Source: Armatimonadota bacterium (GTDB taxonomy: Bacteria; Armatimonadota; UBA10988). Taken from it: a stretch of DNA of 37,409 bases. The stretch covers positions 1 to 37,409 of the forward strand of contig JACRKZ010000040.1 of the NCBI GenBank assembly GCA_016235455.1, in the 5' to 3' direction. The position numbers and the translations under genes are program-made. Of the stretch, positions 1-37,409 are shown piece after piece. A model generated the notes under the pieces. That model searched no databases. It was not told the DNA's origin and saw only the letters and a program-made list of their open reading frames with translations. How positions within the stretch are numbered: position 1 is the stretch's first letter; the number at the start of each line of letters is the position of its first letter.

Positions 1-836
1 CCATCATCGACGTCGGCGGCACGGTGTCGATGGACCTGCGGCGGGTGGGCAGCGAGCTGCGCGGCACGATCCGCAACGCCATGCCCTATGCGCTGCGCGG
101 CGCGGTCCTCTGTTGGCGAGACCGGATCCGCCCGCTGGGCACCATCGCTCCGAGCGAACAGGTTGACATCGCGAACGCGTGGGGGCCCTGGGCCGCCACG
201 CCAGGGTGCGCTCAGGTGCTGGCTGCGATGGGCCGCGGCAACGTGCCGACCAACGTCCGCGAACTGGTCGCGCGGTACCCCAGACCGGAGCCCGGCGGCA
301 CGGTCCGCCGCGGCGAGTCGCCGGACTCACCCCCGACCCGCGCCACGCTGCTGGCCTGGGTGGAGGCGCCGTGGATGCCGGTCGAGGTGTCGCCCAAGGT
401 CGGCTCCCAGCAGCGCGCCCAGGTTCTGCAGGTCGTGGGCACGGTGGCGCTGGCCTCAAGCGACGAGCGGCGCTACACCCTCGAGGCCTGTCGGGCACGG
501 CGCATCGAGGGAGGGCCCGCGCCGGCGACCATCGCCGTCTATGCCAGTCGCGGCCAACTGCCCAAGTCGGTCAGCCGGCTGGGAGTCAGCGGGCGCACGG
601 GCAATCTGGCGCTGTGGAACCACCGCCGATCCGCCTGGCAACGCCTGTCGGCCGGTGGCAGCGCATCGCTGCCCGCGGCCGACTACCTGCGTGGCGGCCG
701 CGTGTTGCTGCGTGACGACCAGGTGGCAACGGATGGCGGCCGCGACCCCGACGCCGAGACCTACGCGCAACTGACCGCGCCGCCCAAGGACGTGACCATC
801 ACCGCCATCGTGGAGGACCGCCATGGCCAACGCTAG
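1..836 (+). CDS. Hypothetical protein, 5'-truncated; first gene of the ABC cassette
   Basis: The frame is open from the window edge (IIDVGGTVSMDLRR...) to TAG at 836 and overlaps the start of the following permease. No family motif recognised. Confidence 0.6.
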   Translation, partial: IIDVGGTVSMDLRRVGSELRGTIRNAMPYALRGAVLCWRDRIRPLGTIAPSEQVDIANAWGPWAATPGCAQVLAAMGRGNVPTNVRELVARYPRPEPGGTVRRGESPDSPPTRATLLAWVEAPWMPVEVSPKVGSQQRAQVLQVVGTVALASSDERRYTLEACRARRIEGGPAPATIAVYASRGQLPKSVSRLGVSGRTGNLALWNHRRSAWQRLSAGGSASLPAADYLRGGRVLLRDDQVATDGGRDPDAETYAQLTAPPKDVTITAIVEDRHGQR

Positions 837-1638
837 ACCCCGCGGGGTGAACCCCCTGCTCGTCCATTCGCTGCGCCAGTTCATGCGCGCCCGACGCAAG
901 CTGGGCCAGCGGCCGCTGGGGCAGTGGATCATCCTGCTCTCCGCCGCCGCGGCCTATCTGGTGTCGCTGGCCTCGTGGTGGCACCTGGTGCGGCCCGCGG
1001 ACAAGGGCGCCTTCAGCACCGTGGTGATCTGCATGATGATCGGTCTGGGCCTGATGGTGCCCGGCCTGAGCGCCGGCGTGTTCGCCCAGGAGCGCCAGAA
1101 CGGAACGCTCGACCTGCTGCTCACCTGCCCGCTGACCAATCGCGAGCTGGTGCGCGGCAAGCTGCTCGGCCAGTTCCTGGGGCCGCTGACCATCGTCGGC
1201 CTGGCGCTGCCGTTCCTCATCCTGGCCACGCCCGCGGCTGACGCGGCCATGCTGTGGGGCGCCACGCTGAGCACGGTGCCGCCGCTGATCCTCGCGCTGG
1301 TCTGCCTGGGCGTCTACTGCTCGGCCCGTGTGCGCAGCGCCGCCGGGGCGCGGGCAGTAGCCACCGGGGTGGCGCTGACCTTCGGCCTGCTGCTGCCGAT
1401 GCTCGATGCCGCCTTCTGCGAGCTGTCACACCACAGCGAGCCGACCTGGTCGCAGATCTTCTGCCCGTGCGTCAGCTACCTCGGTCTGGTCGGCGAGATC
1501 ACGGAGCCGGGCCTGTCGGCCTTGGGTCCGATCTTCCTGCTGGTCGGCGCCGTCTGGTGCTTCGCGCGGCTGGAGCTTGGCTTCGACCGGTTGGTGCGCA
1601 ACACTGAGTACTCCCCGCGGAGGTCCGCCGATGCTTGA
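823..1638 (+). CDS. ABC-2 type transporter permease
   Basis: Multiple hydrophobic helices; motif 'SAGVFAQERQNGTLDLLLTCPLTNRELVRGKL' is typical of ABC-2 permeases; preceded by GGAGG. Confidence 0.85.
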   Translation: MANARPRGVNPLLVHSLRQFMRARRKLGQRPLGQWIILLSAAAAYLVSLASWWHLVRPADKGAFSTVVICMMIGLGLMVPGLSAGVFAQERQNGTLDLLLTCPLTNRELVRGKLLGQFLGPLTIVGLALPFLILATPAADAAMLWGATLSTVPPLILALVCLGVYCSARVRSAAGARAVATGVALTFGLLLPMLDAAFCELSHHSEPTWSQIFCPCVSYLGLVGEITEPGLSALGPIFLLVGAVWCFARLELGFDRLVRNTEYSPRRSADA

Positions 1639-2563
1639 CCTGGTGAACCTGACCAAGCGCTACCACGACCTGACCGCCGTGGACCATCTCAACCTGCATC
1701 TGGCGCCGGGCGAGATCTTCGGCTTCATCGGCCCCAACGGCGCGGGCAAGACCACCACCATCAAGATGCTGGCCACGCTGCTGCGCCCCACCGAGGGCGA
1801 TGCGCTGGTCGACGGTGTCAGCGTGGTGGCCAAGCCCGAGCAGGTACGCTCGCTGATCGGCTACATGCCCGACAATTTCGGCGTGTACGACGACGTGAAG
1901 GTCTGGGAGTACCTCGACTTCTTCGCCTCGGCCTACCGTATCCCACGCGAGCAGCGCAGCAGCCTGATCGGCGATGTGTTGGCGCTGACCGACCTGCGCA
2001 TCAAGCGCGATGCCTTCGTCGAGGAGCTGTCCCGCGGCATGAAGCAGCGCCTGTGTCTGGCCAAGACGCTGCTGCACGACCCGCCGCTGCTGCTGCTGGA
2101 CGAGCCCGCCTCCGGGCTCGATCCGCGCGCGCGCATCGAGATGCGGGAGCTGCTCAAGCAGCTCCGGCGCACGGGCAAGACCATCCTGATCTCGTCGCAC
2201 ATCCTCTCCGAGTTGGCCGACTTCTGCACCACGGTGGGCATCATCGAGGCCGGCCGGCTGGTGGCCTCGGGCAGTGTCGAGGAGATCATCCAGCAGACCG
2301 GCCTGACCCGCACGCTGGAGCTGCGCATCACCGCCGGCCTGGAGCGCGTCGAGACGGTACTGCGCGAGGTGGAGATGGTGCGCGACGTCGTGGTCGATGC
2401 CGATGCCGGCACCTGCGCGGTGAGCTTCGCCGGCGAACTGGACGACGTGGCCGACCTGCTCAAGATGTTGCTGGACGACGGCGTGCGCGTGGTGCAGGCC
2501 ATGGAGAGCGCCAGCGACCTGGAGGGCCTGTTCATGCGTGTGACGCGTGGCCAGGTGGCCTAG
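1631..2563 (+). CDS. ABC transporter ATP-binding protein
   Basis: Walker A GPNGAGKTT, signature LSRGMKQR, Walker B LLLLDEP, H-loop SSH. Start reassigned to ATG 1631 (MLDLVNLTKRY), overlapping the upstream stop. Confidence 0.95.
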   Translation: MLDLVNLTKRYHDLTAVDHLNLHLAPGEIFGFIGPNGAGKTTTIKMLATLLRPTEGDALVDGVSVVAKPEQVRSLIGYMPDNFGVYDDVKVWEYLDFFASAYRIPREQRSSLIGDVLALTDLRIKRDAFVEELSRGMKQRLCLAKTLLHDPPLLLLDEPASGLDPRARIEMRELLKQLRRTGKTILISSHILSELADFCTTVGIIEAGRLVASGSVEEIIQQTGLTRTLELRITAGLERVETVLREVEMVRDVVVDADAGTCAVSFAGELDDVADLLKMLLDDGVRVVQAMESASDLEGLFMRVTRGQVA

Positions 2564-3892
2564 ATGGAGACCGCCATGTGGGCAGTGGACAACCCGATCA
2601 TCGTACGCGAGCTGCGGGTGCGCATGCGTGGCAACCGCGCGCTGTGGATGCAGGCGGCCTATGTCGGCGTGCTGTCGGTCGTACTATTGCTCGGCTATTG
2701 GCAGGCCAGCCAACGGCCCGAGGCCGTGGCCGACGGGCAACTGGGGCAGCTCATGTTCGCCTGGCTGAGCGTGGCCCAGGGCCTGTTGCTGTGCCTCATG
2801 GTGCCGGCCCTGGCGGCCGGGGCCATCAGCGCGGAGTATGAGCAGCAGACGCTGGACAACCTGTTCGCCTCGTCGATGAGCACCAGCCGGCTGTTCTGGG
2901 GCAAACTGGTGGCCTCCTCGCTGTTCGTCGGCCAACTGCTGACCACGGGCCTGCCGCTCATGGCGCTCTGCTACCTGCTCGGCGGCGTGAGCATGACGCA
3001 GTTGCTCGGTGTCTATGCGGTACAGGTGAGCGCCTGTCTGGTGCTCTCGGCCATCGGGCTGGGCTGCAGCCTGCATTGCCGCAACACCATCCTGGCCACC
3101 ACCGCCAGCTACGTCACAGTCATCGGCTATGTCATCTTCACCTCGGCCGTCGCCGCCGGCACCGCGGCGCTCGGGGCCGTCAGCCCGTTGGTGGCCAGCT
3201 CGGCCGACGACGGCGGCATCCGGCTCGTCGCGGTGGCGGTGGGCTTCACACTGGCCATCGCCTTCCTGACCCTCGACTTCAGCGTGTGCCGCGCGCGGCT
3301 GCTGCGCGACGGGCTGGTCTCGTGGCGACCGCGGCTGTGGCTGGCGGCGGTGGCGCTGGGCCTGGTGACTTGGAGCCACCACGACTCCGCTAGCGATGCG
3401 CCCGGCCTGGCGGTGCTCCTCGGCATCCTCCTGGCCCTGCTGCTGGTCTCGGGCGACGACGGCACGGAGCCGCGCCGGCGCGTCCTCTGGTGGCAGTTCT
3501 GGCGCCATGCGCCCGAGAGCGCGCCGCTGTTCGTCGCGCTGGCCACCATGGGCATGTTGCTGGCCGGCACCGATGTGGTCAAGCTCGATGACCATCCGCT
3601 GGCCTTCGGCGCCTGCACCCTCGCCGTGCTCATGGTCGCAGCCGTCACACGCGCCTTCCACACCGCCGCTGGCCGCGTCTGGCCGGCTCGGTTCATGGCC
3701 GTCACCGCGGTCTGCGTGGGAACACTGCTCATCTCGGCCAGCACCGTGGCGCAGGAACTCATGTCGCCGTGGGAGGGGTTCAACAAAGAAGCTGCCTGGG
3801 CATTCTCCCTGGCGCAGATGCTGCTCTACGCCTGGATCAGCGTGGTGATGCTGTACCTGATGTGGCGCCGGCGCGTGTTTGCACCGCGCTGA
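2564..3892 (+). CDS. ABC-2 type permease with extended C-terminal membrane region
   Basis: 'NPIIVRELRVRMRG', 'AGAISAEYEQQTLDNL...GKL' and many TM segments; abuts the ATPase stop. Confidence 0.85.
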   Translation: METAMWAVDNPIIVRELRVRMRGNRALWMQAAYVGVLSVVLLLGYWQASQRPEAVADGQLGQLMFAWLSVAQGLLLCLMVPALAAGAISAEYEQQTLDNLFASSMSTSRLFWGKLVASSLFVGQLLTTGLPLMALCYLLGGVSMTQLLGVYAVQVSACLVLSAIGLGCSLHCRNTILATTASYVTVIGYVIFTSAVAAGTAALGAVSPLVASSADDGGIRLVAVAVGFTLAIAFLTLDFSVCRARLLRDGLVSWRPRLWLAAVALGLVTWSHHDSASDAPGLAVLLGILLALLLVSGDDGTEPRRRVLWWQFWRHAPESAPLFVALATMGMLLAGTDVVKLDDHPLAFGACTLAVLMVAAVTRAFHTAAGRVWPARFMAVTAVCVGTLLISASTVAQELMSPWEGFNKEAAWAFSLAQMLLYAWISVVMLYLMWRRRVFAPR

Positions 3893-3959
3893 TGAGCGCT
3901 TGGTGGCACCGGCCACGTGGCCGGTGTTCGCCAGGTGAATGCGTTGGGCCGGCGAGATC

Positions 3960-6023
3960 TCAGACCGCGTGCTCGGTGCGAGCGATGACCTCGTCCTGCA
4001 TGCCGCGTTCGAGGTGAACGAAGTAATCGGAGTAGCCGGCCACGCGGACCACCAGGTCGCGGTACTGCTCCGGATCGGCCTGCGCCGCCAGCAGCGTCGC
4101 GCGGTCCTGCACGTTGACCTGGATCTCCAGGCCGCCACGCCGCAGATAGGTCTCGATGACCCCGCGCACGGCCGCGCGGCCGCTGGCCCGCGCGAAGGTG
4201 GCCGCGCCGAACTTCACGTTGTGTACCAGCCCGCCCAACGCTGCCTCGTGCGACCAGGTAGTCGTCGACAGCACTGCGGCGGTCGGCCCACACAACTCAC
4301 GGCCTTGGGCTGGGCCGGCGCCGTCGGCCAGCGGCTGACCGGCCCGTCGGCCGTCGGGGGTGGCGCCGGTCTGGCGACCCAGATGCTCGTGCTGGATCCA
4401 GCAGAAGAAACCCGGCACGTAGCGATGCCCGCCGATCTCGTGGCGGCTCGTCTCGTCCATCAGCCAGGTGGCCCACTCGCCGGCCAGCGCGTCAGCCTCG
4501 GCTTGGTCGTTGCCATAGTGCGGCAGCGCCGTGAGCACGCGCCGACGCAACGGCTCGGCACCAGCCCAGTCGGCGGCCAGCACCTCGGTCAGCTCGGCCA
4601 GGCTCAGCTCGCCCTGCTCATAGACCAGCCGCCGCACGGCCAGCAGGCCGTCCACCAGGTTGGCCAGCCCGACGAAGGAGTTCTCCACCCAGTGGTAGCG
4701 GCAGCCGCCCTGGTCGAAGTCGACGCCGCGCGCCACGCAGTCGGCCGTGAGCGCGCTGGCCAGCGGGAATCCGCCGGTTACCGCGCGCCGCCACCAAGTG
4801 GCATCGAGCGAGGTCGCGGCCTCGGCGATGCGCGCCGAGAGCACCGACCGCACCGCCGCTGACAAGGCGTCGAACGTGGCCGGCGCCGTGGCCAGCCCGT
4901 CGAGCAGGGCCTGGGCCAGGTTGAAGTACGGCGTAGCCACCCAGATGTTGCTCGCGCCGGCCACCTTGATCTCGACGCAGGTGCTGTTCATCCACCGGTA
5001 GCTGTCGGCCGCGCTCACGCCGTGAGCGCGCAGGCCATCGACAATGCACTGGTCGCCGAAGAACGCGGGGCAGCCGATGCCGCTGGCCAACATGCGCACG
5101 CCGTAGTCGACCAGTTCGTCGGGCGTGCCCTCATGCCAGGCGATGCCCACCGTCGGGTAGACCAGTTGCGTGGCCCGCCGCGCGGCCAGCGCCAGGTAGC
5201 TCAGATCGTTGGTCACATCCTGCCCGGCGGCATCACGCCCGCCGACGATGACCGCCAGCGCCAGCCCAGCAGGCACGATCTCGTTGAGCTGAATGTACAG
5301 GCAGCAGAGCAACTCGAAGGCGCGCTCGGGCGTGGTGCGCCCCCCGGCCAGGTCTGCCTCGTAGAACCCGCGCAGCACCTGGTCGACGCGGCCAGGGTTG
5401 GTCAGGTAATGGTCCTCGGCCACCTGCAGCGCGGCGATGGTCCCCCACATCAGCTGGGCCGCCTCGTGCAGCGTCGTCGGCGCCTGATGCGCGATGCGGC
5501 GGCACACCGCGCCGACCTCTGCGTCGGGGCAGGCCTCTCCCACCCGCTCGAACCAGGCGCTCAGCCCGCGTAGCGCCACGACGTCCGCGCGGCGCGACTC
5601 GGTGGGCTCCAGCGCTTCGATGTCGGCGATCAGGCCGTCGATGCCACGGCCGAACAGCGTCGGCCAGTCGGGATGCAGGTGCCCGCAGTCACCACCGGGG
5701 AATGCCGGGATCTCGGCCAGCACGGCCCGCGCGGCTGCCTGCGCGGCCTGATCGTCGGCCGTCTCGGCGCGGAAGCAGGGCCGTCCGACCAGCAGCTCGC
5801 CGGGAGAGAAGGACAACGGCATGGCCGCCAGCCGGGCCGCGACGCGTCTCGCGCGCCAGACCAGCCAGGGCTCATCGGCAGGGCGCGCCGTCCAGGCCTC
5901 GGCCTCGGCCAGCGTCAGCTCGGGCACGCCCGGCAGCGGCTGACGCTGAGTCTCCAGCGCCGCGTCGCGCAGCCCGCGTAGTACCGGTGAAAGGGTCCAG
6001 TCGAGCGTCGCGTCGCGGTCCAT
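3960..6023 (-). CDS. Glycyl radical enzyme (PFL-like family), substrate unknown
   Basis: C-terminal glycyl-radical motif LVVRVAGYS, 'GATPDGRRAG', single active-site Cys in NSTCVE. Start taken at ATG 6023, just after the activase stop. Confidence 0.9.
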   Translation of the reverse strand: MDRDATLDWTLSPVLRGLRDAALETQRQPLPGVPELTLAEAEAWTARPADEPWLVWRARRVAARLAAMPLSFSPGELLVGRPCFRAETADDQAAQAAARAVLAEIPAFPGGDCGHLHPDWPTLFGRGIDGLIADIEALEPTESRRADVVALRGLSAWFERVGEACPDAEVGAVCRRIAHQAPTTLHEAAQLMWGTIAALQVAEDHYLTNPGRVDQVLRGFYEADLAGGRTTPERAFELLCCLYIQLNEIVPAGLALAVIVGGRDAAGQDVTNDLSYLALAARRATQLVYPTVGIAWHEGTPDELVDYGVRMLASGIGCPAFFGDQCIVDGLRAHGVSAADSYRWMNSTCVEIKVAGASNIWVATPYFNLAQALLDGLATAPATFDALSAAVRSVLSARIAEAATSLDATWWRRAVTGGFPLASALTADCVARGVDFDQGGCRYHWVENSFVGLANLVDGLLAVRRLVYEQGELSLAELTEVLAADWAGAEPLRRRVLTALPHYGNDQAEADALAGEWATWLMDETSRHEIGGHRYVPGFFCWIQHEHLGRQTGATPDGRRAGQPLADGAGPAQGRELCGPTAAVLSTTTWSHEAALGGLVHNVKFGAATFARASGRAAVRGVIETYLRRGGLEIQVNVQDRATLLAAQADPEQYRDLVVRVAGYSDYFVHLERGMQDEVIARTEHAV

Positions 6024-6028
6024 GGCGG

Positions 6029-6967
6029 CTACACCTCGTTGACGACGGTCACACCCAGCGCGCGCAGGTCTCGGACCCATGAGGCCACGAGTTCGCGGCT
6101 GGGCGTCTCGAACACCTGCGGCTCGGGCGGCAGCCCCAAGCGCTCGCGCTTGCCGGTGCCCAGCCGGTGATAGGGCATGATCTCGAAGCCGAGCAGACCA
6201 GGCAACTCGCGTGACAGCGCCGCGACCATCAACCAACGCTCGGGCTGGTCGTTGACCCCTGGCACCGTGGGCAGCCGCACCAGGATCGACGCACCCGCGG
6301 CGTGCAGTTCGCGCAGGTTGGCCAGGATCGGCTCGTTGGGCGCACCGGTCAGATCACGGTGGCTGGCGCTGTCAGGCGCCTTCAGGTCCACCATCCACAG
6401 ATCGACCAGCGGCAGCAGGCGCTCATAGTCGGCCCACGGCGCGAGGCCGCAACTTTCTACGGCGCAGTGCAGGCCAGCCGCCTTGGCGCCGGCCAGCAGC
6501 GCATGGCTGAACTCGGGCTGTGCCAGCGGCTCGCCGCCGGACAGAGTCATGCCGCCGCCGCTGGTCTCGTAGAAGGGCCGGTCGCGCATGACCTCGGCCA
6601 GCGCCTCGCCGGCGGTCAGGTCGCGGCCGACCATCTGCAGCGCCTGGGCATGGCACTCGGCCACGCAGGCGCCGCACACCGTGCAATCGGCGCGGTCGAA
6701 CAGGTGGCGTCCCTCGGCATCCATGCTGTGTGCGCCGCGGGGGCAGGCGGCCACACACGCGCCACAGGCGATGCAACTCGCGGGGACGTAGGACAGTTGC
6801 AGCGCGCTCTCGCCACTTTCGGGATTGTGGCACCACAGGCAGCGCAGCGGGCAGCCCTTGAGAAAGACCGTCGTGCGGATGCCCGGCCCGTCGTGGATGG
6901 CGAAGCGCTGGATATCAAAAACACGCCCGACCGTGTTCAGGTCGGGCGTGTGAAGTCCTTGAGCCAT
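6029..6967 (-). CDS. Glycyl-radical enzyme activating protein (radical SAM with ferredoxin insert)
   Basis: 'HDGPGIRTTVFLKGCPLRCLWCHNPE' (CxxxCxxC), two CxxCxxCxxxC clusters and 'GGMTLSGGEPL'. Confidence 0.95.
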   Translation of the reverse strand: MAQGLHTPDLNTVGRVFDIQRFAIHDGPGIRTTVFLKGCPLRCLWCHNPESGESALQLSYVPASCIACGACVAACPRGAHSMDAEGRHLFDRADCTVCGACVAECHAQALQMVGRDLTAGEALAEVMRDRPFYETSGGGMTLSGGEPLAQPEFSHALLAGAKAAGLHCAVESCGLAPWADYERLLPLVDLWMVDLKAPDSASHRDLTGAPNEPILANLRELHAAGASILVRLPTVPGVNDQPERWLMVAALSRELPGLLGFEIMPYHRLGTGKRERLGLPPEPQVFETPSRELVASWVRDLRALGVTVVNEV

Positions 6968-6973
6968 AGCCCT

Positions 6974-8629
6974 CTACTGTGCGGTCTTTGGCGTGGCCGT
7001 GCTCGACACCCAGTTGGGCGACGGCGTGGTGGGGCCGGTGTTCGGTCCAAGCGTGACCACACCGACCGCCTCCTGGCTGGGCAGCGCGTAGGCCACGGCG
7101 TCGCTCTTGGGCGACCACAGCGTGCCGGCGGTAGAACCTTCCGACTTCTCGGTGATCAGCGTCCAGGGCAGGCGCGCCGTGTTGTCGGTGGCGCCAACCA
7201 CCAGGCGACCGCTGCACTTCTGGCGGTACGACGAGGCTTCGTCGGTGCAGATGCTGTCGGGCGAGCCCTGCCAGTAAGCGGCGAGCCGGCCGTCGGGCGA
7301 GACGTCGATCTTGCCGTAGACGAACGTGTCGCGCAGCAGCGGATGGTAGTACAGCGGGTTGGCGGGGTCGTAGACCTCCCACACCGGCTCATGACCGAGG
7401 TCGGGCCGGCGGTCGCAGAGGACCAGCAGGTCGGCCTTGGGCAGCCAGTTGGCGGCGATGACCGGCCGGTCGGGCGAGCCCAGCGGCACGAGCGCCTTGG
7501 TCTCGACGTTGACCGCGGAGAACGAGCGGTCGTTCTCCTTGTACAGCACCCACTTGCCCGTGGGCGAGGCCCACGCGCCGGAGACGCTGATGTCCTTGAC
7601 GGTGGTCACCAGCGGGCCACTGCCACTGCCGTCGGCGGCGGCCAGCAGCAGGTCGCCTTCCTTGGACTGCACCATGACTTTGTCGTTGCCGAGCCAGGCG
7701 GCGTAGTTGCCGTCGGCCACGGCCTTGGCCGCAGTGCCCTGAGCCACCATGACCTTGCCATCGGCGCCGTACAGCAGCTTGCTGCCGTCAGCGGACCAAA
7801 CGGGGTTGAGGCTGAGCTTGCAGGGCGCCAACTCCGTGGCGGTGGCGCCGTCGGCGGACACCAGGGCCAGCAGGTTGGTCGGCACCTTCTCAGGATCGGC
7901 GTCGGGCACGCAGGCCACGGTCACCAGACCCTTGCCTTCGGGCGCGGCAATGAGCTTCTCGGGCGCCACGGTGAACGACGCGGCCAGCGGCGTCACGGCG
8001 CTGGACACCAGGTCGACACTGTTGACCACCGGTGGCGTGCCGGGCTTGGCGTCCAGGGCCACGCCATAGGCGGTCTTGCCCGTGGCGGCGACGCCAATGA
8101 GCTTCTGTCCGGGGGCAACCAGGCGCGGGTTGGCACCGTCAGCGTCGGCCACGCAGATGCCCACGCCCATGCGGGTGTAGACCAACTCGTTGCCGTCACC
8201 CGTCCACAGCGGATTGGCGGCGCGCTCGATGCGCTTGTGACCGCGGATGGCCATGGCGGCGGGCGCCACGTTGGCCAGGTCGGGTCGCGGATAATAGGGT
8301 GACTCGCCCATGCGCTCCAGCGCGGCAGCCGACTCGATGGCCCGCACCGTGCCGGGCTGGCGGCGTAGGATGATGCGGAACTGCTCGGCGGCCTCGGCCT
8401 TCTTGCCTTCCTCGGCCAAGACCCAGCCCAGCGTCCAGCGCGCATCGACATGGTCGGGATTCTCGCGCACAGCAGCGCTCAGCGCGGCCTCCGAGAGGTC
8501 GTACCGAGCGGCCAGCTTGTGCTTGCAGCCCGCTTCGTAGAGCCACTGAGCCGTGCGCTCTTGCGCCGGCGCCTGAGAGGCGCAAATGCTCACCAACAGC
8601 GCGCCAGCCCACACCGTGCCACGTCCCAT
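6974..8629 (-). CDS. Secreted TPR protein with TolB-like beta-propeller
   Basis: Signal-like N-terminus after a GGAGG RBS (ATG 8629); TPR segment 'NPDHVDARWTLGWVLAEEGKKAEAAEQFR'; repeated WSADG/SPDG/SPTG/WSPK propeller motifs. Confidence 0.8.
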   Translation of the reverse strand: MGRGTVWAGALLVSICASQAPAQERTAQWLYEAGCKHKLAARYDLSEAALSAAVRENPDHVDARWTLGWVLAEEGKKAEAAEQFRIILRRQPGTVRAIESAAALERMGESPYYPRPDLANVAPAAMAIRGHKRIERAANPLWTGDGNELVYTRMGVGICVADADGANPRLVAPGQKLIGVAATGKTAYGVALDAKPGTPPVVNSVDLVSSAVTPLAASFTVAPEKLIAAPEGKGLVTVACVPDADPEKVPTNLLALVSADGATATELAPCKLSLNPVWSADGSKLLYGADGKVMVAQGTAAKAVADGNYAAWLGNDKVMVQSKEGDLLLAAADGSGSGPLVTTVKDISVSGAWASPTGKWVLYKENDRSFSAVNVETKALVPLGSPDRPVIAANWLPKADLLVLCDRRPDLGHEPVWEVYDPANPLYYHPLLRDTFVYGKIDVSPDGRLAAYWQGSPDSICTDEASSYRQKCSGRLVVGATDNTARLPWTLITEKSEGSTAGTLWSPKSDAVAYALPSQEAVGVVTLGPNTGPTTPSPNWVSSTATPKTAQ

Positions 8630-8749
8630 GCCTGTCTCCTCCGCACACCGCTGGGTCCACAGGACCACGCGTCCCAGCGACCCGCATGTCGCCCAGGTGT
8701 TGGACAACGCCGCGCCCCAAACGACGCGGCAAACCCAAGCCGACGCGCC

Positions 8750-8758
8750 ATTGTAGCA
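8750..8758 (-). promoter_or_regulatory. Candidate extended -10 promoter element (TGCTACAAT)
   Basis: TGn-TACAAT on the minus strand about 120 nt upstream of the TPR/propeller gene. Confidence 0.4.
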
Positions 8759-8865
8759 GATCCGAACGCGGCATGCAGGCCGATTCGCCGTTGAATCGGC
8801 CCAGCCGGCGCGAAAACGGTGTCAGGGACCGTTTCTTGCGCGCAAGATTCGCGGAGCCGCCTTGG

Positions 8866-9864
8866 CTAGCGAGCCTTGACCTTGACCACGCTGCCCGTGC
8901 GCGCGGACTCATAGATGGCGTCCATGAGTTCGCTCTGGTTGATGCCGTTGAGCGGGCTGGTCTTCGGATCGTCCTTGCCCAGCAGGGCAGCAACGAAGTT
9001 GTCCATCGGGTTGCCCGTGGCGCCCGTGATGTGCGGGTACTTGACGGCCTGGCCGTTCTTCCAGATCTTGATCCACGAGCCGCCCCAGCCGTCGACCTCG
9101 ACGCGGCCGCCGTCGAAGGCGAGCATCAGGCCGGCGCCGGAATCGGGGCAGTTGCCGCCGACGACGATGGTGGCGAACGTGCCGCTGGCGAAGCGGATGT
9201 TCACGCTACCGTTGATGTCCACAGGCGTGTCGATGTTGTCGACGAAGGCCTGCACCTGGTCCACCTGCTGCTCGACCAGCCAGACCAGCGAGTTGAACAG
9301 GTGCGCGCCACTGTCGTACATCTGCCCGCCGCCCGACAGGGCCGGGTCCTGGCGCCACGTGCCGCGCGTGCCCTTGCGCCAGTTCTGCGTCAGCCAGCCG
9401 CTGATCAACTCCAGCTTGCCCAGTTCGCCCGAGCGGATCAGCTCGCGCAGGTAGGCGAACTCGGGTGTGCACGGGGTGTTGTAGCCGATGGTCAGCAGCT
9501 TGCCCGTCTCCTTGACCTTGGCCGCCAGGGCGTGGGCCTGGTCCGAGTCGGTGACCATGGGCTTTTCCATGAGCACGTTCACGCCGGCTTCCAGCGCCTG
9601 CACGCCCTGCTCGTAGTGCAGCGTGTGCGGGGTGACGATGGCCACGCCGTCGAGCTTGGCCTCGGCATACATCTTGGCCGGGTCCGTGTAGATGGCCGGC
9701 TTGGTGGCGTAGTCGCTCAGGCAGCGCTTGATGAAGCCCTCAACCTGTGCCTCGCTGACGTCGCACAGCGCGACGATCTCACAGTCGGGGTTGACCTTGA
9801 AGCGGCTGGCATGAGCGCCGGCCATGCCACCACAGCCCAGAATACCGATACGTACCTTCGACAT
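8866..9864 (-). CDS. Gfo/Idh/MocA family oxidoreductase
   Basis: 'KVRIGILGCGGMA' Rossmann start, 'VLMEKPM', 'WRQDPALSGGGQMYDSGAH'. Start ATG 9864 after GAGG. Confidence 0.92.
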   Translation of the reverse strand: MSKVRIGILGCGGMAGAHASRFKVNPDCEIVALCDVSEAQVEGFIKRCLSDYATKPAIYTDPAKMYAEAKLDGVAIVTPHTLHYEQGVQALEAGVNVLMEKPMVTDSDQAHALAAKVKETGKLLTIGYNTPCTPEFAYLRELIRSGELGKLELISGWLTQNWRKGTRGTWRQDPALSGGGQMYDSGAHLFNSLVWLVEQQVDQVQAFVDNIDTPVDINGSVNIRFASGTFATIVVGGNCPDSGAGLMLAFDGGRVEVDGWGGSWIKIWKNGQAVKYPHITGATGNPMDNFVAALLGKDDPKTSPLNGINQSELMDAIYESARTGSVVKVKAR

Positions 9865-9937
9865 CAGTTCATCCTCTAGAGCGGAGTTGGCCGCCGTTTC
9901 GGCGAACGGGCGCGCCCTCCTTCGGCCAGCTTTGGCC

Positions 9938-9983
9938 AAACACAAAAAGACAGCGTCGAGCGGATCCACTCCGCTCGACGCTG
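9938..9983 (-). terminator. Intrinsic terminator
   Basis: Perfect 14-bp stem CAGCGTCGAGCGGA/TCCGCTCGACGCTG (9951-9983) followed on the minus strand by TCTTTTTGTGTTT, downstream of the 10009-10794 gene. Confidence 0.85.
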
Positions 9984-10008
9984 CTCCGAATGGGGCTGGC
10001 GCCGCCGA

Positions 10009-10794
10009 TCAGAAGGCCGGGCCCAGCTGGCGCGGCAGCCGCAGCGGCTGGGTGCGGGCCAGCTTGGGCGACAGGTTGCAGCCGAAGCCCAGCACCGGGC
10101 GCAGGCTGTTGGCACCGGGGTCGACCTTGTTCGAGGGCAGCCACAGGTCCAGAGTCGGGCCGAAGCTGACGCCGGGCGCGGCCGAGTACCACAGAGCGCC
10201 GCGCACATGGCCGTCACGCCAGCCGTGCACGCCCTGGCCGAACTGCAGGCCCACCGAGCCGGTCAGGTCGAGGCTGAACTTGCTGGTCAGCTTCTGCTCG
10301 CGGGCCGCGGAGAAGCGCAGGTACGAGCCCGGCCGCTCATTGAAGTCATGGAGCAGGTCGATGGTCGGGGCGAACGGCAGGTCGAAGACCGTGCGCAAGT
10401 ACCACTCCTGGGTGCTGCGCCCGCCGGTGTTGTCACCGGCGTAGAGGATGCGGTCCAGGTCACCACTGGGCGAGTAGTAGCTGATACCGCCTTCGATGGC
10501 GGCCAGCGAGCCGATGAGCGGCGGCCGGTAGCGCACGCCGGCGCGGTAGATGCCCTCGGCCAACGCCACGCCGCGCTCGAGCTGCACGTACTGCTGGATA
10601 TCGCCCACGAGGCTGAGCCGCTTGCCCAGCCGGTAATCGATGGTCACGTCGCCTATGATGCCAAACGGCCCTCGCTTGGCGCCGCGGAACACGTAGCTCG
10701 AGTCCACCTGCGCGCCAAACGACACCGCCAGATCGCCGGCCTGAGCCGCGCTCAGCGCCAGCCCGGCAGCCAGCACCACCCGCCACATCCGCAT
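10009..10794 (-). CDS. Putative outer-membrane beta-barrel protein (TorF/TIGR02001-like)
   Basis: Signal peptide; 'VDSSYVFRG' resembles the S-x-Y-x-F-R-G start of TorF-family barrels; alternating aromatic/Gly beta-strand pattern. Confidence 0.55.
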   Translation of the reverse strand: MRMWRVVLAAGLALSAAQAGDLAVSFGAQVDSSYVFRGAKRGPFGIIGDVTIDYRLGKRLSLVGDIQQYVQLERGVALAEGIYRAGVRYRPPLIGSLAAIEGGISYYSPSGDLDRILYAGDNTGGRSTQEWYLRTVFDLPFAPTIDLLHDFNERPGSYLRFSAAREQKLTSKFSLDLTGSVGLQFGQGVHGWRDGHVRGALWYSAAPGVSFGPTLDLWLPSNKVDPGANSLRPVLGFGCNLSPKLARTQPLRLPRQLGPAF

Positions 10795-10906
10795 GGTTCA
10801 CTCCTCACTCCACCCATTGGACAACGCGCAGCGCGCGATGATTCACAAACGCGCGGATGAACCTACGCCGGCTCGCCAACGTCCAACGGTCCACGTGAGG
10901 TGAGCT

Positions 10907-13873
10907 GTGAGACTCCATCGTCTGGCGCTGGTCGTTACGCTGCTGTGCTTGACGGCCGCGGTGCAGGCCACCGCCGGCCCCGGCCGCGTCGCCATCGGCG
11001 GCGTGTTCCCCACGGGCTACGTGGGCACCTTGGCCCGCTACGGTCTGCCGCGCGACGTGCTGTTCGACGCGCAGATGACCGATTCGGCGGTGCTGTCGCG
11101 CTATCAGGTGATCATCGTCGCCGGCATGCCCGACGACGCCGCCGCGCTCCGGGCGCTGGAGAACTACCTGGCCAAGGGCGGCCGCGTCCTGCTCGACCTG
11201 AGTTCGCAGCGCATGGCCATCCCAGGCGTGATGGCCCCCGAGCGGGGTGGCGGCGGCTGGTTCGGCGCACCTCAGCTCAACACCACCGTCGGCATGTCCC
11301 GCTCACCCATGCGTGCCGTGGCCAACAGCCCGCTGGCGCCGGACCTGCTGGCGCAAGCCGCCGTGGCCACCGGTGACGACCCGCGCAGCAAGATCCGCCC
11401 CGGCGGCGTGCCCGACCAGAAGCTGCTGACCAACCCCGTCGTGCTGGCCGAGTACACGGCCACCATCAGCCGGCCGGCCCCAGGCGAGCGCCCGCTGGAT
11501 CCGCGCGAACGCCTGCGCGGCGCCCTGAACGACAACGGGCCAGCGGCCCCGGCCGTGGTCATGGGCACGCGCGGCGCCGGCCGCGTGGTCCTGTGCGGCC
11601 CGATGATCGGGATGGCCAGCTCGCTCATGGGCGCCGACTACGACGCCCTGGTGCTGGGCATGTTGCGCGTCATCAGCGATGGCCGCTGCGTGCCGCAACT
11701 CGATCCCGAAGGCCCGCGCCTGGGCCGCAAGGAGAGCCTGCGCAGCCAGGGCGAGACTGACACCGAGGTGCCGGACGCTCCCCAGGCCGACAGCGGCCGC
11801 CCGGACGGACCCGGCCAGCGCTCCGCGCTGCCGGCCGGCGTCGCCGAACTGGCCGCCGACCAGCCCGATGAGTACAACGTCACCGGCAAGCTCGGGGCCT
11901 CGCCCAGCGAACTGCTGCTGCACTACTGGAACGCGTCGAACCTGGTCAAGGTGACCGTCAGCGCCAACTCGGCGCAGATCACCCGCATCTCCGGCGGCAG
12001 CGCCAAGGTGCTGGAAGACGCACGGCTCGGTCTGGCGCCGGGCACCCCGTTCACGGTGAAGATGCGCGTGGACAAGCTGCTGCTGACCGCGGGCACCACC
12101 TACCTGTCGGCCGACCTGACCGGCGTCCACCGGGGCAGCATGGGCGCCCGCGGCTTCCAGCCGCCGGCCGAGCTCCAGCAGGTGGAATCGGTCTACTTCG
12201 CCGACGACTTCATGCGCACCAACGACTCCCAGGGCGGCTGGGAGACCCTCGGCGGCACCTGGCAGACCGCGCCGGTGCAGAACCCCGATATGGGTGCCAA
12301 TCCGTTCTCCTACAAAGTCGATACCCCCGCAGGCCCGGCTGTGGCGCTGCAGGGCAGCGCCACCTGGGATGAGTACAAGTACACCTGCGCTGTGCGCCCC
12401 ACCGCCGCGGGCGGCCAGGTCGGGCTCGGCTGGTACGCCCGCGATGCCAAGAACATGTACCTGTTCCGGGCCGCCGTGCGCACCGATGAGAAGCCCGTCA
12501 CCAAGGGTCTGGCGCTGGTCAAGCTGGTCGACGGCAAGGAGACGGTGCTGGCCGAATCCGACGGCGGGTTCGCCAATGGCCAGTGGTACCGCGTCATGGT
12601 CAAGGCCGAAGGGCCGTGGCTGGGCGTCTTCGTGGACGGCCAGAAGGTGTTCGGCGCCAAGGACACGACGTTCGACAGCGGCAAGGTCGCGCTCGGCGCC
12701 GACCACACGTCGGCCCGCTTCGACGATGTCGAGGTGGAATCGGTGGTCATCGCCGCCCAGCAGGGCCAGGAACTGCGCGGTAAGGTGCCTGACTTCGCCG
12801 GCATCATCGATGTCGATTCCTGGGCTGGTCCGGCCACAGTGTGGGAGCCCGATCCCGACACCGGCGGGTTGTTCTGGCGCCGCAACGCGTTCTTTGGCGA
12901 CGTGAACCTGCGCTACGACATCGCCAAGCTGCCCGATGGCGGCGCGGCCACGCTGATCGTCGATGGCGACGGCAGGAGCCTCAACTCCGGTCTGTCACTG
13001 GACATCAAGCGCACCGGCAAGTCCGCCCAGGTGGAACTGCGTCGCGCCGGCCAGTCGCTGGGTTCGGCCACCACCGCGGTGGGTGACACCACGGCCATCG
13101 AGATCGAGCGCAAGGGCTCGCGCGTGGTCGGCCTGGTGGAGGGCAAGGCGCTGATCAGCGGCGATGCGGGCAACACCGGCAGCGGCCGCCTGGCCTTCCG
13201 GGCCGAAGGCTACAAGCCGCGCGTCTCGGGCCTGACGCTGTGGTCGCAGAACCTGCGCGACTACACCTTCGACTCCGCGCCCGTGGACTGGTGGGTCGGC
13301 AGCGGCGACTGGGACGTCACCAACCGCTGGAGCTGCACACCCGACTGGTCGTGGTTCGGCGGCGTCAGCAAGGCTACCGGCGACCAGACGGCCTGCATCT
13401 GGAACAAGCAGGAGTACGCGGGCGATGTGGTGGTCGACTACTACGCCGGCCCCAAGATGCTCGGCGGCCCCAATGTGCGCGACTTCTTCGGCCAGCAGAA
13501 GACCAAGGAACGCAATGGCGACCTCAACTGTGTCATCTGCGGCGACGGCCTGAACGCCAAGAGCGGCTACAGCTTCATCGTCTGCCCCGAGGGCGGCGGC
13601 GCGAGCATCCTGCGACAGGGCGTGGCCGTGGCCAGCAACCCGAACTTCAGGCTGTTCACGCGCGCCCACAACCGCTGGGCCAACATGCGCGCCGAGCGCC
13701 ATGGCGCCACGGTGCAACTCTTTGTCGACGGCCAGGTGGTGGTGCAGTACACCGATGCCAATCCGCTGCCGGGCGGCTATGTCGGCGTGTGGACGCAAGA
13801 CAACGGCATCATGGTGCCGCGCGTGACCATCGCCTTCGAGAAGCTGGGCCAGTCGCTGCTGTCCCTGCGCTAG
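10907..13873 (+). CDS. Large secreted protein: N-terminal GATase-like alpha/beta domain plus several ConA-like (DUF1080/LamG-type) beta-sandwich domains
   Basis: Signal peptide; 'YQVIIVAG...LENYLAKGGRVLL'; repeated 'FADDF...W...G.W', 'WYRVMVKAEG...VFVDGQKV...D.TF.SGKVAL' and 'LFVDGQVV..YTD..PL.GGYVGVW' segments. Confidence 0.7.
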   Translation: MRLHRLALVVTLLCLTAAVQATAGPGRVAIGGVFPTGYVGTLARYGLPRDVLFDAQMTDSAVLSRYQVIIVAGMPDDAAALRALENYLAKGGRVLLDLSSQRMAIPGVMAPERGGGGWFGAPQLNTTVGMSRSPMRAVANSPLAPDLLAQAAVATGDDPRSKIRPGGVPDQKLLTNPVVLAEYTATISRPAPGERPLDPRERLRGALNDNGPAAPAVVMGTRGAGRVVLCGPMIGMASSLMGADYDALVLGMLRVISDGRCVPQLDPEGPRLGRKESLRSQGETDTEVPDAPQADSGRPDGPGQRSALPAGVAELAADQPDEYNVTGKLGASPSELLLHYWNASNLVKVTVSANSAQITRISGGSAKVLEDARLGLAPGTPFTVKMRVDKLLLTAGTTYLSADLTGVHRGSMGARGFQPPAELQQVESVYFADDFMRTNDSQGGWETLGGTWQTAPVQNPDMGANPFSYKVDTPAGPAVALQGSATWDEYKYTCAVRPTAAGGQVGLGWYARDAKNMYLFRAAVRTDEKPVTKGLALVKLVDGKETVLAESDGGFANGQWYRVMVKAEGPWLGVFVDGQKVFGAKDTTFDSGKVALGADHTSARFDDVEVESVVIAAQQGQELRGKVPDFAGIIDVDSWAGPATVWEPDPDTGGLFWRRNAFFGDVNLRYDIAKLPDGGAATLIVDGDGRSLNSGLSLDIKRTGKSAQVELRRAGQSLGSATTAVGDTTAIEIERKGSRVVGLVEGKALISGDAGNTGSGRLAFRAEGYKPRVSGLTLWSQNLRDYTFDSAPVDWWVGSGDWDVTNRWSCTPDWSWFGGVSKATGDQTACIWNKQEYAGDVVVDYYAGPKMLGGPNVRDFFGQQKTKERNGDLNCVICGDGLNAKSGYSFIVCPEGGGASILRQGVAVASNPNFRLFTRAHNRWANMRAERHGATVQLFVDGQVVVQYTDANPLPGGYVGVWTQDNGIMVPRVTIAFEKLGQSLLSLR

Positions 13874-13880
13874 ATCACAG

Positions 13881-13989
13881 ACAGAGGGCCGAAGGCCCGG
13901 CGTCATATCAGCCTGGGGCAACGTCCCAGGTTGGCGCCATAGCCCAGGGCGATGCCCTGGGCTATGGCGCCAGGCCTTTGGCCCTCTGT
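13881..13989. repeat. Nested palindromic REP-like element between convergent genes
   Basis: Outer arms ACAGAGGGCCGAAGGCC / GGCCTTTGGCCCTCTGT enclose hairpin CCTGGGGC-AAC-GTCCCAGG and a perfect 19-bp stem (13932-13972). Confidence 0.8.
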
Positions 13990-13999
13990 TGATTGCGGC

Positions 14000-14470
14000 T
14001 CAGTCGAGCCAGCGCCTCACGGCGACGATCTCCCAGCCTTCGGCCGTCGGCGCCGCGACCACGTCGAGTCGTGAACCGACGGCCAGCGCGTGGTCGGTGG
14101 CGTGGAAGGCGGGCAGCCTGAGGCTGGGGCCTTGGGTCGTGCGCAGTTCGATGCCATCGTCGCCCATGGCCGCGACCTCGGCCTGCAGTCCGTGCCAGGC
14201 GAGGATCTTGCAGAGCTTGGCGCCGCGACAGCCGAACAGGTCGGCCTCCTCCACCAGCAGACGCGCGTGGATGCGCGCACCGTCGGTCAGGCCCAGTCGC
14301 CGCACCAGGTCGCTGGACACCTCGGCCACATCGCCGATATCGCTGCAGTAAAGGGCGGTGCCGTCTTCCAGGACATTGAGTGTGCCCAGCCCTCCATAGA
14401 TGCGGGGCGGTGACTCAGTCACCGCCGGGCCGGCCCCCGCGGGAGCCGGCCTAGGATTCACGGACAGCAT
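14000..14470 (-). CDS. Hypothetical protein with possible Rho RNA-binding-like OB fold(s)
   Basis: GGAGG before ATG 14470; segment GTLNVLEDG...VSSDLVRRLGLTDGARI aligns by eye with the Rho N-terminal OB domain. Confidence 0.55.
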   Translation of the reverse strand: MLSVNPRPAPAGAGPAVTESPPRIYGGLGTLNVLEDGTALYCSDIGDVAEVSSDLVRRLGLTDGARIHARLLVEEADLFGCRGAKLCKILAWHGLQAEVAAMGDDGIELRTTQGPSLRLPAFHATDHALAVGSRLDVVAAPTAEGWEIVAVRRWLD

Positions 14471-14571
14471 GATGAGGATACCTCCGCGGGTCGCGGCACA
14501 GGATGAAATGCGACCCACTACTCTTTTATGTGGACCCTTCGGAGGCGTGCGGTGTTACAGCGGTCTGAACG

Positions 14572-15732
14572 TCAGGCGCCTTCGCTCTGGCGCCGATGCC
14601 AATCGTCGTCCCACAGGTTGAAGTCGCGCTCGACGAATGGGTGCTCGGCGATGGCCTCCTCGTTGAGCTCGACGCCCAGGCCGGGACCCGACGGCAGGCT
14701 GAAGCAGCCGTCGGCGGGATCGACCTGCGGCAGGCCCGTGGCCACCGTGCCGACCCACGAGTCGACGAAGTCGTTGAAGTACTCCTGGATCTTGAAGTTG
14801 GGCAACGTGGCATCGAGATGCAGGCAGGCGGCGGTGGAGACGGGGCCGCCGACGTTGTGCGGCGCCACCATCATGTAGCGCACCTCGGCCATGGCGGCCA
14901 GCTTCTTGCCCTCCAGCAGGCCGCAGGTGTTGGTGATGTCGGGCTGGATGATGTCGCAGGCCTGCTCCTCGAACAGCTCGCGGAACTCCCACTTGTTGAC
15001 CAGCCGCTCACCCGTGGCCACCGGCAGGTTGATCTTCTCGCTGGCCTTCTTCAGGGCCTTGAGGTTGTCCGGCGGAACCGGCTCCTCCACCCAACTCGGC
15101 TCGAACGGCTCCAGGTCGCGCGCGATGGCGATGGCCTGGTGCGGCGAGAAGCGGCCGTGCATCTCGATGAGGATCTCCACCTCCGGCCCGACGGCATCGC
15201 GCACGGCGGCGACGATGTCCAGGGCGAGGACTTTCTCCCGGCGCTCCAGCTCATACCAGCCGGCGCCAAACGGATCGAGCTTGAGGCCGCGATAGCCGCG
15301 CGCGACCACCCGCTTGGCGGCGGCGTGGAAGTCGTCGGGCCGGCGCTCAACGGTGTACCAGCCGTTGGCATAGGCCTTAATGCGCTCGCGCATGGGTCCG
15401 CCGAGCAGGTTGTAGACCGGCTGCCCGCAGGCCTTGCCGATGATGTCCCAGCAGGCGATCTCGATCAGGCCGATGCCGCAGCTGGCCACCACGCCTGCGC
15501 GCACGAAGTCGTCGCGGAACATGCGGCTGACCATGGCCTCGATGGCAAACGGGTCCTCGCCGAGGATGTGCCGCTTCTTGGCCGAGTTCAGGTAGGCCAG
15601 CAGGTCGGCGGTGCGGTTGGGCAGCCGGCACTCGCCGATGCCCACAAGGCCTTCGTCGGTGTGGACCTTGACGAACGTCAGGTCACGCCACGGCGTGCTC
15701 AGGGCCAGGGTTTGTACGTCGGTGATCTTCAT
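14572..15732 (-). CDS. Mandelate racemase/muconate-lactonizing enzyme family protein (galactonate-dehydratase-like)
   Basis: 'VKVHTDEGLVGIGE', 'IEIACWDIIGKACGQPVYNLLGG', 'YANGW', KxD, 'EMHGRF', 'EEP', 'ATGER', 'QPD', 'APHN'. Confidence 0.92.
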   Translation of the reverse strand: MKITDVQTLALSTPWRDLTFVKVHTDEGLVGIGECRLPNRTADLLAYLNSAKKRHILGEDPFAIEAMVSRMFRDDFVRAGVVASCGIGLIEIACWDIIGKACGQPVYNLLGGPMRERIKAYANGWYTVERRPDDFHAAAKRVVARGYRGLKLDPFGAGWYELERREKVLALDIVAAVRDAVGPEVEILIEMHGRFSPHQAIAIARDLEPFEPSWVEEPVPPDNLKALKKASEKINLPVATGERLVNKWEFRELFEEQACDIIQPDITNTCGLLEGKKLAAMAEVRYMMVAPHNVGGPVSTAACLHLDATLPNFKIQEYFNDFVDSWVGTVATGLPQVDPADGCFSLPSGPGLGVELNEEAIAEHPFVERDFNLWDDDWHRRQSEGA

Positions 15733-15757
15733 CGCGGGCCAACCTCGTCACAGCGGG

Positions 15758-15786
15758 ATTGTGCCCCTCCCGCGACGCAAGGTCAA
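15758..15786 (-). promoter_or_regulatory. Candidate sigma70 promoter for the dehydratase gene
   Basis: TTGACC-N17-CACAAT on the minus strand, about 25 nt before the ATG at 15732. Confidence 0.5.
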
Positions 15787-16412
15787 CCCGCTGGGTCAGG
15801 AGCCGGCAGGTCTACCGCCGCCGACAGCCCGCCGCAGGCATACACCTGCACGCGCCGCGCGTCTTTGGCCGCCAGGAACCGCACGCGCAGCCGCTGCTCA
15901 CCGGTTAGCAGGCCGTGCGCCAGCGGCACATACCGCGCGCCGTCCCAGACCTCGACCTGGCGCACCGCCAGTTGGATCTCGGCGACCACGCTGGCGCCGG
16001 AGCCACGCCGCCAACTGCGCAACGCGGCCCACTCCGCATCAGGATCGTCGATCTCGCGCCAGATGGCGAGTTCAGCCGGCTCCCACTCGACCGGGACATC
16101 GCTCTGCCGCCGCGGGGTGACCGTCACCTCCACCGAGTACGCCACCTCACCCTCGTCCAGCGATGGCTGGTCGCCACAGCGTTTGACGTCATGCACCAAC
16201 ATGCCGCAGTCCTTGGCGCCGCCAAGGCGAGCCGCAACGATGCGTGCGCCGGTCGCGCCAAGCCAGATCATCCGAGTCTGCGCCACCATGTACGCGGCAA
16301 AGGCCAGCAGCAATAGCGCGCCCCACCACGGCAGATGCGCGAGGGCGATGGCCAGGACAATGAGCAGCACCAGCAGCAAGCCGATGGCGACGTAGTAGCC
16401 GAGGGTCTTCAT
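15783..16412 (-). CDS. Hypothetical membrane-anchored protein, tandem paralog 3
   Basis: N-terminal TM pair with LPWWG; C-terminal 'VTVTP...WEPAEL...PLAHGLLTGEQRLRVRF' shared with its neighbours. Confidence 0.75.
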   Translation of the reverse strand: MKTLGYYVAIGLLLVLLIVLAIALAHLPWWGALLLLAFAAYMVAQTRMIWLGATGARIVAARLGGAKDCGMLVHDVKRCGDQPSLDEGEVAYSVEVTVTPRRQSDVPVEWEPAELAIWREIDDPDAEWAALRSWRRGSGASVVAEIQLAVRQVEVWDGARYVPLAHGLLTGEQRLRVRFLAAKDARRVQVYACGGLSAAVDLPAPDPAG

Positions 16413-16436
16413 CTTGTGTCCCCGCCCCGACAAGCG

Positions 16437-17042
16437 TTACGCCGCCGGCAAGTCCACCGGCACCGAGATGCCCCAGCCCACCTGCACCCGCACCTGCCGC
16501 ACCTCCGACGGCGCGACGAACTTGACGCGCAGACGCTGCTCACCAGTCAGCAGGCCATGAGCCAGGGGCATGAACTGCCCGTCCTCGAGCACCTGCATGC
16601 GCACCACGGCCACAGTGTCCGACACGGGCAAGGTGCAAGCGCGGCACGACCGTCGCCCACGCGGCTGGGGAGGCTGCACGGTGGCCGGCGCAGGCAGGAA
16701 CCGCAGCTCCGACGGCGCCCATTGCGTCGGCCGTTCGCCCAGTTGCCTGGGCGTCACCGTGAGCTCGATCCAGAAGACCGCGCCGTCGCCGGGCTCGACG
16801 TCGGTGCAACGCTCGACGCCGTGGACAAGCAGCCCGGTGCCCAGGCAGAAGCCCATCTGCTCGCTCATGCTGGCCACAGACGCCACGCCAAACGCCACCG
16901 GCGCCACCTGCCCGATGGTCCAGGCGGCCAGCGCCACCAGCAGCAACGCGCCCCACCACGGCAGGTGCGCGATGGCGACCGCCAGCACGATCAGCAGCAC
17001 CAACAACAGGCCGGCGCCGACACAGTAGATGAGGGCCTTCAT
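16437..17042 (-). CDS. Hypothetical membrane-anchored protein, tandem paralog 2
   Basis: LPWWG TM pair; 'LTVTP...WAPSEL...PLAHGLLTGEQRLRVKF'; GGGAG RBS. Confidence 0.75.
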   Translation of the reverse strand: MKALIYCVGAGLLLVLLIVLAVAIAHLPWWGALLLVALAAWTIGQVAPVAFGVASVASMSEQMGFCLGTGLLVHGVERCTDVEPGDGAVFWIELTVTPRQLGERPTQWAPSELRFLPAPATVQPPQPRGRRSCRACTLPVSDTVAVVRMQVLEDGQFMPLAHGLLTGEQRLRVKFVAPSEVRQVRVQVGWGISVPVDLPAA

Positions 17043-17095
17043 GGGCTCAGCTCCCCTTGGTCCAATCGCGCGCCGGCGCCGCGGAGTTCGGCCGT

Positions 17096-17719
17096 TCAGC
17101 CAGCGTCGACCATCCCTGGGAAGCGCACCTCGCCCAGGAACTCCAGGTAGTAGCGCAGCTTGGCCAGCGTGGCCTCGGGCTTGATGGCGGCCAGGAGCCT
17201 GACGCGCTGCGGGCCTTCATACTTGCCCTCCTCGTCCGGCCCGAAGGCGCCGTTCGACCAGACCAGCACCTCATGCACTTGGCCCACGTCCTCAGGCCCT
17301 TCGTCGTCGCGCATCGAGGGTGGCTTGGCATCGGGATGCGCCAGCGACAGGTCGCCCGGCTCCCAGTGCGTGAACCTGGCGCCTTGGGCCAGATGGGGCG
17401 TGATGGTCAGATCCAGCCAGTACCAGGCCAGGGGCTCGGCCGGCGTGACCGGTTCGTCATCGTCCTCGGGTTCGTCGACGCCGGTCGGTGCCACCGTCGC
17501 TTCGACCGCGTTCACCAGCAGGTCGGCTCCGCGCAGCGCGGCGCTCTTCATGCGGATGGGCGCGAGAATGAGGCGCGCGAAAAGCAGCGCGCCGACCGGC
17601 TTGGCCAGCAGGACGAGTGTTGCGATAAGCAGCAGACTGCCCCACCACGGCAGGTAGACGATGGCCGCGGCCAGGGCCAACAGCACCAGCAGCACCACTC
17701 CGACCAGGACTCGACACAT
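17096..17719 (-). CDS. Hypothetical membrane-anchored protein, tandem paralog 1
   Basis: LPWWG TM pair; 'LTITP...WEPGDL...GPQRVRLL'; GGAG RBS before ATG 17719. Confidence 0.75.
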   Translation of the reverse strand: MCRVLVGVVLLVLLALAAAIVYLPWWGSLLLIATLVLLAKPVGALLFARLILAPIRMKSAALRGADLLVNAVEATVAPTGVDEPEDDDEPVTPAEPLAWYWLDLTITPHLAQGARFTHWEPGDLSLAHPDAKPPSMRDDEGPEDVGQVHEVLVWSNGAFGPDEEGKYEGPQRVRLLAAIKPEATLAKLRYYLEFLGEVRFPGMVDAG

Positions 17720-17805
17720 GTCTGCTCTCCACATGTGGGTTGTGGCACGCGCCACGTGGCAAGTCAAGTGGTGTGGGCCGCCGCGCGGGCCGGGTGGCAC
17801 GGCCC

Positions 17806-17846
17806 AAACGACGAAGCCGGCCGCCCACGGGGAGCGACCGGCTTCG
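17806..17846 (-). terminator. Probable terminator hairpin after the PFOR/DHOD-like operon
   Basis: Stem CGAAGCCGG...CCGGCTTCG (17812-17846) followed on the minus strand by TCGTTT, about 20 nt after the stop codon. Confidence 0.55.
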
Positions 17847-17868
17847 ACAGGTTAGCGACAGAGGACGA

Positions 17869-18864
17869 CTAGTGTCGCCAGCTCCGCAGCACGTGGGCGT
17901 AGTTGGCGCGCTCGTAGGCATCGCCATCGGGGCAGCGCAGGAGGCTCATGCTGCCCTGCATCTGCGCCAGCGACTCGTACTCGTGCGCTTCCAGCCACTC
18001 ACTCACGCCGCTGATGATGCTCTTGAGCGTGTCGGGACCGTTCTGCAGCAGGGCCGAGACCATCTGCACCGCGTGGGCGCCGCACATGATCGCCTTGACG
18101 GCGTCGAGCACGGTGTGCACGCCACCGGTCACGGCCAGGCTGGCCTTGACGCGGCCGCTGAGCACGGCCAGCCAGCGCAGGCGGAGCAGCAGTTCGCTGC
18201 TGTCGCTGAGCCGCAGGCTGCGCACCACTTCCAGCTCCTCGACATCGATGTCGGGCTGGTAGAAGCGGTTGAACAGCACGAGGCCGTCGACGCCGGCCTC
18301 GTCCAGGTCCTTGGCCGTGTTGGCCACGCTGGTGTAGAACGGCGAGAGCTTGACCGCCACGGGGATCTTCACGCCGGCCTTGACCGCCGCCAGCATCTCC
18401 ATGGTTTCGTTGCGGATGCTCAGGCCGGTGACGTCGAGGTCGGTGGCCAGGTAGTAGACGTTGAGCTCCAGCGCGTCGGCGCCGGCGTTCTCCATCAGCT
18501 TGGCATAGTCGAGCCAACCGCCCTTGGACTTGCCGTTGAGCGAGGCGATGACCGGCACGTTGACCGCGGCCTTGACCTTGGCGATGTGCTCCAGGTACTC
18601 CTCGGGCCCGAGGCGGAACAGTTCCATGCCGCTGGGGAAGAAGCTCAGCGACTCGGCGTTGGTGTTGGTGTGACCCTCGACGGCCGCCAGAGTGGCCAAC
18701 TGCTCGGCCACGATCTGCTCCTCGAACAGCGAGTGCAGCACGATCGCGCTGGCGCCCGCGTCCTCCAGCTTGCGCACCGTGTCCAGCTCCTCGGACATCA
18801 TCGAGGCGCCGGGCATGAACGGGTGGGCCAGCTCACATCCCAGGTATGTGGTCTTGAGATCCAT
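17869..18864 (-). CDS. Dihydroorotate dehydrogenase-like flavoprotein (PFOR-associated type)
   Basis: 'MDLKTTYLG', 'SLFEEQI', 'PVIASLNG', 'PVAVKLSPF', 'VLFNRFYQPDID', 'TGGVH'; immediately downstream of PFOR. Confidence 0.9.
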   Translation of the reverse strand: MDLKTTYLGCELAHPFMPGASMMSEELDTVRKLEDAGASAIVLHSLFEEQIVAEQLATLAAVEGHTNTNAESLSFFPSGMELFRLGPEEYLEHIAKVKAAVNVPVIASLNGKSKGGWLDYAKLMENAGADALELNVYYLATDLDVTGLSIRNETMEMLAAVKAGVKIPVAVKLSPFYTSVANTAKDLDEAGVDGLVLFNRFYQPDIDVEELEVVRSLRLSDSSELLLRLRWLAVLSGRVKASLAVTGGVHTVLDAVKAIMCGAHAVQMVSALLQNGPDTLKSIISGVSEWLEAHEYESLAQMQGSMSLLRCPDGDAYERANYAHVLRSWRH

Positions 18865-18912
18865 CGTTTCAGACTCCCTTCGCGAGGGCGCCTTGCGGCG
18901 CCCTCACGCGGC

Positions 18913-22500
<3,588 letters not shown>

Positions 22501-22802
22501 CTGTGCAGCTCCTTCGCTCTTTGGCCGCCGCCCGCAATGGACGACGACCTGACAACCACGCTCTGAATGTGCGCCAAGCTCGGGCCACCCACGGTGCCCG
22601 ATGCCCCCCCGGACCCTAATGAGACTGCAAGCGCTTGACCATGGCTCAGACCGCCTCGACAGTCGGATTCGCGGAGTCCGATGTCGGGCTTTTCGTGCGC
22701 TCGGTGGACTCCGCCGGGTGCGCGGCGCGCCCCGGCCGGCAGATCTCGTGGCGCCGCGAAGGTGGGCAGGTCAGAGGGCCCGCACCGCGCATCGATGCGC
22801 CC

Positions 22803-23471
22803 TCAACCCGCCTCGGCCCGCCCGTACAACGCGCACCGGCCGCGCCGCCCGGTCATCACCGTCACCCCCGACTTGGCCAGCCCGTAGGCGATTTTGCGTG
22901 CCAGATCAACGTTCACCCCCAGCGTCTCGCGCAGGTCGGGCACAGTGAACGGGTCGGGCAGTTCCGCCGGCAGCAGCGCCAGCAGGTCGGCCGGCTCGCC
23001 CACCACCCGCCGGTCGAGCACCTCCAGTAGTTGCCGGTCGAGCATCTTCACGCCGACTCGGTTCCGCCAGCGGTGCGGCCGGCCCTGCGCGTCGCGCAGC
23101 TCGCGCTGACGGCACAGCAGCACCTCCAGTCGCACGTTCTCGCGGGCCAGCAGCGGCGCTATCGAGGGCAGCTCGAGGAAGACGTTCAGCGCGCTGCCGC
23201 GCTTGGGCGAACGGCGCTCGGAGAGCACCTCGCCGGTCTCGGTGTCGACCTTGACCAGCAGCTTCTCGGCCGCCACGGGATGCACGATGACCACCGGCCA
23301 GCGCTGTGACAGCACATCCACCTTGTCGCGCAGGGCGCGGAAGCGGCCGGTCTGGATCTCATAGATCACGCCGTCGCGAACCACATCGACGCGAAATCCG
23401 TCTACGATGATCTCGGTCTGTCCGTCGTCGCCGGCATACAGGTCTTGGAGTGTGCGATGCAGATTCGTCAT
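22803..23471 (-). CDS. Hypothetical protein, probable PD-(D/E)XK nuclease-like fold with C-terminal HTH-like region
   Basis: 'LHRTLQDLY...EIIVDGFRVDVVRDGVIYEIQTG' (D...ExQ pattern). Start taken at ATG 23471; the upstream part of the 599-aa ORF is the shadow of the + strand gene. Confidence 0.7.
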   Translation of the reverse strand: MTNLHRTLQDLYAGDDGQTEIIVDGFRVDVVRDGVIYEIQTGRFRALRDKVDVLSQRWPVVIVHPVAAEKLLVKVDTETGEVLSERRSPKRGSALNVFLELPSIAPLLARENVRLEVLLCRQRELRDAQGRPHRWRNRVGVKMLDRQLLEVLDRRVVGEPADLLALLPAELPDPFTVPDLRETLGVNVDLARKIAYGLAKSGVTVMTGRRGRCALYGRAEAG

Positions 23472-24680
23472 GAGCGCCCGCGTCCCAGGGTTGGAGTGGC
23501 CGCATGGCTCGCGGGTTGCGCGTTGCTGCCGGCACTTGTGCTGGCCGCCGAGCCGGTCACGGTCCAACTCATGCCGTTCGCCGACCAGCGCGGCTCGGCA
23601 CTGCCTCGGCTGCTGGACCTGGCCGATGTGGCCTACGACGCGCGTTGGTGCCGCTCGCCGCAGCCGCCGATGGTCTTCCAGGTCAGCTATGACCCAGCGC
23701 CCGCCGACGCGCGGTTCCGGGCCACGGTCACCGCGCACGGGCTCCGGCCCAACGCCTGCTACCAACTCAAGCTGATGGGTCGGCCTGGCACGCCGAGCGG
23801 CCGGGGCTTGTGGCCCGACGGCGAGCCGAAGATCAACGATTGGCTCGGCCGACACGGCCGCTGGTGGGACTTCGCCCGCGAGCGCACCGTCGACAACTTC
23901 GCCAACGATGTCGAGACGCGCCACCTGACGCCGGCCCAGCGCGGCTGGGTGGCGGGCTATATCTTCTTCGCCGGCCTGGTCACCGACGAGTACGGCGCGG
24001 TAGGCCCGATGCCGGTCGTCGCCGACCACTCCTGGCACATCACCGGCCGCACCGGCCAGGAGAGCCAACTCAACCGCGAACCGGGCACCGACCGCCAGGT
24101 CAGCCTGCGCCGCCGGCCCCCAGCCTATTCGCCCATGGCCAGCAGCGGCAGCGCCACGCTGTGGATGGAGGCCGAGCGCGACGATCCGCCCGAACTGCCG
24201 CTGCTGCCGCCCGGCCGACATGATCTCGTGCTGCTGGTCACCGAGGAGACCTTCCACGCCGAGACCGCCGCCGGTGGCGGATGGCGCTCGGTGCTCGTCA
24301 GCGACTGGCCGACGACGACCTCGCCGCACAGCGGGCGGCCCTGGGTGACCCAGCGTGGCGCGCCGATCCAGGTGACCGTGGCGCCGCGCGCCGCCGATCC
24401 GCCGACCGTCTGGCTGCGCCTGCCGCGGCCGGGCGACGCGGTCTACGGCGAGACACTGGTGCAGGTGTCTGCCGAAGCCTGGGACAACGCCGCCGTGACC
24501 GTCGAGTGCGCGGTCGACGGCGGGGCGTGGGAGCCGCTGGACCTCAACGAGGAGACGGGCTACTTCGAGGCCATGCCCTCGCTGCCCGGTGATCAGGCGC
24601 ACCGCATCGCCGTCCGCGCGCGCGACGCCGAAGGGCGCCAGACGGTGTTGCCCGACCGCGTCTTCGCGCAGCCCAGGTGA
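23457..24680 (+). CDS. Secreted hypothetical protein with C-terminal Ig-like domain (start uncertain: ATG 23457 or GTG 23496)
   Basis: Signal-like 'VAAWLAGCALLPALVLA'; C-terminal 'PPTV...P..GD.V.G...V.AEAWDN..V.VECAVDG...HRIAVRARDAEG' resembles bacterial Ig-like domains. Confidence 0.7.
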   Translation: MQIRHERPRPRVGVAAWLAGCALLPALVLAAEPVTVQLMPFADQRGSALPRLLDLADVAYDARWCRSPQPPMVFQVSYDPAPADARFRATVTAHGLRPNACYQLKLMGRPGTPSGRGLWPDGEPKINDWLGRHGRWWDFARERTVDNFANDVETRHLTPAQRGWVAGYIFFAGLVTDEYGAVGPMPVVADHSWHITGRTGQESQLNREPGTDRQVSLRRRPPAYSPMASSGSATLWMEAERDDPPELPLLPPGRHDLVLLVTEETFHAETAAGGGWRSVLVSDWPTTTSPHSGRPWVTQRGAPIQVTVAPRAADPPTVWLRLPRPGDAVYGETLVQVSAEAWDNAAVTVECAVDGGAWEPLDLNEETGYFEAMPSLPGDQAHRIAVRARDAEGRQTVLPDRVFAQPR

Positions 24681-24683
24681 GGG

Positions 24684-25907
24684 TCACACGACCCGTGCGA
24701 TGAGCCCCTTGAGATACGAACCTTCGGGGAACGACAACAGCGTGGGATGGTCGGTGGGGTGGCCCAACTCGGCCTCGAGCAACAGATCGCGGCCGGCATC
24801 CTTGGCGGCTTCGGCCACGGCGCGGTAGAACAGCGGCCGCTCCATGGCGCCGGAGCAGGAGAATGTAGCCAGCACGCCGCCAGGCCGCAGGAGCTTGATG
24901 GCCGACAGGTTGAGTTCCTTGTAGCCGCGAGCAGCCTTCTCCAGGTGTTGCTTGGAGCTGGCGAACTTGGGCGGATCGAGCACCACCACATCGAACGTGC
25001 GGCCCTCGTCGCGCATGGCGCGTAGCGCCCCGAAGGCGTTTTCGCAGAGGTACTCATGCTCGCCCGCCACGCCGTTGCGCTCGACGTTCTCGCGGCACAG
25101 CTCCAGCGCCGGCGCCGAGCTGTCGAGATGCACCACGCTCTTGGCCCCGGCCGCGCCGGCGTAGACGCCGAACCCGCCGGTGTAGCTGAACCCGTTGAGC
25201 ACGTCCGCGCCAGCGCAGTAGGCGGCCAGAGCACGGCGATTCTGGCGCTGGTCCAGATAGAAGCCCGTCTTGTGACCGGCGCGAATGTCCACGCCGAAGG
25301 TCAGCCCGTCCTGTCGAATGAGCAGATGCTCGGGCGGCTCGTCGCCGTAGAGCGTGCCGATGCTGGGCTCCAGGCCCTCGTGCTGGCGGCGATCGTCGCC
25401 ATCGCTGCGCTCGAAGAGCCCGCGTGGCTGGCACACGGCGACCAGTGCGCGCGCGATAGTATCGCGCCACAACGAAGCGCCGGCGGACAACGTCTGAAAC
25501 ACCACGTAGTCGCCGTAGCGGTCGACGATGAGCCCCGGCAGCAGGTCGTTCTCGGAGAAGACGAGCCGGTAGGCGTCGGTGTCGCTGTCGGCCAGCGCCG
25601 CGCGCCGGCCCACGGCATCGGCGATACGCTGCGCCCACAGCGTCTCGGTGACCAGCTCGTTCTCGTCGTAGGTCATCATGCGAACGGCGATGCGGCTCTC
25701 ACAGTTGTAGCTGCCGCGGCCCGCGAACCGGCCCTTGCCGTCGACCAACTCCACTGTCACGCCCAGGGGCAGGTTCTTGGGTGGACGCACGAGCGCCTGT
25801 TCAAACACCCACGGGTGGCGTCGGCTCAGCGAGTCGCCGCGCTCGCGCACCACGGTCAGCTTGGGCGGCGGGTCGAAACAGGCCAGTAGGGCATTCGGCT
25901 GTTGCAT
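24684..25907 (-). CDS. rlmI: Class I SAM-dependent rRNA methyltransferase (RlmI/YccW family)
   Basis: PUA 'RRHPWVF', 'YRLVFSENDLLPGLIVDRY', 'GHKTGFYLDQRQNR', 'VLNGFSYTGGF', 'FDVVVLDPPKF', 'TFSCS', 'FPEGSYLK'. Confidence 0.88.
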   Translation of the reverse strand: MQQPNALLACFDPPPKLTVVRERGDSLSRRHPWVFEQALVRPPKNLPLGVTVELVDGKGRFAGRGSYNCESRIAVRMMTYDENELVTETLWAQRIADAVGRRAALADSDTDAYRLVFSENDLLPGLIVDRYGDYVVFQTLSAGASLWRDTIARALVAVCQPRGLFERSDGDDRRQHEGLEPSIGTLYGDEPPEHLLIRQDGLTFGVDIRAGHKTGFYLDQRQNRRALAAYCAGADVLNGFSYTGGFGVYAGAAGAKSVVHLDSSAPALELCRENVERNGVAGEHEYLCENAFGALRAMRDEGRTFDVVVLDPPKFASSKQHLEKAARGYKELNLSAIKLLRPGGVLATFSCSGAMERPLFYRAVAEAAKDAGRDLLLEAELGHPTDHPTLLSFPEGSYLKGLIARVV

Positions 25908-25932
25908 CGCGTTGCTTTCCCGTGGCACGGGC

Positions 25933-27054
25933 TCACTCACCGATGCCCGACGAGCCCTGCCCACTGGTGGCGGGCGCCTTGGCGCCGTCCTTGTCGGGTG
26001 CGTGGGCTGGCGGCGGCGCCGGAGCACCAGCCGCGGGTGCCGGAGCACCGGCCGCGGGTGGCGGAGTGGGAGCAGTGGGAGCCGACACAGGCGGTAGGGC
26101 GCCGGGCACGTCGGCCGCGGTGCGCCAACGACCGGTAGGATCGATGCGCTGCAGCGCGGCGGCCGCATAGGCATGGCCGGGCACCAGGCGCACGAGTTCG
26201 CGGTAGGTGACCGCCGCTTCGGGGTAGCTGCGCGTGGCTTCCAGGGCGTAGGCCAGCCAGAGCAGCGCCAGGGCGTCGTTGGGCCGGCGCGAGACGATCA
26301 GTCGCGCCTCCTCCAGCACGGCTTGCGAATAGCCGCGCTGTAGCAACTGCAGGCCCTTGCCGATGCGCTCGCGGGCTTCGGCCTCGCTCATGGTGGGCAC
26401 CGCGGGCTTGACGACGGCCGCTGGGGCGGTGCCCGTCGCGGGCGCGGTGCCGGGCGCCGCGGCGGCACCGGGCGCCGCCGGCTTGCCCGAGCCCTCGCCG
26501 GTGCCGGCCGCGCCTTCCGCGTCCTTGGGGTTGATCAGATCGTTGACGGCCTGCCCGATCTGCGGGCCCAGGTCGGTGCTGGTGGCGGTCTGGTCAACGC
26601 GCTTGACGACCACACCGTCGCGGTTGATGACCATGGCCATGGCCAGGCTCGACATGCCGAACTGTCGCGAGAGCTGGCTGCCCAGGTCATGGCCCACGGG
26701 CATGGTCAGGCTGTTGTCCTGGACGAACTTGGCGACGGTTTCGCGCACCGTGGCGCTGTTGACCAGGACGAGGACGCCGACTTTCTGCTCTTTCCAGGCT
26801 TTGTACTGGGCCTGCAGGTAGCCGACCAGGCGCAGGCCGTCGCGCGAGCGATGGTCCACAAAGGCCACCACGCCACCCGTGCCGGAGACCAGCTTGCGTA
26901 GCGAGACGGACGAGCCATTGACCGGCGCCACGGTGAACGCCGGCGCCGGCAACCCCTCCTGCCCGCTGGTGGCCACCATCTGTGCCATCGCCGCCGGGCT
27001 CAGTGTTCCGAGCAGCAGCGCCAGCCAGCCGACCCAACGTCGTCGCGCACCCAT
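25933..27054 (-). CDS. Secreted redoxin/thioredoxin-fold protein with Pro/Ala linker and TPR region
   Basis: Signal peptide; 'GLPAPAFTV...VSLRKL...VVAF...PVGHD...FGM...MVINRDGVV' matches the redoxin fold; TPR 'RPNDALALLWLAYALEATRSYPEAAVTYRELVRLVP'. Confidence 0.75.
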   Translation of the reverse strand: MGARRRWVGWLALLLGTLSPAAMAQMVATSGQEGLPAPAFTVAPVNGSSVSLRKLVSGTGGVVAFVDHRSRDGLRLVGYLQAQYKAWKEQKVGVLVLVNSATVRETVAKFVQDNSLTMPVGHDLGSQLSRQFGMSSLAMAMVINRDGVVVKRVDQTATSTDLGPQIGQAVNDLINPKDAEGAAGTGEGSGKPAAPGAAAAPGTAPATGTAPAAVVKPAVPTMSEAEARERIGKGLQLLQRGYSQAVLEEARLIVSRRPNDALALLWLAYALEATRSYPEAAVTYRELVRLVPGHAYAAAALQRIDPTGRWRTAADVPGALPPVSAPTAPTPPPAAGAPAPAAGAPAPPPAHAPDKDGAKAPATSGQGSSGIGE

Positions 27055-27106
27055 GACAAGACTCCTGTCCCCTGGACTCGTCGTGCGGCTGGCCCGATCG
27101 TGGGGA

Positions 27107-28396
27107 TCACGCGCCGCCGCGTCGGAACTCCTTTTCGACAAGCCCGATGAACTCCTTGTTCGATTCTGTACCGCGAATGCGGTCAGTCAAGAGTTGCGTG
27201 GCCTCTTCCACATCCAGGGCGCCAAGGATGCGCCGCAGGAAGTAGCTGCACTTGAGCTCGTCGCGGTCCAGCAGCAGCTCGTGGTGGCGCGTGCTCGACC
27301 GGGCGATGTTGACCGCCGGGAACAGGCCACGCTCGGCGAGCGTGCGGTCCAGGGTGAGTTCCATGTTGCCCGTGGCCTTGAACTCCTCGAAGATGTAGTC
27401 GTCCATGCGGCTGCCGGTGTCGACCAGGATCGTCGCGATGATGGTCAGGCTGCCCGCGTCCTCGATCTTGCGCGCCGCACCGAAGAAGTGCTTGGGCTCA
27501 TAGAGGGCGGCCGGGTCGAAACCACCGGTCTGCGTGCGGCCGCTGGGCGGCACGGTGAGGTTGGAGGCACGGGCATAGCGGGTCAGGCTGTCGAGCAGCA
27601 GCACCACGTCCTGGCCATGCTCGACCAGGCGGCGGGCGCGCTCGAGGGCCAGATTGGCCAGGCGCATGTGGTTTTCGGGCTTCTGGTCGAAGGTGGAGGC
27701 GATGACCTCACCGTCCACGGAGCGCTCGATGTCCGTCACCTCTTCCGGGCGCTCATCGATGAGCAGCACCATCAGATGGGCTTCGGGGTAGTTGACCATG
27801 ATGCTCTGGGCCATGTCCTTGAGCAGCGTGGTCTTGCCGGCCTTGGGCGGGGCGACGATCATGCCGCGCTGGCCCTTGCCAATCGGGCAGACCAGGTCGA
27901 CGATGCGCATGCCGGTGTCGCTGGCCTTGGACTCCAGCACCCAGCGCGGCTGCGGGTAGACCGGGGTCAGGTCCTGGAACTTGGGCCGGTTGCGGCAGGT
28001 CTCCGGGTTGTGCATGTTCAGCGCTTCGATATGCAGCAGGCTGAAGTAGCGCTCGTTGTCCTTGGGCGGACGCACCTGGCCGGCAATGAGGTCGCCCGTG
28101 CGCAGACCGAACCGCTTGATCTGCGACTGACTGACATACACGTCGTCCGGGCCCTGGGTGTAGCCGGTGAGCCGCATGAAGCCGTACCCGTCGGGCAGCA
28201 CCTCGAGGATGCCGTTGCGGAAGATCAGCCCCTTGCTCTCGGTCTGCGCCTGCAGGATGCTGAATACCAACTGGGCCTTGCGCATCGAGGAATGCTTGGG
28301 GATCTCCAGCTCGTTGGCCAGTTCGTGCAGTTCAGCGTTGGTCAACGTTTCCAGCGCCGCCAGATCGGGGTTCTTCTTGCTCTCGGTAGTTGCCAC
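27107..28396 (-). CDS. rho: Transcription termination factor Rho
   Basis: '[12 protein letters not shown]', '[19 protein letters not shown]', '[19 protein letters not shown]', '[12 protein letters not shown]', 'TGNMEL'. Confidence 0.96.
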
Positions 28397-28447
28397 GGAT
28401 CGCCTCTCCCAGACCCACGCCGGCCGCGCGGCCGGCCCTTGGGCCGT

Positions 28448-29011
28448 TCAGTCGTCGGCCCCGGGCGCATAGACCTCGCGCCGCAGGACCCCCACATAGG
28501 GCAGGTTGCGGAAGCGCTGGTTGTAGTCCAGCCCGTAGCCCACCACAAACTCGTCGGGGATTGCCTTCCCCACGTACTCCACCTCGACGGCGACTTGCCG
28601 CCGGCTGGGCTTGTCCAGCAGCGCGCAGGCCACGACCTGCCGCGCGCCCCTCTCAGCCATGGCCCGCCGCAACTGCGCCAGGGTCAGGCCCGTATCCACA
28701 ATGTCCTCGATCAGCACCACCGGCCGATCGGTGATGTCCACGCTCAGGTCCTTGCGCCAGAGCAGCTCGCCGCTGCTCTCCGACCCGTCGTGGTAGCTGC
28801 TCACCGCCACGAAGTCGACCGTCACCTCAAAGGCCAGGCGCCTGATGAGATCGGCCATGAACACCGCCGAGCCGCACAGCGCGCCGACCAGCACCGGGTT
28901 GCGGCCCGCATAGTCGGCTGACAGCCGACCCGCCAGGTCGTCCACCAGGGCAGCGATCTCCTGCTCGGTGACGAGCACGCACGCGATGTCGCTGTCGTGG
29001 CAGGCGGTCAT
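28448..29011 (-). CDS. hpt: Hypoxanthine phosphoribosyltransferase
   Basis: 'FMADLIR', 'VSSY', PRPP loop 'VLIEDIVDTGLTL', 'LLDKPSRR', 'FVVGYGLDYNQRFRNLPY'. Confidence 0.95.
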   Translation of the reverse strand: MTACHDSDIACVLVTEQEIAALVDDLAGRLSADYAGRNPVLVGALCGSAVFMADLIRRLAFEVTVDFVAVSSYHDGSESSGELLWRKDLSVDITDRPVVLIEDIVDTGLTLAQLRRAMAERGARQVVACALLDKPSRRQVAVEVEYVGKAIPDEFVVGYGLDYNQRFRNLPYVGVLRREVYAPGADD

Positions 29012-29016
29012 GCCGC

Positions 29017-30564
29017 TTACTCCCACTCAATGGTCGCTGGCGGCTTGGAACTCAGGTCATACAGGCAGCGGTTGACGCCCGGCACTTCATTGACCACGCG
29101 CGTGGCGATCTTCTCCATGACCTCGTGGGGCAGCCGCGCCGGCCGTGCCGTCATGAAGTCGTCGGTGGTCACCGCCCGCACAATCACCGGATACAAATAC
29201 GACCGCGCGTCTCCCATGACGCCGACGCTGCGCACCGGCGCGCAGACCGTGAAGTACTGCGCAATGGCACGGTCCAGGCCGGCCAGCGCGATCTCGTCGC
29301 GCAGGATCTTGTCCGACAGCCGCACGATCTCCAGCCGGTCGGGCGTGATCTCGCCCACCACGCGCACGGCCAGGCCAGGGCCGGGGAACGGCTGGCGCCA
29401 GACCATGGAGGCAGGCAGGCCCAACTCCTCACCGACACGCCGCACTTCGTCCTTGAACAGCCAGCGCAGCGGCTCCACCAGCTTGAAGCCGAGCTTCTCG
29501 GGCAGGCCGCCCACATTGTGGTGCGACTTGATCTTGGCCGCCTTGGGGCCGCCGCTCTCGATCACGTCGGGGTAGATGGTGCCCTGGGCCAGGAACTCGA
29601 AGTCGCCCAGCTCGCGCTGGGTGTGCGTGAACACCTCGATGAACTCATGGCCGATGATGCGGCGCTTGCGTTCCGGATCGTCCACGCCCGCCAGCTTGCT
29701 CAGGAAGCGCTCGGAGGCGTCCACCGCCACCAGCTTGAGCCCGCTGTCGGCGAAGGCCGCCTTGACCTGCTCGGCCTCATCGGCGCGCAGCAGGCCGTGG
29801 TCGACGAACACGCAGGTCAGCTGGTCGCCGATGGCGCGATGGGCCAGGGCCGCCAGCACTGCCGAGTCGACGCCGCCGCTGAGCGCGCAGAGCACGCGGC
29901 CCGCGCCCACCTGCTCGCGAATGTTGTCGATGGCGTGGGTGACGAACGAGCCCATGTTCCAGTCGTTGCCGCAACCGCACACGCCGTGCACGAAGTTGGC
30001 CAGCAGCGCGCTGCCTTGCGGCGTATGGGTCACTTCCGGATGGAACTGTACCGCGTAGAACCGCCGCGCGGGATCGCCGATGGCCGCCTCCGCGCAGTTG
30101 TCCGTGGTGGCCAGCCGCAGGAAGCCGTCGGGCAGGCGCTTCGCGGCGTCGCCGTGGCTCATCCAGCACGACATGGACGATGGCAGGCCCGCGGACAGCG
30201 GCGACGCCACATTCCAGGACAGGTCCGCCGAGCCATACTCGCGGCCCTGCCCACCGGCCACTTCGCCGCCCAGGCGCGACACCATGAGGTGCAAGCCATA
30301 GCAGATGCCCAGCACGGGCACGCCCAGCGCGAAGATGCCGGGATCGCAGTCGGGCGCACCGTCCTCGTAGACGCTGGCCGGACCGCCGCTGAGAATGATG
30401 CCGCGGGGACCGCGCTGGGCCAACTGCTCGGCGCTGATCTCGCCCGGCACGATCTCGGCGTAAACGCCCTGTTCGCGCACCTTGCGGGCAATGAGTTGGC
30501 TGTACTGGGCGCCGAAATCGAGTACGAAAACCCGGTCGGCGGGGATCGGTTGCGAAGCGCTCAA
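29017..30564 (-). CDS. guaA: GMP synthase (glutamine-hydrolysing)
   Basis: '[13 protein letters not shown]', 'PVLGICYG', 'QFHPEV', 'LSGGVDS', '[11 protein letters not shown]', '[10 protein letters not shown]', C-terminal 'KPPATIEWE'. TTG start after GAGGAG. Confidence 0.97.
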
Positions 30565-30742
30565 GCCTGCGCTCCTCTATTGGGGCCAAGCTAAGCAGAC
30601 GGCACGACGGTCATCACGCCGCGAAAGGCGTCGTAGACGACGAATGGTAGACACGTGCCGAATAGCCAAGGTTGCTCGGTTCTGATGCCGCGACCCGCGG
30701 CGAACCGATTGGGAGAAATGAACACACCGAGTGGCGTGTCTG
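30565..30742 (-). promoter_or_regulatory. Long structured 5' leader of the guaA operon (candidate cis-regulatory RNA)
   Basis: About 175 nt between the predicted promoter and the TTG start, containing several hairpins (see findings). Confidence 0.45.
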
Positions 30743-30747
30743 ACTCA

Positions 30748-30776
30748 CATATACCACACGCCATCGTTGGCGTCAA
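30748..30776 (-). promoter_or_regulatory. Candidate sigma70 promoter for the guaA operon
   Basis: TTGACG-N17-TATATG with TG one base upstream of the -10. Confidence 0.6.
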
Positions 30777-30779
30777 GCC

Positions 30780-30808
30780 TTGTCCACCCTGGATCAGTGG
30801 TCTATACT
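30780..30808 (+). promoter_or_regulatory. Candidate sigma70 promoter for lysA (and probably the Macro-CHAT gene)
   Basis: TTGTCC-N17-TATACT, back-to-back with the guaA promoter. Confidence 0.65.
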
Positions 30809-30871
30809 CCCGAGCCAATAGCCAGTGTCGACGGGGTCGACACTGACAATTGGCTTTGGGAGAGTCGTTCC

Positions 30872-32185
30872 ATGATGCAGCTTGGCACTCAGCGCGTGCG
30901 TCCCGATGGTCACCTGGAGATCGGTGGCTGCGATGTCACCGAATTGGCAGCGACCTACGGCACGCCGCTGTACGTGCTCGACGAGGCCCACCTGCGCGCC
31001 TGCTGCCGCGCCTACCGCGACACGCTGGCGGCGCATTGCCAGCGCTCCAAGGCGTTCTACGCCTCCAAGGCGCTGTCCACCTCGGCCGTGGCCGGCATCG
31101 TGGCCGCCGAGGGCCTGGGGCTCGACGTGGCTTCGGGCGGCGAACTGCTGACCGCGCTGGCCGGTGGCGCGCCGGCCGCCGACCTCATGCTGCACGGCAA
31201 CTTCAAGGCCGAAGCCGAGATGCGCCTGGCGCTCGAGCGCGGCGTCGGCCGCATCTGCGTGGACAGTGTCGACGAGATCCGCGCCTGGCAGGCGCTGGCC
31301 GAGGAACTCGATGCCCGGCCTCGCATTCTGCTGCGCGCCAACCCCAACGTGAAGCCCAAGACCCACACCTCGATTCAGGTGGGCCAGTTGGACAGCAAGT
31401 TCGGTCTGAGCATCCTGTCCGGCGCGGCCATGGAAGCGGTCGAGGTGGCGCTGTCCTGCGACCGTCTCGAGTTGGCCGGGCTGCACTGCCATATCGGTTC
31501 ACAGGTGCTGGGCTGGCAGGCCTTCGCGCAGGCCGCGGGCGAGCTGGCTGACTTCATGGCCGCCATTCGCGACCGGTTCGGCGTGACGCTCGACGAGATC
31601 GACCTGGGCGGCGGCCTGGGCATCCGCTACCTGCCCGAGCATCAGCCGCCGGCCATCGCCGAGTTCGTCAGCCATGTGGTCTCCGCGCTGCTGGCCAAGC
31701 TGGCCGAACTGGGCCTGCCCGAGCCGCTGATCATGATGGAGCCCGGCCGCAGTCTGGTGGGCGAGGCCGGCACGACCCTCTACACGGTCGGCCCGGTCAA
31801 GGTCATCCCTGGAGTGCGCACCTACGTCAGCGTCGACGGCGGCCTGAGCGACAACCCGCGACCAGAGATGTATGGCGCGGAGTACAACGTGTTCATCGCC
31901 AACCGCGCGGCCGACACGCCGGACACCGTGGTCACCGTGTCGGGCAAGCACTGCGAGACCGACACGCTGTTCCGCGACGTGACCGTGGCGGCGCCCCGCC
32001 GCGGCGACCTGCTGGCGGTGCAGAGCACCGGCGCCTACAACTACGCCATGGCCAGCAACTACAACCGCCTGCCACGCCCGGCCATGGTCACCGTGGCCGA
32101 CGGCCAGGCCGAGCTGATTGTGCGGCGCGAGACAGCCGAGGACCTGCTCGCCTGTGACCTGCTGCCCGCACGGCTCCAAGGCTGA
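30872..32185 (+). CDS. lysA: Diaminopimelate decarboxylase
   Basis: 'YGTPLYVLDE', PLP lysine in 'YASKA', 'DVASGGEL', 'HGNFK', 'SKFG', 'HCHIGSQ', 'EPGRS', 'GKHCETD', 'GAYNYAMASNYN'. ATG 30872/30875 after GGGAG. Confidence 0.96.
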   Translation: MMQLGTQRVRPDGHLEIGGCDVTELAATYGTPLYVLDEAHLRACCRAYRDTLAAHCQRSKAFYASKALSTSAVAGIVAAEGLGLDVASGGELLTALAGGAPAADLMLHGNFKAEAEMRLALERGVGRICVDSVDEIRAWQALAEELDARPRILLRANPNVKPKTHTSIQVGQLDSKFGLSILSGAAMEAVEVALSCDRLELAGLHCHIGSQVLGWQAFAQAAGELADFMAAIRDRFGVTLDEIDLGGGLGIRYLPEHQPPAIAEFVSHVVSALLAKLAELGLPEPLIMMEPGRSLVGEAGTTLYTVGPVKVIPGVRTYVSVDGGLSDNPRPEMYGAEYNVFIANRAADTPDTVVTVSGKHCETDTLFRDVTVAAPRRGDLLAVQSTGAYNYAMASNYNRLPRPAMVTVADGQAELIVRRETAEDLLACDLLPARLQG

Positions 32186-32190
32186 TCCAC

Positions 32191-33762
32191 ATGGCACAAG
32201 ATGGACTGCCGCCGGCGGTCGCGGGCCTGGCCAAGACCTATCTGGTCAACCGCACGCTGCTCCAGATCTATCTGGGCGATATCACCACGGCGGAAGTGGG
32301 CGCCGTGGTCAACCCCGAGCACCGCGACCTGGAGATGGACTCGCCCGACGGGCAGAGCGTCTCGGCGGCCATTCGGCGCGCCGGCGGCGAAGAGATTGCC
32401 ATCGCCCTCAAGGGCCACGGCCCCACCGAACTGGGCGAGGTCATCGCCACCCACGCTGGTGAGCTGCCGGCCAAGTTCGTGCTGCATGCGGCGGTGGTGG
32501 ATGAGGTCGACGGCCGGCTGCTGACCACCGAGGACATCATCGCCCAGGCGACGTTCAACGTGCTGCGGCGCGCCGACGCGCTGAACATCCGCACCATCGC
32601 CTTCCCCGCGTTCGGCGTCGGCCGCACCGACATCGACGACGAAGCCGCCGCGCGCGCGATGATCGGCACCATGACGCGCTATCTGCGCGGCACGACGCGC
32701 CTGGAACGCGTGGTGTTGGCGCTGGTGCAGCCGAGCACGTTCATCGCCTTCTTCGAGGCCGCCGTGCGCGACGCCCTGCAGCGCGAGAGCGCGCTGGAGC
32801 TCAATGTCGGCCGCACCGATGGCGACCTGACGTTCCACTTCGCCGGTGACGGCGCGGTGGTCAGCAAGTCGCAGGTGCCCTATGCCGCCGACGAGCTCGA
32901 CGCGGTCAATGAGCGGCTGCGGTCGCTGGCCAGCCAGACCATCGTGGGCGCGGACGATGTGGCCGAGCTGCGCGCGCTGGGTCGTCACCTCCACGATTCG
33001 TGCCTGAGCGACGAAGTCAAGGCGCAGCTGGCCGCCTCCGACGTCGAGAACCTGCTGCTGCGGCTCGACGAGACGGTCATGCACATCCCCTGGGAGCTGG
33101 CCCACGACGGGCAGCAGTTCCTCTGCCGCCGGTTCAACCTGGGCCGCCAGGTGGTGGCGCTACAGGCCTCGACCAGCACCGCGCCGCCGCCCACCGAGCC
33201 GCCGCGCCGCCTGCTGGTAGCGTTCAACCCCACCGGCGACCTGGACGGCGCCGAACGCGAGGCTCGGCTGCTGCTGTCGCACTTCGACGCCTCGCGCTGC
33301 CCGTGGACTGTCGAGGCGTTGGGGCACGAGCGGCTCGATCCGCTGCGCCTGGCGCTGGCCATCCAGGAGGCCGATATTGTGCACTACACCGGCCACGCCG
33401 ACCCCGGCGAGGGCGGCTGGCGGCTGAGTTCGGGCGTGTTCGGCGCCGAACGCTTCTCGCGCCTGGCACGCAAGCCGCGGCTGGTCTTCGCCAACGCCTG
33501 CCACACCGGCGGCGCGCTGGCGCTGGGCCATCAGTTCCTGCTGGCCGGAGTGCAGAGCTATGTCGGCAACCTGTGGACAGTGCCCGACGTGCCCGCCAGC
33601 ACCTTTGCCGTGGCCTTCTATGACGCGCTGCTGGCCGGCACCAACTTCGGCCGCGCCATGCGTATCGCCCGCGAGCGCGTGGCCGAGCTGCCCAGCGCCG
33701 GCGCGTTGGCCTGGGCCGGCTATGTGTTCTACGGCGACCCGCGGTGGCGGCTGGGGGTCTAG
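32191..33762 (+). CDS. Macro domain + CHAT (caspase-like cysteine protease) fusion protein
   Basis: Macro: 'LGDITT..VGAVVN', 'VSAAIRRAGG', 'THAGELPAKFVLHA', 'TIAFPAFGVG'. CHAT: 'IPWELAHDG', 'DLDGAEREA', 'IVHYTGHA' (His402), 'LVFANACHTG' (Cys437), 'FLLAGVQSYVGNLWTVPD', 'FYDAL', 'WAGYVFYGDP'. Confidence 0.9.
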   Translation: MAQDGLPPAVAGLAKTYLVNRTLLQIYLGDITTAEVGAVVNPEHRDLEMDSPDGQSVSAAIRRAGGEEIAIALKGHGPTELGEVIATHAGELPAKFVLHAAVVDEVDGRLLTTEDIIAQATFNVLRRADALNIRTIAFPAFGVGRTDIDDEAAARAMIGTMTRYLRGTTRLERVVLALVQPSTFIAFFEAAVRDALQRESALELNVGRTDGDLTFHFAGDGAVVSKSQVPYAADELDAVNERLRSLASQTIVGADDVAELRALGRHLHDSCLSDEVKAQLAASDVENLLLRLDETVMHIPWELAHDGQQFLCRRFNLGRQVVALQASTSTAPPPTEPPRRLLVAFNPTGDLDGAEREARLLLSHFDASRCPWTVEALGHERLDPLRLALAIQEADIVHYTGHADPGEGGWRLSSGVFGAERFSRLARKPRLVFANACHTGGALALGHQFLLAGVQSYVGNLWTVPDVPASTFAVAFYDALLAGTNFGRAMRIARERVAELPSAGALAWAGYVFYGDPRWRLGV

Positions 33763-33844
33763 GCCTACCGCGACTCGACCAGCGCCCGGTCGAGGGCGAC
33801 TGCCCGCCATTAAGAGTCGCGGCACACGGAGGTTCCTACTCACG

Positions 33845-34474
33845 GTGGATGTCGAAGCACTGCTCCTGGCCATGCGCGATGGTGACGAAGCCGCCGGCTC
33901 GACGCTGGTGGAGCGTTACCGGCCCTTCGTCGTGGCACGGCTGCGTGGCGCCAAGCACGCGCGCAACTGGTTCTGGCTCGACGACCTGGACGACGTGGCG
34001 CAGGCGGTGCTGGTGCGCTTCGTGGAAGCCGTGCGCGCCGAGCGCTTCCGCTTCCGCGACGAGAGCCAGTTGCGCGGGTTTCTGGTGCGCACGACGTTCT
34101 ACACGGTGATGAAGCGGCGCGACCAGATCACCGAGGCGCTGGGCGAGGACGACGAGCCGCGCCTGCACCTGCTGGCGCCCGAGCAGGCGGCCGCGTTCGA
34201 CCTGGGCCAGTTTGCCGACGCCGCGTTCGACACGCTCGGCCGGCGCCAGTGTCTGGACGAGCTGTATCGCGCGGTGGACAGCCTGCAGGAGGCGCGGTCC
34301 GAGGTGCTGCGGCTGACGCTGCTGGGCTTCGCCCCGCGCGAGATCGCGCCGGTCATGGGACGCAGCACCAATGCCGTATCGGTGCTCAAGACCCACGCGC
34401 TGGAAGACCTGCGCGCGGCGCTGGAGAAGACCGAGTTCATGACCAACTGTGGCCGCTACTTCCTGGGCGGCTGA
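33845..34474 (+). CDS. ECF (sigma-70 family) RNA polymerase sigma factor
   Basis: 'LLAMRDGDEAAGSTLVERYRP', region-2-like 'DDVAQAVLVRF...LRGFL', region-4-like 'LYRAVDSLQEARSEVLRL.LLGFAPREIAPVMGRSTNAVSVLKTHALEDLR'. GTG start after GGAGG. Confidence 0.88.
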   Translation: MDVEALLLAMRDGDEAAGSTLVERYRPFVVARLRGAKHARNWFWLDDLDDVAQAVLVRFVEAVRAERFRFRDESQLRGFLVRTTFYTVMKRRDQITEALGEDDEPRLHLLAPEQAAAFDLGQFADAAFDTLGRRQCLDELYRAVDSLQEARSEVLRLTLLGFAPREIAPVMGRSTNAVSVLKTHALEDLRAALEKTEFMTNCGRYFLGG

Positions 34475-34485
34475 CGGAGAAGGCA

Positions 34486-35091
34486 ATGCGTGCACGAGGC
34501 TTGGAGGCGGCTCTGACGGTGTTCTCGCCGGCGCGGCGCGGGTTCTGCCCGAGCCGTGAGGACCTGGTGTCCTATTTCGACGCCGTACTGACCGCCGAGG
34601 GCATGGCCGCCACGCGGGCGCACCTGGCCGTCTGCCCGTTCTGCACCGCCGATCTGGAAGACCTGACCGCCCTGGCCACGCCGCCGCTGCTCGAGGCCGT
34701 GGTGCAGATTGTGCGCGGCGGCCTGAAGCTGCTCAGCCACAGTTTCGAGGCGCACGCGGCGCTCACGCCGGCGACGGCGCGCGGCGCCGCGTCGGCCGCG
34801 GTCGAACTCACCACCGCCGCCGAAGACGGCGAACTGCACCTGCGTCTGCACCGCAACCCGGCCGCGTCGCCCGACTTGCGCGTGCAGTTGGCCGCGGTCA
34901 CCAGCCAGGGCCGCGTGCGGGTCAGCCTGTACCGCTCCGATGCACTACTGGAATCGCACCTGTCCGACGGCGACGAGGTGCTCTTTGCGGCCGTGGAGCC
35001 CGGCGACTATCGCCTCACGCTCGCCCCCGTGGACGGCGACGAAGTAGCGCGGGTGGCGCTGCGCATCGAAGACGAGACCGCCGGCAGTTGA
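34486..35091 (+). CDS. Zinc-finger (zf-HC2/ZAS) anti-sigma factor, soluble, with C-terminal beta-sandwich domain
   Basis: 'CPSREDLVSYFDAVL...AHLAVCPFC' (C...HxxxCxxC); directly after the sigma gene; no TM helix evident; C-terminal 'VLFAAVEPGDYRLTL'. Confidence 0.85.
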   Translation: MRARGLEAALTVFSPARRGFCPSREDLVSYFDAVLTAEGMAATRAHLAVCPFCTADLEDLTALATPPLLEAVVQIVRGGLKLLSHSFEAHAALTPATARGAASAAVELTTAAEDGELHLRLHRNPAASPDLRVQLAAVTSQGRVRVSLYRSDALLESHLSDGDEVLFAAVEPGDYRLTLAPVDGDEVARVALRIEDETAGS

Positions 35092-35138
35092 CGTGGCCCC
35101 ATCCTGGTGGTACCCGTAGGGCCATCAGGAGCAGAGCC

Positions 35139-35933
35139 TTGCAGGTTGGCATCACTCATCTCGTCTGCCGCGGTGACGGCACGCTGCCCGAAGTGCTCGA
35201 CAAGGCCAAAGCCGCGGGCTACGAGGGCATGGAAGTCCTCTTCACCGACTACCTCACCACCGACAGCACGGCCGCGGACCTGGACAAGGTGCGCGCCGCA
35301 TTCGACGCGGCCGGCATGACCATGCAGTCCATGTGCGGCGCCGGCGGCATTCGCGGCAGCCTGGCCACCGGGGTCGAGGCCGACGCCGAGGAGTACCGCC
35401 GCACCACTGCCCTGGCCGCGCGGGCCTGCGCCTATCTGGGCATCGACACCGTGCTGCTCGTGCCCGGCGGCGTGACCCCCGACCATCCCTACGATCTGGT
35501 CGTCGAACGCGTCACCGAAGGGCTCAAGTCGCTGCGGCCCATCGCTGACGAGACCGGCGTCAACCTGGCCGTGGAGTACGTCTGGAACGACGCCTTCCTC
35601 AGCCCGCTGGAGATGCGCGCCGCCCTGGACGCCGCTGATCATCCGCACATCGGCTTCTACATGGACACGGGCAACATGCTGGCCTTCGCGTGGCCCGAGC
35701 AGTGGATCCGCATCCTTGGCCGCCACATCAAGAAGGTCCACGTCAAGAACTTCCGCCGCCGCCCGCACTGGGACTGGCCCAGCCTGCTGAGCGTGGGCGA
35801 TGTGGATTGGCCGCGAGTCATGGCCGCTTTGGCCGACATCGGCTACGATGGTGCTCTGATTTCGGAGATGTCGGGCACCTGGGACGAGCACGCCGAGAAC
35901 GCGCGGTTCATCCAGGGCCTGATCGCCGGCTGA
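35139..35933 (+). CDS. Sugar phosphate isomerase/epimerase (xylose-isomerase-like TIM barrel)
   Basis: 'AKAAGYEGMEV', 'VLLVPG', 'LAVEYVWN..LSPLE', 'YMDTGN', 'PEQWIRILG', 'HVKN', 'GDVDWP', 'GYDG'. TTG start after AGGAG. Confidence 0.88.
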   Translation: MQVGITHLVCRGDGTLPEVLDKAKAAGYEGMEVLFTDYLTTDSTAADLDKVRAAFDAAGMTMQSMCGAGGIRGSLATGVEADAEEYRRTTALAARACAYLGIDTVLLVPGGVTPDHPYDLVVERVTEGLKSLRPIADETGVNLAVEYVWNDAFLSPLEMRAALDAADHPHIGFYMDTGNMLAFAWPEQWIRILGRHIKKVHVKNFRRRPHWDWPSLLSVGDVDWPRVMAALADIGYDGALISEMSGTWDEHAENARFIQGLIAG

Positions 35934-36037
35934 TACCGAATCTCTGTGACGATCCACAGTGACATAGATTACACAGATGGCGGATCGGTCCATCTGTGCG
36001 ATGTGCGTCATCTGTGGATCGCCACAGAGATTCGGTA
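35934..36037. repeat. ~104-bp imperfect palindrome built from CACAGAT/ATCTGTG-like units
   Basis: TACCGAATCTCTGTG (35934-35948) pairs with CACAGAGATTCGGTA (36023-36037); inner pairs CGATCCACAG/CTGTGGATCG and CACAGATGG/CCATCTGTG. Confidence 0.8.
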
Positions 36038-36089
36038 CGAGGCAACCATCTGTGGATGGGCTGCCCACCTGTCAAAGCACGGAGCGTTG

Positions 36090-36998
36090 ATGCATATCCA
36101 GGACATCCTGGCCCAGAACCGGGTCACCAGTTCGTTCGAGTTCTTCCCGCCCAAGAGCCCCGAGGCGGCCGACGCCCTGTTCGGCACCATCGCCGAGCTG
36201 GAGGAACTGCAACCATCGTTCGTCTCGGTGACCTATGGTGCCGGCGGCTCCACGCGCGAACTGACCCACGCGCTGGTGGAGCGCATCCATCGCGATACCA
36301 CGCTGACCGCCATCCCGCATCTGACCTGCATCGGCCACAGCCGCGACGAGGTGCGGGCCATCCTGGAGCGCTACGCCGCCGCCGGCGTCAACACCGTCCT
36401 GGCCCTGGCCGGCGATCCACCGCGCGACCAGCCGGGCTATGACCGCTCGGCCGACGCCTTCAGCCACGCGGCCGACCTGGTGCGGTTCATCCGCGAGTTT
36501 GGCGGCCATCCTGACCCGCGCGGCTTCGGCATCGGCGTGGCCGGCTTCCCGGAAGGCCATCCGGCCACGGCCAACCGCCTGCTGGAGATGGACTACCTGC
36601 GGGCCAAGGTCGACGCCGGCGCGGACTATATCTGCACCCAGCTCTTCTTCGACAACCGCGACTTCTACGATTTCCGCGAGCGCTGCGCGCTGGCCGGCAT
36701 CAACGTGCCCATCCTGGCCGGCATCATGCCGGTCACCAGCCTCTCGGGCATGGCCCGCATGGCCGAACTGGCCGCCGGCGCCCGCTTCCCCGCGCCGCTG
36801 TTGCGCGCGCTGCGCCGGGTCGAGGACGACGCCGAGGCGGTGACCAGCATGGGCATCCACTGGGCCACGGAGCAGTGCCGCGACCTGCTGGACAACGGCG
36901 TGCGCGGTATCCACTTCTACACGCTCAACCGCAGCCACGCCACGCGCGGCATCTACCGCACGCTGGGGCTACGGAGCAGCGCGGTGTGGCAGAGGTAG
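36090..36998 (+). CDS. metF: Methylenetetrahydrofolate reductase
   Basis: 'SFEFFPPK', 'FVSVTYGAGGSTR', 'PHLTC', 'LAGDPP', 'GFPEGHP', 'KVDAGADYICTQLFFDN', 'HFYTLNRS'. Confidence 0.96.
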   Translation: MHIQDILAQNRVTSSFEFFPPKSPEAADALFGTIAELEELQPSFVSVTYGAGGSTRELTHALVERIHRDTTLTAIPHLTCIGHSRDEVRAILERYAAAGVNTVLALAGDPPRDQPGYDRSADAFSHAADLVRFIREFGGHPDPRGFGIGVAGFPEGHPATANRLLEMDYLRAKVDAGADYICTQLFFDNRDFYDFRERCALAGINVPILAGIMPVTSLSGMARMAELAAGARFPAPLLRALRRVEDDAEAVTSMGIHWATEQCRDLLDNGVRGIHFYTLNRSHATRGIYRTLGLRSSAVWQR

Positions 36999-37322
36999 GC
37001 AGTCTGGCCCGCGCCGTGCGTCACGGCTCGACGCCGCCCATCCGTCGGGCGAGGATGTCGACCGCCACGGCAGGTCACCCGCCCGCAACGCCGGCAGCCA
37101 GCACGGCGCGCGCGGGCGGGGCCCAGATGCATGGCGGCCGCCAGCCCGCCACCTGCCACCCAACCGGTGGGTGGCAGGGCGCCCGACATCGTCCTCGCCT
37201 CGGCCTCGGGCTGCAGCGCCAAGGCAAACCAGAGGCGCGGCCCCAAGCACCCTCACCCGCTTGACTCTGCCCCACCCGTCGGCCAAACTGATGTAGGGTT
37301 GAATGCTCGCCCAGGAACTGTC

Positions 37323-37409
37323 ATGACCAAGTCCACCCGCTACCTCGCGCTCTGCCTGCTGCCCTGGCTTGCCGCGGCTCAGCCCGCGCCGCTGATCAGC
37401 GCCTGCGAC
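37323..37409 (+). CDS. Secreted protein, 3'-truncated
   Basis: AGGA RBS, then MTKSTRYLALCLLPWLAAAQPAPLISACD, a signal-peptide-like start running off the window. A possible TTGACT-N17-CAAACT promoter lies at 37261-37289. Confidence 0.55.
   Translation, partial: MTKSTRYLALCLLPWLAAAQPAPLISACD

What the first reader, a model, noticed from the sequence alone, without database searches (positions are those of the whole stretch)
32191..35091. Macro-CHAT protease + ECF sigma + soluble ZAS anti-sigma: candidate ADP-ribose-sensing proteolytic signalling cascade
Seen: three co-oriented adjacent genes encode a Macro/CHAT fusion with an intact His/Cys dyad, an ECF sigma, and an anti-sigma with HxxxCxxC and no evident TM helix. 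Established: Macro domains bind ADP-ribose and derivatives. CHAT proteases are ligand-gated in type III CRISPR systems (Csx29/Craspase cleaves Csx30 to free CASP-sigma; SAVED-CHAT is activated by cyclic oligoadenylate), and CalpL-CalpT-CalpS uses the same sensor-protease, anti-sigma, ECF sigma logic. Inference: here the sensor is a Macro domain, so an NAD+-breakdown product or an ADP-ribosylated protein (e.g. from phage ADP-ribosyltransferases, toxins or TIR/SIR2 NADases) could activate the protease, which cuts the anti-sigma and launches a transcriptional response. No cas genes lie in this window. I do not know of this architecture being described.
Basis: partly seen in the sequence, partly recalled or inferred. 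Interest (0 to 1): 0.92.

Follow-up and report, generated by a model that had tools for sequence, protein, structure and literature searches.

The report
Macro-CHAT protease with sigma/anti-sigma pair
Three neighbouring genes in a groundwater Armatimonadota bacterium encode a caspase-like protease fused to an ADP-ribose-reader domain, a transcription sigma factor and its soluble inhibitor, and they look like one version of a widespread, untested "sensor-protease frees a sigma factor" switch.

Summary
Window 32191-35091 (+) encodes a 523-aa Macro+CHAT fusion with an invariant His402/Cys437 dyad, a divergent ECF sigma, and a 201-aa soluble anti-sigma with an HxxxCxxC motif.

The new result is comparative. 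The CHAT, sigma and anti-sigma genes form a conserved module. In 48 of 80 loci of this CHAT subfamily, from at least 10 phyla, homologues of both the sigma and this anti-sigma lie beside the CHAT gene on the same strand. The sensor part of the protease varies: Macro here, FHA in Hydrogenedentota, and cyclase or a membrane anchor with TPR elsewhere.

A complex model docks the anti-sigma's Ig-like C-terminal domain onto the CHAT domain, with score 0.80 against 0.00 for the best control. A nearly invariant Arg99 sits in a low-confidence loop and is a candidate cleavage site.

Against the reading: 6 of 7 distant Macro-CHAT loci lack the pair. No ligand, cleavage or defence role is shown. The genes are a core feature of one bacterial family and sit among housekeeping genes.

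Verdict: a new variant of the known protease/anti-sigma/sigma logic (CalpL-T-S, Craspase, DdvA), partly anticipated by Kaur et al. 2021.

The parts
32191..33762 (+). Macro-CHAT gene (523 aa + stop)
   Evidence: ORF. Pfam Macro 5.7e-17 and CHAT 1.8e-32. AlphaFold2 model mean pLDDT 88.4, pTM 0.73.
32308..32661 (+). Macro domain core (residues 40-157; whole fold about residues 12-198)
   Evidence: Pfam. Clade profile against PDB: PARP14 macro domains 2.9e-35, TTHA0132 4.7e-31, YmdB 1.6e-24, macroH2A1.1 7e-22. Foldseek: macroH2A1.1 TM 0.82-0.83, TTHA0132 0.86. G29, D30, D46, M49, P139, A140 and G142 are invariant in 12 Macro-CHAT proteins at 30-81% identity.
32791..32973 (+). Conserved alpha+beta extension before the Pfam CHAT domain (residues ~201-261)
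   Evidence: It aligns in all subfamily members, with or without a Macro domain. Strands and helices appear in the model.
32974..33738 (+). CHAT caspase-like protease domain (residues 262-516)
   Evidence: Pfam. Profile hits CHAT 8tl0_A 5.3e-8, DdvA 8rot_B, separases and Csx29. Foldseek hits separase and Craspase TPR-CHAT.
33394..33396 (+). Codon of catalytic His402
   Evidence: Invariant in 62 rows. Position checked.
33499..33501 (+). Codon of catalytic Cys437
   Evidence: Invariant in 62 rows. Position checked.
33217..33348 (+). CHAT residues 343-386, the predicted docking surface for the anti-sigma (strand 373-381 and flanks)
   Evidence: Interface list of complex prediction.
33845..34474 (+). 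ECF-type sigma factor (209 aa from GTG 33845; alternative ATG 33872)
   Evidence: Sequence. Weak single-sequence hits. Family profile against solved ECF sigmas 4.8e-22. 38 of 44 family members match Sigma70_r4_2.
34486..35091 (+). Soluble anti-sigma (201 aa + stop)
   Evidence: ORF. No TM helix. Model mean pLDDT 86.4: helices 24-64, then a beta domain 68-196.
34546..34644 (+). Zinc-binding anti-sigma motif C21 ... H46-x3-C50-x2-C53
   Evidence: H46, C50 and C53 are nearly invariant in 49 rows. Profile hits RslA, ChrR, RsiW and DdvA anti-sigma domains. Atlas look-alikes are zf-HC2 clusters at 0.95.
34780..34782 (+). Codon of Arg99, the candidate scissile P1 residue in a loop
   Evidence: Arg in 47 of 49 rows, followed by G or S in 39. 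It is flanked by stretches of variable length. It lies in loop 95-104; the 91-100 block has mean pLDDT 69. The cleavage role is inferred, not shown.
34918..35034 (+). Anti-sigma residues 145-183, predicted to contact CHAT
   Evidence: complex prediction interface. This part belongs to an Ig-like beta-sandwich with no significant PDB neighbour (0 matches at E<=0.001).

Best explanation
The three genes form a cytoplasmic proteolytic switch for an ECF sigma factor.

Resting state (inferred): the N-terminal zinc-binding three-helix domain of the anti-sigma holds the sigma. Its C-terminal Ig-like domain is docked on an edge strand of the CHAT protease, away from the active site.

Activation (inferred): the N-terminal Macro domain binds an ADP-ribose-containing ligand, either a free NAD+-derived nucleotide or an ADP-ribosylated protein. 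The CHAT His402/Cys437 dyad then becomes active, possibly acting in trans after oligomerisation. It cuts the anti-sigma, most likely after the nearly invariant Arg99 in an exposed loop. The N-terminal fragment is then lost and the sigma can bind RNA polymerase.

Shown here: domain identities, the conserved dyad, the conserved three-gene linkage across phyla with swapped sensor domains, and a controlled model that supports CHAT:anti-sigma docking.

Inferred only: sigma binding, the ligand, cleavage and its site, and the regulon.

The system looks like a vertically inherited signalling pathway of this bacterial family. It does not look like a mobile defence island.
For: (1) Domains and dyad are confirmed.

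(2) Linkage. 48 of the 80 best loci of this CHAT subfamily have sigma and anti-sigma homologues adjacent on the same strand. The order is sigma-anti-sigma-CHAT in 43 and CHAT-sigma-anti-sigma in 5. The 80 loci are the best-scoring of 148 confirmed. Ten more loci have the pair cut by a contig end, split, or on the other strand within 6 kb. By phylum the strict pairs are: Thermodesulfobacteriota 13/20, Omnitrophota 6/8, Myxococcota 5/19, Planctomycetota 4/6, Armatimonadota 4/5, Nitrospirota 3/3, and others. 54 anti-sigma matches span at least 150 aa, so they include the C-terminal domain.

(3) Sensor swapping on one protease core: Macro in family f1 and the L122-L128 clade, FHA in L112 and L103, cyclase at the N-terminus, and TM plus TPR plus CsgG/LpoB-like at the C-terminus. 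Macro and FHA are both readers of protein modifications (established knowledge).

(4) Phyletic match. In 121 Armatimonadota genomes, full-length anti-sigma matches (93-140 bits) occur only in the 6 of 6 family-f1 genomes that also hold Macro-CHAT. Every other genome scores at most 57.5 bits; most of those matches cover only the N-terminal part, and two weak ones (44.8 and 39.3 bits) span most of the model. This counts as one evolutionary event.

(5) Complex prediction of CHAT 190-523 with the anti-sigma gave a median score of 0.80, against 0.00 for the best of 3 controls. The mark was reached by 58 of 80 solved complexes and 2 of 110 mismatched pairs. The runs share at least 92% of contacts and the partner pLDDT is 76. 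My own alignments were used, so the calibration holds only roughly.

(6) Arg99 is present in 47 of 49 rows, in a phi-R-G/S motif between stretches of variable length, in the least confident internal loop of the model. The CHAT domain's structural neighbours include separase, which cuts after Arg (passage in PMC11506125).

(7) The Macro and CHAT halves are equally conserved within f1 (75-84% and 80-88%). The whole protein (77-82%) is more conserved than lysA (66-71%), sigma (55-64%) or anti-sigma (47-58%).

(8) Working precedents share this layout, a sigma-binding N-terminal part, a cut linker and a protease-docking C-terminal part: CalpL-CalpT-CalpS (bioRxiv 10.1101/2024.05.08.593097, passages) and Csx29-Csx30-CASP-sigma (PMC10028731, passages).
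Against: (1) Six of 7 distant Macro-CHAT metagenome loci show no sigma/anti-sigma homologue at E<=1e-3. These are L122, L123, L125, L126, L127 and L128, with 1.4-6.0 kb downstream and 1.2-6.0 kb upstream. Only L124 has the pair. An AU test does not reject all 15 Macro-CHAT rows being one clade (p 0.751). So the pair was lost, or is encoded elsewhere, in much of the Macro clade.

(2) 17 of the 80 subfamily loci have at least 2.9 kb upstream and no pair. Most of these are in one Myxococcota clade.

(3) In genome G043 the pair lies about 5 kb away on the opposite strand.

(4) The predicted interface is an exosite. The Arg99 loop was not placed at the active site.

(5) The Macro loop 1 carries a clade-specific 4-residue insertion in place of the usual glycine-rich motif. 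The ligand may therefore not be plain ADP-ribose.

(6) A zinc-binding anti-sigma could respond to oxidants by itself.

(7) Taken alone, the window's sigma and anti-sigma score below Pfam and NCBIfam cut-offs.

(8) No biochemical evidence of any kind exists.
Confidence: 0.5

Rival explanations
1. The anti-sigma is a docked inhibitor or adaptor of the protease, in the way securin inhibits separase, and not its substrate. The protease's real targets are other proteins, for example ADP-ribosylated ones brought in by the Macro domain. The sigma is released by a different cue, such as oxidation of the zinc site, which would free protease and sigma together.
For: The predicted contact is an exosite far from His402/Cys437. 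Six of 7 distant Macro-CHAT loci work without a neighbouring pair, so Macro-CHAT must have a function independent of it. H46, C50 and C53 are nearly invariant, as in redox-sensing ZAS proteins. Separase is the closest fold for the CHAT part.
Against: Exosite docking with cleavage elsewhere, partly in trans, is what CalpL-CalpT does. The nearly invariant Arg99 loop with variable flanks is hard to explain by docking alone. Many ZAS anti-sigmas are not redox sensors (established knowledge).
Confidence: 0.2
2. There is no direct protease/anti-sigma biochemistry. The CHAT gene is simply part of the sigma's regulon or operon, an output gene, and the sigma/anti-sigma pair is regulated conventionally.
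For: ECF sigmas commonly sit in operons with their target genes, and Casas-Pastor et al. warn that regulators and targets cannot be told apart from context alone (PMC7826278, passage). Gene order is mostly sigma-anti-sigma-CHAT (43 of 48), as expected for an autoregulated operon with a downstream target.
Against: The complex model scores 0.80 against 0.00 for controls. The anti-sigma has a family-specific C-terminal domain. Within this phylum, strong full-length matches to it occur only in the genomes that hold this CHAT. A soluble anti-sigma needs some input, and the CHAT proteins are the only genes seen in these loci that carry sensor domains.
Confidence: 0.12
3. The Macro domain is mainly an enzyme, an ADP-ribosyl or O-acetyl-ADP-ribose hydrolase, and not a sensor. 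The fusion then couples removal of ADP-ribose with proteolysis of the same target.
For: NCBIfam's nearest models include O-acetyl-ADP-ribose deacetylases and ADP-ribose-binding proteins. YmdB and MacroD-type enzymes are among the structural and profile neighbours.
Against: All NCBIfam scores are far below the equivalog cut-offs (67 bits against 252 at best). The glycine-rich catalytic loop is replaced by a clade-specific insertion. Non-hydrolytic readers (macroH2A1.1, PARP14 macro domains) are among the top neighbours, beside MacroD-type enzymes and TTHA0132; that these are readers is recalled knowledge. The sister clade has an FHA reader domain in the same position. No SIR2 gene was found in the 93%-complete genome.
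Confidence: 0.08

Closest known systems
CalpL-CalpT-CalpS (type III CRISPR, cA4-activated SAVED-Lon protease / anti-sigma / ECF-like sigma)
   Same: The logic is tripartite: a ligand-sensing protease, a soluble anti-sigma and an ECF-like sigma. The anti-sigma's N-terminal part holds the sigma, a small C-terminal domain docks on the protease away from the active site, and the cut falls in a poorly structured stretch (bioRxiv 10.1101/2024.05.08.593097, passages). The docking predicted here has the same layout.
   Different: The protease here is CHAT (caspase fold), not Lon. The sensor is Macro, not SAVED. The anti-sigma is ZAS plus an Ig-like domain, not MazF-like plus DUF2080. There is no CRISPR context.
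Craspase: Cas7-11/Csx29 (TPR-CHAT) cleaving Csx30 to free CASP-sigma (type III-E CRISPR)
   Same: A CHAT protease acts on a sigma inhibitor whose N-terminal domain binds an ECF-like sigma (PMC10028731, passages). The Csx29 CHAT is a structural neighbour (7y85_D).
   Different: Activation there is by target RNA through Cas7-11. Here there are no TPR repeats, no cas genes and no Csx31. The anti-sigma profile (E<=1) and Foldseek found no Csx30-like match.
DdvA-DdvS of Myxococcus xanthus (transmembrane ZAS anti-sigma fused to a periplasmic TPR-CHAT)
   Same: A ZAS anti-sigma domain is functionally joined to a CHAT domain with a His-Cys dyad, with proposed CHAT-dependent release of an ECF sigma (PMC11506125, passages). 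The DdvA anti-sigma domain (8rlz_A, 0.0011) and CHAT (8rot_B) are hit by the profiles made here.
   Different: DdvA is one membrane protein with a periplasmic CHAT that is proposed to cut itself. Here the protease and anti-sigma are separate soluble proteins and the sensor is a Macro domain.
EACC2-caspase systems with variable domains plus ECF sigma and DUF1822 (Kaur, Iyer, Burroughs, Aravind 2021, PMC8195603)
   Same: This computational survey describes caspase-fold proteins with a constant alpha+beta domain and caspase core, and variable sensor domains that explicitly include macro domains. They are encoded next to an ECF sigma, and signal-induced peptidase activation with a transcriptional output is proposed (passages).
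   Different: There the variable domains are C-terminal and the partner is a DUF1822 TPR protein. Here the Macro is N-terminal and the partner is a ZAS anti-sigma with an Ig-like domain. No DUF1822 hit appeared in any protein scanned. I could not test whether the pre-CHAT extension here is EACC2. The figures and source data of that paper were not seen.
ECF54 group context (CHAT, carboxypeptidase and subtilase neighbours)
   Same: Proteolytic control of an ECF sigma by neighbouring CHAT proteins has been proposed (PMC8999054, one passage).
   Different: ECF54 is described as actinobacterial and as lacking an anti-sigma (PMC7826278 passages). Here an anti-sigma is present. I could not test membership of the window's sigma in any ECF group, because no ECF-group models were available.

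Membership tests
Macro domain (PF01661) | Profile match above the curated cut-off | tested here: met
   62.2 bits against cut-off 22, E 5.7e-17, residues 40-157.
Macro domain (PF01661) | Macro fold | tested here: met
   AF2 model (pLDDT 88.4) aligns to macroH2A1.1 with TM 0.82-0.83, TTHA0132 0.86 and an O. iheyensis macrodomain 0.85.
Macro domain (PF01661) | Binds ADP-ribose or a derivative | not testable with these tools
   Only conservation is available: the GDIT Asp30 and the FPAFGV loop are invariant or nearly so in 12 Macro-CHAT proteins. Loop 1 carries a 4-residue insertion relative to TTHA0132.
CHAT / caspase-fold peptidase (PF12770) | Profile match above the cut-off | tested here: met
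   113.4 bits against 24, E 1.8e-32.
CHAT / caspase-fold peptidase (PF12770) | His-Cys catalytic dyad | tested here: met
   H402 and C437 are invariant in 62 rows. Codons checked.
CHAT / caspase-fold peptidase (PF12770) | Peptidase activity | not testable with these tools
ECF (group 4) sigma factor | Single-sequence match to sigma region 2 and region 4 models above the cut-offs | tested here: not met
   Sigma70_r4_2 21.8-23 bits against 25.7, Sigma70_r2 14.8 against 24, TIGR02937 37.4 against 42.9.
ECF (group 4) sigma factor | Family-level homology over the whole length to solved ECF sigmas; about 200 aa with only regions 2 and 4 | tested here: met
   The 44-row profile hits 6in7_B 4.8e-22, 1or7_A 1.6e-21 and SigW 3.1e-19 over positions 1-195. 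Of the 44 members, 38 match r4_2, 22 match r2 and 9 match Sigma70_ECF.
Zinc-binding anti-sigma (ZAS, zf-HC2 PF13490) | H-x3-C-x2-C motif | tested here: met
   H46, C50 and C53 are nearly invariant in 49 rows.
Zinc-binding anti-sigma (ZAS, zf-HC2 PF13490) | Profile match above the cut-off | tested here: inconclusive
   The window protein scores 14.6 bits against 22.2. Relatives score 31.5 (L045) and 38.4 (L112). The family profile hits RslA 9.6e-6, ChrR 5.7e-5 and RsiW 4.7e-4.
Zinc-binding anti-sigma (ZAS, zf-HC2 PF13490) | Binds and inhibits its cognate sigma | not tested
Sigma binding rests on homology and adjacency only.
CalpL-CalpT-CalpS | SAVED-Lon protease; MazF-like plus DUF2080 anti-sigma | tested here: not met
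   Pfam shows Macro+CHAT and zf-HC2 only. The system works alike but is not a member.
Type III-E Craspase | Cas7-11, TPR-CHAT Csx29, Csx30 and Csx31 in the locus | tested here: not met
   No TPR in the protease. No cas family among the window genes scanned. No Csx30 match.
DdvA-type anti-sigma | ZAS domain, TM helix and TPR-CHAT in one polypeptide | tested here: not met
   The genes are separate. The anti-sigma's maximum 19-residue Kyte-Doolittle mean is 1.13.
EACC2-caspase / ECF sigma / DUF1822 system (Kaur et al. 2021) | DUF1822 TPR neighbour | tested here: not met
   No DUF1822 hit in any protein scanned.
EACC2-caspase / ECF sigma / DUF1822 system (Kaur et al. 2021) | EACC2 alpha+beta domain before the caspase domain | not testable with these tools
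   A conserved alpha+beta extension exists at residues ~201-261. No EACC2 model or sequence was available.
Known anti-phage defence systems (PADLOC-DB) | Match to a defence-system protein model | tested here: not met
   Only BovA at E 0.0092 and 13 bits for Macro-CHAT; nothing for the sigma or anti-sigma.

The most novel reading that the evidence does not exclude
A family of CRISPR-independent caspase-like (CHAT) proteases is gated by readers of protein modification or nucleotide signals. The proteases cut a dedicated, pre-docked soluble anti-sigma after an invariant arginine and so turn ADP-ribosyl/NAD+-derived signalling directly into an ECF-sigma transcription programme. This would be the first ADP-ribose-gated protease, and a general, widespread route of ECF sigma activation by cytoplasmic CHAT proteolysis: 407 of the 50%-identity cluster representatives match the whole Macro-CHAT query at E<=1e-30.
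Probability: 0.35. Interest if true: 0.85.

Novelty: new variant of a known kind. Interest (0 to 1): 0.7.

Why it matters
If the model is right, it matters in three ways.

First, ECF sigma factors, one of the largest bacterial signalling families, would gain a further activation route: cleavage of a soluble anti-sigma by a cytoplasmic caspase-like protease. This route would sit outside CRISPR systems and occur in at least ten phyla.

Second, bacterial ADP-ribose signalling would gain a direct transcriptional read-out, and macrodomains would gain a new effector partner.

Third, the family is a natural set of modular "sensor-protease-sigma" switches. Macro, FHA, cyclase and periplasmic TPR inputs all sit on one protease/anti-sigma/sigma chassis. 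That makes specific, cheap experiments possible and could supply orthogonal parts for synthetic circuits.

The comparative result, a conserved three-gene module with a predicted docking domain and a candidate P1 arginine, stands whatever the ligand turns out to be.

Tried and rejected
Promoter search. I aligned the Macro-CHAT/sigma intergenic regions of 8 family-f1 loci. Only a short conserved TAAGA...GGTTC stretch near the ribosome-binding site appeared, with no recognisable ECF-type -35/-10. No regulon could be inferred.

ECF group assignment. This was not possible because no ECF-group models were available. The main text of Casas-Pastor et al. 2021 has no 'CHAT', 'caspase' or 'peptidase'. 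Its supplementary group descriptions and the source data of Kaur et al. 2021 could not be seen and may already list this module.

Literature searches:
- 'CHAT domain'/'ECF'/'anti-sigma'/'macro domain', at least 3 of 4 terms: 4 papers.
- 'CHAT'/'macrodomain'/'caspase'/'prokaryotic'/'ADP-ribose'/'sigma factor', at least 5 of 6 terms: 3 papers.
- 'extracytoplasmic function'/'CHAT'/'genomic context'/'ECF groups': 17 papers.
- 'ECF54': 5 papers.
- 'CHAT'/'anti-sigma factor'/'cleavage'/'FHA': 29 papers.
- 'macro domain' together with 'chat domain': 0 papers.
None describes a Macro-CHAT with a ZAS anti-sigma. This covers only the held library.

Plasmids. tblastn of Macro-CHAT gave 3 records with partial CHAT-only matches (27-30% identity, at most 57% coverage) and no Macro-CHAT.

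Source of an ADP-ribose signal in the own genome (93% complete). No SIR2 was found, while the control genomes rang in 10 of 14. PARP and DarT were not found, but the controls rang nowhere, so those two searches are uninformative. There were two TIR_2 hits, one of them in a TIR-CHAT fusion. No link to the window was shown.

RNA evidence. One metatranscriptome run (X17, 0.07 of sampled words) holds contigs of a relative that differs at about 3-10% of bases. They cover parts of Macro-CHAT and the sigma, and one 474-nt contig spans the sigma/anti-sigma junction (34379-34791). DNA can be present in RNA libraries and contigs give no strand or level, so I do not count this as proof of transcription. 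The small-share DNA runs say nothing about habitat.

Anti-sigma C-terminal fold. Foldseek against the PDB gave only generic Ig/FnIII-like matches, none at E<=0.001.

Gene finding. A greedy longest-ORF gene call failed in the high-GC metagenome loci and was replaced by a GC3-weighted call.

Full report
OBSERVATION. The window is about 68% G+C. Its closest protein relatives are named Fimbriimonadaceae/Armatimonadota metagenome-assembled genomes. At 32191-35091 three genes lie head to tail on the + strand.
- Macro-CHAT runs from 32191 to 33762 (523 aa).
- The sigma factor starts at GTG 33845 or ATG 33872 and ends at 34474.
- The anti-sigma runs from 34486 to 35091 (201 aa).

Pfam finds Macro (E 5.7e-17) and CHAT (E 1.8e-32) in the first protein.

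The sigma is divergent. Alone it stays under the Pfam and NCBIfam cut-offs. A 44-row family profile matches solved ECF sigmas end to end, for example 6in7_B at 4.8e-22 and RpoE 1or7 at 1.6e-21.

The anti-sigma has C21 and H46-x3-C50-x2-C53 and no hydrophobic stretch; its highest 19-residue Kyte-Doolittle mean is 1.13. Alone it scores only E 0.038 for zf-HC2. Its family profile hits the anti-sigma domains of RslA, ChrR, RsiW and DdvA. Language-model look-alikes are zf-HC2 clusters at a score of 0.95.

The flanking genes are lysA upstream, with its stop 5 bp before Macro-CHAT, and a xylose-isomerase-like TIM barrel and MTHFR downstream. The rest of the window encodes rho, hpt, guaA, pyruvate:ferredoxin oxidoreductase, a glycyl-radical enzyme, an ABC transporter and similar genes. 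I found no cas gene and no PADLOC family.

DISTRIBUTION OF THE FUSION. Among the 27 proteins returned by the word-indexed search, 15 carry both Macro and CHAT. Fourteen are 74-93% identical relatives and one (P0016) is 38% identical.

In 401 Armatimonadota genomes, full-length matches occur only in the window's own family f1. That is 5 of 5 other genomes, one of them in fragments.

A scan of 1.84 billion cluster representatives found 407 proteins at E<=1e-30. Among the best 150, only 8 match from the Macro domain to the end of CHAT (P0004, P0029-P0035), plus one partial (P0039). The fusion is therefore rare, while the CHAT subfamily is large.

Within f1 the order lysA, Macro-CHAT, sigma, anti-sigma is kept in three genomes (G056, G029, G015). 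In G069 the contig begins inside Macro-CHAT, which is followed by sigma and anti-sigma. In G043 the pair lies about 5 kb away on the other strand.

Macro-CHAT (77-82% identity) is better conserved than lysA (66-71%), sigma (55-64%) or anti-sigma (47-58%). Its two halves are about equally conserved.

THE KEY RESULT: A CONSERVED MODULE. I scanned one genome per species for relatives of the CHAT part. Of 151 matching stretches, 148 were confirmed and the best 80 were kept. I then searched all reading frames of those loci with iterated profiles of the window's sigma and anti-sigma.
- 57 sigma and 61 anti-sigma reading frames matched, and 54 anti-sigma matches span at least 150 aa.
- In 48 of 80 loci both genes lie next to the CHAT gene on the same strand. 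In 43 the order is sigma-anti-sigma-CHAT. In 5 it is CHAT-sigma-anti-sigma; these are four f1 loci and the Hydrogenedentota locus L112.
- Ten more loci have the pair cut by a contig end, split, or on the other strand.
- Five have under 600 bp of upstream flank.
- Seventeen have at least 2.9 kb upstream and no pair.

The 48 loci come from Thermodesulfobacteriota (13/20), Omnitrophota (6/8), Myxococcota (5/19), Planctomycetota (4/6), Armatimonadota (4/5), Nitrospirota (3/3), Hydrogenedentota, Nitrospinota, Binatota and others.

Pfam independently confirms the distant members. Their sigmas pass r4_2, r2 and Sigma70_ECF. Their anti-sigmas pass zf-HC2, with L045 at 1.9e-7 and L112 at 1.3e-9.

The CHAT proteins share a core with different additions:
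- FHA at the N-terminus (L112, L103).
- A class III cyclase at the N-terminus.
- In most loci, a C-terminal membrane helix followed by TPR and a CsgG/LpoB/FlgO-like domain.
In 25 loci a FadL/TodX-like outer-membrane protein follows.

On a tree of 90 CHAT domains, the f1 Macro-CHATs, the FHA-CHATs, the other Macro-CHATs and four pair-linked TM-type proteins form one supported clade (SH-aLRT 98). Pair-linked loci occur throughout the tree.

Inside the own genome there is only one full-length member of the anti-sigma family. Across 121 genomes of the phylum, full-length matches of 93-140 bits are confined to the six f1 genomes. All others score at most 57.5 bits; most of those matches cover only the N-terminal part, and two weak ones (44.8 and 39.3 bits) span most of the model.

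COUNTER-EVIDENCE. The metagenome scan with a Macro-CHAT alignment gave 12 loci. Three f1-like loci have sigma and anti-sigma downstream. Of the seven distant Macro-CHAT loci with usable flanks, only L124 has them. L122, L123, L125, L126, L127 and L128 do not; their neighbours are unrelated (a GH25 lysozyme, TPR proteins, a CAP-domain giant, glycosidases).

An AU test does not reject a single clade of all 15 Macro-CHAT rows (p 0.751; the constrained tree is 7.89 log-likelihood units better). So either the pair was lost in a Macro-CHAT subclade, or it is encoded elsewhere in those genomes. It also shows that Macro-CHAT can exist without a neighbouring pair.

STRUCTURE AND DOCKING. The Macro-CHAT model (mean pLDDT 88.4, pTM 0.73) has a Macro fold close to macroH2A1.1, TTHA0132 and MacroD-type domains (TM 0.79-0.86). 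Its CHAT part is closest to separases and the Craspase TPR-CHAT.

The Macro-CHAT clade profile matches PARP14 macro domains (2.9e-35), TTHA0132 (4.7e-31), YmdB (1.6e-24) and macroH2A1.1 (7e-22). The adenine-contacting Asp of GDIT (D30) and the FPAFGV loop are invariant or nearly so across the clade. Loop 1 carries a conserved 4-residue insertion. That these residues contact ADP-ribose is established knowledge of macrodomains and was not tested here.

The anti-sigma model (mean pLDDT 86.4, pTM 0.72) has three helices (24-64) followed by a beta domain (68-196). Its only PDB neighbours are generic Ig/FnIII folds.

The complex prediction of CHAT 190-523 with the anti-sigma gave scores of 0.82, 0.80 and 0.80, against 0.00 for all three controls. 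The mark was reached by 58 of 80 solved complexes and 2 of 110 mismatched pairs. At least 92% of contacts are shared between runs and the partner pLDDT is 76. Anti-sigma residues 145-183 pair with CHAT residues 343-386, mainly strand 373-381. This is an exosite, not the active site. The model supports binding; it does not show it. My own alignments were used, so the calibration is only approximate.

CANDIDATE CLEAVAGE SITE. Besides H46, C50, C53 and Y175, the only nearly invariant residue of the anti-sigma family is Arg99. It is Arg in 47 of 49 rows. It is preceded by a hydrophobic residue and prolines, followed by Gly (28) or Ser (11), and set between stretches of variable length and sequence. 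In the model it lies in loop 95-104, the least confident internal part. Separase, a structural neighbour, cuts after Arg (passage in PMC11506125). This is an inference. The complex model did not place the loop at the dyad.

MECHANISM. The anti-sigma is a two-part adaptor: its ZAS domain holds the sigma and its Ig-like domain docks on the protease. The protease carries the sensor. A signal at the sensor activates cleavage of the anti-sigma and frees the sigma. This is the layout shown experimentally for CalpL-CalpT-CalpS and Csx29-Csx30-CASP-sigma.

The closest relatives with the same gene order carry FHA where this protein carries Macro. That suggests the input may be a modified protein, with phosphothreonine in one case and ADP-ribosyl in the other, as much as a free nucleotide.

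I put this mechanism at 0.5. The rivals are a securin-like inhibitor role for the anti-sigma (0.2), mere co-regulation (0.12) and an enzymatic Macro domain (0.08).

A defence role is not supported. The trio is a core, syntenic feature of one bacterial family and is not in a variable island. The wider family looks envelope-associated.

COMPARISON AND NOVELTY. The system is not a member of CalpLTS, Craspase or DdvA-type systems, because defining components are absent (see the membership table). It works like them.

The idea of caspase proteins with variable sensor domains, including macro domains, next to ECF sigmas was published by Kaur et al. 2021 (PMC8195603; passages only). That system has a different make-up: an EACC2 constant domain, C-terminal variable domains and a DUF1822 partner.

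ECF54 has been noted to have CHAT neighbours but no anti-sigma (PMC8999054 and PMC7826278, passages).

I found no paper in the held library describing a Macro-CHAT with a ZAS anti-sigma, or the Ig-like docking domain.

I therefore rate the finding a new variant of a known kind.

LIMITS.
- All loci other than the window are from genome or metagenome assemblies.
- Relatives within f1 are one evolutionary event.
- The sigma and anti-sigma profiles were iterated on the same loci in which they were counted. An independent Pfam check covered 6 sigma/anti-sigma proteins directly and the 44 sigma rows.
- The 80 loci are the best-scoring of 148, not a random sample.
- The tree is a quick search with long branches flagged.

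Noticed in passing
L003 = G000:C28:90215-92451 (own genome, other contig); ORF L003:514-2235 (+), cut by the contig end: The same genome encodes a TIR-CHAT fusion (TIR_2 8.3e-19, ThsB_TIR 6.6e-5, CHAT 2e-21). TIR domains are NAD+-consuming signal generators (established knowledge), so this is a possible but unlinked source of ADP-ribose-type ligands.
   Followed up: partly
L001 = G000:C122:9234-12463: A third CHAT protein in the own genome sits in an open frame of 1119 aa and is the best Pfam CHAT match of the genome (1.8e-69). Its neighbours were not examined.
   Followed up: no
L044-L118 (e.g. L045:2370-8346, L115:7609-8964): In Thermodesulfobacteriota and other phyla the module is larger. 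A TPR/Ig/CsgG-LpoB-like lipoprotein lies upstream of the sigma. The CHAT protein has a membrane helix plus TPR and an LpoB/FlgO-like domain. A FadL/TodX-like outer-membrane protein follows in 25 loci. This suggests an envelope-sensing version.
   Followed up: partly
L124:2905-3594 (+): The anti-sigma next to the only distant Macro-CHAT that keeps the pair has two H-x3-C-x2-C motifs in tandem before the conserved Arg-Gly and the beta domain.
   Followed up: no
L041 (G043:C20), sigma at L041:420-1007 (-), anti-sigma from L041:2-364 (-): In one family-f1 genome the sigma/anti-sigma pair is not downstream of Macro-CHAT. It lies about 5 kb upstream on the opposite strand, beyond lysA. This is a local rearrangement that keeps the genes near each other.
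   Followed up: partly
L064:3142-5857: This locus has two sigma-like and two anti-sigma-like matches in tandem upstream of the CHAT gene. One open frame (3814-5073) matches both profiles, so it may be a fusion or a duplicated pair.
   Followed up: no
window 15786-17698 (-): Three tandem paralogous genes of about 200-216 aa each begin with a very similar hydrophobic segment. Pfam gave no match for the one scanned (15786-16433).
   Followed up: no
window 3963-6754 (-): A glycyl-radical enzyme (PFL-like 2e-80, Gly_radical 2.4e-23) lies beside its radical-SAM activase, in an organism of a phylum usually described as aerobic; that description is recalled, not tested.
   Followed up: no
window 32308-32380 (Macro residues ~40-63): All Macro-CHAT proteins share a 4-residue insertion in loop 1, with consensus DL.MD.P.G.SVSAAIRR and invariant D46 and M49. 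It is absent from TTHA0132 and other macrodomains and may mark an unusual ligand.
   Followed up: partly
window 31900-35300, run X17: An RNA-library run from a bioreactor holds contigs of a relative differing at about 3-10% of bases. They cover parts of Macro-CHAT, the sigma and the sigma/anti-sigma junction. A DNA run of the same kind of sample (X9) holds the same relative.
   Followed up: partly
P0026 (556 aa): This CHAT protein of the same subfamily has an N-terminal region that aligns with the Macro region. Pfam scores it only as Peptidase_M17_N-like (E 0.0013). That domain has a macro-like fold (recalled), so this may be a second, degenerate Macro-type sensor.
   Followed up: no
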